A DNA stretch of 63,123 nt. Source: Acetobacteraceae bacterium (GTDB lineage: Bacteria > Pseudomonadota > Alphaproteobacteria > Acetobacterales > Acetobacteraceae). Position 1 is the first letter of the stretch. Each line of letters begins with the position of its first letter. The notes beneath the pieces were generated by a model, which searched no databases, was not told the origin of the DNA, and saw only the letters and a list, made by a program, of their open reading frames with translations. The DNA lies in contig DATNEJ010000019.1 in NCBI GenBank assembly GCA_035606775.1, positions 1 to 63,123 on the forward strand. Reading direction: 5' to 3'. Position numbers and translations under genes: made by a program. Shown here piece by piece: positions 1-63,123 of this stretch.

Positions 1-2
1 TC

Positions 3-821
3 GGGCGCGCGTTCTCCTTCCACACCTTCGCCGGCTACCTGGGCAGCGCGATCGCGCCCGTGCTGGTGCTGTGGATGGCGAACATGTGGGGCATGAACAC
101 GTCGATCGTCGTATCCGGTGTCATCGCCTTGATCGTGGCCGTGCCTTTGCTGGCTGCGGGGTGGCTGGATCGCTCGGTGGCGGCCAAGGCGCCGACGGGG
201 CGGGATGCGCAGCATATCCCGCTGAAACGCCTGCTGACGCCGGCCGTGCTGAGCCTAGTCGGGTTCTTCGCCCTGCTCAGCCTGAGCACGAGCGGGCTGA
301 ACAATTATTCGGCGGTGGCGCTGGTGCACATGTATGGCATCACGCTCTCCGCGGCGAACATTTCGCTGTCCTGTTTCCTGTTCGCGACCGCGATCGGCGT
401 GCTGGCGGGCGGCTTCATCGCCGATGCGACCAAGCGCCACGGCGATGTCGCCGCCGGCGGTTTCGGTGGCGCGGCGGTGCTGATCCTGCTGATCGGCATG
501 GTCAATCCGGGGCCATTCCTGCTGGCGGCCGCGATGGCCACGGCCGGATTCCTGTCCGGCATGATCGCGCCGTCGCGGGATATGCTGGTCCGCGCGGCCT
601 CCCCGCCCGGCGCGTTCGGACGGGTGTTCGGCATCGTCACCACCGGCTTCAATATCGGCGGCACGGTGGGCCCGCTGATCGGCGGCTGGATCATGGACCA
701 CAACGTGCCGCGCTGGGTGTTCTTCTCGTCGGTCGTGTTCATGGCACTGACCGCGGCAATGGGACTTGCCAGCGAATGGCGGTCGCGCCGGCGTGACACG
801 CTGGCCGGCGCAACCGGTTAA
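3..821 (+). CDS. MFS transporter (5'-truncated by window edge)
   Basis: Frame of ORF 60..821 is open back to position 3 (GRAFSFHTFAGYLGSAIAP); many hydrophobic helices; GGFIADA and GRVFGIVTTGFNIGGTVGP MFS-like motifs. Confidence 0.85.
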   Translation, partial: GRAFSFHTFAGYLGSAIAPVLVLWMANMWGMNTSIVVSGVIALIVAVPLLAAGWLDRSVAAKAPTGRDAQHIPLKRLLTPAVLSLVGFFALLSLSTSGLNNYSAVALVHMYGITLSAANISLSCFLFATAIGVLAGGFIADATKRHGDVAAGGFGGAAVLILLIGMVNPGPFLLAAAMATAGFLSGMIAPSRDMLVRAASPPGAFGRVFGIVTTGFNIGGTVGPLIGGWIMDHNVPRWVFFSSVVFMALTAAMGLASEWRSRRRDTLAGATG

Positions 822-832
822 GGAACGCAGCG

Positions 833-1291
833 ATGCAACCCCTGCCCACAGCGGATGAAGAAACCCGCGCGTTCTTTCGCGACTGGCTGGAACGCTTCTC
901 CAGCCATGTGCGGGAGGTGGACTATGCCGCAGCTCGTCCGTTGTTCCACCCCGATGTCCTGGCATTCGGCACCCATCGCGACGTGCTGCCAGGCCTGGAT
1001 GCGTGGATCAACACCCAGTGGGACAACGTCTGGCCGCGAACCGCCGATTTCCGCTTCGACCTCGATGCCACGCACATCCTGGTGTCGGATGACCGGAGCA
1101 TGGCCGTCGTGATCGCGCCATGGACCAGCACCGGCTTCCATCCCGACGGGAAGCCGTTCGACCGTCCGGGACGAGCAACAATGATCTTTCATCGCAGCGG
1201 CGATGGATGGATCGGGGTGCATTCGCACATGTCGCTTAATCGGGGTGTGCCGCAGGCAAGCCACGCGAACCGGCCGGTCAAGGCACGCTAA
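833..1291 (+). CDS. NTF2/SnoaL-like (YybH/DUF4440-type) protein
   Basis: 152 aa; SD AAGGA upstream; C-terminal GRATMIF...WIGVHSHMS typical of SnoaL_3/DUF4440 proteins. Confidence 0.75.
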   Translation: MQPLPTADEETRAFFRDWLERFSSHVREVDYAAARPLFHPDVLAFGTHRDVLPGLDAWINTQWDNVWPRTADFRFDLDATHILVSDDRSMAVVIAPWTSTGFHPDGKPFDRPGRATMIFHRSGDGWIGVHSHMSLNRGVPQASHANRPVKAR

Positions 1292-1302
1292 AGCCGGTTC
1301 GT

Positions 1303-3297
1303 TCAACGGGCCGACTCGCGGGGCTTCGGTGGCGGGAGCCGCTGGCCGCCGGGTTCTCGCTTCGCCTGAGCCAGTATCCGGTCGCAACGATGGTCCTCAC
1401 CCACGCCGAACTGGATCGTCGGCAGGATCGCCAGCGGCGGGAACACGACACCCAGGCCGGCCGCCAGTCCGCCCCGCGCCGCGGCTTCCGCGCCGGGCAC
1501 AATGGCCGGCTTCTTGAACGTCCCGGAAACATTGATTGGCGCGGGCAAAGATCCGATCGAGAAATGCTTTGCATCGGTGCGAAGCTGCAGATCGAGTTTT
1601 TCGTCCTTCAGGTCGATCATGCCCGATCCGTTGACGATTGATGATCCGGTGTCCACCACCAGCGCCTGCAACTGGAGTTTACCCTGCCTCAGAGCAGCAT
1701 CGCCGATAAAACACTCCACTTGTGTTCTGCTCGGCACACCAAGCGCCGAAAGCAGGGCGTTGCCGAATTGCAGACCCGACAAATCCACCAGCAACGAGCT
1801 GAGATCGCCACCCACCATGCCAAGCCGCACGCCGCCATTGCCGTTGCCGAGCATGGCGCCGACGGAGTTACCCACGGCGTCGATTTCCGCCGATCCGCTT
1901 ATGGTTCCCGCACCGTGGAACAGATGCGTTGCCGCCATCAGACGAGAGACAGAGATGCGCTGAAAATCGATGTCCCCTTTCGCATGAAGCAGGTTGTCGC
2001 GGGGCGCCAGCAGGACGGTGGCTTTGATCTGGCCCGACCCGACACCAAAGCTGAGCGGATGCAGCCTGCCCTGGCCGTTCACCACATCAAGCACGGCAAC
2101 CATATTATCGAGTGGAACAGAGCGACCCTGGATGCTATGGCCGCGGTAGCGGATATGGAGATCCGCCCATTGCAACCTCGGAATCCTAATCGGCTTTTCC
2201 GGCAGGAGGTTTGGCTTGGCCTCTGCCTGCGCGATTTCCTTGCGCTGTTGCTCGGTTTGGCCTGGCGTCGTAATCCGCCCAGGTGCCGCACCAATGAAGC
2301 CGCCAAGATCCGCAAGATCGACTGAACGCGACTGAAGCTCAGCCATAATTTCGGGCTTTTCCTTGTGCACATCCACCGTGATCGTGCCTTCAAGGTCGCT
2401 GCTGCCAAGCTTGCCCGCAAAATCGTGCAACCGAATCTGCTTGTCGCCGAAATCAAGCGCGCCGGTCAGCCGGAACGGCGGCGTCTTCGGAATGGGAAAT
2501 CCCACCAGCTTTTCGAGCTGACCAACGTCATTGCCGGCAACGCGAAATTTCAGGGCGGCGCCGATCAGGTGCAGCGGGTCGTTCAGAGTGCCCGACAAAG
2601 CGAGATGGGTCGGGCCGTTGGCGAGCTGGAGGTCAATGGGCCACGGACGTGAGGGGTCACGCAACGACAGCAATGCACCCCCAGTCGCTTTTCCGCTGAC
2701 GGGCGCGCCGCCATAGGTCCCGTGCAAATCGGCGACTACCTGCGCCGGGTTGGCTGCGTCGCCGGTTTGCCGCGTTTCAACGTTGATCACGAAGTCCGCT
2801 TTGAGTTTTGCAAGCTGGGTGCGGATGTTCCCGCCCTCGATCCTAAGATCGCCAATTTTCATTGTGGAACCTGATGATTCCGATGCCAGGTCCAACTTGT
2901 AGTTCTCGTCCCCGTTCGGCATCTGAACGAGCCGTAGGACAGGATCCTTTAAGTCGATTTCCGGCAACACAAGAGTGCCGTGCCGAATATAGTCCCATAG
3001 ATCCGCGGCAACCGCCAGTTTGGCGACATTGGCCAGCGACGGGCCGTGCCATCCCGTCGGGTTGGCGATCGCGACACCATCGGCGGTGATGCGAACCGTG
3101 CGGCCCAGGCGGACGTGCAAATGATCAACAGTGACCGGCCGGCCAACCGCGGCCGACGCGCGCGATTCCACCACCGGAATGAACCAGTCCCAGTTCCAAA
3201 GCCCTATGATGATCGCAATAAGAAGGGCGGGGATGCCAATCCCCGCCCCCCATCTGGTTGATCGCCGCCACGCCATTTGCCTGGCCCACCGTCGCAA
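1303..3297 (-). CDS. asmA: AsmA family protein
   Basis: 664 aa; N-terminal TM anchor then WNWDW..ASAAVGRPVTV, beta-rich body, GSSDLEG and GGDLSSLLVDLSGLQFG motifs of AsmA/YhjG proteins. True start may be ATG 3276. Confidence 0.8.
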   Translation of the reverse strand: MRRWARQMAWRRSTRWGAGIGIPALLIAIIIGLWNWDWFIPVVESRASAAVGRPVTVDHLHVRLGRTVRITADGVAIANPTGWHGPSLANVAKLAVAADLWDYIRHGTLVLPEIDLKDPVLRLVQMPNGDENYKLDLASESSGSTMKIGDLRIEGGNIRTQLAKLKADFVINVETRQTGDAANPAQVVADLHGTYGGAPVSGKATGGALLSLRDPSRPWPIDLQLANGPTHLALSGTLNDPLHLIGAALKFRVAGNDVGQLEKLVGFPIPKTPPFRLTGALDFGDKQIRLHDFAGKLGSSDLEGTITVDVHKEKPEIMAELQSRSVDLADLGGFIGAAPGRITTPGQTEQQRKEIAQAEAKPNLLPEKPIRIPRLQWADLHIRYRGHSIQGRSVPLDNMVAVLDVVNGQGRLHPLSFGVGSGQIKATVLLAPRDNLLHAKGDIDFQRISVSRLMAATHLFHGAGTISGSAEIDAVGNSVGAMLGNGNGGVRLGMVGGDLSSLLVDLSGLQFGNALLSALGVPSRTQVECFIGDAALRQGKLQLQALVVDTGSSIVNGSGMIDLKDEKLDLQLRTDAKHFSIGSLPAPINVSGTFKKPAIVPGAEAAARGGLAAGLGVVFPPLAILPTIQFGVGEDHRCDRILAQAKREPGGQRLPPPKPRESAR

Positions 3298-3372
3298 AGG
3301 AGCGGTCGCTGCACGCTGCAGGAAAGACAGTGCCTGTTGTCGAGCAGTGTCCGCCGGGAGTTGAGCCTGTGG

Positions 3373-3675
3373 CTATTTGGCTCCTGCCGATGCCCCGGGC
3401 TTGGTTTGCGGCGGCGAGGGCGGAACCGCATTGGACGAGCCGGTGCTCTGGTCCGCTGTGCTGCCTTCGGTCGTGGGCTTGGTTGCAGAGCGATCCGCGT
3501 GGGTCACGCTGGTGTCCGTCCGGGCCGTCGAACCGCTGGTCGATGGCATCGTTGTTTCCGTTTGCTGGCTTGTGCCGTGTGTCGTATCGGACGTCTTGCC
3601 GGCGGCAAGCACCACGGCCGCCGGTGTGGCGATGAGAGATGCCGCCACGATGATGGCCTGCATTCTACTGGACAT
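3373..3675 (-). CDS. Small secreted low-complexity (Thr/Ser/Pro-rich) hypothetical protein
   Basis: SD GAAAGGA before ATG 3675; signal-peptide-like N-terminus (MQAIIVAASLIATPAAVVLAA) then disordered T/S-rich tail. Confidence 0.65.
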   Translation of the reverse strand: MSSRMQAIIVAASLIATPAAVVLAAGKTSDTTHGTSQQTETTMPSTSGSTARTDTSVTHADRSATKPTTEGSTADQSTGSSNAVPPSPPQTKPGASAGAK

Positions 3676-3771
3676 GAATGTGTTCCTTTCCACCGTTCGT
3701 GCGGTCAGTCGCACGACGATGTGGCGGTAACGCGCCTCAAGCGCTGAACGGTTTGCGCAATTCTCGACGAT

Positions 3772-6423
3772 TCACGCGGATTCGAACGAGTGCAGGACGG
3801 CCACCGGCATCGTTGCAAGGACATCGGAAACGGCGAGCGAATTGCCGCTTGGCTTGTGCAAGCAGCCGGTGAAAAGTTCTCGCAACACGCGGCCGGACAA
3901 TTCGGGAGGCAGACTAAGTGACGATCCATTCCAGAATGCCGGATCGATCGTCAGGATTTCGTTGCCATACAAGAATTTTCTTACAAGGCGAGGTACAACG
4001 GTCAACAGAAGCGTGTTCTCATAGCACCGAATAAAACTTAGTATTCTGTTCGGGCATTTTCCTTGCACCATCACCGGACGGTAATCGCCCTGTGCGAACA
4101 GCACGGGATTCGATGCGCGCAGTGCCAGAACGCGCGCAATGATCGCCTGCTTCACCCGTCCGTCGCGCCAATGCGCAGCCAGGGCGGCGGGATCATCGCC
4201 CGCTTGCAAGGCATCGATCCGAGCAGCGAAGTCAACGGGACGGCGGTTGTCGGGATCGACAAGGCTTAAATCCCAGAATTCCGTCCCTTGAAAAATATCC
4301 GGCACGCCGGGAGTGGTAAGCTTCAACACAGTCTGCGCCAGACCGTTCACCGCGCCGGACGGTGCGATGCGCTGCACCAGTTCCCACGCCTCATGCAGAA
4401 AGCCGGCTTCATCGGCCATGACCCCGGACAGGAAGCGATGCGCCGCTTCTTCGTACTCCAGGTTCGGCGTCAGCCAGTCCGTTTCCAGCTTGGCTTCACG
4501 CATCCCCTTCCTCTGCCACGCCGCCAGACGCTCAACGAAGGCATTGCGCGCAGGCACATCGTCAGGCCGCAATGCCAGCGGCCAGGCGCCGACGATCATC
4601 TGGTAGAGCATCACCTCATCGCCGTGCGACGGTGCCAACCGGTCACTCTCTCGCCGGTGGCGGGCGTTGCGCTCCATCCACCGGCAGAGCGTGGCTTCCC
4701 ACGCTTCCGGCATCTCGCTCAGCACCGCCAACCGGGCACGAACGTCCTCGCCCCGCTTGTGGTCGTGCGTTGCCGTGGCCAGCATGGCGTCGGGGAAACG
4801 CAACAGGCGTTCGGCACAAGCCTTATGGAAGTCCTCGGGCCCGATCCCCAAGACGGAAGCATCGAACCCGACATCGTTCCGCGATACCAGCCGGCCATAC
4901 CGATAGAACGCCGTGTCCTCCACTGCCTTGGCGGCGAGCGGTGCGCTGAGCTGCTGGACCTGTGTCGCGGCAACACGCCGAATCTGGCAGCCCGACGCCG
5001 CGGTCAGTTTGCTGACCAGCCATCGGCCCAGCGCCTCGATCGCGTCGTGCAAAGAAGGGCGGCTGTCCGCCTTTGCGCCTGCCACCGCACGCTCGATCGC
5101 CGTCTCATCGCCGGCGCTGCAGTCCCCGCCGACATGGTAGGTGCGATAGACGGCAAAGTGCGAGAGCAGCGCAACCAGCGCCCGACGGATTGACGGAGCC
5201 GACAGATCGCGCGTCGCCGGATCGACGGCGGCGAGCCGACGCAGGGACATCGACGCGGCGGCAAGTTGTGCGGCGAAACCGGCTTCCAGGATCTCCCGGC
5301 GGGCAGTCACCTCCTCCTCAACAAATGCCGCCGGCCTGCCACTCAACACCGCCCATGCCGCCGCAAGCACCCCCTCCGCGTCAGGGTCATGCTGCACCGC
5401 GCTGACGCAGTCCATGAAGTCGTAGCCGCTGGTGCCGTCCACCGGCCAGTCGTCCGGTAAGGATTCGCCGGCACCTAGGATCTTCTCGACCACCAGATAG
5501 GCCGGTCCCGGCGGAGTACCGGCGGGGCGCGCATCCTCCAAAGCTGCCAGGGATTCCCGAAGCTGGCGGCAGTAGCCCGGCGGGTCCGCGAGTCCATCGA
5601 CATGGTCAACACGCACGCCGTCGATCAGTCCCTCGGCATACAGACGAAACAGCGTCGCGTGCGTTGCCGTGAACACCGCGGGATCTTCCATGCGCAGCGC
5701 GGCCAGGCCGTTAATGTCGAAGAACCGGCGCCAGTTGATCTCGTCGCCTGCGACGCGCCACCACGCCAGGCGGTAATGCTGCCGTTCGAGAAGACGGTGC
5801 AAGCGCGCCAGTCCGGCGGCACTCGCCGTATCGTAGGCGCCGGCTCCCGCGGCCGTGACCTCGGCGAAATCATGGCTATCAATCGGATAAGCCACCTGAC
5901 CGCAACGGATTGACGGAACACCGCTCGGATCAATCGTCAGCTTCATCTCGCCATCGGCGAGCGCCGCACCGTACGGCTTGCTGAGAAACGGCGCCAGCAC
6001 CTTGCCGCGCAAGTCGGGATCGGGGCAATCCCAGTCGATATCGAAGAACGACGCGAAGCGGCTGGCGCGGCCGTGCCGGAGAACATCGGTCCACCAAGGG
6101 TTGTCACCCCCGTCCACCGCCATGTGGTTCGGCACGATATCGACAATCAGGCCCAGACCCGCTCCGCGGAGCGCAGCGATAAGACGCCGAAGTCCTGGTT
6201 CCCCGCCCAGCTCAACGCTGACGGTTGTCGGATCGATGACGTCGTATCCGTGCATAGAACCTGGACGCGCCGTGAGGATCGGCGAAGCATAGAGATGGCT
6301 CACCCCGAGGGCGGCGAGATACGGAACCACGCCGGCTGCATCGGCGAAGGTGAAGCCCCTATGGAGCTGTAGCCGCATCGTTGCCCGCACGCTGGGCCGG
6401 CGACGGCCGAGCGGCGGTGTCAC
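3772..6423 (-). CDS. treY: Malto-oligosyltrehalose synthase
   Basis: RATMRLQLHRGFTF, GSMHGYDVIDP, DIVPNHM, INWRRFFDIN, RVDHVDGLADP, TATHDHKRGED, SLVDPDNRRPVDF motifs; GTGA overlap with malQ stop. Confidence 0.95.
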   Translation of the reverse strand: MTPPLGRRRPSVRATMRLQLHRGFTFADAAGVVPYLAALGVSHLYASPILTARPGSMHGYDVIDPTTVSVELGGEPGLRRLIAALRGAGLGLIVDIVPNHMAVDGGDNPWWTDVLRHGRASRFASFFDIDWDCPDPDLRGKVLAPFLSKPYGAALADGEMKLTIDPSGVPSIRCGQVAYPIDSHDFAEVTAAGAGAYDTASAAGLARLHRLLERQHYRLAWWRVAGDEINWRRFFDINGLAALRMEDPAVFTATHATLFRLYAEGLIDGVRVDHVDGLADPPGYCRQLRESLAALEDARPAGTPPGPAYLVVEKILGAGESLPDDWPVDGTSGYDFMDCVSAVQHDPDAEGVLAAAWAVLSGRPAAFVEEEVTARREILEAGFAAQLAAASMSLRRLAAVDPATRDLSAPSIRRALVALLSHFAVYRTYHVGGDCSAGDETAIERAVAGAKADSRPSLHDAIEALGRWLVSKLTAASGCQIRRVAATQVQQLSAPLAAKAVEDTAFYRYGRLVSRNDVGFDASVLGIGPEDFHKACAERLLRFPDAMLATATHDHKRGEDVRARLAVLSEMPEAWEATLCRWMERNARHRRESDRLAPSHGDEVMLYQMIVGAWPLALRPDDVPARNAFVERLAAWQRKGMREAKLETDWLTPNLEYEEAAHRFLSGVMADEAGFLHEAWELVQRIAPSGAVNGLAQTVLKLTTPGVPDIFQGTEFWDLSLVDPDNRRPVDFAARIDALQAGDDPAALAAHWRDGRVKQAIIARVLALRASNPVLFAQGDYRPVMVQGKCPNRILSFIRCYENTLLLTVVPRLVRKFLYGNEILTIDPAFWNGSSLSLPPELSGRVLRELFTGCLHKPSGNSLAVSDVLATMPVAVLHSFESA

Positions 6424-8498
6424 TGCCTTGGCCGCTCCGCCGCGACCGCGGCAACCCTGGACACGACGTCAGCCTGCTCCAGGGCCACTTCAGCAGGAAC
6501 AGGCAGGCGGCGCCGCCAATTCGGGTAATCATCGACGGATCCCGGTAGATTCGGCTGCTCCTGTTGGGCAAGCAGATCCTCGAGCGGGATCAGGCAGAGC
6601 GGTGACTCGGTACGCGCGACAAAGCGCAGGGCAGCGTCGACGACCGGTTTCGGATCATCGGTCGGCGGCGGCAGACCTTCAGCGACGTGCTCGCTGACAA
6701 GCGCATTCCACAACGCGGGCCGATCCGCGCTTCGTTGCTGTTGCATGGCCTCCGGCGTCATACCCAGGCCAAGCTGGCCGTGCTCCGTGCGCGCCACGAT
6801 ATCAGTGCCGCTCCACCATCCTGCCACGGTGGGAAGATCATGCGTGGAGGTCATCGCCACCGCCGAACGGTCCCAGCCGCGCGGCGGATTGAAACCGCCG
6901 TTGCTGTTCCGCTCGAACCACAGAACGCGCATGCCGTGTACCCCAGCCTGCTCCAGCACGTCATGGTAGCCAGCGGGTACGGTCCCCAGATCCTCACCCA
7001 GCACGATAGCGCCGTGACGAACGGACTCGAGCGCCAGCAGGCGCAGCAGATCCTGGAGCGGATACGAAAGATAGGCGCCTTCCGCGGGGGTCGCGCCTTC
7101 CGGCACCAGCCACAGCCGCGCGAGGCCCATCGCGTGGTCTATACGGATGCCGCCGACATTGCGCATGGCGGCACGAAGCGTGGCAATGAACGGCGCATAG
7201 CCGCGGGCTTCCAATGCATGAGGCGAAAAGCTTGCCAGTCCCCATGCCTGTCCGCGTCGGTTCATCAGATCGGGCGGTGCGCCGATGGTAAGGCCGAGCA
7301 GCAGATCGTCCTGCTGGCTCCAGGCCTGGCTTCCTGTGGGGTCGATGCCGACAGCAAGGTCACCGATCAGGCCGATGCGCATCCCCGCCTGGCGCGCGCG
7401 TAGCTGAGCAGCAGAAAGGGAGCGAACGGTCACCCATTGGACAAAGGTGTGAAACAGCAACACGTCCTCTCGGGAGGCGGCGAACGCCGCCACCGCGGCG
7501 CTGCGAGGATTGCGCAGATCGGATGGCCAGCGGCGCCAATCCCCGACCGTACTATGTGCGGCATGCAGCGCTTCGAAACAAGCGTGCTGGAAAAGTGCTT
7601 CACCGCCATCGGCGCGATAGCGGGCGAAATCGGCACCCAATGCCCCGTCCCAGGCGGGACCATCCAGGAAAGCGTCGAACAGAGCGTGAAGCACTGCCTG
7701 CTTGGCCGACGCGGATGCAGGCCAGTCGATAAGGTCGCCAGGTGCCGCCGCACCATTGGCTGCCTCAAGTCCCGCGCTGGCCATCGCCTCCGCTACGAAA
7801 TCCGCACCGAACACGAGGGCAGGTGCAGCATGCAGAGGATTGTAAAACAGCCGGCTTGAAGGCGCGTAGGGTCCATAGCGGGCAGGGTCTGTCCCGAATA
7901 CGGCATGAACCGGACTGAGCGCCAACGCGTCGGCACCCTGGCGAGCCGCGGACTCTGCCAGGGCGACAACGCCGGCCGCGTCGCCGATGCCGTAGTCGCC
8001 GTCGGTCTTCAGCGCATAGACCTGCGCCGTCAAACCCCACAGGCGCGCGTCAGGCACAACGTCCTCAATCGCTCGGCAATGCGCCGGCGCGACCGCCAGC
8101 ACGATTTCCCGATCCTCGATTTGCATCCGGTGGTAGCCCGATTCGGCGATAGCGGGGACACGAAGCCGGCCGCGCGCCGGCAGCAAGGAAATATCCCGCT
8201 GGCCGCCGCGTTCCAGGGTCAGGCGGGCTGCCACCGCCTCATTGCCGCCGACGTCGAGACGCGTGGGGCGTCCGGCAATCGCCGTAATCAGCGGCGGAAG
8301 GTCGGCGAGCGTGCTTCGCCGTGCGAGCGTGCGCCTGCTGGCCGACAGATCCCTGCTGCTATCGGCGCGAAAACCAAGCGCCGCGAGTATGCGACGCAGC
8401 ACGTCGGGTGCAACTGTGTGGGTCTTGCCGGCCTGATCCTGCCATTCGACCGAAACGCCGGCACGCCGCGCAAGGTCCCGCAGAGCATCGTCGGTCAT
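6420..8498 (-). CDS. malQ: 4-alpha-glucanotransferase (GH77)
   Basis: GDLAVG, GAPPD, GGIRIDHAMGL, GEDLGTVP, STHDLPT, QPNLPG..YPNWRRRL motifs; ATG 8498 overlaps treZ stop (ATGA). Confidence 0.95.
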   Translation of the reverse strand: MTDDALRDLARRAGVSVEWQDQAGKTHTVAPDVLRRILAALGFRADSSRDLSASRRTLARRSTLADLPPLITAIAGRPTRLDVGGNEAVAARLTLERGGQRDISLLPARGRLRVPAIAESGYHRMQIEDREIVLAVAPAHCRAIEDVVPDARLWGLTAQVYALKTDGDYGIGDAAGVVALAESAARQGADALALSPVHAVFGTDPARYGPYAPSSRLFYNPLHAAPALVFGADFVAEAMASAGLEAANGAAAPGDLIDWPASASAKQAVLHALFDAFLDGPAWDGALGADFARYRADGGEALFQHACFEALHAAHSTVGDWRRWPSDLRNPRSAAVAAFAASREDVLLFHTFVQWVTVRSLSAAQLRARQAGMRIGLIGDLAVGIDPTGSQAWSQQDDLLLGLTIGAPPDLMNRRGQAWGLASFSPHALEARGYAPFIATLRAAMRNVGGIRIDHAMGLARLWLVPEGATPAEGAYLSYPLQDLLRLLALESVRHGAIVLGEDLGTVPAGYHDVLEQAGVHGMRVLWFERNSNGGFNPPRGWDRSAVAMTSTHDLPTVAGWWSGTDIVARTEHGQLGLGMTPEAMQQQRSADRPALWNALVSEHVAEGLPPPTDDPKPVVDAALRFVARTESPLCLIPLEDLLAQQEQPNLPGSVDDYPNWRRRLPVPAEVALEQADVVSRVAAVAAERPRQ

Positions 8499-10240
8499 TG
8501 CTCGAATCCCAAGAACACCGCAGTGCAATAGCCCGGGAGTTCGTCCCGCAGGGTACTGGACACGAAGATTTGGCGGCCGGACGGGGGCGGGAAGGGAATG
8601 GCCGCACGATCAAGGTTGCACGCAATTGTCAGGACGGAGCCGTCACCCAGCGTCCATGCCGCCCGCACGGCCTTCGGCCCGATCACCGCGGAACCGATCG
8701 ATCGGGCGCCTGCCAGTCGGGGAACGATCTCCGTCTGCCGCAGCGCGATGAGATGCCGGTACAGTGCCTGCCGCTCCTGGGCGAGCGCCGGGTCTGGCGA
8801 CGGCGCCGAGGCCTCGAACGTGGCCTTTGCGTTCGGATCCGGAATCTTCTCGCGCTGAGCCTGATCGGCGAATGCGGCGAAGCCCACGAACTCCTGACGG
8901 CGGCCTTCGCAGACGATCCTGGCCAGGTCGGCATTGTGATCTGTGAAGAACAGGAACGGCGAGCGACTGGCGGTCTCTTCCCCCATGAACAGCAGAGGAA
9001 TCTGTGGACAGAGCATCTGCAGGGCGATGGCGGCTTCCAGCGCGGCAGGGTCGGCGAGCACCGTCAAACGCTCCCCGAACGCCCGGTTGCCGACCTGATC
9101 GTGGTTCTGCAGGAACAGGATGTGTGCTGTCGGTGGCAGATCGGCCGATGGTGCGCCGCGCTTCGTGCCCAGGTAGCGGCAGTGCTGCCCCTGGAATGCC
9201 CAGCCCTCCGCCAGGCAGCGGGCAAGTGCCTCGGCCGGCCAGTCGGCGTAGTCCGCGTAATAGCCGCCAGTCTCTCCGGTCAGCAGCACATGCAGGGCAT
9301 TATGGGCATCGTCGTTCCACTGCGCATCGATGTTCCCGCGCAAGTGGGATGGATCGTTGTGATGCTCCATCATCAGGTGGACATGGCGGGAGGGATCGAC
9401 CGATTTGCGGACGGTCTCGGCCATCTCGGTCACCCAGTCCTGTTCCAGGATCGCGTGGACCGCATCGAAGCGAAGTCCGTCGAAGCGATACTCGTTCAGC
9501 CAGTAGAGCACATTGGCCGTGAAATAGGCGCGAACCTGCGGACAGCGGAAGTCGATAGCGGCACCCCACGGCGTGGCCGCGTCCTGCCGGAAGAACGGGG
9601 AGGCGTAACACCCGAGGTAGTTCCCATCGGGACCGAAATGATTGTACACGACATCCAGGAACATCATCAGGCCAAGACCGTGCGCGGCGTCGATCAGCGC
9701 CTTCAGGTCATCGGGTGTGCCGTACGCGGCATCGGGCGCAAACGGCAGGACACCGTCGTAACCCCAGTTCCGGCCGCCGGGAAAATCACTCACCGGCATC
9801 AGCTCGACCGCGGTGACGCCAAGCTCCCGCAAGCGCGGCAATTGTTGCCTGACACCCTGGAAGCCCCCGAACACGCCGGCGTGAAGCTCATAAATGACGG
9901 TTTCCTGCCAGGGACGGCCCCGCCAAGCCGGATTGCGCCAGCGATAAGCGCGGGGGTCGATAACGACGCTAGGCCCATGGACATCATCCGCCTGCCCCCG
10001 CGACGCTGGATCGGGCACCAGAGTCCCCTCACCCAGGCGAAAGCGGTAAAACAGACCGACGGCCCCAGGTCGCATCGCCTCGAACCAGCCATCTGGCCGG
10101 CGTTGCATCGGCAGATCCGGCCCGCTCTCGATCGCCACCGCGACGGCGTCCTGGTCCGGTGCCCACAGGCGAAAGCTGACCTGCCCTTCCGGGCTTATCG
10201 CGGCACCGAAAGGCAGAGCTTCGGCAAAGCGGTCGATCAT
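8495..10240 (-). CDS. treZ: Malto-oligosyltrehalose trehalohydrolase
   Basis: FRLWAP, RNWGYDGV, DVVYNHFGPDGNYL, DGLRFDAVHAI, AQWNDD, FLQNHDQVGNRAFGERL motifs. Confidence 0.95.
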   Translation of the reverse strand: MIDRFAEALPFGAAISPEGQVSFRLWAPDQDAVAVAIESGPDLPMQRRPDGWFEAMRPGAVGLFYRFRLGEGTLVPDPASRGQADDVHGPSVVIDPRAYRWRNPAWRGRPWQETVIYELHAGVFGGFQGVRQQLPRLRELGVTAVELMPVSDFPGGRNWGYDGVLPFAPDAAYGTPDDLKALIDAAHGLGLMMFLDVVYNHFGPDGNYLGCYASPFFRQDAATPWGAAIDFRCPQVRAYFTANVLYWLNEYRFDGLRFDAVHAILEQDWVTEMAETVRKSVDPSRHVHLMMEHHNDPSHLRGNIDAQWNDDAHNALHVLLTGETGGYYADYADWPAEALARCLAEGWAFQGQHCRYLGTKRGAPSADLPPTAHILFLQNHDQVGNRAFGERLTVLADPAALEAAIALQMLCPQIPLLFMGEETASRSPFLFFTDHNADLARIVCEGRRQEFVGFAAFADQAQREKIPDPNAKATFEASAPSPDPALAQERQALYRHLIALRQTEIVPRLAGARSIGSAVIGPKAVRAAWTLGDGSVLTIACNLDRAAIPFPPPSGRQIFVSSTLRDELPGYCTAVFLGFEQ

Positions 10241-10467
10241 GCAAACGTGTCCACCTGTGCGCGGTCCCCGGCAGCAGCGCCGCAGCCGTGACCCACTTCA
10301 TGAGCCAAAGATTCGCAGGACGGGGGCGGAGACGAGTCGATCCGGCTCCGGTCTGAGATGCGCTCAGGCGGTTGGTGACACGATCGGTCTGGCCGGGCCG
10401 ACCGCCACCGCCCTTGCGCCATCCGTGGTGCTCTCAGCCCCCGGACCGACCGCCCTTGGACTGACAC
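10237..10467 (-). CDS. Possible 76-aa Arg/Ser/Pro-rich ORF translationally coupled to treZ
   Basis: SD GGGAGG 7 nt before GTG 10467; its TGA overlaps treZ ATG (ATGA); lies just downstream of an EcfG-type promoter. No recognisable domain; could be non-coding. Confidence 0.3.
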   Translation of the reverse strand: MSVQGRSVRGLRAPRMAQGRWRSARPDRSCHQPPERISDRSRIDSSPPPSCESLAHEVGHGCGAAAGDRAQVDTFA

Positions 10468-10509
10468 AACCCTGCCTCCCCCACCCGCGCGTCCCGCAAG
10501 AGAGGCTTC

Positions 10510-10534
10510 AACGCTTGGTGTCCCGGTTCGTTCC
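10510..10534 (-). promoter_or_regulatory. Sigma-EcfG-type (general stress) promoter upstream of treZ-malQ-treY
   Basis: Minus strand reads GGAAC-gaaccgggacaccaag(16)-CGTT, matching the alphaproteobacterial EcfG consensus GGAAC-N16/17-CGTT. Confidence 0.7.
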
Positions 10535-10612
10535 AGGCCTCGACACTGGTTTGCTGCGGGGAAACCGGGAACGACGCAACCAGGCCGGGGTGTGTTCGGA
10601 GGTGAGGCTTTT

Positions 10613-12808
10613 TCAGTCGAGGACAAAGTAAAGCGTCGCCAGTGGCGGCAGCGTGAGATAGAGGCACTGCGCCTCGCCGTGCCGCCTGTCAGGATGCGTA
10701 TCGGCCCCGCCGCCGTTGCCGATGTTCGATCCGCAATAGACCGCGCTGTCGGTATTCAGCAGCTCCCGCCAGTGGCCGGGACGGGGAACGCCGATCCCGT
10801 AGCCGTAGCGGGGCATTGGGGTCATGTTGCAGACCACCAGCACAGGCGGCAGCGCCTCATTGGCGAACCGGAGGAAGGCAAAGACCGAGTTCTGCGTATC
10901 GTCGCCCACCACCCACCTGAAGCCTGTGGGAAGCGAATCGCGCCGGTACAGCGCGGGATGCTGGACGTAGAGCCGGTTCAGATCGCGCACGAGGCGCTGA
11001 ACGCCCAGGTGACGTGGATTGTCGAGCGCCTGCCAGTCGACCACGGAGTCGTGGTTCCATTCGTCCCACTGCGCGATCTCGTCTCCCATGAAAATCAGCT
11101 TCTTCCCGGGATGGCCCCACATGAAGCCGAAATAGGCGCGCAGATTGGCAAAGCGCTGCCACTCATCGCCGGGCATTTTGCGGATCAGCGATCCTTTGCC
11201 GTAGACGACCTCATCATGCGAAAGAGGCAGAACGAAGTGCTCGGAGAACGCATAGAGCAGGCCGAACGTCATGTCGTTGTGGTGCCAGCGGCGATGGATC
11301 GGATCGGCTTCCATGTAGCGGAGCGTGTCGTGCATCCAGCCCATGTTCCATTTGTAGGAAAAGCCGAGCCCTCCTTCCTCGATGGGATGCGACACGCCGG
11401 GCCATGCGGTCGATTCCTCGGCAAGCGTGATGGCGCCGGGGCAACGCTCGCGGACGACAGCGTTGAAATGCCGCAGGAAGCCGATCGCTTCCAGGTTCTC
11501 CCGGCCACCATAAATATTGGGGATCCACTCTCCGGCTTTACGGCTGTAGTCGCGGTAGAGCATGGATGCCACGGCGTCGACGCGCAGACCGTCAACATGG
11601 AAATGTTCCAGCCAGTGGATGCCACTGGCGATCAGGAACCCCTGCACTTCCCGCCGTCCGAAATTGTAGATGTAGGTGTTCCAGTCCTGATGGAAGCCTT
11701 CCTTCGGATCCGCATGCTCGAACAGCGGGGTGCCGTCGAAGCGAGCCAGGCCGTGCGCGTCCGTGGGGAAATGGGCGGGCACCCAGTCGATGATCACGCC
11801 GATGCCGGCGCAATGGCACGCATCGACGAAACGGGCGAAACCGCCCGCAGGGCCGAACCGGCCTGACGGCGCGAACAAACCCAAGGGCTGATAGCCCCAT
11901 GAGCCGCCGAACGGATGTTCGGCGACGGGCATCAGTTCGACATGGGTGAAGCCCATGCCGGCCACATAGGGAACGAGGCGTTCCGCGATCCGATCCCAGT
12001 CCAGGGTCCGGCCATCCTCGGCGCGGAACCAGGACGCGGCATGCACCTCGTAGATCGCCAATGGCGCATCGGGCGCATGGCGGGCCTGCCGACCACCCAT
12101 CCAGGCGTCATCGTGCCAGGTGAACGGCAGCCTGTCCGCGACAACCGAAGCCGTTGCCGGCGGTGCTTCCGTGGCGCGTGCGAGGGGGTCGGCCTTGAAC
12201 GGCAGGCGATTGCCGTCCGGGCCGAGGATCGCGAACTTGTAGCGCGCGCCGGGCTCGACCCGCGGAACAAATAGTTCCCAGACCCCGGCGGGATGGCGCA
12301 GGCGCATGGGGTGGCGCCTTGGGTCCCAGGTGTCGAAATCGCCAACCACCGAAACTGCCCTGGCGTTCGGCGCCCACACGGCGAAGCGGATCCCGCGCGC
12401 GCCGTCGATGATCATCGGGTTGGCGCCGAGGGTGAAGGCAAGCTCGAACAGCCGGCCCTCATTGAACAGATGCAGGTCGGTTTCACTCAGCAGCAGACCG
12501 AAGGCATAGGGATCCTCGGTTTCCTGCACCGCATCGGGCCAGGTAATCCGCAGGCGGTACGGATCGCCGCTCGTCACCGTTCCATGGAACAGGCCGGCGG
12601 GTTCGCCCGGTTCCAGCCGGCCGATCGGTGACCCATCCGCACGCCGCACGGCCTCGACCTCCATGGCGCCCGGGAGGAAGGCTCGGATAATTCGGCCCGC
12701 GGCGGTGTCGCGCGGCCCGAGAACGGCAAAGGGATCGGGCAACGCGCCGTTGGCAAGCTGCCATGCGAAGGAGGAAGGAAGGCCGGGCAGAATCGCTTGT
12801 TCGTTCAT
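10613..12808 (-). CDS. glgB: 1,4-alpha-glucan branching enzyme
   Basis: [73 protein letters not shown] motifs. Confidence 0.97.
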
Positions 12809-15800
12809 GCAGGCTCTGTTTCGTATGTCAGAGCTTTTGTCAGCCTCGCCAGTCCGCGCAAAGGCACATCAATCCAGGCCGGCCGGTTCGCGGCTTCATA
12901 GGCGATCTCATAGGCGGCCTTCTCAAGGACGAACAGGTCCAGGAGGCCTGCCTCGATCGCCGACCCGCCATTGGTCATTCCCTCGCGATAGCCGGCGAGG
13001 AAGCTGTCGATCGCCTGGGCGGCGAAGTCTTCCAGGAAGACGGCCACGCGGGACTCAGCCAAGTGCGGATGGCTGGACGCACTGCGGCGCCGAATGACGG
13101 CGGCGGCATAATCGAATGAACGGAGGACGCCCGCCACGTCACGCAATGGGTGATTCTTTGCGCGCCGCTGCGCGAGCGGCTTGGCGGGCTCTCCCTCGAA
13201 ATCGATGATGCTGACATCGCCACTGACCACCAGTACCTGCCCGAGGTGCAGGTCGCCATGAATCCGCGTGATGCGTGCGCCGTGTCCGGCATCCGCCAGA
13301 GTCTCCAGCCTGGCGGCCAGGCGATCTCGTCCGTCGCGGACAGAGCTTGCGTCCAGTGCCACTTCTTCCGCGAGGTCGGGCTGTGCGTCCAGTGCGGCGA
13401 TAGCGGCGTCCACCTGCTGTACTGCCTGCGTCACCCATTCCGCCACAAGCTGGTCGGTTGCCGTTTCCGGCGCGAAGGCCGAATCATCCGACGCTCGGCC
13501 AAGCACAAGATGCATCTCTGCGAGCCGCTGACCGAGCAAGGTGGCAAAATGGCGGTAATCCGCATGCTGTTCAGTGTCCACGGACGCCGCCTCCTCACTG
13601 CCCGCCAGGTCCGACAGACCCCGCATCAGCAGGTCCTGTGTCCAGGTCCAGGCATCACCCTGGTTGCGGACGAAGGCTTGCGCGATGGCAAGGGCGTGGC
13701 GTGTCCCGTCGGGCTCGACATGAACGATCTCGCCCAGCAGTGCCGGGGTGTTTGCGTAGCCCTGGTCGGTCAGGTAGCGACCCATTTCGGCTTCCGGATG
13801 AGGCCCATCGGTCACACGGCGGAACAGCTTGAACATAGCGACATCGCTGACGATCACGGAGGAGTTGGACTGTTCGACGCCGAGCCAGTTCATTTCGGCA
13901 TCGACAGGTAACGTGATTTCTTTCATGCGGGCTGTCGGCCGGAACTGAATTGTGCCCCGGCTCGTCTCAATCACGGCGCCGCGCGCCAGGCCGGCGATCG
14001 CCGCGCGGGCAAAATCCGGCAGGGCGAACGCGTCCGTCAGCAAACCGACATGCGAGCCCCGGCGGACCCTGGCCAGCGCGAGTTGGGCCGGCAGCGGACC
14101 GGACGGACGATCTTCCCAGGCGACGCCAAGCGGCAGAAGCCATCGTGCGACGGTATCGGCGGTTTCGGTCTCCACCACAGCCAGCAGCAGGTCTGGGGCA
14201 GGCAGCACGATCAGCATGCCGAGGCGCACGCTGCTCATCACCTGATCCTTCATCGCGAACCAGCGGCGCTTCGCGAGATACGGCGGCAGCACCTCACGTT
14301 CGATAAGCCCGCGGCACGCCATCAGCGCTTCGGACAGATCGCGGCGCAACACGATTGTCTGGTATTCGGGCATCGACTCAGGCGCAGGCGTATGCGAACT
14401 GGGCCACTCCGACTCCCGCGCAAGCTGGAACCAGTAAAACCCGTAGGGCGGCAGGGTCAGCAGGTAGGGAAGCTGGCCGATCGGCGGAAACAGGGAATGG
14501 CCGTCCAGCTCGATCGGCACTCGCTCGTTGAATTCCGATAGATCCAGTTCGACCGCCTGCGGCGTGCGCGACAGGTTGGCGACGCACAGAAGGCTGGTCT
14601 CGTCGTCCTCACGCAGATACGCCAGGACCTTGCGGTTTTTCGGATAGAGCAACCGATATGTGCCGCGGCCGAACACCTTGTACTGCTGCCGAATGGCGAT
14701 CGTCCGCCGCATCCACATCAGCAAGGAATGCGGGTCCACCGCCTGCGATTCGACGTTCACCGACTCGTAGGCATAAAGCGGATCGGTGACGAGCGGCAGC
14801 ACCAGGCGATAAGGATCGGCAACCCTGGAGAAGCCCCCATTCCGGTCCGGTGACCACTGCATCGGCGTGCGGACGCCGTTGCGATCGCCGAGGTGGATGT
14901 TGTCGCCCATGCCGATCTCATCGCCGTAGTAGATGACCGGCGTGCCCGGCATCGACAGCAGCAGATGGTTCATCAGCTCGATGCGCCGGCGGTCGCGCTC
15001 CAGAAGCGGCGCCAGGCGGCGCCTGATCCCCAGATTCAGCCGTGCCCGTCGGTCGGCCGCATAGGTCTCCCACAGGAAGTCGCGCTCCGACTGCGTGACC
15101 ATTTCCAGCGTGAGCTCATCATGGTTTCGCAGGAAGATCGCCCATTGGCAGGAGGCAGGGATATCCGGTGTCTGGCGCAGGATGTCGGTGATCGGGAACC
15201 GGTCCTCCCGCGCGATCGCCATGTACATCCGCGGCATCAGCGGGAAGTGGAATGCCATGTGGCATTCATCGCCATCGCCGAAATAGTCCTTGGTGTCCTC
15301 AGGCCACTGGTTCGCCTCCGCCAGCAGCATCCGGTCCGGATAGTGAAGATCGAGCTCCGACCGGATGCGCTTCAGCACGGTGTGGGTTTCGGGCAGATTC
15401 TCGTTGCTGGTGCCTTCGCGCTCCACCAGGTACGGCACCGCATCAAGGCGTAGTCCGTCGACACCAAGCTCCACCCAATAGCGGAGGACGGAGAGTATTT
15501 CCTTGATGACCCGGGGATTGTCGAAATTCAGATCCGGCTGGTGAGAATAGAACCGGTGCCAGTAATAGGCCCCGGCGACCGGATCCCAGGTCCAGTTAGA
15601 TCGCTCGGTGTCCACGAAGATGACGCGCGTCCCGGCATATTTCTGGTCATTGTCGGACCAGACATAGAAATCGCGATAGGTCGAGCCCGGCTTGGCATGG
15701 CGGGCACGCTGGAACCACGGATGCTGGTCCGATGTATGATTGATCACCAATTCGGCGATCACGCGCATGCCGCGTTCATGCGCGGCGGCGATGAAGCGCT

Positions 15801-16092
15801 TGGCGTCACCGAGCGTGCCATAGTCCGGATGCACGCCTCGGTAATCAGCGATATCGTAGCCGTCATCCAGCCGAGGCGACGGATAGAATGGCAGCAGCCA
15901 TATCGTGTTCACACCGAGTTCGGCGATATAATCCAGCCGTGACGTCAGGCCGGCAAAGTCGCCGATGCCGTCATTGTTGGCATCATAAAACGACTTGATG
16001 TGCAGTTGATAGATGACCGCATCCTTGTACCAGAAGCGGTCCTGCTCGCCGGCCGCGCGCGGCGATGACGCAGAAGGCTCCGTTGCGTCCAT
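12805..16092 (-). CDS. treS: Trehalose synthase / maltokinase (TreS-Pep2/Mak) fusion
   Basis: [52 protein letters not shown] (TreS); C-terminal [26 protein letters not shown] (maltokinase). Confidence 0.95.
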
Positions 16093-19000
16093 CACCCGGC
16101 GCCGGACGGTGAAAGTTGCCAGATGCCGAACGGCAGGTCGTGCGGATCAAGGCGAATATGCTGATACTTACCGTGCCAGACAAACCGCGTCCCGCACATC
16201 AGATCCGTGACGGACAGCGCCCCGTGGTCTGGCAGACCAAATTCCCACAAAGGACTTTCGATCGTCGCCTCCTGCGCGTCATGCGGATCCAAACTCACCG
16301 CAACCAGAACGATTCCCTGTGTTGCCGGAGCACGCTTCCCGTATAGCAGGATTCGCTCGTTGGATGCCTGATAGAATGTGAGGCCCAGGTGCGTCTGCAA
16401 GGCCGGATGTGCCCGCCTGATGCGATTCAGTGCGGTTATTTCCGCGACGATGTTGCCCGGCTTACCGAAGGCGCGCGGACGGATCTGATATTTCTCCGAG
16501 TCCAGGTACTCCTCCCGCCCCGGCAGCGGCGCGGCTTCACATATCTCGAATCCTGAATACATCCCCCAAGACCCCGACAAGGTCGCGGCCAGCGCAGCGC
16601 GCGTCAGAAATCCCGCTCGGCCGGAGGTCTGCAGGAAGAACGGATTTATGTCCGGTGTGTTGACGAAGAAATTGGGACGGAAGAAATCCCGGACAGGCTC
16701 GCGGGTCAGTTCGGTCAGGTACTCCGTCATCTCCTGCTTGGTATTGCGCCACGTGAAGTACGTATAGGACTGGGAGAACCCGAGCTTCGCCAGGCGGTAC
16801 ATCACCTTGGGCCGGGTGAATGCCTCCGACAGGAAAAGCACGTCCGGATGACGCGCCTGGATGTCGGCGATCATCCATCGCCAGAACGGGAAAGGTTTCG
16901 TATGCGGATTATCCACCCGAAAGATGCGGATACCCTGATCGACCCAGAATTGGATCACGTCACGCAACGCCAGCCATAACGCGGGGACGGCGGCCTCGGC
17001 GTAGAAATCCGGGTTGACGATGTCCTCGTATTTCTTCGGTGGATTCTCCGCGTACCGGAGCGAACCATCGGGTCGCCAGCGAAACCAGTCGGGATGCTGC
17101 CTGAGCCACGGATGATCCGGCGCGCACTGGATCGCAAAGTCCAATGCGATCTCGATCCCATACCGGTGAGCGGCGGCAATCACCTGACGCAGATCGTCCA
17201 CCGAGCCAAGTAACGGATTGACTGCATCATGGCCGCCCTCGGCACTGCCGATCGCCCAGGGGCTGCCGACGTCGTTCGGTTCGGCCAGCACGCGGTTGTT
17301 CCGGCCCTTCCGGTTGACGCGGCCGATCGGATGGATCGGCGGAAAGTAGATGACATCGAACCCCATCGCGCGAATACGCGGCAACTGGCCGATGACATCG
17401 CGCAGCGTGCCGTGCCTCGCTGGATCCGCGGTGACGGAGCGGGGGAACAACTCGTACCAGTTGGAGAAGACCGCTTTGGGCCGATCCGCGCGAAGCGGCA
17501 GCGGCGGGTCGTGGCGCGCGCAAAACGGCTGGTCATCCGCCGCGCGCATCACCTGAGCGGCCTCTTCCGACAGCAGCAGCGCAACCCGTGCCGGCACATC
17601 CTGCCGGCACAGCGCTTCCAGCAGGCGCGTCAGGTCCTGCCGCGTGCTAGGCTGTGCCCGCTCGGCGGCTTGCTGAATCAGGTTTCGTCCCTCCTCGGCC
17701 TCCAGCGACAAAGGCTGACCGGCCTCGTGCTTCGCATGCAGATCGTGTACGAAACTCGACCAGCGATCCCACCACGCCTCGACGGTGAACTGATAAAGGC
17801 CAATCCGGTCGGGGATGAACGCGGCTTCCCAGCGGTCGTTGTCCGTCTTCCGCATCGGACAGCGCTGCCATGCGGTTTCACCCTCCGCTCGCCAAAGCAG
17901 GCTGGCGGCGAGTTGGTCGTGACCATCCGCAACGATATCGGCGGCGATGGCGACCGCCGCGCCCACCACAGCCTTTGCAGGAAACGCCCTGTCGGGAACC
18001 GCGGGGGTCATTGCCTCGATGGCAATCCGGCCAGCGATCGTTTTTCGCCAGTCCGTTGTCGGGGGTGCCTCGCTTACGATGTCGGGAAGCCGCTTGCATG
18101 CCAGAACCCGGACTTCGCGGGGGGCCATGGGCGTCGCCATGCCGTTCTGCGCCAGGATGGGCGACGGATCGCCGAACGGCGCACCCGCCCCGGGCGGCAG
18201 GCAATCGGCGGAAAACGGCATGACGGCTGAATGCAACAGGTCCGGGTTGACGAGTGTCAGCAGACCCCGGCGCGCAAGGCTCGTGTCATCTGCATCGACG
18301 CGCAGCCAGGCCGCGACAGCGGCACCGGGCGGTGTCAAAGCGCGGATCGTGCCATTGATCCCACACGCTCCGACCTGTTCGGCCATCGCGTTCGCCGCAG
18401 CGACATCGGCCGACAGGTCCGCTATCGCCTCTGACCGCGCATATCGCAGGTCGTCGGGGTCGGCGCGGGCCGGATCGAACCGGCGGCGGCTGATGAATTC
18501 GAATCCCATAGGCAGAAACAAACCCTGGCCGAGGGATGCGGCGGCCATCAATGCCTGCCGGTACGCCGCGGCGGCATCGGTATCCGCCGACAGGGTTGCG
18601 ACCAGCCGGTCGGAGAACGAAGGTTCGGGTGCCAGCACGGGCGAGCCGATAAGGCGGGCTGCCTCCAGTTCGTCGGCCAGACGCGGCGCGTCGATGAGTC
18701 CGTGGGCGATAGAGAGGCCGGTCGCGGTAAAGCCCACGCCTTCGAGCCCGGCCAGCTCGGTTGGCTGGAGCCCGTCGATCCAGGCCAGAAACAGGCAGTC
18801 GGGGTGACTCCGGACAATTGTGCCGATCAGTGGACGCCAGACGGAATCTGGCACGCGGTGGGGCCGCAGGCAGCGGAATCCGCTCACGCCGGCGTCGAGC
18901 AGGCGGGTGAGCCAGGCGAGCCACCACAGTGCCAGATCGTCGGACACCTCGGGCGCATCGAAGCTCGCGCGGGCGGCGCGCATCGCCTTCGGATTTCGCC

Positions 19001-19358
19001 GGGGGTCCGGCAGCACGTCGCCGTCGGCGGCAACGAACCAGTCGGGATGCGCGGCGAGCAGGGGCGAGTCGACCGAGACGCGGTCCAGCACAATATCGAG
19101 GATGAGGTGCAGCCCAGCCCGCTCCGCCGACTTGGCCGCCTGCGCGATGGCCGCATCGACGCTTCCGGTCGCGCCGAGGGCGGGGTGAAGCGCTTCCAGA
19201 TCCCCCGGGAGGAACAGATCGCCGTCGCCACACGGCGCGAACGGCGGCGCCAAGCAGACATGATTGAAGCCCATCCGGGCGATACGCTCCAGGTGTGGGG
19301 ACCAGTTTTCCAGGCGACCCGCCACCAGGGGATGCAGATGATAGATGGAGGGTACCAT
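16092..19358 (-). CDS. glgE: Alpha-1,4-glucan:maltose-1-phosphate maltosyltransferase with N-terminal extra GH13-like domain
   Basis: WYELFPRS, PPIHPIG, GSPWAIG, YAENPPKKYEDI, FRVDNPHTKP, QSYTYFTWRN, NTPDINP motifs. ATG 19358 chosen because it lies downstream of the promoter motif at 19477-19502. Confidence 0.93.
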   Translation of the reverse strand: MVPSIYHLHPLVAGRLENWSPHLERIARMGFNHVCLAPPFAPCGDGDLFLPGDLEALHPALGATGSVDAAIAQAAKSAERAGLHLILDIVLDRVSVDSPLLAAHPDWFVAADGDVLPDPRRNPKAMRAARASFDAPEVSDDLALWWLAWLTRLLDAGVSGFRCLRPHRVPDSVWRPLIGTIVRSHPDCLFLAWIDGLQPTELAGLEGVGFTATGLSIAHGLIDAPRLADELEAARLIGSPVLAPEPSFSDRLVATLSADTDAAAAYRQALMAAASLGQGLFLPMGFEFISRRRFDPARADPDDLRYARSEAIADLSADVAAANAMAEQVGACGINGTIRALTPPGAAVAAWLRVDADDTSLARRGLLTLVNPDLLHSAVMPFSADCLPPGAGAPFGDPSPILAQNGMATPMAPREVRVLACKRLPDIVSEAPPTTDWRKTIAGRIAIEAMTPAVPDRAFPAKAVVGAAVAIAADIVADGHDQLAASLLWRAEGETAWQRCPMRKTDNDRWEAAFIPDRIGLYQFTVEAWWDRWSSFVHDLHAKHEAGQPLSLEAEEGRNLIQQAAERAQPSTRQDLTRLLEALCRQDVPARVALLLSEEAAQVMRAADDQPFCARHDPPLPLRADRPKAVFSNWYELFPRSVTADPARHGTLRDVIGQLPRIRAMGFDVIYFPPIHPIGRVNRKGRNNRVLAEPNDVGSPWAIGSAEGGHDAVNPLLGSVDDLRQVIAAAHRYGIEIALDFAIQCAPDHPWLRQHPDWFRWRPDGSLRYAENPPKKYEDIVNPDFYAEAAVPALWLALRDVIQFWVDQGIRIFRVDNPHTKPFPFWRWMIADIQARHPDVLFLSEAFTRPKVMYRLAKLGFSQSYTYFTWRNTKQEMTEYLTELTREPVRDFFRPNFFVNTPDINPFFLQTSGRAGFLTRAALAATLSGSWGMYSGFEICEAAPLPGREEYLDSEKYQIRPRAFGKPGNIVAEITALNRIRRAHPALQTHLGLTFYQASNERILLYGKRAPATQGIVLVAVSLDPHDAQEATIESPLWEFGLPDHGALSVTDLMCGTRFVWHGKYQHIRLDPHDLPFGIWQLSPSGAG

Positions 19359-19476
19359 CCGGGCGGTCAGGCTGCGCTGAATTGGTGAGCAGGCCGTGGC
19401 CGGAGCCGCACACGAAGAACAAGGCTCCCGATTCGCTGACGGCCCGGCGATCCCCCTGCGTCGCTCATTGGCTGAA

Positions 19477-19502
19477 AACGCTGGCCGGTGCCAGGCGGTT
19501 CC
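19477..19502 (-). promoter_or_regulatory. Sigma-EcfG-type promoter upstream of glgE-treS-glgB
   Basis: Minus strand GGAAC-cgcctggcaccggccag(17)-CGTT, about 120 bp upstream of glgE. Confidence 0.75.
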
Positions 19503-19628
19503 TTCCGGAACGGTCTTCGTCGGCGAAATGATCGGAATTGCCCGCCGGCGCGTCCACGCTGCGCTCAGGTCCACGGGCGGCGGGAGTTGGACGCCGTGCT
19601 CAGCCTGTCGGAAGGTCGGCCGCCGAGG

Positions 19629-19814
19629 TCAGGAGTGGGCGATCTCGGTCTGGTTTGCCGCGGCCCGGTGCGCCTGTACCAGTTCGGCGTCGATATGGCG
19701 AATCTCTTCGTAGATCGCGTTGGTGATCTCTCGCGGGCTCAAAGCCAGCCAGCCGTTTTCAGAATACCGCGCGCGAACCCGGGCGTAAGCCTCCTGGAAA
19801 ATGCGATCGCTCAT
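19629..19814 (-). CDS. Small hypothetical protein (61 aa)
   Basis: Amphipathic helical, protein-like composition unlike shadow ORFs; fills the glgE-mucR gap; preceded by an EcfG-type promoter. Confidence 0.7.
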   Translation of the reverse strand: MSDRIFQEAYARVRARYSENGWLALSPREITNAIYEEIRHIDAELVQAHRAAANQTEIAHS

Positions 19815-19891
19815 GAGCGGCCCCGAAAGAAAATGCGGCTGAGGGCCTCAATGGCTCTCAGCAATGTTGACGACGAACGAAATGCTAATAC

Positions 19892-19916
19892 AACGTGAAA
19901 AAAACGTCAAAGTTCC
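19892..19916 (-). promoter_or_regulatory. Sigma-EcfG-type promoter for the 61-aa gene
   Basis: Minus strand GGAAC, 16-nt spacer (19911-19896), CGTT; about 78 bp upstream of ATG 19814. Confidence 0.7.
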
Positions 19917-19939
19917 ATTCACTGGGGGACGCCACGCCT

Positions 19940-20365
19940 ATGCGACAGACGCGTGAGCAGATTCTAGCCCTGGCCGCTCAGATCGTGAGCGCTCACGTTG
20001 GCAACAATCCGACATCCGCCGAAGCATTGCCGGCACTGATCCGTCAGGTTTACGAGACATTGTCGGGGATCGAGCCGGACCGGCATATTTCGACGAAAGC
20101 CAACGGGACAGGCAGGCAGACCGTCTTTTCGGACCACTTGGTGTGCCTGGAAGATGGCCTGACAATGAAAATGCTGAAGCGCCACCTTATTACGGTGCAC
20201 GGCCTGACCCCAGACCAGTATCGGGAGAAGTGGGGGTTGCCGCCGGACTACCCGATGGTGGCCGCGGAGTACGCGAAGCTCCGGTCATCGCTGGCAAAGC
20301 AGAGCGGGCTCGGACGTCGGCTGGAGGCGAAGCCGAAACGCGGCCGGCCGGCCTTCAACCGGTAG
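19940..20365 (+). CDS. mucR: MucR/Ros family transcriptional regulator
   Basis: LAAQIVSAHVGNN..LPALIRQVY N-terminus; DHLVCLEDG..KMLKRHL...HGLTPDQYREKWGLP.DYPMVA..Y...RS.LAK..GLG zinc-finger domain. Confidence 0.92.
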   Translation: MRQTREQILALAAQIVSAHVGNNPTSAEALPALIRQVYETLSGIEPDRHISTKANGTGRQTVFSDHLVCLEDGLTMKMLKRHLITVHGLTPDQYREKWGLPPDYPMVAAEYAKLRSSLAKQSGLGRRLEAKPKRGRPAFNR

Positions 20366-21935
20366 CGCTCCGGTACCTCCCAAACTCATGGGCGGCGAGA
20401 TGAGCGGCGATCCGGTTCACGACGTCATTCCACGCGCCGATTTTCGTCTGGCGAAAAAGACGCATGGTTGGATACCAGGGTGAATCATCCCGCCCAAGCA
20501 TCCAGCGCCAGTCTGGGCTGAACCCCAGCATGAGCCAGATGGGCAGGCCCAGCGCGCCGGCAAGATGCGCGACGGCGGTATCCACGGAGATTACCAGATC
20601 CATCGCAGCGATCAGCGCTGCCGTGTCAGCGAAATCGCCGATCGCGGCGTCATGCAGCAGGATTCTGCCATTCTCTGCCAGCCAGACGCGGTCCTCCGGG
20701 CGAATCTCTTTTTGCAGACAGTGGAACTCGATGTCCGAGCGCGCCAGGAGCGGCTGCAGTGCCCGGGCCGGCACACCGGCACGTGCATAGCTTGGCGCCG
20801 AACCGGACCAGGCCAGGCCGACACGCGGCCGATCCGATCGCGTAAAGCCATGCAGAACCCGATCGTGCGGCACGATCAGGTATGGGACCGTGGATGGGAT
20901 CGTCGCCAGATCGGTGCAGAATGCCGCGGGCAGGCTGCCGATCGAGGTCAGCAGGTCATGGTCCGGTTCCTCGTCCTCAGGGCCGACGACAGACTCCAGT
21001 CCCGGAACGGCTCGCAACAGTGCGACCAAATCGTCGTAGACACTGAGGCTGACCCGAGCGCCCAGGCGTGTCAGGAGTGGCGCATAGCGGACGAATTGCA
21101 GAATGTCGCCCCGCCCCTGCTCGCTGGTGATTAATACACGCTTGCCGCTGACCTCGCCCAGATTGAGCACCGCGGACCCGGGGCGCGGCACGCCATGCGC
21201 CGCGACGGACCAGCGGCTTTCATACGCCGCCCACCCGTCGGCGTAGCGGCCCAGCATCAGCAGTGCCAGACTGCGGTTCCACCTGGCCGACAGGATATTC
21301 GGCTGCCGTTCCAGCAAGAATTCATAGCGCAGCAGCGCCTCTTCCGGCCGGCCGAGATCGATCAGGCAACGCCCCAGCGCATTGGCGATATCGGCAAGGC
21401 GTGAGGCCGATGTCGTTGGGGCCGCATGGGCGAGTGCCGCCCGATACACGTCGGCTGCCTCCTGCGATCGTCCTGACGCGGCCAGTGCTCGGCCCAGATT
21501 ATACAGGGACGGGACATGCGTGGGGTTCACCGCAAGGGCCGAGCGAAACCGGCCGATTGCCTCACCAAACACTTCACGACCAAACAGCGCGTTGCCGAGG
21601 TTGTTGAGAACATCCGGATTGTGTGGCTGGACCGCGAGGGCGCGCAGACAGGCGGCCTCGGCCTGCGGATAAAGCTTCAGGCGCAGATAGGCGTTGCTCA
21701 GGTTATGGATCACCTGACCGTTGGCCGGGTTTTCCTGTTCAGCGCGGACCAGGTAGCCGACTGCGTCGGCAAGCATGCCGCGATTGACGCACAGCACGCC
21801 CAGAAGATGCAGTGCGTCGGCGTGGTGTGGATCGGCGTGTACGATCTGCCGGCAGCAAGCCTCCGCCGCCTTCCAGTCGCGCGCCGCGTAAAGCCGCGCC
21901 GCCTGGCCGATATCGGCGGCGGGCTGAACCGTCAC
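20355..21935 (-). CDS. TPR-repeat protein with C-terminal GT9-like glycosyltransferase domain
   Basis: Multiple TPRs (ALHLLG, NNLGNAL, YNLGRAL); EQGRGDILQFVRY, DLVISVDTAVAHLAGALG, DWRW....DSPWYPTMRLFRQ. Confidence 0.88.
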   Translation of the reverse strand: MTVQPAADIGQAARLYAARDWKAAEACCRQIVHADPHHADALHLLGVLCVNRGMLADAVGYLVRAEQENPANGQVIHNLSNAYLRLKLYPQAEAACLRALAVQPHNPDVLNNLGNALFGREVFGEAIGRFRSALAVNPTHVPSLYNLGRALAASGRSQEAADVYRAALAHAAPTTSASRLADIANALGRCLIDLGRPEEALLRYEFLLERQPNILSARWNRSLALLMLGRYADGWAAYESRWSVAAHGVPRPGSAVLNLGEVSGKRVLITSEQGRGDILQFVRYAPLLTRLGARVSLSVYDDLVALLRAVPGLESVVGPEDEEPDHDLLTSIGSLPAAFCTDLATIPSTVPYLIVPHDRVLHGFTRSDRPRVGLAWSGSAPSYARAGVPARALQPLLARSDIEFHCLQKEIRPEDRVWLAENGRILLHDAAIGDFADTAALIAAMDLVISVDTAVAHLAGALGLPIWLMLGFSPDWRWMLGRDDSPWYPTMRLFRQTKIGAWNDVVNRIAAHLAAHEFGRYRSATG

Positions 21936-23710
21936 ACGCGCTTCTTCCCGGCTCCGCCGCCGGCTCGTACCGGCTTCGGGTGCTGTGCGGCCGCGGCCCG
22001 CTTGGGCTTCGGCGCCGGCTTGGGCGGCGCCTTCCCGGAACGCAGATCGGCAATCGTCGCCCGCGTGGTGATTTGCTCGGGGTTCATGCGCAGTTCGATC
22101 ACGGCGGGCCGGCCACTCTCGACCGCACGGATGAAGGCCGGTGCGAAAGCCGCCGTCTCATTCACGACCTCGCCATGGCCACCGAACGCCTCGATGAGTT
22201 TGGCGAAATCCGGATTGGTGAGCGCGGTGCCTGATACACGCCACGGGTAGGCGCGTTCCTGGTGCATGCGGATCGTGCCGTACATCTGGTTGTTGAAGAC
22301 CAGCACGATCGGGGCGATGCCGTGATGGAAGGCGGTAGCGATTTCCTGCCCGGTCATCATGAACCCGCCATCGCCGACCATGCTGACGACCATGCGATCC
22401 GGGAAAGCGATCTTCGCGCCGACCGCGGCCGGAACGCTGTAGCCCATCGCGCCATTGGTGGGGCCGATATAGCGCTGTCCTTCACTGAAATTGAGGAAGC
22501 GCGTTGCCCAACCCGCGAAGTTGCCGGCATCGGTGGTGACGATCGCATCCGGGGCGAGCATTCCCTCCAGCTCCCGCATGACTGCCGCGAGATTGAGCGG
22601 CCCCTGATAGTTCGGCACGGCCCGCTGTGCCTCCCGCAGCGAACGCAGTTCCTGCGTCCACGCACCCCAGCTCCCTTTGACCGGAGGCATCGCGGCAGCG
22701 GCCACGGCAAAGGCATTGAGATCAGCGACGATGCCAAGCGCGGGGCGGAACACCCGGCCGATCTCCGCACCGTCCGGCAGGACCTGCACGATCGGCACGC
22801 TGCCCACCATGTCGAGCAGCGTATAGCCTTGTGTGACGGCATCGCCGAGGCGGCTGCCAAGCGCGAGGATCAGGTCAGCTTCCTTGATTCTGGCAATCAG
22901 GCCGGGGTCGGAACCCACTCCAAGATCACCTGCGAAATTGTCGAGCGTGCCGTCATAAGTCGCCTGGCGGCGGAACCCGACCGTGACCGGAACATTGTTC
23001 GATGCGAGGAACTGCCGGATCGCCGCGCGGCCCTGCGCATTCCAGCAGGAACCGCCGAGCACGGCGACGGGCTTCTTGGATCGGGAGAGCAGGTGGGCGA
23101 GTTGCTCCAGTGATGCCGGGTCGGGAAACGCCACGCTGACCGGCACGCGCGGCAGGTCCGGCACCTCCACCACGTCCTTCTGCATCTCCTCGGACAGCGC
23201 TACCACCACCGGACCAGGCCGTCCCGAGGTCGCAACGTCAACGGCGTGGGCGACGATTTCGGGGATGCGCTTCGCGTGGTCGATCTGCGTCACCCACTTG
23301 GCGAGCGGGCTGAACATCCGGCGGTAATCGACTTCCTGGAACGCATCGCGCCCGGCATCCTCATGCGGAATCTGGCCGACGAACAGCAGCATCGGCGTAC
23401 TGTCCTGCATCGCCACGTGCACACCGATCGCGCCGTGACACGCACCCGGTCCGCGCGTGACCATGGCCGCGGCCGGGCGCCCTGCCAGCTTGCCATAGGC
23501 TTCGGCCATGTTGACCGCACCAGCCTCGAACCGGCAGGTGACGAGCTTCAATTTGTGCCGCTGGTCATAGAGTCCGTCGAGCGTATCGAGGAAGCTCTCA
23601 CCCGGCACTTCGAAGACGTGGTCGATCCCTTGCGCGACCAGCGCGTCAGCCAGCACGCGCCCTCCATGGCGCGCCGTCGTGCGCGACTTGCGCGCCCGTG
23701 CCAGATCCAT
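21932..23710 (-). CDS. Thiamine pyrophosphate-binding enzyme (acetolactate synthase large subunit-like)
   Basis: VPGESFL, VTRGPGA, FQEVD, SGRPGPV, GAMGY, GDGGFMMTGQE, NNQMYGTIRMHQE motifs; start set at ATG 23710. Confidence 0.9.
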   Translation of the reverse strand: MDLARARKSRTTARHGGRVLADALVAQGIDHVFEVPGESFLDTLDGLYDQRHKLKLVTCRFEAGAVNMAEAYGKLAGRPAAAMVTRGPGACHGAIGVHVAMQDSTPMLLFVGQIPHEDAGRDAFQEVDYRRMFSPLAKWVTQIDHAKRIPEIVAHAVDVATSGRPGPVVVALSEEMQKDVVEVPDLPRVPVSVAFPDPASLEQLAHLLSRSKKPVAVLGGSCWNAQGRAAIRQFLASNNVPVTVGFRRQATYDGTLDNFAGDLGVGSDPGLIARIKEADLILALGSRLGDAVTQGYTLLDMVGSVPIVQVLPDGAEIGRVFRPALGIVADLNAFAVAAAAMPPVKGSWGAWTQELRSLREAQRAVPNYQGPLNLAAVMRELEGMLAPDAIVTTDAGNFAGWATRFLNFSEGQRYIGPTNGAMGYSVPAAVGAKIAFPDRMVVSMVGDGGFMMTGQEIATAFHHGIAPIVLVFNNQMYGTIRMHQERAYPWRVSGTALTNPDFAKLIEAFGGHGEVVNETAAFAPAFIRAVESGRPAVIELRMNPEQITTRATIADLRSGKAPPKPAPKPKRAAAAQHPKPVRAGGGAGKKRV

Positions 23711-23896
23711 ACCCCGATCCCCCGCGAGTTGCCGCGGCGGAGAATACGCAGAGCACGGTTGTTCCGTCACCACCGCACACGCACCGAAATGGCGAAACGG
23801 TGGCGGCCGGACACAAAGCAACCATATCTTGCGCCGATTCCTGCCCCAGCTCGCGTTGCAGGGTCTTGTCACCAGCAACGTGCGAGAGGTTCTTCG

Positions 23897-24166
23897 ATGT
23901 CGCAGGACGCAGCCTGGTACGACGTGGACAGCGTGGCCCGGGGCCAGTTTCGGACATTCAGCGAGCTTGGCGATTCGATCAGCATGACAGTGCGGGATCG
24001 CCGTCATGCGCTCGCGTTGTCGGGTGAGGAGTGGAATGCCTGGACGGAATTTGTGGCAGATGGTGCACTGCCCACGCGGCCGGCTCTGCCGGAGATGCTG
24101 ATCCGCCTCGGCGTTGCCACATCAAGGCTGGCGCACCTGGCGGAAGCGCGCGTCGACGCGCAATAG
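23897..24166 (+). CDS. Small hypothetical protein (89 aa), possibly Xre-like helical domain
   Basis: SD GAGAGG before ATG 23897; the protein-like C-terminal part of ORF 23246..24166, occupying an otherwise empty gap. Confidence 0.65.
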   Translation: MSQDAAWYDVDSVARGQFRTFSELGDSISMTVRDRRHALALSGEEWNAWTEFVADGALPTRPALPEMLIRLGVATSRLAHLAEARVDAQ

Positions 24167-24205
24167 ACCGAACAGGTCCTGCAGCGCCGAACAGTGCCGA
24201 CGACG

Positions 24206-24460
24206 TTATGCCTGGCCGCTGCCGAACGCGTTGAAGGTGATCAGTGTATAGGTGTCCTTGACCCCGGGCAGGGCTTGAATTCTCTCGGTGACGAACAGGC
24301 CGATATCCTGCTCGGTATCCAGGTAGAACTTGCCAAGCAGGTCGTACTGACCGGACGTTGAAAACAGCTCGGACATTTCAGGGATCGAATCGGCAGCGAC
24401 CCGTGCGACCTCATACGCTCGGCCCATGTCGCACTTGATCATCACAAAGATCGCGCGCAT
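24206..24460 (-). CDS. Stand-alone Lrp/AsnC ligand-binding (RAM) domain protein
   Basis: 84 aa MRAIFVMIKC..G.AYEVA...SELFSTSGQYDLLGKFYL...GVKDTYTLITF; SD AGGAG; no HTH. Confidence 0.85.
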   Translation of the reverse strand: MRAIFVMIKCDMGRAYEVARVAADSIPEMSELFSTSGQYDLLGKFYLDTEQDIGLFVTERIQALPGVKDTYTLITFNAFGSGQA

Positions 24461-24641
24461 CCGCTGCTCCTGCCAACCGGAAACCCGGTTTATACACCCG
24501 ACTTCCATCGGAAGTGCGGTCAGTCGTGGCGCCGCGCGCGGTCGGCGCGCCAACCCAGTGCGGGCATACCCGAAGTCCCGTGGCTTCCGGGTCCACCGAA
24601 CCGCGTTTCGGCGGCTATCGGCTTTCCCCGCGCCGATCGGA

Positions 24642-26972
24642 TCAGGCCTGCTTTTCCTTGGCCGCGCTGATCGCCGCCCAGACGCGGCCTGGGGTCGCCG
24701 GCATATCGAAGTGGCGGATCCCCAGCGGCGCCAGAGCGTCATTGATGGCATTCATGGCCGCACCGAGGGCACCGACCGTTCCGGCCTCTCCGACCCCTTT
24801 GGCGCCGAGTGGATTGACCTTGGTGGGCACCTCCCGGGTGGCCAGGCGGAAGGCTGGATATTCGTCCGCGCGCGGCATCTGATAATCCATGAACGACGCG
24901 GTGAGCATCTGGCCCGACTCAGGCTCATGGACGATGACCTCGCCGAGTGCCTGGCCGACGCCCTGCACCACGCCGCCGTGAATCTGGCCGGCGACCAGCA
25001 GCGGATTCAGCACGCGGCCCAGTTCCTCCACGGCACTGTAGCGAACGATCTCGGTGACGCCGGTTTCCGGATCGATCTCGACTTCGCAGATATGCGTACC
25101 ATTCGGAAAGGTCACCGCCGTCGGCGTGAACTCGCCGGACTCCACAAGGCCGCCTTCCTCCCCTGGCGCGATATGGTTCGGATCGTGCGCGGCACGCGCG
25201 ACCGTCGCAAGGTCGATCGAGCGGTCCGTCCCGGCGATGCGGAATCGCCCATCGACCAGTTCCACGTCGACGACCGCGGCTTCCAGCACCTCCGCGGCAA
25301 TGCGCGTTGCCCTCTCGATCACCTTGTCCACAGCCAGCGTGACTGCCGAACCGCCGATGCACAACGCGCCGGAGCCGCCATTGCCTTTGCCGTGCGACAG
25401 CAGGTCGGTGTCACCGCCCTCAAAGCGCACCTGATCGAGCGGCACACCGAACCGGTCGGCAACAAGCTGGCAGAACGCGGTCTCCAGTCCCTGCCCCACC
25501 GACATGGAGCCGGAGCGGAGGATCAAGGTGCCATCCTCCGCAAGGCGGAGGGTCGATGTGTCCTTCGCCGGCCTCAGGAATGGCCCACCGGCAACCTCTA
25601 TGCAGTTGCACAGCCCGATGCCGCGCAGCTTGCCGCGCGCCTCCGCTTCGGTCCGGCGGGCAGCGAAACCGTCCAGCTCCGACAGGTCCGCTGCCAGTTG
25701 CATGTTCCCTTCGAACTCGCCGCAATCATACGTGAAGGTCAACGCCGTCTTGTACGGCATCGCCTCGGGCCGAATCAGGTTGCGGCGGCGGAGTTCATAA
25801 GGCGTCACACCCAGTTCGCGGGCGGCAAGGTCAATCAGACGCTCGATCGCGTATGTGGCTTCCGGCCGGCCCGCACCTCGATAGGCGGCAGTCGGCACCG
25901 TGTGGGTGAGCACGCCGCACACCTCGGCGGATATTGCCGGAATGTCGTAGACGCCGGCGATCCCGCCGATATTGCCGACACCCCAGCCGGAGCGGCCGGA
26001 GACATAGGCGCCCAGGTTGACGTTCCAACGCAATTTCAGGGCCGTGAACCTGCCGTCCTTGTCTAGGCCGAGAGACGCGGTGATCCGCATCTCCCGCGCC
26101 TGCTCATCGGTCAGAAAACCTTCGGTCCTGTCCGCCACCCAGCGAACCGGGCGACCCAGCCGGCGCGCGACCCACGCGGTCAGCACGACCTCGGGATGCA
26201 CGCCGGATTTCATGCCGAAGGAGCCGCCGACATCGTGGGCCAGCACGCGAATATCGGTCGGCTTCACCCCGAAATTGCCGTTCGCCATGCCGTTCCGCAG
26301 GTTGAATGGCGACTGGTGCGAGGCGTGCACGACAATGCGGCCGTCGCCGCCGATCTCCGACCACGCGCCGCGTGGCTCCATGGAGTTGGCGGTGACGCGT
26401 GAGACCGCAAAATCCAGCGCCGTGACATGCGCCGCCCCGCGCAGCGCCGCTTCCGTCGCCGCCACGTCGCCGCGCTTCCACAGGAAGCCGACATTGTCAG
26501 GCACATCATCCCATACCGAGGGCGCACCAGGCTGCAGTGCGGCAAGCGGATCGGTGACCAGCGGCATGCTCTCGTAGTCAACGATGACCGCTTCTCCGGC
26601 TTCCAATCCGGCGGCGCGCGAGTCCGCCACCACCATCGCCACCGCTTCGCCGACAAAGCGCACCCGATCCTGCGCGAGAAGCGCCCGATCCGTCTTCGGC
26701 GCAGGGCCGCCATCCGGTCGCGGAAAGCCGATCCCGCCAGGGATGGGCCACACGTCGGTCAGATCCGCGCCGGTGAACACCGCCACGACGCCAGGCATCC
26801 CGACCGCCTGCGAGGTGTCGATCCGCGCGATACGGGCGTGCGCGTGGGGGGAACGCACCATGACGGCGACCAGCATGCCGGGCGGATGCGCATCGCCGAC
26901 GTAATTGCCCTGGCCGGTCAGCAGGTGCTGGTCTTCCCGCCGTCGGACCGATCTGGTTTGCAGGGTCGTCAT
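24642..26972 (-). CDS. Xanthine dehydrogenase family molybdopterin-binding subunit (CoxL-like)
   Basis: RRREDQHLLTGQG, RSPHAHARI, DVGGSFGMK, AYRGAGRPEA, GQGLET, GQIHGG, NPLGAKGVGEAG. Confidence 0.92.
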   Translation of the reverse strand: MTTLQTRSVRRREDQHLLTGQGNYVGDAHPPGMLVAVMVRSPHAHARIARIDTSQAVGMPGVVAVFTGADLTDVWPIPGGIGFPRPDGGPAPKTDRALLAQDRVRFVGEAVAMVVADSRAAGLEAGEAVIVDYESMPLVTDPLAALQPGAPSVWDDVPDNVGFLWKRGDVAATEAALRGAAHVTALDFAVSRVTANSMEPRGAWSEIGGDGRIVVHASHQSPFNLRNGMANGNFGVKPTDIRVLAHDVGGSFGMKSGVHPEVVLTAWVARRLGRPVRWVADRTEGFLTDEQAREMRITASLGLDKDGRFTALKLRWNVNLGAYVSGRSGWGVGNIGGIAGVYDIPAISAEVCGVLTHTVPTAAYRGAGRPEATYAIERLIDLAARELGVTPYELRRRNLIRPEAMPYKTALTFTYDCGEFEGNMQLAADLSELDGFAARRTEAEARGKLRGIGLCNCIEVAGGPFLRPAKDTSTLRLAEDGTLILRSGSMSVGQGLETAFCQLVADRFGVPLDQVRFEGGDTDLLSHGKGNGGSGALCIGGSAVTLAVDKVIERATRIAAEVLEAAVVDVELVDGRFRIAGTDRSIDLATVARAAHDPNHIAPGEEGGLVESGEFTPTAVTFPNGTHICEVEIDPETGVTEIVRYSAVEELGRVLNPLLVAGQIHGGVVQGVGQALGEVIVHEPESGQMLTASFMDYQMPRADEYPAFRLATREVPTKVNPLGAKGVGEAGTVGALGAAMNAINDALAPLGIRHFDMPATPGRVWAAISAAKEKQA

Positions 26973-27117
26973 CGTCTCCACTTTTCTCCCATCGGCAAAC
27001 AGCCCGGGGGGCCATCCGGTGCCCGGATGATACAGGAGGGTCCACGCGGCCGTCTTGCCCCCGCCCGGGACGGGTGGGACGCTGCCCGAGACACCTATGC
27101 CACCGGAGGAAACACCG

Positions 27118-27921
27118 ATGTTGGAACTTCGCGCGATCCTGCGCAATCACCTGAAGGAAAAACTCGCGCGAAATGAGGTCGCGGCATCGATGACCGTGCG
27201 CCTCTCCCGCTCGATCGAAATCGCGCAGATCGCGAAAACCGCAGGATTTGACACGCTGTATGTCGATATGGAGCACAATACGCTGTCCATCGACACGACA
27301 TGCCAGATCTGCATCGCCGCACAGCAGATCGGCATCACGCCGCTTGTGCGCGTGCCCGCCAACACGCCGGATTATATCTGCCGCGTCCTCGATGGCGGGG
27401 CGATGGGCATCATAGCGCCGCATGTCCGTTCCGCCGCCGAAGCACAGGAGCTTGTGCAACTGGTGAAATTCCCCCCGCTCGGCGGGCGGTCCGCCGGTGG
27501 CGCACTGTCGCAGTACCATTACCGCAGCTTTCCGATGAACGAGACCTATGCGGCGATGAACGACGCGACGATGCTCGTGCTCATGGTGGAAACGGTTGCC
27601 GCGCTGGAGAATGTCGAAACGATCATCGGCACCGAGGGCGTGGACATGCTGCTGGTCGGCAGCAACGATCTGTGCGCGGAGATGGGCATCACCGGCCAAT
27701 ACGATCATCCCAGGCTGCGGGATGCCTTCGCCCGCACCATCGAAGCGGCCAGGAATGTCGGCAAGCATGTCGGCGTGGGCGGTGTCGCGGCACGGGACGA
27801 CCTGATGACGCAGTTCGTGCAGATGGGTGCTCGCTATGTCTCGACCGGCACGGACCTGGCCTTCCTGGCGGCGGCCTGCACCCAAAAGGCCAGGTTTGTT
27901 AGTGACATAAGGCTGTCATAG
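27118..27921 (+). CDS. HpcH/HpaI aldolase/citrate lyase family protein
   Basis: SD GGAGG; GFDTLYVDMEH, PLVRVP, LDGGAMGIIAPHV, KFPPLGGRS, MVET, VGSNDL. Confidence 0.9.
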   Translation: MLELRAILRNHLKEKLARNEVAASMTVRLSRSIEIAQIAKTAGFDTLYVDMEHNTLSIDTTCQICIAAQQIGITPLVRVPANTPDYICRVLDGGAMGIIAPHVRSAAEAQELVQLVKFPPLGGRSAGGALSQYHYRSFPMNETYAAMNDATMLVLMVETVAALENVETIIGTEGVDMLLVGSNDLCAEMGITGQYDHPRLRDAFARTIEAARNVGKHVGVGGVAARDDLMTQFVQMGARYVSTGTDLAFLAAACTQKARFVSDIRLS

Positions 27922-27981
27922 CCGCACCCGACTCACCCGTTCTCCGAGCCTGCTTGACTGGCCCGGAAGTGGCACCATCTG

Positions 27982-28011
27982 TTGACCCGGAAGTGTAGCC
28001 TAGGCTACATT
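27982..28011 (+). promoter_or_regulatory. mntH promoter overlapped by putative MntR operator
   Basis: TTGACC (27982-87), 18 bp, TACATT (28006-11); perfect 16-bp palindrome TGTAGCCTAGGCTACA (27994-28009) with the TAGC-N4-GCTA core of proteobacterial MntR boxes. Confidence 0.8.
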
Positions 28012-28042
28012 CTGTGGTAGAAGGTGCAAACTATGGCCCAGG

Positions 28043-29389
28043 GTGCAATCTGGAAGATGGTGCGGTGAGCGGCGCGGCCGGAGCCGGCGCTTGAGCCAAG
28101 CGGTCGTCCGCCGGCCAGATTTGTCCGCGCGCACCATCCTTGCGGGGCGTGAGGCGCTGGCCGGCCGCCGCCGGGGCATTCGCGGATTCCTGCCGTTCGC
28201 CGGTCCAGCCGTGATTGCCTCCATCGCCTATATGGATCCCGGCAACTTCGCGACCAACATCCAGGCCGGCGCGCGACACGGTTACACGCTGCTGTGGGTC
28301 GTTGTGGTCGCGAACTTGATTGCCATGCTGTTCCAGGCGCTGTCCGCGCGGATTGGTATCGTCACCGGGCAAAGCCTCGCACAGCTTTGCCGAGCGCATT
28401 TCCGGCGCCCTGTCGTCATCGGCATGTGGATTGTCAGCGAGATAGCGGCGATGGCGACGGACCTCGCGGAGACGCTAGGCGCCGCCATCGGTCTCAGCCT
28501 GCTGTTCGGCCTGCCGCTGCTGGTCAGCCTTTTGATCACCGCCGGCATCACCCTGGCGCTGCTGACATTGCAGTCGCGGGGTTTCCGGCCGCTCGAGCTT
28601 GTCATCGCCGGCTTCGTCGCCACGATCGGCCTGGCTTACCTGATCGAACTGATCATCGCGCCGCCTGACTGGGGCGCGGTCGCCTATCATGCGGTCATGC
28701 CGCAGCTTGCCGGCGGGGACAGCGCCATGCTCGCCGTCGGCATCATCGGCGCGACCGTCATGCCGCACGTTATCTATCTGCACTCCTCACTGGTGCAGTC
28801 GCGCATGCCGGCGCGCACCGACGGGGAACGGCGGCGTCTCATTTCCTATTCCAACCTCGAAGTGCTCCTGGCGCTTGGCCTTGCTGGGCTGGTCAACCTC
28901 GCCATGGTGACCATGGCCGCGACCATGTTCCATGCCGGGCACGCGGATGTGGGCGAAATCGAGACCGCCTATCACACGCTGGTGCCTTTGATGGGTTTCG
29001 TCGCCGCGGGCGCATTCATGACGGCTTTGCTCGCTTCCGGGCTGTCGAGCTCGGTGGTTGGCACGATGGCCGGCCAGACCATCATGCAGGATTTCGTGCA
29101 TTTCCGGATCCCGCTGTTCGTTCGCCGGATCGTAACGATGCTGCCGGCGGTCGTGGCGGTCGCAATCGGCGTTAATGTCACGGACGCGCTGGTACTGAGC
29201 CAGGTCGTGCTGAGCCTCGTGCTGCCCGTCCCGATGATCGCGCTGCTGCTGCTGATCCGCCGCCGCGATGTGATGGGACATCTTGCCCCGTCACCGCGGG
29301 TCCAGGTGCTCGCCATCCTGGGCGCATCCGTCGTGCTGGCGCTGAACGTCTTCCTGGTTCTGCAGACGTGCGGCTTGCCCCTGGGCTAG
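28043..29389 (+). CDS. mntH: Nramp family Mn2+/H+ symporter
   Basis: IAYMDPGNFATN, AMATDLAE, GATVMPHVIYLHS, SSSVVGTMAGQ. Start may be TTG 28091. Confidence 0.95.
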   Translation: MQSGRWCGERRGRSRRLSQAVVRRPDLSARTILAGREALAGRRRGIRGFLPFAGPAVIASIAYMDPGNFATNIQAGARHGYTLLWVVVVANLIAMLFQALSARIGIVTGQSLAQLCRAHFRRPVVIGMWIVSEIAAMATDLAETLGAAIGLSLLFGLPLLVSLLITAGITLALLTLQSRGFRPLELVIAGFVATIGLAYLIELIIAPPDWGAVAYHAVMPQLAGGDSAMLAVGIIGATVMPHVIYLHSSLVQSRMPARTDGERRRLISYSNLEVLLALGLAGLVNLAMVTMAATMFHAGHADVGEIETAYHTLVPLMGFVAAGAFMTALLASGLSSSVVGTMAGQTIMQDFVHFRIPLFVRRIVTMLPAVVAVAIGVNVTDALVLSQVVLSLVLPVPMIALLLLIRRRDVMGHLAPSPRVQVLAILGASVVLALNVFLVLQTCGLPLG

Positions 29390-29492
29390 CCGGGTTCAAG
29401 CGAGTATCCTGGTCGTGCTCACTGAATTGTCGCCCCCTGCGGGCCAGCCTCATACACCGCGCGACTCGACAGACTGGAGGACAGGCATCCCA

Positions 29493-29951
29493 GTGGCCGC
29501 CGCAGCGACCCCGGCTCTACCCGCAGCACGGGTGGAGATGCCGACCGAGCCGACCCAGGCACGACGGTTCGGCAAGGCGCGGACCGCGCAGTCCGGCGCG
29601 CTGCTGGAAGATTATGTCGAGCTCATATCCGACCTGCTGGACAACGGCGGCGAAGCTCGCCCCACCGATATCGCCCGCCGGATGGGTGTGTCCCATGCGA
29701 CCGCGATCAAGACGATCGGGCGGTTAAAGCGGGAAGGATTGGCGATCGCCAAACCGTATCGCGGCGTGTTCCTGACGGAGGCGGGGGAGCGGCTCGCCGA
29801 CCGGGTGCGGGCCCGTCATCGGGTGGTCGTTGACCTGCTGATCGCCGTCGGTGTTCCGGCCGAGGCGGCGGAGCAGGATGCGGAGGGTATCGAGCATCAC
29901 GTATCCGATGCGACCCTGGCGGCGTTCGGGCGGTTTCTGCGCCGCCGCTGA
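29493..29951 (+). CDS. mntR: Manganese-dependent transcriptional regulator (DtxR/MntR family)
   Basis: EDYVELISDL...EARPTDIARRMGVSHATAIKTI.RL, PYRGVFLT, RHRVV, DAEGIEHHVS as in E. coli-type MntR; start uncertain (29415/29493/29538). Confidence 0.92.
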   Translation: MAAAATPALPAARVEMPTEPTQARRFGKARTAQSGALLEDYVELISDLLDNGGEARPTDIARRMGVSHATAIKTIGRLKREGLAIAKPYRGVFLTEAGERLADRVRARHRVVVDLLIAVGVPAEAAEQDAEGIEHHVSDATLAAFGRFLRRR

Positions 29952-31159
29952 CGGTCGGGACCGTTCAAAACCAGCACAGCAGCGGTCAGTTGCAGTGCCA
30001 TGCACGCGACCAACACCGCGCGATAATCGCCGGCGAGATCGTGCAGTACCCCGAACGCGCCAGGGGCCAGCGCAAGCGTGAACTGGGTGATCGCCGCACT
30101 CAATGCGACGACCAGCCCGAATGAGCGCGGTGCAAATTCCCGTTGCACCAGAATGGCCGGCAAGGTGATCACGTTGCCGACCGACAGGCCAAACAGAATG
30201 ACACCGATGTAGAGCACGGCGTTGCGATCCGGGATAGCGAGCATCAGGCAGAGACCGCAGGCCTGACTGAGGAAACTCGCCGCGCTGGTGCCGCGCAACG
30301 GCAGCCGATCGACGACGACGCCGAGGCTGAGCCGGCCACCCATCGCCGCTAGGCTGGACATGCTGACGGCGAGGCTGGTGCCCGCTGCGCCGAGACGCGG
30401 CAGCAGGAACGCTATCATATGGATGATGAAGCCAACCTGGGCCGCGATCCCAAGCGCGAACGGCAACGCGACGGACCAGAAGCGGCGATTCACCAATGCC
30501 TCCGACCGGCTCGACAGCGCCACTCCTTCGCCGGGCGCGGACGCGGAGCCGGTCCGGGGAATTGTCGCGGTGGGGATGTGGCGGAGGCAGAGCAGAATGA
30601 TCGGCACGAGAATAATCAGGCCGACGACGACGGTGCGCCGAATGGCATCGGCCAGGCCGACGGACTCGCTCATGTGGACCAGGATCGGCGCCACGGTGAA
30701 GCCGCTCGCACTGGCGCCATTGAGCGCGAGGCTGAGCGCGAGACCGCGCTGCCGGTCGAACCAGAGGGCGAGCGTGAGGGCGATCGCCGTTCCCGTTGCC
30801 AGCACCCAGCCGCCCGCCATTACGGCGCCTGCCACGAAAAGCTGCCAGACCTGAGCCGATCCGCTGAAGCCGCAGGCGCCGACACCCAGAAGCGCGACCC
30901 CGATCAGCAGGACAACGCGCGGGCCGGTCCGCTGCATGACGGTGTGGACGAACGGCATCAGGCAGGCACCGATCAGGTAGAAGGCGGTGGTCGCCGCGGC
31001 GATCACTGAAGTCGGCCAGCCCTTCAGCCGGTGCAATTCCGCGAGGTAGACCGACTGGCCGTAGAACCCGAAGCCCCAGGCGAACACCGCCACGCAAAAG
31101 CAGGCCAGGATGACCGGCCAGCCGCGGCGCAATTCGCTGTCGTTGCGGGATACGCTCAT
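29897..31159 (-). CDS. MFS transporter
   Basis: About 12 TM segments; GW.VILACF, WFDRQRGLALSLALNGAS, GRLSLGVVVDRL. Confidence 0.88.
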   Translation of the reverse strand: MSVSRNDSELRRGWPVILACFCVAVFAWGFGFYGQSVYLAELHRLKGWPTSVIAAATTAFYLIGACLMPFVHTVMQRTGPRVVLLIGVALLGVGACGFSGSAQVWQLFVAGAVMAGGWVLATGTAIALTLALWFDRQRGLALSLALNGASASGFTVAPILVHMSESVGLADAIRRTVVVGLIILVPIILLCLRHIPTATIPRTGSASAPGEGVALSSRSEALVNRRFWSVALPFALGIAAQVGFIIHMIAFLLPRLGAAGTSLAVSMSSLAAMGGRLSLGVVVDRLPLRGTSAASFLSQACGLCLMLAIPDRNAVLYIGVILFGLSVGNVITLPAILVQREFAPRSFGLVVALSAAITQFTLALAPGAFGVLHDLAGDYRAVLVACMALQLTAAVLVLNGPDRQRRRRNRPNAARVASDT

Positions 31160-31402
31160 TCGGAATGTCTCGGTGCTGCCCTGCCTGTCTCCGCGCTCCG
31201 AGGCGAGACCGCCATGCGGAACACTTCGGTCGGCACCGAACTGAAGGCAGGGCAGCGCGGGCCGGGAGTGCCGGTTCGCGCACAGCGACACAGACCACAT
31301 GCGGGCCTGTGCATCGGCAGCCGGCACCCCCCTTGGCCTTTGTCCGCACCGCGGTACATCTTGGGGTGAGAGTCAGGCCTCAGGACCGGAGACACACGAC
31401 CC

Positions 31403-33742
31403 ATGACCACGAAATTCGGCCTTGCGCAGCCCGTCCGCCGCGTGGAAGACGCGCGCCTGCTGGTGGGGGCCGGCCGCTACACGGACGATATCGTGCTGCC
31501 GGGCATGCTGTTCGGCGTGGTTCTGCGCAGCCCTCACGCGGCCGCTTCGATCCGGCGTATCGACACTGCGACGGCACGCGGAATGGCGGGGGTCCGGGGC
31601 GTGTACGCCGCTTCCGACCTCAATGCCGATGGCATCGGCACCCTGCCCTGCGCCGCGCCAGTGCAGAATATCGACGGGACCAACATGGCCTCACCGCCAC
31701 ATCCGGTTCTGGCCGATGGCCATGTGCGGCATGTCGGCGATCCGGTGGCCTTCGTCGTCGCTGACACGGCGAAACAGGCGCGCGATGCAGCCGAGTCGAT
31801 CGACGTCGAGTACGACAACCTGCCATCCGCGACGGATCTTGCGACGGCGATGGATGCCGGTACGCCTTCGGTGTGGCCCGATGTCGGGAACAACATCGCG
31901 TTCGAATGGGAGATCGGCGACAAGGCCGCAACCGAAGCGGCCTTCGCCGAGGCCGCCCACGTGACGAAACTGAGGGTGGTCAACAACAGGATCGTCGTTT
32001 CGTCCCTGGAGGCGCGGGCCGCGATAGGCGATTTCGATGCCACCTCCGGCCGCTGGACGCTCTACGCGAACACGCAGGGCGGCTGGCTGGTGAAAAACCT
32101 GATCGGCCCCCTGTTCGGCACGGAGCCGGACCGGTTCCGCGTCGTGACTCCCGATGTGGGCGGCGGCTTCGGCATGAAGCTGTTCCTGTACGCCGAACAT
32201 GTCCTGACCTGCTACGCGGCTCGTAAGCTGGGGCGTCCGGTAAAGTGGGCAGCCGATCGCAGCGAGGCATTCCTGTGCGACACGCAGGGGCGCGACAACA
32301 TTACGTTCGGCGAACTGGCGATCGACGCGAACGGCAAGTTCCTGGCGCTGCGGACCCGCAACATCTCCAACATGGGCGCCTACCTCTCCACCTTCGCGCC
32401 CTACATTCCGACCTATGCGGGAACCAGCGTGCTCGCCAGCGTCTACGACTTCAAGGCGATCTATGCCGACGTATTCGGCGTCTTCACCAACACCGTTCCG
32501 GTGGATGCGTATCGGGGGGCCGGACGGCCGGAGAGCAACTATCTGGTGGAACGGCTGGTCGATGCCGCGGCCAGGGAGCTGGGGATCGACCGCGCGGAAC
32601 TGCGCCGCCGCAACATGGTGACGCCGACCGCGATGCCGCACGCAACGCCCGTGGGCAAAACCTACGACAGCGGCGACTTTCAGAAGGTGCTGAACGCGGC
32701 GCTGACGAAAATGGATTATGCCGGGTTCGCGTCACGCCGGAACGCCGCGGCCAGGGAAGGCAAGCGCCGTGGCATCGGGCTCGCTTATTATCTTGAAGCG
32801 ACCGGCGGCGATCCTACCGAACGGGCGGAAATCCGGTTTGCCGCTGATGGATTCGTGGACGTCTACGTGGGCACGCAATCGACCGGTCAGGGCCATGAGA
32901 CGGCGTATGTGCAATTGACCGCTAACCAGCTTGGCATCGACGGCGAGAAGATCCGCATCCGGCAGGGCGACACGGATGCGATCCCTGTCGGTGGCGGCAC
33001 CGGCGGTGCGCGCAGCCTTTACTCCGAAGGCCAGGCGATCCTTCTGACGGCGGACACTGTCATCAAAAAGGGCCGGGAGGCCGCGGCAGAAGTGCTGGAG
33101 GCCGCAGTTGCCGATATCGGTTTCAGCGAGGGCCGGTTCTCCATAGTCGGCACGGACCGCGGAGTGGACATCATGACGCTGGCGGAAACCCAGCGCCGGC
33201 GTGCGGCCGAGGGCCAGAATGTGACCACGCTCGATGCGGCGGAAGTTGCACCGATCGACAACCATACCTTCCCGAACGGCTGCCACATGGCGGAGGTCGA
33301 AGTCGATCCCGACACGGGCACCGTCGCGCTCGTCCGCTACAGTGTCTGCGACGATTTCGGCAAGACGGTGAACCCGCTGATCGTGCGCGGCCAGGTTTCG
33401 GGCGGCGTCGCTCAGGGCTTCGGACAGGCGGTGAGAGAGCACACGGTCTATGATCCTTCCTCCGGCCAGTTGCTGTCGGGAAGCTTCATGGATTACGCGC
33501 TGCCCCGTGCCGATGAGATGCCCGACATCGAGGTCGAGCTGCTCGAAATCCCCTGCGCATCCAATCCGCTTGGCGTGAAGGGCGCGGGCGAGGCCGGCGC
33601 GGTCGGCAGCCCGCCGGCGGTGGTCAATGCGATCATCGATGCGCTGAGTGCGGATGGCTTGACTGATATCGACATGCCGGCAACGCCGGAACGCATATGG
33701 CGTGCGCTATCGCACGCGCAGATGGCACAGGCGGCGGATTAG
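31403..33742 (+). CDS. Xanthine dehydrogenase family molybdopterin-binding subunit (CoxL-like)
   Basis: KFGLAQPVRRVED, RSPHA, DVGGGFGMK, DAYRGAGRPES, GQGHET, NPLGVKGAGEAG. Confidence 0.93.
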   Translation: MTTKFGLAQPVRRVEDARLLVGAGRYTDDIVLPGMLFGVVLRSPHAAASIRRIDTATARGMAGVRGVYAASDLNADGIGTLPCAAPVQNIDGTNMASPPHPVLADGHVRHVGDPVAFVVADTAKQARDAAESIDVEYDNLPSATDLATAMDAGTPSVWPDVGNNIAFEWEIGDKAATEAAFAEAAHVTKLRVVNNRIVVSSLEARAAIGDFDATSGRWTLYANTQGGWLVKNLIGPLFGTEPDRFRVVTPDVGGGFGMKLFLYAEHVLTCYAARKLGRPVKWAADRSEAFLCDTQGRDNITFGELAIDANGKFLALRTRNISNMGAYLSTFAPYIPTYAGTSVLASVYDFKAIYADVFGVFTNTVPVDAYRGAGRPESNYLVERLVDAAARELGIDRAELRRRNMVTPTAMPHATPVGKTYDSGDFQKVLNAALTKMDYAGFASRRNAAAREGKRRGIGLAYYLEATGGDPTERAEIRFAADGFVDVYVGTQSTGQGHETAYVQLTANQLGIDGEKIRIRQGDTDAIPVGGGTGGARSLYSEGQAILLTADTVIKKGREAAAEVLEAAVADIGFSEGRFSIVGTDRGVDIMTLAETQRRRAAEGQNVTTLDAAEVAPIDNHTFPNGCHMAEVEVDPDTGTVALVRYSVCDDFGKTVNPLIVRGQVSGGVAQGFGQAVREHTVYDPSSGQLLSGSFMDYALPRADEMPDIEVELLEIPCASNPLGVKGAGEAGAVGSPPAVVNAIIDALSADGLTDIDMPATPERIWRALSHAQMAQAAD

Positions 33743-33779
33743 CCCGCCTGCATCCTGTTGCGGCAGATGCTTTGGCGCG

Positions 33780-33893
33780 TTGTTTGATCGCGTGATTCAC
33801 GTCTCCGGCGATGCCGCCTGCGACGATCACGCGCTACTCTTTGTTTGATCGCGTGATTCACGTCTCCGGCGATACCGCCTGCGACGATCACGC
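33780..33893. repeat. Tandem pair of ~53-bp palindromic REP-like units
   Basis: TTGTTTGATCGCGTGATTCACGTCTCCGGCGAT(G/A)CCGCCTGCGACGATCACGC at 33780-33832 and 33841-33893 (61-bp period, 1 mismatch); each unit has GCGTGAT...ATCACGC arms; lies between convergent genes. Confidence 0.9.
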
Positions 33894-33900
33894 TTGAGCG

Positions 33901-34935
33901 TCAGTGGCCAATCCAGGCAGTGAACCGCTGACGCAGCTTGGCCAGATTGTCGTGCCAGAAGCCGGCATCCATGCGCAGGGACTGCGACAGATTGGCGGGA
34001 TTGGTGGGTGACCCAGCCTGGATATCCGGCGGCAACCCATCATTCAGCCCCTTCGCCAGACCCGAGGCGCCGCTCAGGCGCAACAGGCGTGCCTCGATCG
34101 CCGGCGTGCCGATGAAGTACAGGAACTGCTGTGCCTGCCGCAGATTCGGGCTGCCCTTGAAGATCGCCCAACTCTGCACCTCATAAAGACTTGCACCCCA
34201 CTGGATGCCGAAATTGCGGTGCTCCGACCAGTTTGCCGCGGCAATATATCCGCTCGATGCGCTGGTCATCAGCACGTCGCCGGAGCCCAAGATCTTCGCC
34301 GCCTCGTCCTTGGTCTGCCACCAGACGATATACGGTTTCAGTTGATCGAGCTTGCGAAAGGCCCTGTCCACGCCTTCGTTGGTTGACAGGGTCTTGTAGA
34401 CGTCGGCCTGCGCGACGCCATCGGCGAGCAAGGCGATTTCCAGGTTGGCGCGCACGCCCTTCCGCAATCCGCGCTTGCCGGGATATTTCGCCACGTCCCA
34501 GAAGTCGACCCAGGTGGGTGTGGCCGGAAATTTATCCTTGTCCCATGCCAGTACTGTCGTGGTGACGGATGCACCCACACCGCAGTCGCTGACGCCCTGC
34601 GGCAGATAGTGATCCTTACCGCCAATCGCCGACCAGTCCAGCTTTTCGAACAGGCCTTCGCTGCACCCCGTCGCCAGTTCTTCGGGATTGACCTCGATCA
34701 GGTCGTTCCTGTTTTCGGTTGCTTTGGCACGGCCACGCAGGTCGTCCAGTCCGCCTTTCCAGTCTTCCAGTTGCACCGGGATATCGGTCGCTGCGACAAA
34801 CGGTTGCACATAGGCGTGCTGCACCCCCGCCTGGATCGAATCCTTGCGCGTTACCACGGTCAACTCGTTCGCAACGGCGACGACGGGCCACGCGGCCAAG
34901 AGCGCCACGACGGCAAGGAGCGTGCGGGCGGGCAT
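33901..34935 (-). CDS. Extracellular solute-binding protein (PotD/PotF-like)
   Basis: Signal peptide; GLFEKLDW, DFWDVAKYPGKRGLRK, LEIALLADGV, GVDRAFRKLDQLKP. Confidence 0.88.
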   Translation of the reverse strand: MPARTLLAVVALLAAWPVVAVANELTVVTRKDSIQAGVQHAYVQPFVAATDIPVQLEDWKGGLDDLRGRAKATENRNDLIEVNPEELATGCSEGLFEKLDWSAIGGKDHYLPQGVSDCGVGASVTTTVLAWDKDKFPATPTWVDFWDVAKYPGKRGLRKGVRANLEIALLADGVAQADVYKTLSTNEGVDRAFRKLDQLKPYIVWWQTKDEAAKILGSGDVLMTSASSGYIAAANWSEHRNFGIQWGASLYEVQSWAIFKGSPNLRQAQQFLYFIGTPAIEARLLRLSGASGLAKGLNDGLPPDIQAGSPTNPANLSQSLRMDAGFWHDNLAKLRQRFTAWIGH

Positions 34936-35045
34936 AGATGATCTGATCCGGCTTCCTGCTGTTGGCCCGGACGCTACAATCCACCGCTCCGCTCGGCAAC
35001 GACCCCTCGACATAAAATCCCGGCGTTTCGCACTCCCTGCGGAGG

Positions 35046-35963
35046 CTAGCTGCCCAGGATCGTGCCCACGGCAAGACCGGCTTCCGCGGCGGCTATCTTC
35101 TTGCCGCCGTCCCAGCGGACCCGGTGCACGTCGATGAACCCTCCCTGGCCATGGATGGTGATGCTGCCGTCCTGTTGAGCGACAATTTCGCCGATCTTCT
35201 TGCCCTTCACTTCGGAGAACGTCCTGGCAATCCGCTTGCTGCTTTCGAACAGGAACAGCTTGCGCCCCTCATGCGTCGTCCAGGCGCCAGGCGCGGGATT
35301 GCAGCCTCGGATCAGGTTGAAGGTAAAATCGACATGGCTGGCCCAGTGGATGCGGGATTCGGCCTCGCGGATAATCCCCTCATAACCGGCATCCGGCTCG
35401 TATTGGGCGACAGCCGGCCCCTTGCCGGCCACCACCATGTCCGCGGCCTCCAGAAGACCGGCCACGCCCAGGGGGAATATCTTGCCGAAGTAGAGCGAGC
35501 CCAGCGTGTCTTCCTCCTCGATCCGTACGACGCGGCTGAGAATGACGGGGCCCTCATCCAGCCCATCGGTCGGCCGGAAGATGCTGAACCCGGTTTCCTT
35601 GCGGCCGAGGATGATCGACCAACTCATGGACGACGCGCCGCGATGCAGCGGCAGCAGGCTCGGGTGGAACTGGATCGTGCCGAATTTCGGGATGCTGCAA
35701 AAATCGTGGGGCGCGAACTGCGTGACATAGGCCATGATTCCGATATCGGCACCGGCGGCGCGCAGCGCCTCCTGCGCCGCAGGGTCGGTCAGTTTCGGCA
35801 GCTGGTGCACCGTCACCCCCCTGGCTTCGCCAGCCAGGCGAAGCGGGTCCGGACGACCCTTTTCGGGTGCGCAGAACACCGCGGAGACGGTGTCACCCCG
35901 AGCCAGGAACGCTTCCAGGACCGCCTTGCCGAAATCCTGCTGGCCGATAATGGCGACGCGCAT
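35046..35963 (-). CDS. Formyltransferase family protein (Fmt / 10-formyl-THF hydrolase-like)
   Basis: MRVAIIGQQDFG, FHPSLLPLHRG, DGLDEGPV, NLIRGCNPAPGAW; SD GGAGGAG. Confidence 0.85.
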   Translation of the reverse strand: MRVAIIGQQDFGKAVLEAFLARGDTVSAVFCAPEKGRPDPLRLAGEARGVTVHQLPKLTDPAAQEALRAAGADIGIMAYVTQFAPHDFCSIPKFGTIQFHPSLLPLHRGASSMSWSIILGRKETGFSIFRPTDGLDEGPVILSRVVRIEEEDTLGSLYFGKIFPLGVAGLLEAADMVVAGKGPAVAQYEPDAGYEGIIREAESRIHWASHVDFTFNLIRGCNPAPGAWTTHEGRKLFLFESSKRIARTFSEVKGKKIGEIVAQQDGSITIHGQGGFIDVHRVRWDGGKKIAAAEAGLAVGTILGS

Positions 35964-36078
35964 CCCGCTCCTCCCGTTCGTTCGTCGCGGGATCATCGCC
36001 GCCACCCCGGCGCCTGTCGAGGGTGGCGCCCCCTCTGCCGCCGCGGTAGAGAGCGGCCGAAACCAGGAAAGGGCGTGC

Positions 36079-37086
36079 ATGACCCCGGAAGATACGGTCA
36101 TTACCCGGCGCGACGGCCGGGTAGGCCGGATTTTGCTGAACCGTCCCAAGGCGCTCAATGCGCTCGATCTGGACATGATCGGTGCCTGCACGCGCGCGCT
36201 GGTCGCCTGGCGCGACGACCCGCACGTTCACGCCGTGGTGATAGAGGGCGCCGGGGACCGGGCGTTCTGCGCGGGCGGCGATATCCGCGCGCTGCGCGAT
36301 GGCCAGTTGTCGGGGGACCGCACCGGCGTCGAGGCGTTCTTCCGGCAGGAATACGACCTGAACCTGATGATCTCGTCCTACCCGAAGCCGTATATCGCCC
36401 TGATCGACGGTATCTGCATGGGGGGCGGGATCGGCCTGTCGGTGCATGCGCCCTACCGCGTGGCAACCGAGCACGCCGTGTTCGCGATGCCGGAGACGGC
36501 AATCGGCTTCTTTCCGGATATCGGCGCGACCTTCTTTCTACCCCGGCTACCCGGGCAGCTCGGTACCTACTACGGCTTGACAGGATTGCGGGTCACCGGC
36601 GCCGATGCGGTCCATTGCGGTTTCGGCACGCACTTTGTGTCCCGCGCCCGGCTGCCGATCCTGTCGGCGGCGCTGGCGAAATACGGCGCCGCCGCACTCG
36701 CACGCATCGTGGAGCCGCTACCGCCGTTCTCGCTGGCAGACCATGCCGCCTCGATCGATGCGTGCTTCGCGGCAAGGTCCGTCCCCGAGATCGTCAGGCA
36801 ACTCGAGATCGAGACCGCAGAATGGGCGGTCGCGGCGACCAAGGCATTGCGCACCGTCTCACCGACCGCGCTGAGCTTCACGCTGGAGGCGTTGCATCGC
36901 GGTGCCGACCTTACTTTGCCCGATTCTTTGGATGCAGAGTTCCGGCTGACCCGGACCACCATGGCATATCCGGACTTCGCGGAGGGCGTGCGCGCCATGG
37001 TCGTCGACAAAGACCGCAAACCGAAATGGCAACCATCGCGCATCGAGGATGTCGATCCCGCGGTGATTGCCAGGATGTTCGCCTGA
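36079..37086 (+). CDS. Enoyl-CoA hydratase family, 3-hydroxyisobutyryl-CoA hydrolase-like
   Basis: LNRPKALNAL, AFCAGGDI, GICMGGGIGLS, FAMPETAIGFFPDIG, DFAEGVRAMVVDKDRKPKW. Confidence 0.9.
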   Translation: MTPEDTVITRRDGRVGRILLNRPKALNALDLDMIGACTRALVAWRDDPHVHAVVIEGAGDRAFCAGGDIRALRDGQLSGDRTGVEAFFRQEYDLNLMISSYPKPYIALIDGICMGGGIGLSVHAPYRVATEHAVFAMPETAIGFFPDIGATFFLPRLPGQLGTYYGLTGLRVTGADAVHCGFGTHFVSRARLPILSAALAKYGAAALARIVEPLPPFSLADHAASIDACFAARSVPEIVRQLEIETAEWAVAATKALRTVSPTALSFTLEALHRGADLTLPDSLDAEFRLTRTTMAYPDFAEGVRAMVVDKDRKPKWQPSRIEDVDPAVIARMFA

Positions 37087-37130
37087 ATGCGTGCTGCCGG
37101 CAGATGAAACGGTCGCCGCGCTGGCGTTTG

Positions 37131-37216
37131 GAGCGTGATCGTCGCAGGCGGAATCGCCGGAGACGTGAATCACGCGATCGAAGCTGAGCGTGATCGTCGC
37201 AGGCGGAATCGCCGGA
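37131..37216. repeat. Reverse-complement copies (one full, one partial) of the REP-like unit at 33780-33893
   Basis: GAGCGTGATCGTCGCAGGCGGAATCGCCGGAGACGTGAATCACGCGATCGAA (37131-37182) then GAGCGTGATCGTCGCAGGCGGAATCGCCGGA (37186-37216). Confidence 0.9.
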
Positions 37217-37295
37217 AAAGGGTTCAGATCCCATTCGGTGCCTCTAATTTGCACCGAACGGGCTCAAAAAACCGGACAGCAGAGCGGAGGACTGA

Positions 37296-38114
37296 ATGCC
37301 TGCATTCATCTGCGTGAATTGCGGCGTGCAGTACGCCGCCACGGAGAGCCCGCCCGGCCGATGCATCATCTGTGACGACGCCCGCGAATCCGCAGCCTTG
37401 TCGGATCAGTCCTGGACCACCCTTCCGGCGATGCGGCGGAACCATTTCAACACATTCCGCCGGCTGGAGCCCGGTCTGATGGGCATCGGCACCGCGCCGG
37501 ATTTTGCCATCGGCCAGCGTGCTCTGCTGCTGCGCACACCGCAGGGCAATATCCTCTGGGACTGCGTCAGCTTCCTCGACGACACGACCATGACGATCCT
37601 GAGCGCGCTCGGCGGCGTTGCAGCGATCGCCGTTTCCCACCCGCATTTCTACGGCGCGGTGATCGAATGGAGCCACGCCTTCAACAGCGCGCCGGTCTAT
37701 CTACATGCGGCGGACCGCAAGTTCGTCACCAGGCTCGACCCGGTGATCAGCTTCTGGGAAGATGATGCGCAGGAAATCGCGCCCGGCATCACGCTGCTGC
37801 GCTGCGGCGGCCATTTCGCCGGGAGTGCTGTGCTGCACTGGGCACAAGGGTCCGGTGGCAGTGGCACCCTGCTGACGGGTGACACGATTCATGTCGGAGC
37901 CGACCGGCACGTCAGTTTCATGCGCAGCTTTCCGAACCTGATTCCGCTCGATGCCGGCACGGTGCAGCGCATTGCCGACGTCCTGGCACCGTGGCCGTTC
38001 GACGGCATCTATGGTGCTTTCTGGGATCGGACGATTCCGTCGGATGGCAAGGTCGCGCTGGCGCGATCGGTCGATCGCTATATCGGGGCGGTCAGCGGGC
38101 CGCCGGACGATTGA
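37296..38114 (+). CDS. Metallo-beta-lactamase fold hydrolase with N-terminal Cys motifs
   Basis: SD GGAGG; CVNCG..CIIC; FAIGQRALL, LWDC, SHPHFY, GGHFAGS.VLHW, LLTGD. Confidence 0.85.
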   Translation: MPAFICVNCGVQYAATESPPGRCIICDDARESAALSDQSWTTLPAMRRNHFNTFRRLEPGLMGIGTAPDFAIGQRALLLRTPQGNILWDCVSFLDDTTMTILSALGGVAAIAVSHPHFYGAVIEWSHAFNSAPVYLHAADRKFVTRLDPVISFWEDDAQEIAPGITLLRCGGHFAGSAVLHWAQGSGGSGTLLTGDTIHVGADRHVSFMRSFPNLIPLDAGTVQRIADVLAPWPFDGIYGAFWDRTIPSDGKVALARSVDRYIGAVSGPPDD

Positions 38115-38138
38115 TCACGACGGCGGTTGGGTAAACGA

Positions 38139-39044
38139 TCAGCTTCCCAGCACGATCAGCAGCACGCCGCCGACCACCAGTACGAGGCCGGCCACGTCGC
38201 CGCGCTTCAGCGTCTCCTTCAAATAGAAGCGGCTGAACAGCAGCGTGAACACGATCTCGATCTGACCGACCGAGCGGACCAGCGCGACGTCGGTCAGGGC
38301 AAACGCGGTGAACCAGCAGGCCGATCCGCAGGCGGACAGGGTGCCGGCCCACATCGAGCTTCGCCAGGTGGTGAACGATTTGCGCAGTTCGGCTCTTTCC
38401 CGCCAGAGCAGCCAGGAGCCCTGCATCAGGGTCTGCAAAGTGTTGGTTACGAACAGCACGAACAGCGCGCGCACGAACACGCTCGGGCTGACGATCGCCT
38501 GGGTCGCCATCTTGATGAACACCGTGGTCAGGGCGAACAGAAACCCAGCCCCCAGGCCGCACAGCGCGGCCGGTTGCACCGTGGCGGCGAGCAGTTCGCG
38601 CGGTTTCAACCCCCGTCCGGCCAGCGACAAGGTCATGACGCCGCACAGCCCCAGGCTGATGCCGATCCAGGCGAGGGTACGCAGCACCTCGTGCAGCACG
38701 ACCAGTGCGATGACGGCGCTCTGCACGGTGTCGGTCTTCGAATAGGCGGTGCCGACGGCAAAGTTGCGGTAGCCGAATGCCATGATCAGCAGGTTGGTGG
38801 CGAGGACCTGGCAAAGTCCGCCGGCCATGCAGAGCAGCACGAAGGCGGTTGTCGGCGGTGGCAGGGGAACGCCGGTGACCGCCAGTGCGGCACCCAGTAA
38901 GACGAGCGCAGTCGGCGCGCCGTAGAGGAACCTGACGAAGCCCGCGCCGTTGACCGACAGAATGTGCCGAAGCTTCTGCTGAAGGGCGGTGCGCCAGCAT
39001 TGGAACAGGGCCGCCGCGACGGTGACGAAAATCCATAAGGGCAT
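38139..39044 (-). CDS. DMT/EamA family transporter
   Basis: About 10 TM segments; RTALQ..L, RNFAVGTAYSKT, VRSVGQIE. Confidence 0.85.
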   Translation of the reverse strand: MPLWIFVTVAAALFQCWRTALQQKLRHILSVNGAGFVRFLYGAPTALVLLGAALAVTGVPLPPPTTAFVLLCMAGGLCQVLATNLLIMAFGYRNFAVGTAYSKTDTVQSAVIALVVLHEVLRTLAWIGISLGLCGVMTLSLAGRGLKPRELLAATVQPAALCGLGAGFLFALTTVFIKMATQAIVSPSVFVRALFVLFVTNTLQTLMQGSWLLWRERAELRKSFTTWRSSMWAGTLSACGSACWFTAFALTDVALVRSVGQIEIVFTLLFSRFYLKETLKRGDVAGLVLVVGGVLLIVLGS

Positions 39045-39337
39045 GCGGGGGTATCCTGTTCCGGGCGCCTGACGTCACGTGTGCCCGGGTCCGCCGGTAG
39101 CTCTCGTGACCCGCGATGCCGGGACCCGCCCGATAGGAAGGCCGAGCGTCCGGAAGGCGGGGCGTGATCCAATCGGCGGGGGGCTAGGGTGTCAATCCTG
39201 TTGCCGGCTTCGCACGGCGATTTCGGCGATGTCGGGTTGAAGCCTTGGACCCGACTGCCCCTGGCGACCCCTGGCCGGCGCTCCCTGCATTCGAGGAGCC
39301 CGATTCGCGACTCGACTCCCGTCGCCGTCGATTCTAT

Positions 39338-39352
39338 GTTCTATATATGTTC
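39338..39352 (+). promoter_or_regulatory. LexA (SOS) box, alphaproteobacterial type
   Basis: GTTC-TATATAT-GTTC = GTTC-N7-GTTC direct repeat at the start of imuA. Confidence 0.88.
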
Positions 39353-40180
39353 TCAATTTCCGCAACCCCATTGCCCGGTTCGCCGAAAGCCGGGCAGGCC
39401 GAGGTGAGGCTGCGCGATCTGCGGGATCGCATCGCCGGCATCGAACGCGCCGGCCGGCGCGTCGGCGGAGCCAGGTCCATCCCCTTCGCCGTTCCGGCCA
39501 TCGACAGCGTCCTGCCCGATTCCGGCCTGGCAGTCGGGGCGTTGCACGAAATGGCAAGCGGAGGCGCGGACACCGCCGAAGGTTCGGCCGCCGCCCTTTT
39601 CGTGGCCGGCATCCTGACCCGCATGGAAGGGTCCGTGCTCTGGGCCATGGAGCACGGCGACCTGTTCGCTCCGGGCCTCGCCGGTGCCGGCCTGCATTCC
39701 GATCGTGTGGTGTTCGTCGAGGCTGACCGGCATGTCCTGTCAGTCATGGAAGAAGGGCTGCGTCATCCCGGGCTTGCCGCGGTCGTCGGTGAGATCACCG
39801 GCCGCCTGACCCTGGTCGCCTCACGCCGCCTGCAACTGGCCGCCGAGGCGACAGGCACACTGGCCATGGCGCTTCGCCGCAGTCCCAGGTTCGACGACCC
39901 GGTTTTGCGGGAACCGACCGCCGCCGTCACGCGCTGGCGGGTAGCGCCGCTCCCCTCGCCGCCTCCCTTGCCGCATGCGCCGGAAACGCCAGGGCTGGGA
40001 CGGGCGCGCTGGCAGCTTGATCTCGTTCGGTGCCGCGGCGGCCAGCCGGGGTCCTGGATTGTGGAGGCGTGCGATGCGACGGGTGGTCTCGCTCTGGTTG
40101 CCGACATGGCCGACAGACCAGATCAGGAAGCGGGACGCCGCACCGGCGTTGGACATGCCGCTGGTCACATCGCTGCATGA
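39347..40180 (+). CDS. imuA: ImuA damage-inducible mutagenesis protein (RecA-like)
   Basis: LRDRIAGIE, GLAVGALHE, DLFAPGLA..GL, MEEGLRHPGLAAVVGE, ASRRLQLAAE, TAAVTRWR; first gene of cassette; start codon uncertain. Confidence 0.88.
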   Translation: MFSISATPLPGSPKAGQAEVRLRDLRDRIAGIERAGRRVGGARSIPFAVPAIDSVLPDSGLAVGALHEMASGGADTAEGSAAALFVAGILTRMEGSVLWAMEHGDLFAPGLAGAGLHSDRVVFVEADRHVLSVMEEGLRHPGLAAVVGEITGRLTLVASRRLQLAAEATGTLAMALRRSPRFDDPVLREPTAAVTRWRVAPLPSPPPLPHAPETPGLGRARWQLDLVRCRGGQPGSWIVEACDATGGLALVADMADRPDQEAGRRTGVGHAAGHIAA

Positions 40181-41591
40181 TGGTCGCCGTCGGGTCATCG
40201 CCGCGGTGGACTCAGCGGCAGAAGCTGCGGGGCTGTACCCCGGCATGGACCTGGCACAGGCGAAAATCCTGATTCCCGGCCTGGCAGTCCACGAAGCCAC
40301 CCCGGCGCTCGATGAGGCCGCCCTGCAGCGGCTGACCGAGTGGTGCCTGCGTTATGCGCCGCTGGTCTCCGCCGCTCCGCCCGACGGGGTGTGGATCGAC
40401 ATCACCGGCACCGCGCATCTGCATGACGGGGAAAAGGCTCTGCTGCATGGCCTGGTCGCCCGCCTCGCCATCCACGGCGTCACCGCCCGTGCCGCCATTG
40501 CCGACACACCTGGCGCAGCCCATGCCCTGGCCCGGTTCCGGATGCGTGACGCAACGGTCGCGGCATCCGGAGAGACCGCCGCCGCCATCGCATCATTGCC
40601 GATCGAGGCGCTGCGCCTGACACCGGACATCCTCAGCGGACTGCGGCTGCTGGGTTTCGAGCAGGTGGGAAAGCTGGCCGCGACCCCACGCGCGCCCCTG
40701 GTCCGCCGCTTCGGTCCGCTGCTCTCCCTGCGGCTGGATCAGGCTTCGGGGGCAGTCTTCGAGCCGATCGTTCCGATTTTCCCGCCCGCCCTGGTGCAGG
40801 CGAGACTGACCTTCGTCGATCCGTTGATGACGGCCGAGTCCTTCCTTGCCGTCATTGACCGCCTGGCCGGCATGACCTGCACCGACCTGGAAAAAGCCGG
40901 CCAGGGCGCGCGCCGGCTGGATCTGCTGTTCGAGCGCGTCGATGGAACCATCCAGGCTGTTCGCGTCGGCACCGCCCGCGCATCGCGCAACAGCCGGCAC
41001 CTGGCACGCATGCTGGCCGAAAAGATCGAACTCATCGATCCGGGGCTTGGTGTGGAGGCCATGCGGCTGATCGTGTCGCTTGCCGATCCGCTGGCCTATG
41101 TCCAGGACGCCGTGCACCTGACGCAGGACGATCCCCCGACAAAGGATCTGGCACCGCTAATAGACCGGCTCGCCAATCGCCTCGGTGCTCGTCGGGTTTT
41201 CCGCGATATCCCGGTGGAGAGCGACGTGCCGGAGCGTTCCGTCCGCCGCGTGCCCGCCCTCGCGCCCCGTCGCGGAACCAAATGGCCGGCGGAGCTGCCG
41301 CGGCCGGTACGTCTGCTCGACCCGCCTCAGCCGGTGGATACCATGGCACTGCTGCCGGATTACCCACCGGTCGCCTTCACCTGGCGCCGCGTCCGCCATC
41401 GCATCAGGCGCGCAGACGGGCCGGAACGCATCGCCGGCGAATGGTGGCGCCATGATGCGGAAATGCGATTGGTCCGCGACTACTTCCGTCTGGAAGACGA
41501 GGACGGCCGCCGCTTCTGGCTGTTTCGCCGCGGCGATGGCGCCGACACCGCGACCGGCGACATGCGCTGGTTCCTGCACGGGTTCTTCTGA
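40074..41591 (+). CDS. imuB: ImuB, inactive Y-family DNA polymerase
   Basis: SD GGAGG; [70 protein letters not shown]. Confidence 0.92.
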
Positions 41592-41596
41592 AAACC

Positions 41597-44500
41597 ATGA
41601 AGGACCCTGCCGCCTATGTCGAACTGCAGGTCACCACCAATTACTCGTTCCTGCGTGGTGCCTCGCATGTCGAGGAACTGCTCGCCCAGGCCGCTCTCCT
41701 CGGCATGCCCGCTCTCGCCGTCACCGACCGCAATTCCCTGGCCGGCATCGTCCGGGCGCATCAGCGCGCCCAGGAAGCAGGTGTGCGGCTGATCGTCGGC
41801 TGCCGCCTGGACCTGACGGAGGGCTTGTCGGTCCTGGCCTACCCGACCGATCGGCCGGCCTATTCGCGGCTGACCCGCCTGCTCACCATCGGCAAGGGAC
41901 GCGCCGGCAAAGGCGCCTGCGATCTCGGCTGGGACGATCTTGTGCAACACAATGACGGGTTGATCGCCATTCTGTGCACTGGGATCACGGCGGAAAGCCT
42001 GCAAAGGCTGCGCGCCGATTTCGGCGACCGGGGCTACGCCGCCCTGACCCCGCGCCGCCGCCCGGATGACGCTGTTCGTCTTCGCACCACCGCCGATCTG
42101 GCCCAGGTGGCGCGCGTCCCCACCGTCGCGACCAACGACGTTCTCTACCACGTGCCGGAACGCCGTATCCTGCAGGACGTCCTCACCTGCATCCGTGAAG
42201 GCTGCACCATCGATGAGGCCGGCTTCCGGCGTGAACGCTCGGTCGATCGCCATCTGCTTCCGCCCGATGAGGCGGCCCGCCTGTTTTCCAGGCATGCGGA
42301 TGCCGTCGCCCGCACGCAGGAGATCGCCGATCGCTGCCGGTTCTCATTGGACGAACTGCGCTACCAGTACCCGCACGAGACCAGGATTCCCGGTCTGACC
42401 GCACAGCAGACACTGGAACGCCTGACATGGGAGGGAGCTGCGCATCGCTACCCCGGCACCGTGCCGGAAAATGTCGTGACGCAGCTTCGGCATGAACTCG
42501 GACTGATCGACCAACTGGGCTACGCACCCTATTTCCTGACAGTCCACAACATCGTCCGCTTCTCCGAGTCCCAGGGCATCCTCTGCCAGGGCCGCGGTTC
42601 CGCTGCCAACTCCGCCGTCTGCTACGTGCTCCGCATTACCGCCATCGATCCGGTTCGCAGCGGCCTGCTGTTCGAGCGCTTCATCAGCGCCGACCGCAAG
42701 GAACCGCCCGACATCGACGTCGATTTCGAGCATGAACGGCGCGAGGACGTCATTCAGTGGATCTACAAAACCTATGGAGCCCAGCGCGCGGCGCTGTGCG
42801 CCACTGTCATCCGCTATCGCAGCCGCGGCGCGGTCCGCGATGTCGGCAAGGCGCTCGGCCTGACGGATGACGTGACCGGCGCACTCGCCTCACAAGCTTC
42901 GGGCTGGAGCCAGGAAGGAGTCGCCGAGGAAGACGCCGCTGCCCTGAACTTCAATATGCAGGATCGCCGCCTGCGCCTGACCCTGGAACTCACCCGCCAA
43001 CTGATCGGCTTTCCGCGCCATCTGTCGCAGCATCCGGGCGGCTTCGTGCTGACCGAGGACCGCCTGGATGAGCTTGTGCCGATCGAGCCTGCTCGCATGG
43101 CGGACCGGCAGGTCATCGAGTGGGATAAGGACGATATCGACGCCTTGCGTTTCATGAAGGTCGATGTCCTTGGCCTTGGTATGCTGGGCTGCATGCGCCG
43201 CGCGTTCAACCTTCTGGCGGAACATCGCGCCCTTGACCTGAACCTCGCCACCATTCCGGCCGAGGATCCGGCAACCTATGACATGATCTGCAAGGCCGAC
43301 ACGCTGGGAACATTCCAGATCGAATCGCGTGCGCAGATGTCTATGCTGCCGCGGCTGAAACCGCGCCTCTTCTATGACCTCGTCATTCAGATCGCGATCG
43401 TGCGCCCCGGGCCGATCCAGGGCGACATGGTGCATCCCTATCTGCGCCGGCGCGAAAAACTGGACCCTGTCACCTATCCCCAACCTGAACTGCGTAAGGT
43501 ACTCGGCAAGACCCTGGGTGTGCCGCTGTTCCAGGAACAGGCGATGCAGGTTGCCATTGTCTGCGCCGGCTTTACGCCGAGCGAGGCAGATGCACTTCGT
43601 CGCAGCATGGCGACGTTCAAGGCCACCGGCGGCGTCTCGCATTTCCGGGAAAAGCTGATCGCGGGGATGACCAGGCGGGGTTACGATCAGCAGGTCGCAA
43701 GCAGGATCGTCTCGCAGATTGAAGGCTTCGGCAGCTACGGTTTCCCCGAAAGCCATGCTGCCAGCTTCGCATTGATCGCCTATGCCTCGGCCTGGATAAA
43801 ATGCCATCACCCGGACGTGTTCTGCTGCGCGCTTCTGAACGCGCAGCCGATGGGTTTCTACGCGCCCGCGCAGATCGTGCGCGATGCACGTGAACATGGT
43901 GTCGAGGTTCGGCCGGTATCGGTGAACTACTCGGTGTGGGACTGCACGCTTGAACCGTCCGACGGACCGATGCTTGCCGTGCGACTGGGTTTTCGCATGG
44001 TGAAAGGTTTGGCGGAGACACACGCCAAAAAACTGATCGACAACCGAGGGACAGGCTACCGGTCGGTCAGAAGCCTGTGGCAGCGGGTTGCGGTGCCGGT
44101 TGCCGCACTGGAGCGTCTGGCGGAGGCGGATGCGTTCGGGTCTCTCGGAATGATACCAGCAGCCTGCAGGGCTGACTGGTATGCGCGCAGGGTTGCCCAG
44201 GGGGTAAGGTTCGCGGCTGCGCGCGAAATCAATGACATACCAGCGGCCCGACAATCGACCGACGAATCAAGATTGCGGGCCGCTGGTATGACGCGCCGCG
44301 AAGCCCTATGGGCGATCCGCGGCCTGTCGGATTTGCGGCTGCCGCTGTTCGATGCAGGCGCGCCATCCGACGGCGATGAGAATGACGGCGAGGCCTCCGT
44401 CAATCTGGCCCCCATGACTGCCGGCCGCGAAGTCGTGGAAGACTATCGCAGTGTCCGGCTCAGTCTGCGGCAGCATCCGGTTTCCTTCCTGCGGGGCGAT

Positions 44501-44983
44501 CTCGACGCACAGCGCATCGTCCGTTGTGCCGATCTGGCGCGGATGGACGACGGCATGCGCCTCTCCGTCGCCGGCATCGTACTGGTGCGACAGAGGCCCG
44601 GTAGCGCCCGAGGTGTGCTGTTCGTCACCATCGAGGATGAGACCGGCCATGCCAATCTGATCGTCTGGTCATCGGTGTTCGAGACGCAGCGCCGCCTTGT
44701 CCTGTCAGCGCGAATGCTGGCCTGTCGCGGCAGGCTTCAGCGGGAGAGCAACGTCATTCACGTTATCGCCGAACATCTGACCGATCTGTCCGGGCTTCTG
44801 CAGAGTGTCGAGCAGAGGGGTCCAGACTCTTCCATGGCCGGCAACCGCAGCGATGCCGTGCAGCGTGCCGGCAACGCAGATCATGGCCAGAGATTCGGAG
44901 CGCGCCACGTCCGCGTCGACAGACAGGCGGAGCACGAGAGCATGTTGCGCGGAATCAAGGTATCGACGCGCGACTTCCGGTAG
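41597..44983 (+). CDS. dnaE2: Error-prone DNA polymerase DnaE2 (ImuC), carrying a 46-aa in-frame insertion
   Basis: [78 protein letters not shown], terminal STRDFR. Confidence 0.96.
44153..44290. mobile_element. 138-bp palindromic MITE/RPE-like element inserted in frame in dnaE2
   Basis: Terminal inverted repeat ATACCAGCAGCC / GGCCGCTGGTAT (11 of 12), three internal hairpins, ATGA present at both junctions (44150-53, 44288-91); removing it restores the canonical-looking ...[20 protein letters not shown]. Confidence 0.75.
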
Positions 44984-45028
44984 GCGGTATGATTGCCTAG
45001 CCCGCGTGCCCGGGGGCCGATGCAATGT

Positions 45029-45838
45029 TCACTGGCCGGCCATCCGGAATCCAACATCCGAAGGAGTCATTTTCTCCAACTGGTTCAGCGGCTTGCCCAG
45101 GTATTGTTCCAGAAGTTCTCCCGCGGGGCCATCGCCCTGCACGCGTCCCTGGTCCAGCCAGAGTGCGCGCGTGCACCATTTCTGTATGATATCTGCCTGG
45201 TGGCTGGAGAGGACCAGGATTTCCGCACCGCGGACCATTGCCTCCAGCCGATGGCGCGCCTTTTCCATGAATGTCGCGTCACCCGCCAGGAACCACTCAT
45301 CCATGAGCAGGATCTGCGGCTTGATTGCGGTCGCCAGCGCAAAGCCAAGCCGTATGACCATACCGGCGGAGTAGATGCGCACGGGGAGGTCGATGAAATC
45401 GGCCAGTTCGGCGAATTCGGCCACGTCTTCCTCAAGACGCGGCAGCATGGAGCGGGGCAGACCATTATAGAGGCCGCGCAGAAGTATATTCTCCCGCCCG
45501 GTCAGCTCCATGTTCATTCCCAGGCTCGGGTCCAGCAATGCGTTCAGGCTTCCCTGCACGCGCACCCGCCCGGTGACCGGTTCATAGATTCCCGCCAGCA
45601 CACGCAGCAACGTCGTCTTGCCTGCGCCATTCGGTCCGATCAGGCCAAGGCGATCACCGCTGTTCAAGGTCAGGTTGATATCGCGCAGCGCCTGGACCAC
45701 CACACGATGCTGCTGGTCCTGCCCCAGCCGCCCCGACGCAGCGGCCACAACCAGCTTTTTCAGGCTGCGGGAGCTGCCGTGATACAAAGGAAAGAGGACG
45801 GACACGTCCTGCACGTCGATGCGCGCATGATGGCTCAT
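45029..45838 (-). CDS. wzt: Polysaccharide/polyol-phosphate ABC exporter ATP-binding subunit (Wzt-like)
   Basis: ALRDINL, GPNGAGKTTLL, LTGRENI, YSAGM..RLGFA, LLMDEW, SSH; no C-terminal carbohydrate-binding domain. Confidence 0.88.
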   Translation of the reverse strand: MSHHARIDVQDVSVLFPLYHGSSRSLKKLVVAAASGRLGQDQQHRVVVQALRDINLTLNSGDRLGLIGPNGAGKTTLLRVLAGIYEPVTGRVRVQGSLNALLDPSLGMNMELTGRENILLRGLYNGLPRSMLPRLEEDVAEFAELADFIDLPVRIYSAGMVIRLGFALATAIKPQILLMDEWFLAGDATFMEKARHRLEAMVRGAEILVLSSHQADIIQKWCTRALWLDQGRVQGDGPAGELLEQYLGKPLNQLEKMTPSDVGFRMAGQ

Positions 45839-45841
45839 TCT

Positions 45842-46696
45842 CTAAATCCAGAACGTGATTCGGCCGCGCGCACGGACAAAGAACGCCCAGGCAATGCTGC
45901 ACAAGGCCAGGCTATAGACCCCGGCGCCGATCCAGGTCGCGGCCGACGCATTTTGTCCAAGCAGCGGGCCGCGCACGATTTCAATCAGGTCGTAGAACGG
46001 ATTGAACGGCAGCGTGCTGGCAGCCTTGCCGAGCTGCTCCGGCTTCCAGATGACCGGTGTGACGAAAAAGGCGATCTGCATCACGCTGTTCACAATCGGC
46101 AGGATGTCCCGGAACCGCGCGCAGAACGCCCCCAGCAGCAGCGTCAATAAAAGCGCATCGACAATCCAGACCAGCAGTCCCGGCATGATCATCAGCCAGT
46201 TCCAGCTCGGCCACTGCGAAAACACCACGAAGACGACCACGATCACCAGAATATTGTGACCCAGCACCATCACGTTGCGGATCAGGGTCCGCAGAGCAAA
46301 CACGAAGAACGGCATGCGCACGGACCGGACCACGGCTTCCGCCTCGGTGAACGCACCGCACGATTCCGACACCATCGACGCCAGGAATGCCCACAACACC
46401 TGCGACAGCGCGAGAAATGGCAGGTAGTCGTGAACGTCCATGTGAAACAGCGTGGCGTACAGAACGCCGAGTGCCGCCACCATGACACCGGTGGAGATCG
46501 TGAGCCAGAACGGGCCAAGCATCGAGCCGCGATAGCGCAACCTGATGTCCAGCCAGCCTAGCGCCCAGGCGAGGCGCCAGAGACGCAGCCCCGCCTTGAC
46601 GTCTTCGACCGCCAGCCGCAGGCGCGTGCCGATCGACATGGCGGCGTGCAGGTCCAGCACCGCGCCCTTGGCGGCGAGAGTAACCGTGTTGCTCAT
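45842..46696 (-). CDS. wzm: ABC-2 type polysaccharide exporter permease (Wzm-like)
   Basis: DIRLRYRGSMLGPFW, ARFRDI, FFVTPVIW, NPFY...IVRGPLLG. Confidence 0.88.
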   Translation of the reverse strand: MSNTVTLAAKGAVLDLHAAMSIGTRLRLAVEDVKAGLRLWRLAWALGWLDIRLRYRGSMLGPFWLTISTGVMVAALGVLYATLFHMDVHDYLPFLALSQVLWAFLASMVSESCGAFTEAEAVVRSVRMPFFVFALRTLIRNVMVLGHNILVIVVVFVVFSQWPSWNWLMIMPGLLVWIVDALLLTLLLGAFCARFRDILPIVNSVMQIAFFVTPVIWKPEQLGKAASTLPFNPFYDLIEIVRGPLLGQNASAATWIGAGVYSLALCSIAWAFFVRARGRITFWI

Positions 46697-46960
46697 GAGC
46701 AGCAGGGCGATAGACCATCGGCTCGCGGGCAGCAACCGGTTCGCCGGCCCGAGAGGCCCAGCAGGCGCCTGCTGCCCGGACGCTAAATTCCCGGCCGAGA
46801 TGACTTGCAAGAAAGACTGATTTGGGTTAGGGGGTTAGGAACCTTTCCTGACTGCCTACCTGAGCGGTTGCCGGTAACGGTAGCCGCGTTCGTTGGTTTT
46901 AGCGGACCGCATCGTCATGCGGGACCGTGGGAGGCCGATGTCCGAGACGGAGGAAACCGG

Positions 46961-48100
46961 GTGCGCCGTTCCAGAACACGTGTACTCAGCGTCATCGGGA
47001 ACCTTTCGCTGATCGCAGCGCTGGCCGCCTGCAGTAGCCACGGCCCCCATCAGAGCGCCACCCAGGCGGCTGCCCGCTATATTGCCCATGCGCGCGGTAA
47101 CTACATACCGCCTGGACCGGCCGAGGACCCTTGGGGACCGTATATACGTGAGGCTTCCACCCGATTCGACATACCGGACGTGTGGATACGATCCCTGATG
47201 CGGGTCGAATCCGGCGGCAAGGAGTACCTGAACGGGCAACTGATCACCTCGAGCGCCGGAGCCATGGGGCTCATGCAGGTGATGCCCGGCACGTACGAGG
47301 AACTTCGCGACCGGTACAACCTCGGCGATGACCCGTTCAACCCGCACGACAACATCATGGCCGGCGTAGCCTATATGCGGGAGATGTACGACATCTATGG
47401 CTCGCCTGGCTTCCTGGCGGCCTACAACGCCGGCCCTAACCGCCTGGACGACTATCTGTCGAACAACCGGCCGCTGCCGGACGAGACCCGGCGCTACGTG
47501 GCCATGATCGGGCCGAGCCTGCTGGGGGTGTATCCGCATGTCCGGTCTCCGGCAGAGCAGTACGCGATGAACGCGTTGCCCATCAACATTCCGCCGGGCA
47601 TCCGCTACGGACGGGCCTCCCGGTACGCCGACAACAATGGCGGCGGCCGGGTTCCGCAGCGCCGTCCGATCGAGGTCGCGCAGTTGCCTGAGCCACCACG
47701 GGCGCAAAGCCAGGGCTCTCACCAGCAATACGCGGCCCTTGTCACACCGCCGCCCCCCGCCCCGCAGCCACGGGTGTCCTTCCGGTTCATCCCCTCCGCC
47801 AACGCGGCCGAGGCCGTGCCGATCCATCGTGCGGGCGGCGCCGCAGGCCAATGGGCGATCCAGGTAGGCGCCTTCACCTCTCACGCCCAGGCTCAGGCCG
47901 CGCTCGGCATCGCGCGGCAGCAGGGACGCGCCGCCCTCGCCTCGGCTCATCCCTCGGTGTCACCCGTTCGGCAGTCCCACGGCGTGCTGTGGCGTGCGCG
48001 CATGACAGGCTTGTCCCGTGAGTCGGCCGTTCAGGCCTGTGGCCACATCGCGCACGGCCGGGCGAACTGCATCGTGCTTTCGCCGGACGCACAGAGCTAA
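46961..48100 (+). CDS. Lytic transglycosylase (SLT) lipoprotein with C-terminal SPOR domain
   Basis: SD GGAGGA before GTG 46961; lipobox LAAC; MRVESGG, SSAGAMGLMQVMP, AAYNAGP, ETRRYV; SPOR WAIQVGAF...WRARMTGL...AC. Confidence 0.88.
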   Translation: MRRSRTRVLSVIGNLSLIAALAACSSHGPHQSATQAAARYIAHARGNYIPPGPAEDPWGPYIREASTRFDIPDVWIRSLMRVESGGKEYLNGQLITSSAGAMGLMQVMPGTYEELRDRYNLGDDPFNPHDNIMAGVAYMREMYDIYGSPGFLAAYNAGPNRLDDYLSNNRPLPDETRRYVAMIGPSLLGVYPHVRSPAEQYAMNALPINIPPGIRYGRASRYADNNGGGRVPQRRPIEVAQLPEPPRAQSQGSHQQYAALVTPPPPAPQPRVSFRFIPSANAAEAVPIHRAGGAAGQWAIQVGAFTSHAQAQAALGIARQQGRAALASAHPSVSPVRQSHGVLWRARMTGLSRESAVQACGHIAHGRANCIVLSPDAQS

Positions 48101-48344
48101 CCCCGGTACCACGCCGTCGGGGCGAAAAGGCCTCGAACTGCCGCGACCTCGTAACTATGTGTTCGGCCGTGCGGCTCGTGGCCCCCGCGTTCCTCGACTT
48201 GCGCTCGCGGCACAACGGGGGTCATCAAGCGCATGCGCGGGTGGGCAGCGCCTGGCTTCGTGACGGAAAGGGCCAGCCGCGAACTCTCTGGCGTACGACG
48301 GAGGTTGGAGCGCAGGACAGGATAGTGAACGGAGAGGTATCGTC

Positions 48345-49487
48345 TTGACGTCCCCGGCGCCTGCGGCACCCCCGCCAGACTGGCAGATTCGCCGAACCAG
48401 TGAAGGCAATGTCCTCGTTCTCAGCGGGGACTGGATTGCGCAGTCCGGCCATGTCCCGGCTTTTTCCGCCAGTAATCTGACCGATATCAGGGTCGGGGAC
48501 ACGCTCAGGTTCGATACGGCCCGCCTGGGCCGTTGGGACAGCGGGCTCGTCTGCTTCCTCTGGGACGCCAAGCGCGCCGCCTCCGGCGTGGGGCTTGCCC
48601 TCGATAACCAGACCTTGCCCGACGCCGCCCGGCGGCTGTTGGCCCTGCTGCCCGAAGCGTTGCCGGAACCGCAAAGGCCGCACCGGCGGCGCATCCAGCC
48701 GTTCAACTGGTTCGGCGGAAAGACGATCGGGATGTTCGCCGAGATCGGGGCGGTCACCCAGATGGTGGCGGCGACGGTCGGGGGCAGCCTGCGCGCCGTG
48801 ATTGCGAAGGCGTTGATCCGGGCCGTCGATCTGTTCGCCGATATCCGCGCCGCCGGCCCCTCCGCGCTGCTGATCGTCAGCGTGGTCAACTTCCTGATCG
48901 GTGCCATCCTGGCTTTCGTCGGCGCGGTGCAGCTTCGCAAATTTGCCGCCGATATCTTCGTTGCCAACCTGGTGGCGATCGCCCTCGTGCGAGAAATGAG
49001 CGCGGTCATGACAGCGATCGTCATGGCGGGGCGAACCGGGGGCGCCTATGCCGCGCGCATCGCGACGATGCGTGGCAACGAGGAGCTCGATGCGCTGGAG
49101 GTCGTGGGCATCCCGGCCTCCGACTATATCATCCTGCCGTCGGTCCTGGCTCTCGTTCTCACAATGCCGCTTCTCTACCTATATGGCTGCCTGGTCGGGA
49201 TGCTGGGCGGCTTCACGGTTTCCATTTCGATGCTGGACGTAACGGCGCTGGGCTTCCTGAACCAGACGATCGACGCTGTGCCCTTCGATCAGTTCGTATT
49301 CGGCTTCGTCAAGACGATCGCATTTGCCATCATGATTGGCGTGACAAGCTGCCGGATAGGCCTGAAGGCAGGGCGAAGCGCGGCGGATGTCGGCACGGCG
49401 GCGACACGCGCGGTCGTGGTCGGCATCGTCGGCGTCATCGCGATGGATGCGATCTTCGCTGTCATCGCCGATACCATCGGGATCTGA
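48345..49487 (+). CDS. mlaE: MlaE family lipid ABC transporter permease with N-terminal STAS-like domain
   Basis: LSGDW, WDSGLV, VREMSAVMTAIVMAGRTGGAYAARIATM..NEELDAL, VGTAATRAVV. Confidence 0.88.
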   Translation: MTSPAPAAPPPDWQIRRTSEGNVLVLSGDWIAQSGHVPAFSASNLTDIRVGDTLRFDTARLGRWDSGLVCFLWDAKRAASGVGLALDNQTLPDAARRLLALLPEALPEPQRPHRRRIQPFNWFGGKTIGMFAEIGAVTQMVAATVGGSLRAVIAKALIRAVDLFADIRAAGPSALLIVSVVNFLIGAILAFVGAVQLRKFAADIFVANLVAIALVREMSAVMTAIVMAGRTGGAYAARIATMRGNEELDALEVVGIPASDYIILPSVLALVLTMPLLYLYGCLVGMLGGFTVSISMLDVTALGFLNQTIDAVPFDQFVFGFVKTIAFAIMIGVTSCRIGLKAGRSAADVGTAATRAVVVGIVGVIAMDAIFAVIADTIGI

Positions 49488-49490
49488 CGA

Positions 49491-50291
49491 TTGAGCAGCC
49501 CGCACGCCACGTCGCCGAACGAACCGGCACTGCTGGCTGCGCGGGATCTCACGCTCGCCTTTGGGCCGAAGGTCATTCAGCACGACCTGTCGTTCGACGT
49601 GCGGCGCGGCAGCATCTTCGCCGTCATGGGCGGCAGCGGCTGCGGCAAGAGCACAGTGCTGAAATCCATGATCGGCCTGCTGCCGCCACGCACCGGCCAC
49701 GTGATGGTGGATGGCGAAGATTACTGGGCCGGCAGCGAGCAGCGAAGAACCGAGATCGGCCGCCGGCGCTTCGGCGTCTTGTTTCAGAACTCGGCACTGT
49801 GGAGCGGCCTGACCGTTGGCATGAACGTCGCATTGCCGATGCAGATGTTTACCAGGCTGGATGAAGACTCCATCCGCCGCCTCGTGATGCTCAAGCTGAG
49901 CCTGGTGGGCATGGAGCACGCGGTCGACCTGCTTCCCGCGGAACTGAGCGGCGGCATGCGCAAGCGCGCAGGGCTGGCGCGGGCACTGGCGCTCGATCCG
50001 GATATCCTGTTCTTCGATGAGCCTTCCGCGGGACTCGACCCGATCACGTCACGCCGACTCGACGATCTGATCGTCAACCTACGTGACGGCCTCGGCGCCA
50101 CGATCGTCATCGTCAGCCATGAACTGCCGAGCCTGTTTGCCATCGCCGACGACGGGGTGTTTCTGGATGCGCAGACGAAGACGGCCATCGCGCACGGCTC
50201 TCCGTCATCGTTGCGGGACACCTGCGCTGATCCGCAGGTGCAGGCCTTCATGCGGCGCGAGCAACTCGATGCCAACACCGGCGGGCCATAA
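49491..50291 (+). CDS. mlaF: MlaF family ABC ATP-binding protein
   Basis: GGSGCGKST, GVLFQ..ALW, ELSGGMRKRAGLARALALDP, FDEPSAGLDP, VSH. Confidence 0.9.
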   Translation: MSSPHATSPNEPALLAARDLTLAFGPKVIQHDLSFDVRRGSIFAVMGGSGCGKSTVLKSMIGLLPPRTGHVMVDGEDYWAGSEQRRTEIGRRRFGVLFQNSALWSGLTVGMNVALPMQMFTRLDEDSIRRLVMLKLSLVGMEHAVDLLPAELSGGMRKRAGLARALALDPDILFFDEPSAGLDPITSRRLDDLIVNLRDGLGATIVIVSHELPSLFAIADDGVFLDAQTKTAIAHGSPSSLRDTCADPQVQAFMRREQLDANTGGP

Positions 50292-50402
50292 CAGGAACAT
50301 GACTGGCACGACCATGATCTGGCAAACAGCCGATTTCAGAGAACGATTGCCGTCCCCGCGGTCCCGGCCTGGGCACGCGTGCTTCTATGAGGGGTAAACG
50401 AC

Positions 50403-51377
50403 ATGGCTGCAGACCGGCAGACGGCCATCGGCGTATTCACGTTTGGGGGTTTGGTCCTGATTCTGGGCGCGATTATCCTGTTCGGCGATTTCCGCCTGTT
50501 CAGCAAGACCACCCGCGCCGCGATCGTATTTGAGGATTCGATCAGCGGCGTTTCCGTGGGCTCACCTGTCACATTCCGCGGTGTGCGTGTGGGCGCGGTA
50601 CAAAGCATCGCTTTGCATTTCAATCCGAAGACCCATACCGCCTACATCCCGGTGATCGTGCAGCTCGAACCGAACCGGGTCCGTATCGGAGGTGCGGGAA
50701 ATGGTCCGCGGGTGGAGCCTGATCTGTCCGCGATGGTCGCCAATGGGCTCCGCGCCGAGGTCAATATCCAAAGCTTCGTCACCGGTCAGTCGGAAATCGA
50801 CCTGGATTTCGATCCGTCAGCTCCGGCGGTGCTGCATCCCGACGTCACGCACTTGCCGGAAATTCCAACGCGGCTATCAACGATCCAGCGCGTCAAGGAA
50901 CAGCTCAGCAAGGTCCCGGTGACGGAGCTGATCGTGAACGCCAATACCGCCCTGGACAGTTTGCAGCATCTTTCTGGCAAGCTCGACGATGACCTGCCTC
51001 CTTTGATCGATAGTTTGAAGACCGTATCCGACCGATCGGCGCACACTGTCGACGTTGCGGCCAAGGCGCTCGCGGATGTGCAGGGCCGGCTCGATGAGAC
51101 GCTGACACGCGTGACGCAATTGGCTGCCACGAGCGACCGGGAGATCAGCCAGCGCAGCGCCGATCTGCACGAGCTGCTGGCCTCCACCACTGACACCGTC
51201 CGGCAAACGCAGGACATGCTGAAGGATTTACGGGGGCTGACGTCGAGCCGCGGGAATGCGCGCGTCAATCTGGAAGCCACGCTGCGTGACCTTGCCGCCG
51301 CAGCGGCCTCGCTGCGCGGCTTCGCCAATGAGGTTGAACGCAATCCACAACTTCTGCTGACGGGTCGCAAACCGTGA
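50403..51377 (+). CDS. mlaD: MCE/MlaD (PqiB-like) family protein
   Basis: N-terminal TM; F..SISGVSVGSPVTFRGVRVGAV MCE motif; GLRA....SFVTGQ; long helical tail ending ERNP..LLTG. Confidence 0.88.
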   Translation: MAADRQTAIGVFTFGGLVLILGAIILFGDFRLFSKTTRAAIVFEDSISGVSVGSPVTFRGVRVGAVQSIALHFNPKTHTAYIPVIVQLEPNRVRIGGAGNGPRVEPDLSAMVANGLRAEVNIQSFVTGQSEIDLDFDPSAPAVLHPDVTHLPEIPTRLSTIQRVKEQLSKVPVTELIVNANTALDSLQHLSGKLDDDLPPLIDSLKTVSDRSAHTVDVAAKALADVQGRLDETLTRVTQLAATSDREISQRSADLHELLASTTDTVRQTQDMLKDLRGLTSSRGNARVNLEATLRDLAAAAASLRGFANEVERNPQLLLTGRKP

Positions 51378-51967
51378 GCGCGCCTGTGACGCGACGCCGC
51401 GGACTTGCCGGCCTGGCTCTTGCCGTGGTCCTTTCGTTGCCGGCGGCATCCTGCGCGCCTCCCCCACTAGCCGTGTACACGCTGGAGCCTCCCCCGCGAG
51501 GTCACGTACCGCCGTTGACTGGCCGAACGATCGTGATCGAGGTCAGCCGTGTCGCCGTTCCCGACTATCTCGACACGCAGGACATCGTCGTTCGCAACGG
51601 CAACTCACTGCAGCGCAGCCCCCGCGGACGCTGGGCGAGCCGCTTCTCGCTGATTGCCACGCACTACGTGACAGGATTGCTCGCGGCACGGCGGCCGGGT
51701 GCGCTGGTGACCGACCAGCCGCAGGCGGAAACACCGAACGACCGGATCCAGATTTCGATCAGCACGCTGGATGTGGCGAGCACGGGCGTTGCGACGCTGG
51801 ACGCGAACTGGACGATCGTGCCGCGGAATACGGCGCAGCCCATGACGCGCCAGCGCGGACACTTCACCGCCACCGGGCCGGCGGCAACAGACAAGGACGT
51901 GGTGGCGCTGGTTCAATCGGTATTGCAGAAGCTGTCCGCGGCAATCGATATCGGCAAGTTGCGGTAG
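51374..51967 (+). CDS. PqiC-like ABC auxiliary lipoprotein
   Basis: Lipobox AASC; V.VPDYLD...IV.R, RWA, LDANWTI; GTGA overlap with mlaD. Confidence 0.8.
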   Translation: MSAPVTRRRGLAGLALAVVLSLPAASCAPPPLAVYTLEPPPRGHVPPLTGRTIVIEVSRVAVPDYLDTQDIVVRNGNSLQRSPRGRWASRFSLIATHYVTGLLAARRPGALVTDQPQAETPNDRIQISISTLDVASTGVATLDANWTIVPRNTAQPMTRQRGHFTATGPAATDKDVVALVQSVLQKLSAAIDIGKLR

Positions 51968-52001
51968 CAGTAGGGCTTTCCGATGCTTCAACCCTGCACG
52001 C

Positions 52002-54794
52002 TCAATGCGCGTCGGCCCATGTCCTGCCGACACCGGTCTCCGCTACCAGCGACACAGAGAGCGTCGCTGCGGACTCCATTACCTCGCGAGCGAGCTCGGC
52101 CAGCGCCGTTGCCTCATCCTCCGGCGCTTCGAACAGCAGCTCATCGTGGACCTGCAGCAGCAGGCGCGACCGAAGCCCCGCGGCGGCGAGTGCCGTGGGC
52201 AGCCGCACCATCGCGCGCTTGATGATGTCCGCCGCTCCCCCCTGCAGCGGCGCATTGATCGCCTGACGTTCGGCATAGGCGCGGTGCGACGGGTTCTTGT
52301 CGGCAATGCCCGGCACCCAGCAGCGCCGGCCGAATGGGCTGGTGACATAGCCCTTTTCCCGCGCCTCCTGCTTCGCGCGCTCCATGTAGGCGCGAATGCC
52401 CGGATACCGCTCAAAATACCGGTCGATATAGATGCGCGCCTCGCCGGGAGCGATGCCAAGCTGACGCGCTAAACCGAAGCCGCTGATGCCGTAGATGATC
52501 CCGAAATTAATCGCCTTGGCACGCCGGCGAGTCAGCGGATCCATACCTTCCATCGGCACGCTGAACACTTCCGATGCGGTGCGCGCGTGAATGTCCTCGC
52601 CCCGCGCGAAGCTCTCCTTCAGCGCCGGAATATCGGCGACGTGCGCGAGCAGCCGCAGCTCGATCTGCGAATAGTCGGCGCTGACCAGCACATGGCCCGG
52701 TTCGGCGATAAAGGCCCTGCGGATGCGGCTGCCTTCCTCCGTGCGGATCGGGATGTTCTGCAGATTGGGATCGGTCGAGGAGAGCCGGCCGGTTGAGGCG
52801 ATTGCCATGGCGTAGTTGGTGTGCACCCGGCCCGTGTCCGGATTGATCTCGCCGACCAGTGCATCCGCGTAGGTGGATTTCAGTTTCTGCAACTGCCGCC
52901 ATTCCAGCACCCGCGCCGGCAGTTCGTGGCCCTGGTCGGCCAATGTCTGCAGCACGGAGGAATCGGTGCCCCAGGCGCCCGTCTTCATCCGTTTGCCGCC
53001 CGGCAGCTTCATGTCGTCGAACAACACCTCACCAAGCTGCTTGGGACTGCCCAGGTTGAACGGACGGCCGGCAAGCTGGCGGCAGTCCCGTTCCATCGCC
53101 GCCATGCGGGTCTCAAAATCCGCCGACATGCGGCTCAGGTCATCGGCATCCACCTTGATGCCGGCCCTTTCCATATCCAGCAAAATGGGAAGAAGACGTC
53201 GCTCCATCTGCTCGTAGAGCGTCAGCCCGCCATTCAGGCGCAGGCGCGGGTGCATGGTGTCCCACAGCCGCAGAATGACGTCGGCGGCTTCCGCCGCATG
53301 CATGGCCGCGCGCTCGACCGGCGCCTGGGCGAATGGCAGGCGGTTGCGCCCGGTGCCGGTGATCTCATCGCGGCTGACGGGGGAGTGGCCGAGGTGCAGC
53401 CGCGACAGCTCGTCCAGGCCGTGCCCGTGCATGCCGGCTTCCTGCGCGTAGGAGACCAGCATGGTGTCGCCGATCATGGCCGGCTGCGCGAACCCGGCAT
53501 GCGTAAGGATCAGCATGGCGGGCTTGGCATCCTGAAAAATTTTCAAAATCGCGCTGTCCGTCAGCAGCGGCGCCAGCAGCGAGACAGCATCGGCAAGCGG
53601 GATCTGGGCAACCAGGCCATCGTGTCCCAGCGGCACATAACAGGCACGCCCCGGCGCGACCGCAATGCCGAGGCCAATAAGGCGCTCGCGCATCAGATCG
53701 GGACCTTCGCCCACCACGTCGATGGCGACCCGCCCGCACGAGGTGGCGTCCGCGATCCAGGTCCGCAGCGCGGCCTCGGTTGTCACGGTCTCGTACGGAC
53801 CGAAACTGGCGGGACCAGTATCCGGTTGCGCAGCCGCGAGTTCCTGAGGGACCGCGCCGGCAGCGGCCTGGCCACCGCCAAGGCCCAGGCGGGCGATCGT
53901 GCTGCGGAAGCCCTGCCGGCTGAGCCAGGCAAGCAGAGCAGAGGGATCAGCTTGGCGCTGGACCAGATCGTCGATCGGCTGCGGCAACGGCGCGTCGGCA
54001 CGCAACTGGACCAGTTCGCGGGAGATGCGCGCCCGTTCGGCGTGCTCGATCAGCACGTCGCGGCGCTTGGACGGCTTCATGGCAGGGGCGGCCGCGAGCA
54101 CGCCTTCCAGGTCTCCATATTCGTTGATGAGCTGCGCCGCACCCTTCGGTCCGATTCCCGGCACACCTGGCACATTGTCGGTCGAATCGCCGATCAGCGC
54201 CTGCACCTCGACCATCTTCACGGGCGGCACGCCGAACTTCTCGACCACCTCGGCCGGCCCGATCGGCTTCTGCTTGATCGGGTCGAGCATTTCCACACCG
54301 GGCCTGATGAGCTGCATCAGGTCCTTGTCGGAAGAGACGATGGTGACCTGACCGCCGCGGTCGCTGGCGGCCTGCGCATAGGCGGCGATGAGGTCGTCCG
54401 CCTCCCAATCCGGCAGCTCGACAGCGGGGACGCCGAACGCCTCGGTCGCTTCGCGGACCAGGGCGAATTGCGGGATCAGCTCGTCTGGCGGCGGCGGACG
54501 GTTCGCCTTGTAGGCGTCATACAGACGGTTGCGGAAGGTTAGCCGGCCGGCGTCGAAGATCACCGCGATATGCGTGCCGACCTGTTCCCGCAGCAGCTTG
54601 GCCAGCATGTTGGTGAAGCCGAACACGGCGCTGACCGGTGTCCCATCGGGCCGCGTCATCGGCGGCAGCGCGTGGAACGCGCGGAAGATGAAGCCCGATC
54701 CGTCGATCAGCACCAAATGCAGCGGGCGTGTCTCCTCGGCCGCTGCGGGTGTGATGGGTGCTTCAGTGTCCGCTGGCGTGGCCGGCTCCTGCAT
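52002..54794 (-). CDS. polA: DNA polymerase I (3'-5' exonuclease domain apparently inactive)
   Basis: LIDGSGFIFRAFHA, EADDLI, SSDKDL, GDSTDNVPGVPGIG; TGRLSSTDPNLQNIP, ADYSQIELR, RRRAKAINFGIIYG, LLQVHDEL. Confidence 0.97.
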   Translation of the reverse strand: MQEPATPADTEAPITPAAAEETRPLHLVLIDGSGFIFRAFHALPPMTRPDGTPVSAVFGFTNMLAKLLREQVGTHIAVIFDAGRLTFRNRLYDAYKANRPPPPDELIPQFALVREATEAFGVPAVELPDWEADDLIAAYAQAASDRGGQVTIVSSDKDLMQLIRPGVEMLDPIKQKPIGPAEVVEKFGVPPVKMVEVQALIGDSTDNVPGVPGIGPKGAAQLINEYGDLEGVLAAAPAMKPSKRRDVLIEHAERARISRELVQLRADAPLPQPIDDLVQRQADPSALLAWLSRQGFRSTIARLGLGGGQAAAGAVPQELAAAQPDTGPASFGPYETVTTEAALRTWIADATSCGRVAIDVVGEGPDLMRERLIGLGIAVAPGRACYVPLGHDGLVAQIPLADAVSLLAPLLTDSAILKIFQDAKPAMLILTHAGFAQPAMIGDTMLVSYAQEAGMHGHGLDELSRLHLGHSPVSRDEITGTGRNRLPFAQAPVERAAMHAAEAADVILRLWDTMHPRLRLNGGLTLYEQMERRLLPILLDMERAGIKVDADDLSRMSADFETRMAAMERDCRQLAGRPFNLGSPKQLGEVLFDDMKLPGGKRMKTGAWGTDSSVLQTLADQGHELPARVLEWRQLQKLKSTYADALVGEINPDTGRVHTNYAMAIASTGRLSSTDPNLQNIPIRTEEGSRIRRAFIAEPGHVLVSADYSQIELRLLAHVADIPALKESFARGEDIHARTASEVFSVPMEGMDPLTRRRAKAINFGIIYGISGFGLARQLGIAPGEARIYIDRYFERYPGIRAYMERAKQEAREKGYVTSPFGRRCWVPGIADKNPSHRAYAERQAINAPLQGGAADIIKRAMVRLPTALAAAGLRSRLLLQVHDELLFEAPEDEATALAELAREVMESAATLSVSLVAETGVGRTWADAH

Positions 54795-54960
54795 CAAGGA
54801 TGTAGAGGCGCGAGCAATAAGGGCACATCACGCGCTCATTTTCGATGTAAAGGAAGACCCGCGGATGGCCGAGCGCACCGTTGCCCCCGTCGCAGGCGAC
54901 GGTGCGATCGGTGACATGGATCGTCTCGGTCGGGGTCGGAGGGGCGGCACCGTCCGGCAT
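54763..54960 (-). CDS. Zinc-finger (zf-CHCC) small protein
   Basis: VACDGGNGALGHPRVFL...CPYCSR; SD GAGGA. Confidence 0.88.
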   Translation of the reverse strand: MPDGAAPPTPTETIHVTDRTVACDGGNGALGHPRVFLYIENERVMCPYCSRLYILDAGAGHASGH

Positions 54961-55004
54961 CAGTATCCTCGGTCTGTTCGCGGAAGTCTGCCAATGATAG
55001 CGAT

Positions 55005-56036
55005 GTGGGGGATGCTTTCAACCATGCGGCCTTGCTGACCCGTCTCTTTGCCCCTTTCCTGTTCGTGCGTGGTCTGCTGATCGCCGTCGGCCTGACGATG
55101 CTGCTGAGCGGCTGTGGCGTCAGCTTCGGCGGGCCAGGCGTCCCGCCGGGCGTGGCCACACATACCTTCGTCATGCCGGATGGCACCCGCCTGCCCTATC
55201 GCGCGTGGCTGCCTGCGGGTCCGCCCACGGCCGTGGTGCTGGCCCTGCACGGGATGAACGACAGCCGCGATGCGTGGGAGTATCCGGCCGCGACATTCAC
55301 CGCTGCCGGGATCGCCCTGTTCTCTCCCGACCAGCGCGGCTTCGGCGCCACCAGCACGCGCGGCTATTGGGCAGGCGGCCAGACCATGGCGAGTGATGCG
55401 CGGGTGATGGTCCGGCTGCTGCGGGCGCGATATCCGCACGCCAAGCTGATCCTGATGGGCGAGAGCATGGGCGCTGCCGTGCTGATGCTGCTGGCGACCG
55501 ATCCCGATCCGCCGCATGTCGACGGCTATGTGTTGATCGCACCGGCGGTCTGGTCGCGCGCGGAAATGAACGTTTTCATGCGCGCCACCCTGTGGATCGC
55601 GAATGAGACGGTGCCAGGGCTGCGGCTGAGCGGCGGGGAACTGATCAGGGTGACGGCGTCGGACAACCGGGAAGCGCTGCACCGGCTGTCGACCGACCCC
55701 CTCACCCTCCATGCCACGCGGATCGATGCCATCAATGGTCTGGTCAACCTGATGGATGCCGCGTCGGTGGCGGCGGCACGGTTTCATGCGCCGGCGCTGT
55801 TCCTCTACGGCGGGCATGACGAGCTGATTCCACCAGCGGCAACGACGGCGGTCTGGCGGGCGCTGCCGGCAGGGCCGGTGTGCGCCTTCTACCCGGCGGG
55901 CTATCACCTGCTGCTGCGCGACCTGCGCCGGGTATCCCCGACCGAGGACATCATCGCCTGGATCAAGCGCCCGCACACCCCGCTGCCGTCCGGCGCCGAT
56001 CGCGCAGCCGCCGCGTGGCTGGCGAAGCAGCCCTGA
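55005..56036 (+). CDS. Alpha/beta hydrolase (lysophospholipase-like), probable lipoprotein
   Basis: LLSGC lipobox; LHGMND, DQRGFG, GESMG nucleophile elbow, GGHDELI, GYHLLLRDL. Real start may be slightly downstream. Confidence 0.88.
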   Translation: MGDAFNHAALLTRLFAPFLFVRGLLIAVGLTMLLSGCGVSFGGPGVPPGVATHTFVMPDGTRLPYRAWLPAGPPTAVVLALHGMNDSRDAWEYPAATFTAAGIALFSPDQRGFGATSTRGYWAGGQTMASDARVMVRLLRARYPHAKLILMGESMGAAVLMLLATDPDPPHVDGYVLIAPAVWSRAEMNVFMRATLWIANETVPGLRLSGGELIRVTASDNREALHRLSTDPLTLHATRIDAINGLVNLMDAASVAAARFHAPALFLYGGHDELIPPAATTAVWRALPAGPVCAFYPAGYHLLLRDLRRVSPTEDIIAWIKRPHTPLPSGADRAAAAWLAKQP

Positions 56037-56199
56037 TGCGGTCGCCGCACTGCCGTCTCTCCGGCGGCGGCACATCCAGGTCTGCCGGCTCCGCGACGCG
56101 CAGGCATCGCGTCTGCGGACAGGGCCCGCGGCAATAGCGCCAGGATTCGCCGGCTGCACCACGCCGCATTCGGCCGTCCACCGCGGCAGTGCGAACGCC

Positions 56200-56835
56200 T
56201 TAACGGCCATCCGGCACCCGCGGGGGGCTTGCCGGTTCGGCGGGGTCATTCCACGAAATCACCGTCACCTCCGGCCACAGCGCCTGGGCGCGAGCGGCTT
56301 TCCGCGCATGAGAGGCGGCGTTGTCCAGCGTACGATTCGGCCTGATCACCATCGCGAACAAATCGTCCAGGCCGAATGGTGCGATCACGTCCAGGCCATC
56401 CGCATCGGTCAGCCGGACTCCGATGGCGTGGACCACCGATGCGTACCGCAGCAACGCCTCGTCCGCGCAGGACAGCGGCAGGTAAGGGACGCCGAAACGG
56501 TCCTGGAACCACAAATGCACCCGCGCCTGATTGCGCACCTGCACCGGGCCGACACAGCCGATCGTGGCTGCGGCGACGCGCCTGATCACGGCATCCTCTG
56601 CCTCCCACGACAGGTCGTGCGCGTCGAAGTAGATCAGGTCGTAGTCCCGAATGCCGGTGCCCTGCGGCCGGCCTGTCAGTAGGTTCCAGACGGTCTGGTA
56701 CAGGCACCCGGCCACCAGCCGCCATTGCGGCAGGTGCAGCGCGCGCAGGCGCACCAGCAGCCGCATCAGCGTCGCGTCGGCACGCAGGATCGCCTGCAAC
56801 CGCTGCCGTTGCGCCTCGCCCGATGCGCCGGTCAC
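56200..56835 (-). CDS. DUF925-type nucleotidyltransferase family protein
   Basis: AGCLYQTVWN, GIRDYDLIYFD, VRNQARVHLW, APFGLDDLF; GTG 56835 after GGGA. Confidence 0.85.
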   Translation of the reverse strand: MTGASGEAQRQRLQAILRADATLMRLLVRLRALHLPQWRLVAGCLYQTVWNLLTGRPQGTGIRDYDLIYFDAHDLSWEAEDAVIRRVAAATIGCVGPVQVRNQARVHLWFQDRFGVPYLPLSCADEALLRYASVVHAIGVRLTDADGLDVIAPFGLDDLFAMVIRPNRTLDNAASHARKAARAQALWPEVTVISWNDPAEPASPPRVPDGR

Positions 56836-56858
56836 GCAAACTGTCCCATCAGGCCAGC

Positions 56859-57746
56859 CTACGGCTCGCTCCGCTGTGCGGCGAAGATCGAGCCATAGCC
56901 CTGCTGGCTCCAATCCGGCGGCACCGGGCACGGAGTCGGATCCAGATGCGCATACTTGGCCGGCTCCCCGCGCACGATCGTGCCGGTATGGCTCGTTGGG
57001 GTCGGCGCAGGCATCCAGGCGAAGGCATCCGCCGAACTGTAAACGAACAGCGCGACCGGCCGCACCCGGCCGGTGGCGTTGGCGCGGGAGCCATGCACGG
57101 TCCGGCAATGAATTGCCACGACGGCGCCGTCCGATCCGGTCAGGTCCTCGGCCGATGCGATATCCACCATCGCCATATCGGCGTCGCGGATCGATCCGGT
57201 CCAGGTGCCGCGATTGTCACGATGCACGAAGATCGGGCCCGCATGGCTGCGCGGCACACAGGTCAGCGGCCCCTGCTCGCCTGGAACGTCACCCAGGTAA
57301 ACACCCAACGTCACCAGGCTGTAATTGGTGTGCGGCCAGGCGGGAATGTCCTGGTGCCACTGCACGACCTCGCCTGTACCCGGCCATTTGTAGTTCAGCT
57401 TGCTGCTGTGGAACTTCACATCCGGCCCCAGCAAGTCAACAGCGATGTCGGTCAGCGACGAGTCGCTGGCAAACCGCCAGAAATCCTCGTGGCGGTCCAC
57501 CAGCGCACGCAGCCGCCGCACATGCGGCCGCTCCGCGCAATGCGTTGGCCCCAGATCGAATTCCTCGTTCGACGCGGTCAGCGTCCGGCTGCGCTCGACG
57601 AACGCCGCCGAGAGATCGTGCAGACGGCGTCGCCAGGTGTCCGGAATCAAGCCCTCCGCCGCGAGATAGCCGGTGGCGAAGTACCGCTCCCGCTGCGCTT
57701 GGGTCAGCAGGCGCGGCGGGTTCGACAGTACGGCGTCAGGAGTCAA
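56859..57746 (-). CDS. PhyH family 2-oxoglutarate/Fe(II) dioxygenase
   Basis: KLNYK, WHQD (HxD), GPL.CVPRSH, VHGS..N....R motifs. Confidence 0.9.
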   Translation of the reverse strand: MTPDAVLSNPPRLLTQAQRERYFATGYLAAEGLIPDTWRRRLHDLSAAFVERSRTLTASNEEFDLGPTHCAERPHVRRLRALVDRHEDFWRFASDSSLTDIAVDLLGPDVKFHSSKLNYKWPGTGEVVQWHQDIPAWPHTNYSLVTLGVYLGDVPGEQGPLTCVPRSHAGPIFVHRDNRGTWTGSIRDADMAMVDIASAEDLTGSDGAVVAIHCRTVHGSRANATGRVRPVALFVYSSADAFAWMPAPTPTSHTGTIVRGEPAKYAHLDPTPCPVPPDWSQQGYGSIFAAQRSEP

Positions 57747-57767
57747 CGGGCGGCCCCCTTCCCTTCG

Positions 57768-58289
57768 CTATTCCTGCGGATACCGCCAGGGTTTCGCCGG
57801 CTGCACCGCGCCCTCATCGATGGTCCATTGCGGCAGCGCGAGACCCTCCGCGACGTCGGAGAACACCATGCGGACCCGCGTGCCGATGCCGACCTTGCGC
57901 ACGATATCGGGCGGCGCAAGCTGGCCATCCGGTGTCGTCAGGTTGCCCACGACACGCAGCGCCTCGTGCTCCGTCGGTTTGCCTTTCTGGGTATCAAGGT
58001 CCACCAGCAGCACCATGTAGGGCGTCTTTGCCTTGAAGGCCGGCTGGATCGCATGGTGCACTTCTTCATAGGAGTGGACCTCGCCCTTGCCCTCGACCGG
58101 TGCCCAGGTCGCATCGGGGCTGCTGCACCAGGGGCAGGCCGTGGTGGGCGGATAGCGCAGCAGCGCGCACGCATTGCACTTCTGCAAGTGAAACCGATGC
58201 TCCGCGCAATAACGAAAATAGGTGACGTTCTCACCATCCAGATCATCGAGGCTGAGCGTCATGCCCAGATAGTCGCCACGAACCGGCAT
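57768..58289 (-). CDS. DUF35 zinc-ribbon/OB-fold protein
   Basis: CNAC...YPP...CPWC, G.G.VHSY..VHH, PY...LVDL, IG.RV...F. Confidence 0.88.
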   Translation of the reverse strand: MPVRGDYLGMTLSLDDLDGENVTYFRYCAEHRFHLQKCNACALLRYPPTTACPWCSSPDATWAPVEGKGEVHSYEEVHHAIQPAFKAKTPYMVLLVDLDTQKGKPTEHEALRVVGNLTTPDGQLAPPDIVRKVGIGTRVRMVFSDVAEGLALPQWTIDEGAVQPAKPWRYPQE

Positions 58290-58303
58290 GATCCTGTCTC
58301 CCC

Positions 58304-59560
58304 TCACCCGCGCCGCATGACCATGGCCGATCCGGTCATCGGATTGGCCCAGCCTAGGTTGGCGGTCACCTCGATATCCTTCACCTGGCGGCAGCCGCCT
58401 TCCCGATAGTCGTAGGTGTGCTGGCGCCTGCCGTCCGGGCCGATGGGGCAGGAATCGTCCACATCGTGGCGCAACTGGCGCACATTCTCGATCACCATGT
58501 TCATGCCGTGCGTGTAGCCCTCGCACAGATGCCCGCCCGAGGTGTTGTTGGGCCGCTTGCCGCCGAGGCGGGTGATCCCGCTGCTGACGTACTCGCCGCC
58601 CTCACCCTTCTTGCAGAAACCGTAATCCTCGAGTTGCAGCATGGAGGTGAAGGTGAACGCGTCATAGGCCCCTGTCGCGTCCACGTCCTCCGGCCCGACG
58701 CCGGCATTCGGCCATAGAATGTCCTTGGCGTAATAGCCGGCGACGCGGGAAATCGGGCCGCACTGGTAGTGCATGTCCATGCGCGGCTTGTTACAGCGCC
58801 CGACGATGCCGCGGATCAGCGCCGGCCGGTGGCGCATGTCGCGTGCGCGTTCCGCGCTGGTGATGATGATCGCGGTCGCGTTGTCGGTCTCCACGCAGCA
58901 GTCCAGCAGGTGCAGCGGCTTGCAGATGATGCGGCTGCTGAGCACATCGTCCACCGTATAGCGCTTCTTGTAGTACGCCTTGGGATTGTTGGACGCGTGT
59001 TCCGAATGCACCACCTTCACCATCGCCACCTGCTCCGGCGTAGTGCCGTAGTCATACATGTGGCGCATGAATGTCTGGCTGAACATCTGTCCCGCGCTCT
59101 GCCAGCCATAGGCTCGGCTGTGTACCGCGTCACCGGTCACAGGTGCAGCCGAACGAGCACCCGTGCCGCCGATCCGCACCTGCGAGAACCCGTTCATCGA
59201 ACGGTAGATCGCAACGCATTTGCAGAGACCGGCCTCCATGATGCCGATGGCGATGCCGATCAACGCTTCGGTGGAGGAGCCGCCGCCCAGGCAGTCCATG
59301 TAGAAGTTCAGCCGCGCGCCGATATCGCCCGCGATGAACGTGGCGGATGTGGAGTCATTCCCGGAATAATCCAGCATGCCGTCGATATCGGACGCGCGCA
59401 GGCCGGCATCGGCGATCGCATTGCGCAGCGCCCATGTGCCGAGTGCCCGGGTTGTCTTGTCGGAGCCGCGCACGTAGGTCGTTTCGCCGACGCCGACGAT
59501 GGCATATTTGTCGCGCAGGTATTTCGGCGTGGTGGCATCCGTGTCCGCTGGTAGCGGCAT
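58304..59560 (-). CDS. Thiolase-fold protein, SCP2/Ltp2-like
   Basis: AIVGVGET, AIADAGL...DIDG, PLHLLDCCVETD, YDAFT, LEDYGFC.KGEGG, NTSGGHLCEGYTHG. Confidence 0.88.
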   Translation of the reverse strand: MPLPADTDATTPKYLRDKYAIVGVGETTYVRGSDKTTRALGTWALRNAIADAGLRASDIDGMLDYSGNDSTSATFIAGDIGARLNFYMDCLGGGSSTEALIGIAIGIMEAGLCKCVAIYRSMNGFSQVRIGGTGARSAAPVTGDAVHSRAYGWQSAGQMFSQTFMRHMYDYGTTPEQVAMVKVVHSEHASNNPKAYYKKRYTVDDVLSSRIICKPLHLLDCCVETDNATAIIITSAERARDMRHRPALIRGIVGRCNKPRMDMHYQCGPISRVAGYYAKDILWPNAGVGPEDVDATGAYDAFTFTSMLQLEDYGFCKKGEGGEYVSSGITRLGGKRPNNTSGGHLCEGYTHGMNMVIENVRQLRHDVDDSCPIGPDGRRQHTYDYREGGCRQVKDIEVTANLGWANPMTGSAMVMRRG

Positions 59561-59727
59561 CGCTGCTTCCCCCCTTTTCGTGTATCCGCATGGCAGGCTG
59601 ACCCTGCGCCCGGGCGGCGTCAATGCCGGCAGCGGGACCAGCTTGGGTGGTATGTTGCGTGCCGCAACTGGTAGCGGTCCCATACCACGCCGGCGCCAAA
59701 CGGCAGATCCGCAAGTCCGGTCGTCTG

Positions 59728-60564
59728 TCACCCGGCTTTCTGCAACGGGCTCTGGACCGGCACGGGCGGCACATCTTCCGCGGCCATCTTCCTGACGATA
59801 TCGGGCGTCGATGCATCGGCCGGAAACAGCATCTCCAGTGCCAACTCCGACAGCGTCACATCCGTGGGCGTACCAAAGATCGTTGTCGTGTTCAGGAAAG
59901 ACACCGTTCCCAGGCGTGTGGCGATCTGCAGCGGTGTAGCGTAGCGCTGCGGGCCTTCGCTGACCGCAGGCGCCACACCGCCGGATGGCGCCGGATAGGC
60001 CATGACCTCGGTCAGCAACGCCTGGATGATGGGGTCCGCCCTCGCCTCAATCTGCTGGCGCAGAACGGTCACCGTGTGTGCGCGCCATTCGATGAAGTTG
60101 AGGATACGCGGACCCATCCCAAGTGGATGCAGCACCAGGCGCACGGCGTTGATCGGCGGGCGCAGGAGATCGTCCGAACAGCCTTCGTAAAGTTGCGGCA
60201 ACGCGCTGTTGGACAGAACAACGTTCCAGTGGCGATCCAGCGCAAAAGCCGGATACGGCTTGTGCGCCTGCAGGATCTGGTCGATCGCCTGCCGGGCAGA
60301 TTCGAGTTCCGCCAGCGACCGTTCCTGAAAGCCCGGCGCGAAGCCCGCCGCCAGAAGCAGCATGTTCTGTTCGCGCAGCGGTATCTCCAGTTGTTCGGCG
60401 AGGTTGGCAATCATCTCGCGGCTGGGGCGTGACCGTCCTGTCTCGAGATACGACAGGTGACGCGTGGAACTGTTCGCGGCAAACGCAAGGTCCGCCTGCG
60501 TCATCCGGCGGCGTTCCCGCCACCGGCGAAGCAGGACACCGAACGGGATCTGCTGCGTGCTCAT
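59728..60564 (-). CDS. XRE-family HTH regulator with MmyB-like ligand-binding domain
   Basis: LLRRWRERRRMTQADLA...STRHLSYLETGRSRPSR, LLLAAGFAP, PYPA..LDRHWN, FGTPTDVTLSELALE..FPAD. Confidence 0.9.
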   Translation of the reverse strand: MSTQQIPFGVLLRRWRERRRMTQADLAFAANSSTRHLSYLETGRSRPSREMIANLAEQLEIPLREQNMLLLAAGFAPGFQERSLAELESARQAIDQILQAHKPYPAFALDRHWNVVLSNSALPQLYEGCSDDLLRPPINAVRLVLHPLGMGPRILNFIEWRAHTVTVLRQQIEARADPIIQALLTEVMAYPAPSGGVAPAVSEGPQRYATPLQIATRLGTVSFLNTTTIFGTPTDVTLSELALEMLFPADASTPDIVRKMAAEDVPPVPVQSPLQKAG

Positions 60565-60600
60565 GCCGCGCAGTCTAAGGCGGGCGGCGAGGCCGCACCA

Positions 60601-60658
60601 TGACCTCCCAGGTCAAAAAGCGCGCGCGGCCGCCGGCGCTTTTTGACCTGTGGCGTCA
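60601..60658. promoter_or_regulatory. Palindromic operator region between divergent XRE regulator and SnoaL-like gene
   Basis: TGACCT-ccc-AGGTCA (60601-15), degenerate second copy TGACCT-gtg-GCGTCA (60644-58), and perfect 15-bp inverted repeat 60609-23 / 60636-50. Confidence 0.65.
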
Positions 60659-60725
60659 TCGCGTCCCGGCCACCGCCCGCACCATGTTCCGCCTGCCACA
60701 AGGCTTTCACCAAGCGGAGAGTGTC

Positions 60726-61088
60726 ATGGAAGAGGCGCAGCATCTGGCGGACCGCTACGCGGCGGTGTGGAACGAGACCGATCCGGAGCGTCGCCGGCGC
60801 GCGATTGCGGCGCTGTGGGTGCGGGACGGTGAGCACTATGTCGGGACGCGCGAGGTGCGCGGCTACGACGCACTCGAACAGCGGATCACCGGCTCGCACG
60901 AGAAGAACGTGCGGGATGGCGGTCACCGCTTCCGCGCTGCACAGGACGCACGCGCGCTGCGCGACGTGGTCACGTTCCACTGGGAAATGCTGCCCGCGCA
61001 CAGCGAGGAGGTCGTCGCGACCGGGCTGGAAATCCTCGTCACCGATGGGCGAGGCCGTATCCGCATCGATTACCAGTTCGTTCTGTAA
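60726..61088 (+). CDS. SnoaL-like/NTF2 family protein
   Basis: SD GGAG; DRY.AVWNETD...RR..IA.LW..DG, FHWEM, DGRI..DYQF-like C-terminus. Confidence 0.82.
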   Translation: MEEAQHLADRYAAVWNETDPERRRRAIAALWVRDGEHYVGTREVRGYDALEQRITGSHEKNVRDGGHRFRAAQDARALRDVVTFHWEMLPAHSEEVVATGLEILVTDGRGRIRIDYQFVL

Positions 61089-61193
61089 GCCGATCCGGAA
61101 GGGCATCGGCATTCCGAAGCAAACAGGCAGGGCGGCGCGGTCATCGCCGGCGACCGAACTGCGCTGCCTGGCTTGAGCAAAAGGGAACGCGCC

Positions 61194-62510
61194 ATGCGCG
61201 ACACCAGGCAACATCTCAGCGCCGCCCGGCTGCCGTTCTATTACGGCTGGATTGTCGTGGCTGTCGCTTTCCTGACAACGGCGATCGCGGTCAACGCGCG
61301 CACCTCCTTCTCCCTGCTGCTGCCGCCGATGCTGACGGAGTTCGGCTGGAAGGACTCGGTGACGGCGGGCGCGTTCTCCTTCGGCTTCCTGATCACAGCA
61401 TGCCTCAGCCCGCTGCTTGGGCCGCTGATGGATCGGCTGGGCGCGCGGCTGGTGATGGAGCTGGGCGTGATCTGCCTGGCGGCGGGAATGCTGCTGGCAT
61501 CGCTGGCGTCCGAGCCGTGGCACATCTACGCGACACTCGGCGTGCTGGTCGCCATCGGCGGCGTGTTCCTGGGATTCACCGGCCAGGGGCTGCTGCTGCC
61601 GGCCTGGTTCGTGCGGCGGCGCGGGCTGGCGATGAGCATTGCCTTCTCCGGCGTCGGCGTCGGGTCGGTTGTCATGATGCCGTGGCTGCAATCGATCATC
61701 GGCACGATGGGCTGGCGTGCCGCGTGCTGGCGGCTCGGCTTGCTGGCGCTGGTGGTGCTGGTGCCGATCAACCTGCTGACGCGGCGGCGGCCGGAGGAGT
61801 TGGGCCTGGCGCCGGATGGCGGCTGCGCACCGACGCCCGACGCGCGCGCCCGGACGCGTCACGCGGATCCGGCGGCTGACTGGACGCTGCGACGTGCATT
61901 GCGGACGACGCGGTTCTGGTGGCTCGCGGCGGGTTATTTCGGTGCCACGTTCGTCTGGTACGCGGTGCAGGTGCATCAATCGAAGTACCTGCTGGAGGTC
62001 GGCTTCAGCCCGCGCGAGGCGGCTTGGGCGCTGGGGTTCGTCAGCTTTGCCGGCGTGCCTGGGCAGATCGCGCTCGGTCAGCTTTCGGACCGTATCGGCC
62101 GGGGCTGGGTGTGGGTCATCGGCAATGGCGGCTTCCTTGGCACCTATGTCGCGCTGCTGCTGCTGCACGACCACCCGAACCAGGGCCTGCTGTACGCGAT
62201 GGTCTTCGCGCAGGGGTTCCTGGGCTATGGGCTGATCTCCGTCCTTGGCGCCATCCCGGCGGAACTGTTCGAGGGACGGCGGTCCGGCACGATCTTCGGG
62301 ACGGTGATGCTGGCCGCATCGATGGGCGGTGCCGCGGGTCCGTGGGTCACCGGGGCGTTGCGCGGCTACACCGGCAGCTACGACCTGGCGTTCTGGTTCG
62401 GCGCTGTGCTGAGTGTGTTGTCGGCCGCGGCGGTCTGGCGGGCGATCGGGTTGTGGAAGACTGCCTCAAACGCCGCGCGGATTGGCGCGCCTGTCGAGCG
62501 GCTTGTGTGA
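61194..62510 (+). CDS. MFS transporter
   Basis: FYYGWIVV, GPLMDRLGAR, WFVRRRGLAMSIAFSGVGVG, GQLSDRIGR, TGSY..AF. Confidence 0.9.
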   Translation: MRDTRQHLSAARLPFYYGWIVVAVAFLTTAIAVNARTSFSLLLPPMLTEFGWKDSVTAGAFSFGFLITACLSPLLGPLMDRLGARLVMELGVICLAAGMLLASLASEPWHIYATLGVLVAIGGVFLGFTGQGLLLPAWFVRRRGLAMSIAFSGVGVGSVVMMPWLQSIIGTMGWRAACWRLGLLALVVLVPINLLTRRRPEELGLAPDGGCAPTPDARARTRHADPAADWTLRRALRTTRFWWLAAGYFGATFVWYAVQVHQSKYLLEVGFSPREAAWALGFVSFAGVPGQIALGQLSDRIGRGWVWVIGNGGFLGTYVALLLLHDHPNQGLLYAMVFAQGFLGYGLISVLGAIPAELFEGRRSGTIFGTVMLAASMGGAAGPWVTGALRGYTGSYDLAFWFGAVLSVLSAAAVWRAIGLWKTASNAARIGAPVERLV

Positions 62511-62842
62511 GGAAGCCGATCCTCAGGGCGCATGGGCTTCTTATTTGCGATCGAGGCGTCTGTTGGGGGTGGCGGCGTCACGTTGCATGGGGTGTTTCGT
62601 CGCTGCGTTGACGTGGATGGGTTCGACGGTGTGGGGGTTCGGGGGGTCTCCGCTTCACTTGTGGAGGGTGCGTTTTTTGTCCCCGGACGGGGTGTTCCGT
62701 TCTTCTGTCTCGTTCTTGGGGGCAGTCCGGCATCTGCCGCGCGATACATCGGCGCCGATCGGCGGTTTTTCCTGTGGATGGCTGTGGCGGCATCCGTGGG
62801 GGAACGGCACCGCCGGCGTGGCGGCGAGAAAGAAAGAATGGA

Positions 62843-62881
62843 ATCGCAGATGAAGGAAGATGCACGCGGATGCACGCGGAT
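62843..62881. repeat. Short 10-bp-period tandem repeat
   Basis: ATCGCAGATG-AAGGAAGATG-CACGCGGATG-CACGCGGAT in non-coding DNA. Confidence 0.55.
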
Positions 62882-63123
62882 CAAAGCCGTCGATCCGGGA
62901 GCGGCTCGGGTTCGTGGTCCGTGTCGGATGATAGGGGCGTGTTGAGGCGCTACGCGGCGGTTCGGCCCGCGGTCAGCCGGTCATCGGGATGCCTCCTTCG
63001 AGAGCGGTCTGGCGCGCTTGTCCTGCATCGGGTCTCATGCTCTGCCGGTTTCCGCGGTGCATGAGGTTCTGCCAATCGGCGGCGCGGTGCTCACGGTGCG
63101 TGGGCTTCTAACACGGCGTGCGC

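What the first reader, a model, noticed from the sequence alone, without database searches (positions are those of the whole stretch)
44150..44291. Three-hairpin palindromic element inserted in frame inside the DnaE2 polymerase gene
Seen: exactly 138 bp (46 codons, residues 853-898, IPAACRAD...RLRAAGM) between GSLGM and TRREALW. It has a terminal inverted repeat (ATACCAGCAGCC / GGCCGCTGGTAT), hairpin 1 (ATACCAG-CAGCC 44153-64 with GGCTG-A-CTGGTAT 44170-82), hairpin 2 (GCGCGCAG 44183-90 with CTGCGCGC 44217-24), hairpin 3 (perfect 15-bp CATACCAGCGGCCCG 44236-50 with 44276-90, plus CAATC/GATTG), and ATGA at both junctions. Known: DnaE2 normally runs from DAFxSLG directly into xRRxALW; Rickettsia palindromic elements are the precedent for repeats entering ORFs in frame. 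Inference: a small mobile repeat family, built from two ATACCAG...CTGGTAT units, that creates new protein sequence or modulates the SOS mutasome mRNA. Not an intein. Best candidate for an undescribed system in this window.
Basis: partly seen in the sequence, partly recalled or inferred. Interest (0 to 1): 0.85.

Follow-up and report, generated by a model that had tools for sequence, protein, structure and literature searches.

The report
IS630-type mini-transposon inside SOS polymerase gene
A 135-base repeat with over 50 copies in this bacterium's genome, likely moved by IS630-family transposases whose ends it shares, sits in frame in a loop of the error-prone polymerase DnaE2, where it is probably tolerated rather than useful.

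Summary
The insert is a 135-bp element plus a duplicated 3-bp target (TGA), +138 bp in all; 22 of 26 orthologues lack it. The genome holds 53 full copies and 7 single-hairpin copies. They avoid genes (5 of 60 inside, against 78% of target sites) and 16 sit on stop codons. Relatives occur in 49 of 150 genomes of the family. Both ends read TACCA-N14-TGAC and are flanked by TNA, as in a group of IS630-family insertion sequences (ISAli3, ISAzs14, and a defective copy in this genome). It is therefore a MITE, likely mobilised in trans. It differs from described IS630 MITEs in having a TNA rather than a TA duplication and three local, co-varying hairpins. The dnaE2 copy likely survived because its length is 3n, the frame is open and the loop is tolerant. 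Other dnaE2 genes of the genus often carry unrelated inserts (22 of 44, against 0 of 20 dnaE1), and REP inserts in dnaE2 were published in 2013. No evidence for an adaptive role was found. It is an apparently undescribed repeat family of a known kind, not a new system.

The parts
44151..44153 (+). Left copy of the target-site duplication (TGA, of the TNA type)
   Evidence: left and right triplets identical in 41 of 53 full copies
44154..44288 (+). 135-bp MITE, long form (the 123-bp short form is commoner)
44154..44177 (+). Left end: terminal TACCA and inner TGAC box at positions 20-23, the layout of the IS630-group ends
44153..44182 (+). Hairpin 1 (left end folded on a short inverted copy)
44183..44224 (+). 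Hairpin 2, central, shared with two other subfamilies in the genome; 12 bp longer in the long form
44227..44239 (+). IHF-like box, one mismatch to the consensus WATCAANNNNTTR (consensus recalled; binding untested)
   Evidence: AATCAATGAGATA in 33 of 53 copies
44236..44290 (+). Hairpin 3; its 3' arm is the right end. It also occurs alone (7 copies)
44265..44288 (-). Right end read from outside: TACCA-N14-TGAT; this copy carries a change in the inner box (family TGAC) at 44266
44289..44291 (+). Right copy of the target-site duplication (TGA)
41597..44983 (+). Host gene dnaE2 (error-prone polymerase), open frame; insert falls right after the HhH domain (residues 768-851) and before the OB fold (990-1064)
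   Evidence: NCBIfam PRK05672 1373.6 bits, cut-off 939; Pfam
39975..41591 (+). imuB-like ORF (context; true start probably near 40155)
   Evidence: weak Pol IV family hits below cut-off; position upstream of dnaE2; start from my gene caller
39245..40180 (+). imuA-like ORF (context)
   Evidence: NF033429 42.9 bits, below the cut-off of 150

Best explanation
The insert is one copy of a multicopy, non-coding miniature transposon (MITE) that shares its end motifs and TNA target duplication with a group of IS630-family insertion sequences, was likely moved by their transposase acting in trans, and is probably a tolerated passenger in dnaE2. Shown: copy number, clean empty site in orthologues, TNA duplication, shared two-part ends, avoidance of genes. 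Inferred: the DDE transposase binds the TACCA and TGAC boxes at both ends, cuts the unit out and inserts it at T-N-A; repair duplicates the three bases. Inferred: selection removes nearly all hits inside genes, leaving intergenic copies and copies on TGA/TAA stop codons, where the duplication keeps the stop. Inferred: this copy survived because 135+3 is 46 codons, that frame is open in the family consensus, the site is a loop after the HhH domain, and dnaE2 is under relaxed constraint.
For: Copies: 53 full-length and 7 lone hairpin-3 copies among 91 non-overlapping hits. Duplication: middle base identical on both sides in 41 of 47 copies with TNA at both ends, against a shuffle mean of 17.5 and maximum of 29 in 10,000; identical triplets in 18 of 21 copies from other genera. 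Partner: 18 complete IS630-family elements (1171-1235 bp) from the genus have left consensus TACCA..TGACTC, 27 right ends have TACCA..TTGAC, with identical TNA flanks in 12 of 18. ISAli3 and ISAzs14 show the same ends and TTA/TTA, TCA/TCA flanks. The window's ends match an IS end at 18 and 19 of 25 positions; 0.9-1.7% of 2000 random TACC-starting 25-mers do as well. The genome has its own copy: NCBIfam IS630 model over cut-off, right end on C213 and a probable left end on C566, both with TGA flanks. Location: 5 of 60 copies in confidently called genes against 78% of 140,694 TNA sites, p 9e-31; 16 of 55 others on stop codons against 10% expected. Tolerant site: unrelated in-frame inserts in the same loop in 3 of 28 orthologues and in a second loop in 9 of 29; inserts of 45 nt or more in 22 of 44 dnaE2 against 0 of 20 dnaE1. 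Catalytic-region and C-terminal motifs are present (their roles recalled). In the AlphaFold model the HhH region scores above 90 and the insert 36-54.
Against: Transposition was not observed and no empty allele of this strain was found. The genome's own transposase copy lacks about 90 residues and is split over two contigs, so no intact mobiliser is assembled here (92% complete). The 14 bases between the boxes differ between MITE and IS. The IS ends used were picked by a pattern containing both boxes, so part of the match is built in. 12 of 53 copies and 6 of 18 IS have unequal flanks (later mutation, recombination or chimeric assembly; not resolved). The co-varying local hairpins are not explained by DDE end recognition. 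IS and MITE co-occur only weakly: 9 both, 1 MITE only, 6 IS only, 8 neither of 24, Fisher p 0.03, with my thresholds and non-independent kin. Low model confidence is expected wherever the alignment has no rows. Activity of the enlarged DnaE2 is untested.
Confidence: 0.8

Rival explanations
1. Same origin, but the insert has crippled DnaE2 and the gene is on its way to being lost.
For: 46 residues sit directly behind the DNA-binding HhH domain. Several dnaE2 genes of the genus show stops or frame breaks (G009, G011, G337, G340, G367), so loss appears tolerated.
Against: The ORF and the imuA/imuB-like ORFs are open, and motifs are intact. The copy differs at 6 of 113 shared positions from the short-form consensus, so it is not brand new, yet the gene has no stop. 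Other species keep open frames with 20-66 extra residues in the same loop.
Confidence: 0.12
2. The insert was kept because it tunes the SOS mutasome, through the peptide or through mRNA hairpins (first reader; also the speculation of De Gregorio et al. 2013 for REPs in repair genes).
For: dnaE2 collects inserts again and again while dnaE1 has none (22 of 44 against 0 of 20). PMC3733652 reports REPs in four dnaE2 genes and in other repair genes. The RNA structure is very stable.
Against: The inserts are unrelated in sequence, length and site, as expected for tolerance in a dispensable gene. This insert is in none of the orthologues scored. No Pfam family matches the peptide. The frame is open in the family consensus anyway (3 of 6 frames).
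Confidence: 0.07
3. The repeat is REP/REPIN-like and is moved as single-stranded hairpins by an HUH (RAYT-type) transposase; the likeness to IS630 ends is incidental.
For: The three local hairpins co-vary (37 both-side changes against 12.5 shuffled), more than end-to-end pairing does (7 against 3.4).
Against: There is a variable 3-bp duplication. No Y1_Tnp gene was found in this genome (92% complete). Both end boxes and their spacing match IS630 elements with the same target. No recurring neighbour gene appeared around the copies clustered.
Confidence: 0.05
4. The repeat was placed in dnaE2 by mis-assembly.
For: Fragmented assembly (567 contigs); some copies share one flank and differ in the other; the left junction is bridged by fewer than 31 element bases.
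Against: The right junction is bridged in four further runs; both junctions carry the same TGA; the frame is restored exactly; no empty form at matching depth was listed.
Confidence: 0.02

Closest known systems
IS630-family insertion sequences of the ISAli3 / ISAzs14 group (NCBIfam NF033545)
   Same: Ends TACCA-N14-TGAC on both sides and TNA flanks; ISAli3's first 10 bases equal the first 10 of the element's right end read from outside.
   Different: The element has no transposase, is 123-135 bp instead of about 1.17-1.19 kb, and folds each end into its own hairpin.
IS630-linked MITEs such as RUP of S. pneumoniae; also Correia/NEMIS (PMC2229807, passages read)
   Same: Small, non-autonomous, ends like those of an IS630 element (RUP), target duplication, mostly intergenic; an IHF-like box as in the long Correia form.
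   Different: These have TA at their termini and one end-to-end stem; this family has a 3-bp TNA duplication and three local hairpins.
CIR repeats of Caulobacter/Brucella (Chen and Shapiro 2003, known only through PMC2229807 passages)
   Same: Alphaproteobacterial, about 110-135 bp, hairpin arms joined by a linker, GANTC sites in 52 of 53 copies.
   Different: CIRs are reported to have stops in all six frames, no intragenic copies and no known mobiliser. This family has three open frames, an intragenic copy, a third hairpin and a candidate transposase. Sequences could not be compared.
Rickettsia palindromic elements (RPE; PMC2229807 and PMC10969869, passages read)
   Same: A palindromic repeat of similar size fused in frame inside a conserved protein.
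   Different: Nearly half of RPEs lie in ORFs; here one clean internal in-frame copy among 60. No RPE protein model was hit.
GTAG/CGTC REPs inside dnaE2 (PMC3733652, passages and supplement 3 rows read)
   Same: Same host gene; in-frame repeat-coded peptides of 29-81 residues in dnaE2 of four species. CGTC-like inserts occur in dnaE2 of sister genomes.
   Different: A different repeat class (no GTAG/CGTC tag; has IS-like ends and a duplication) and a different position in the protein.

Membership tests
Bacterial MITE | Short, multicopy, no transposase gene | tested here: met
   123-135 bp, 53 full copies; no family match for the peptide
Bacterial MITE | Terminal inverted repeats | tested here: met
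   two-part ends conserved across genera; imperfect beyond ATACC
Bacterial MITE | Target-site duplication, filled and empty sites | tested here: met
   41 of 47 against 17.5 shuffled; empty site in 22 of 26 orthologues
Bacterial MITE | Ends shared with an autonomous IS | tested here: met
Bacterial MITE | Mobilisation in trans by that transposase | not testable with these tools
   needs a transposition assay; co-occurrence weak
Classical IS630/Tc1 MITE (RUP type) | TA dinucleotide duplication | tested here: not met
   the duplicated unit is TNA; the reconstructed empty dnaE2 site has no TA at the junction
CIR repeats | Hairpin arms joined by a linker, with GANTC in a loop | tested here: met
   an extra central hairpin is present
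CIR repeats | Stops in all six frames, strictly intergenic | tested here: not met
   3 of 6 frames open; copy inside dnaE2
CIR repeats | Sequence likeness to CIR1-4 | not testable with these tools
   paper not held; model R1 found nothing in a class-wide draw, only 21 candidates scored per genome
RPE | Frequent in-frame insertion in ORFs | tested here: not met
   5 of 60 in genes, one clean internal in-frame
REP/REPIN with RAYT | GTAG/CGTC tag and an associated Y1 transposase | tested here: not met
   no tag in the sequence; PF01797 not found in this 92% complete genome
Intein or Rfam RNA | Hint domain or covariance-model match | tested here: not met
   no Pfam hit to the 46 residues; only chance-level Rfam hits

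The most novel reading that the evidence does not exclude
The two-arm hairpin repeats of alphaproteobacteria, whose mobility is unexplained (CIR type), are MITEs of distinct IS630 subgroups, each with its own target (TNA here, CTAG in a sister genome). Their ends are folded into hairpins kept by selection on the RNA, which lets them settle on stop codons in the sense orientation. DnaE2's two loops are a recurrent sink for such elements, and the inserts shift the activity of the SOS mutasome.
Probability: 0.2. Interest if true: 0.65.

Novelty: new variant of a known kind. Interest (0 to 1): 0.37.

Why it matters
It names a candidate mobiliser, with matching ends and target, for a family-wide hairpin repeat built like the CIR elements, whose mobility reviews call unknown. 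That makes a direct transposition test possible. It also gives natural dnaE2 alleles with and without inserts in two loops, with dnaE1 as a control, to test the 2013 speculation that repeats in repair genes change mutation rates. If the insert is neutral, as I expect, the value is modest: an undescribed MITE family and a map of tolerant loops in DnaE2.

Tried and rejected
Rfam gave only chance hits; the weak Brucella sRNA hit (E 0.08) vanished. The single-sequence AlphaFold model was useless (mean pLDDT 33.8). Selection for lengths divisible by three was rejected: 7 of 22 in other genera (L114 left out as an incomplete match). A long transposase-carrying form with the element's own ends was not found: the one inverted pair of repeats 1.6-1.7 kb apart (C83) encloses an unrelated gene. 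No recurring neighbour gene was found. The IS5-type genes and the second IS630 gene (C90) have other ends, and the single GIY-YIG hit lies in a 673-residue frame and was not examined further. GANTC is only mildly avoided (O/E 0.85); a CcrM link was not tested further. The RNA run X20 covers the repeat and a piece of dnaE2 but not the junctions, so it says nothing on transcription. Copy C125 first looked like a frameshift in a 909-residue gene; it is a stop-codon insertion mis-scored by my excision and remains among the 5 'genic' copies. Three look-ups of earlier findings returned nothing. Eight literature searches listed no paper on this family or on a TNA duplication by IS630. Chen and Shapiro 2003 was not held and ISfinder could not be consulted, so the TNA target may be recorded there.

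Full report
Observation. The region 44150-44291 is as described. It lies in a 1128-residue ORF that passes the NCBIfam cut-off for error-prone polymerase DnaE2, behind imuA- and imuB-like ORFs that match below cut-off. The three hairpins are the minimum-energy RNA fold, z -7.9. Of 26 orthologous loci scored, 22 have two residues where this gene has 48; the others have 1, 8, 20 and 66 extra residues of other sequence (L029 was cut off and L039, L040 are dnaE1). Contigs of four runs other than the possible source bridge the right junction; the left is entered by 11-29 bases only. These runs may be one campaign.

A repeat family. The genome (4.94 Mb, 65% G+C, 567 contigs) gives 91 non-overlapping hits, 53 full-length: 39 with a 125-base core, 4 with 137, 10 of nearby lengths. 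Seven more are lone third hairpins. Copies are flanked by T-N-A. Among 47 with TNA on both sides the middle base is the same in 41, against 17.5 in shuffles. The element is thus 135 or 123 bp plus a 3-bp duplication; a 1-bp duplication with two more element bases is formally equivalent. Two other subfamilies share the central hairpin, with chimeras and one nested insertion. DNA search finds it in 11 of 24 genomes of the genus and 0 of 16 from other families. A covariance model finds it in 49 of 150 genomes of the family and 0 of 150 drawn across the class, where only 21 candidates per genome were scored. The one exact match of a hairpin-1 pattern in the genome collection is titled Rhodopila sp., so the host is likely an Acetobacteraceae member of that genus (inferred).

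Where copies sit. With a home-made gene caller (4899 genes, 86% coding), 5 of 60 copies fall in confidently called genes, against 78% of TNA sites (p 9e-31). Sixteen of the other 55 are on stop codons, against 10% expected (p 1e-4), 13 of them in the gene's orientation. Of the five, C125 is really a stop-codon insertion, C386 and C454 lie in the last ten codons, C542 at codon 2, and only dnaE2 is a clean internal fusion. Two low-scoring genes (C188, C420) receive stops. Three of six frames are open in the consensus, and lengths in other genera are divisible by three in 7 of 22. The family shows no design for in-frame entry.

The partner. An IS630-family transposase in this genome ends in the same motif and spacing as the element's right end. 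Its relatives, found in 41 of 60 genomes of the genus, gave 27 right ends and 18 complete elements of 1171-1235 bp from the 30 loci fetched. Both ends read TACCA, 14 variable bases, then TGAC at positions 20-23, and TNA flanks are identical in 12 of 18. The element's ends have the same layout in this genome and, more loosely, in 21 other genera. ISAli3, ISAzs14 and an S. meliloti IS630 show the same ends and flanks. Best matches of the window's ends are 18 and 19 of 25, reached by 0.9-1.7% of random TACC-starting words; the IS ends were pattern-selected, which inflates this. The genome's own copy appears split between C566 and C213, has TGA on both sides and lacks about 90 residues. Co-occurrence is weak (p 0.03). 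No Y1 transposase was found.

Structure. Across 15 copies from six genomes the three local helices are 98% paired with 37 both-side changes (12.5 shuffled; slid controls 2 or fewer). End-to-end pairing has 7. Related sequences inflate such counts. Local hairpins are not needed for DDE end recognition (established knowledge). They may reflect selection on transcripts or template-switch repair of near-palindromes; I could not tell these apart. An IHF-like box lies between hairpins 2 and 3 (consensus recalled).

The host site. The insert follows the HhH domain (Pfam 768-851), near E. coli DnaE residue 893 and Taq 952. With a 35-row alignment the model keeps the HhH region above pLDDT 90 and the next helix near 79, and leaves the insert at 36-54; Foldseek returns DnaE structures. 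The same loop holds unrelated inserts in 3 of 28 orthologues, among them two tandem units of a CTAG-flanked repeat with about 40 copies scored in G003. A second loop near residue 787 holds inserts in 9 of 29, several CGTC-REP-like. Over whole genes, 22 of 44 dnaE2 carry inserts of 45 nt or more, and 0 of 20 dnaE1. The 44 were 29 top-scoring loci (12 with inserts) and 15 I chose partly for split matches (10 with inserts); not all inserts are palindromes; the dnaE1 set came mostly from genomes with dnaE2 inserts. Some dnaE2 genes are broken. This copy differs at 6 of 113 positions from the short-form consensus, one in the right TGAC box; one of 27 IS right ends has the same change.

Mechanism. 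Shown: multicopy element, duplication, shared ends, gene avoidance, tolerant loop. Inferred: trans-mobilisation by the IS630-group transposase, loss of most genic insertions, survival here through 3n length, an open frame and relaxed constraint. Confidence 0.8. Rivals: inactivation 0.12, adaptive tuning 0.07, HUH mobilisation 0.05, artefact 0.02 (the first two share the origin and differ in effect).

Literature. PMC3733652 (passages and supplement 3 rows) reports REPs in dnaE2 of four species and speculates on altered mutability. PMC2229807 (passages) describes CIR, RUP with IS630-Spn1 and TA, and RPE. PMC10969869 and PMC3184786 (passages) review MITEs. Chen and Shapiro 2003 was not seen. Eight searches listed nothing on this family; most subscription papers and ISfinder are outside the library.

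Verdict. A real, apparently undescribed MITE family of Acetobacteraceae with an identifiable IS630 partner group and a non-canonical TNA duplication. Its presence in dnaE2 is one more case of a published pattern and is probably neutral. Interest 0.37.

Noticed in passing
L012/L212 (G003 dnaE2); L267: A second repeat family (99 bp, CTAG-flanked, two arms plus an AAAACAAT linker, about 40 copies scored) has three units in frame in G003 dnaE2. An IS630 element of the same genome starts CTAGAGC and ends CTAGACC like the repeat, but the likeness stops after 7 bases.
   Followed up: partly
dnaE2 residue ~787 (window ~43955), orthologues L013-L018, L027, L217-L222: Second insertion hot spot, between DCTLE and AVRLG, with CGTC-REP-like palindromes up to 110 codons, mostly in frame.
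   Followed up: yes
G000:C566:1-170 and C213:1-733 (L144): The genome's IS630-group copy, probably split over two contigs, with an internal deletion of about 90 residues. In an intact relative (L153) the second Asp and the Glu are 32 residues apart, shorter than the 34-35 I recall for the family.
   Followed up: partly
G000:C3:18885-19122; C528:2150-2275; C42:30490-30633: Subfamily B nested inside subfamily A at a TA, and chimeras joining A's first hairpin to the last hairpin of B or C. Subfamily B flanks do not show the TNA duplication.
   Followed up: partly
G000:C420:5367-5491: A copy puts a stop into an ORF that resembles an SOS-response-associated peptidase (resemblance recalled, not searched).
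   Followed up: no
G000, 16 copies on stop codons: 13 lie in the gene's orientation and 3 opposite; this may point to an effect on 3' ends of mRNA or to target choice.
   Followed up: no
L221 (G367 dnaE2): An out-of-frame insert of about 800 bases made of ~21-base tandem repeats at the second hot spot.
   Followed up: no
window 45029-46810: Wzm/Wzt-like polysaccharide ABC transporter genes converge on dnaE2; matches below cut-off.
   Followed up: no
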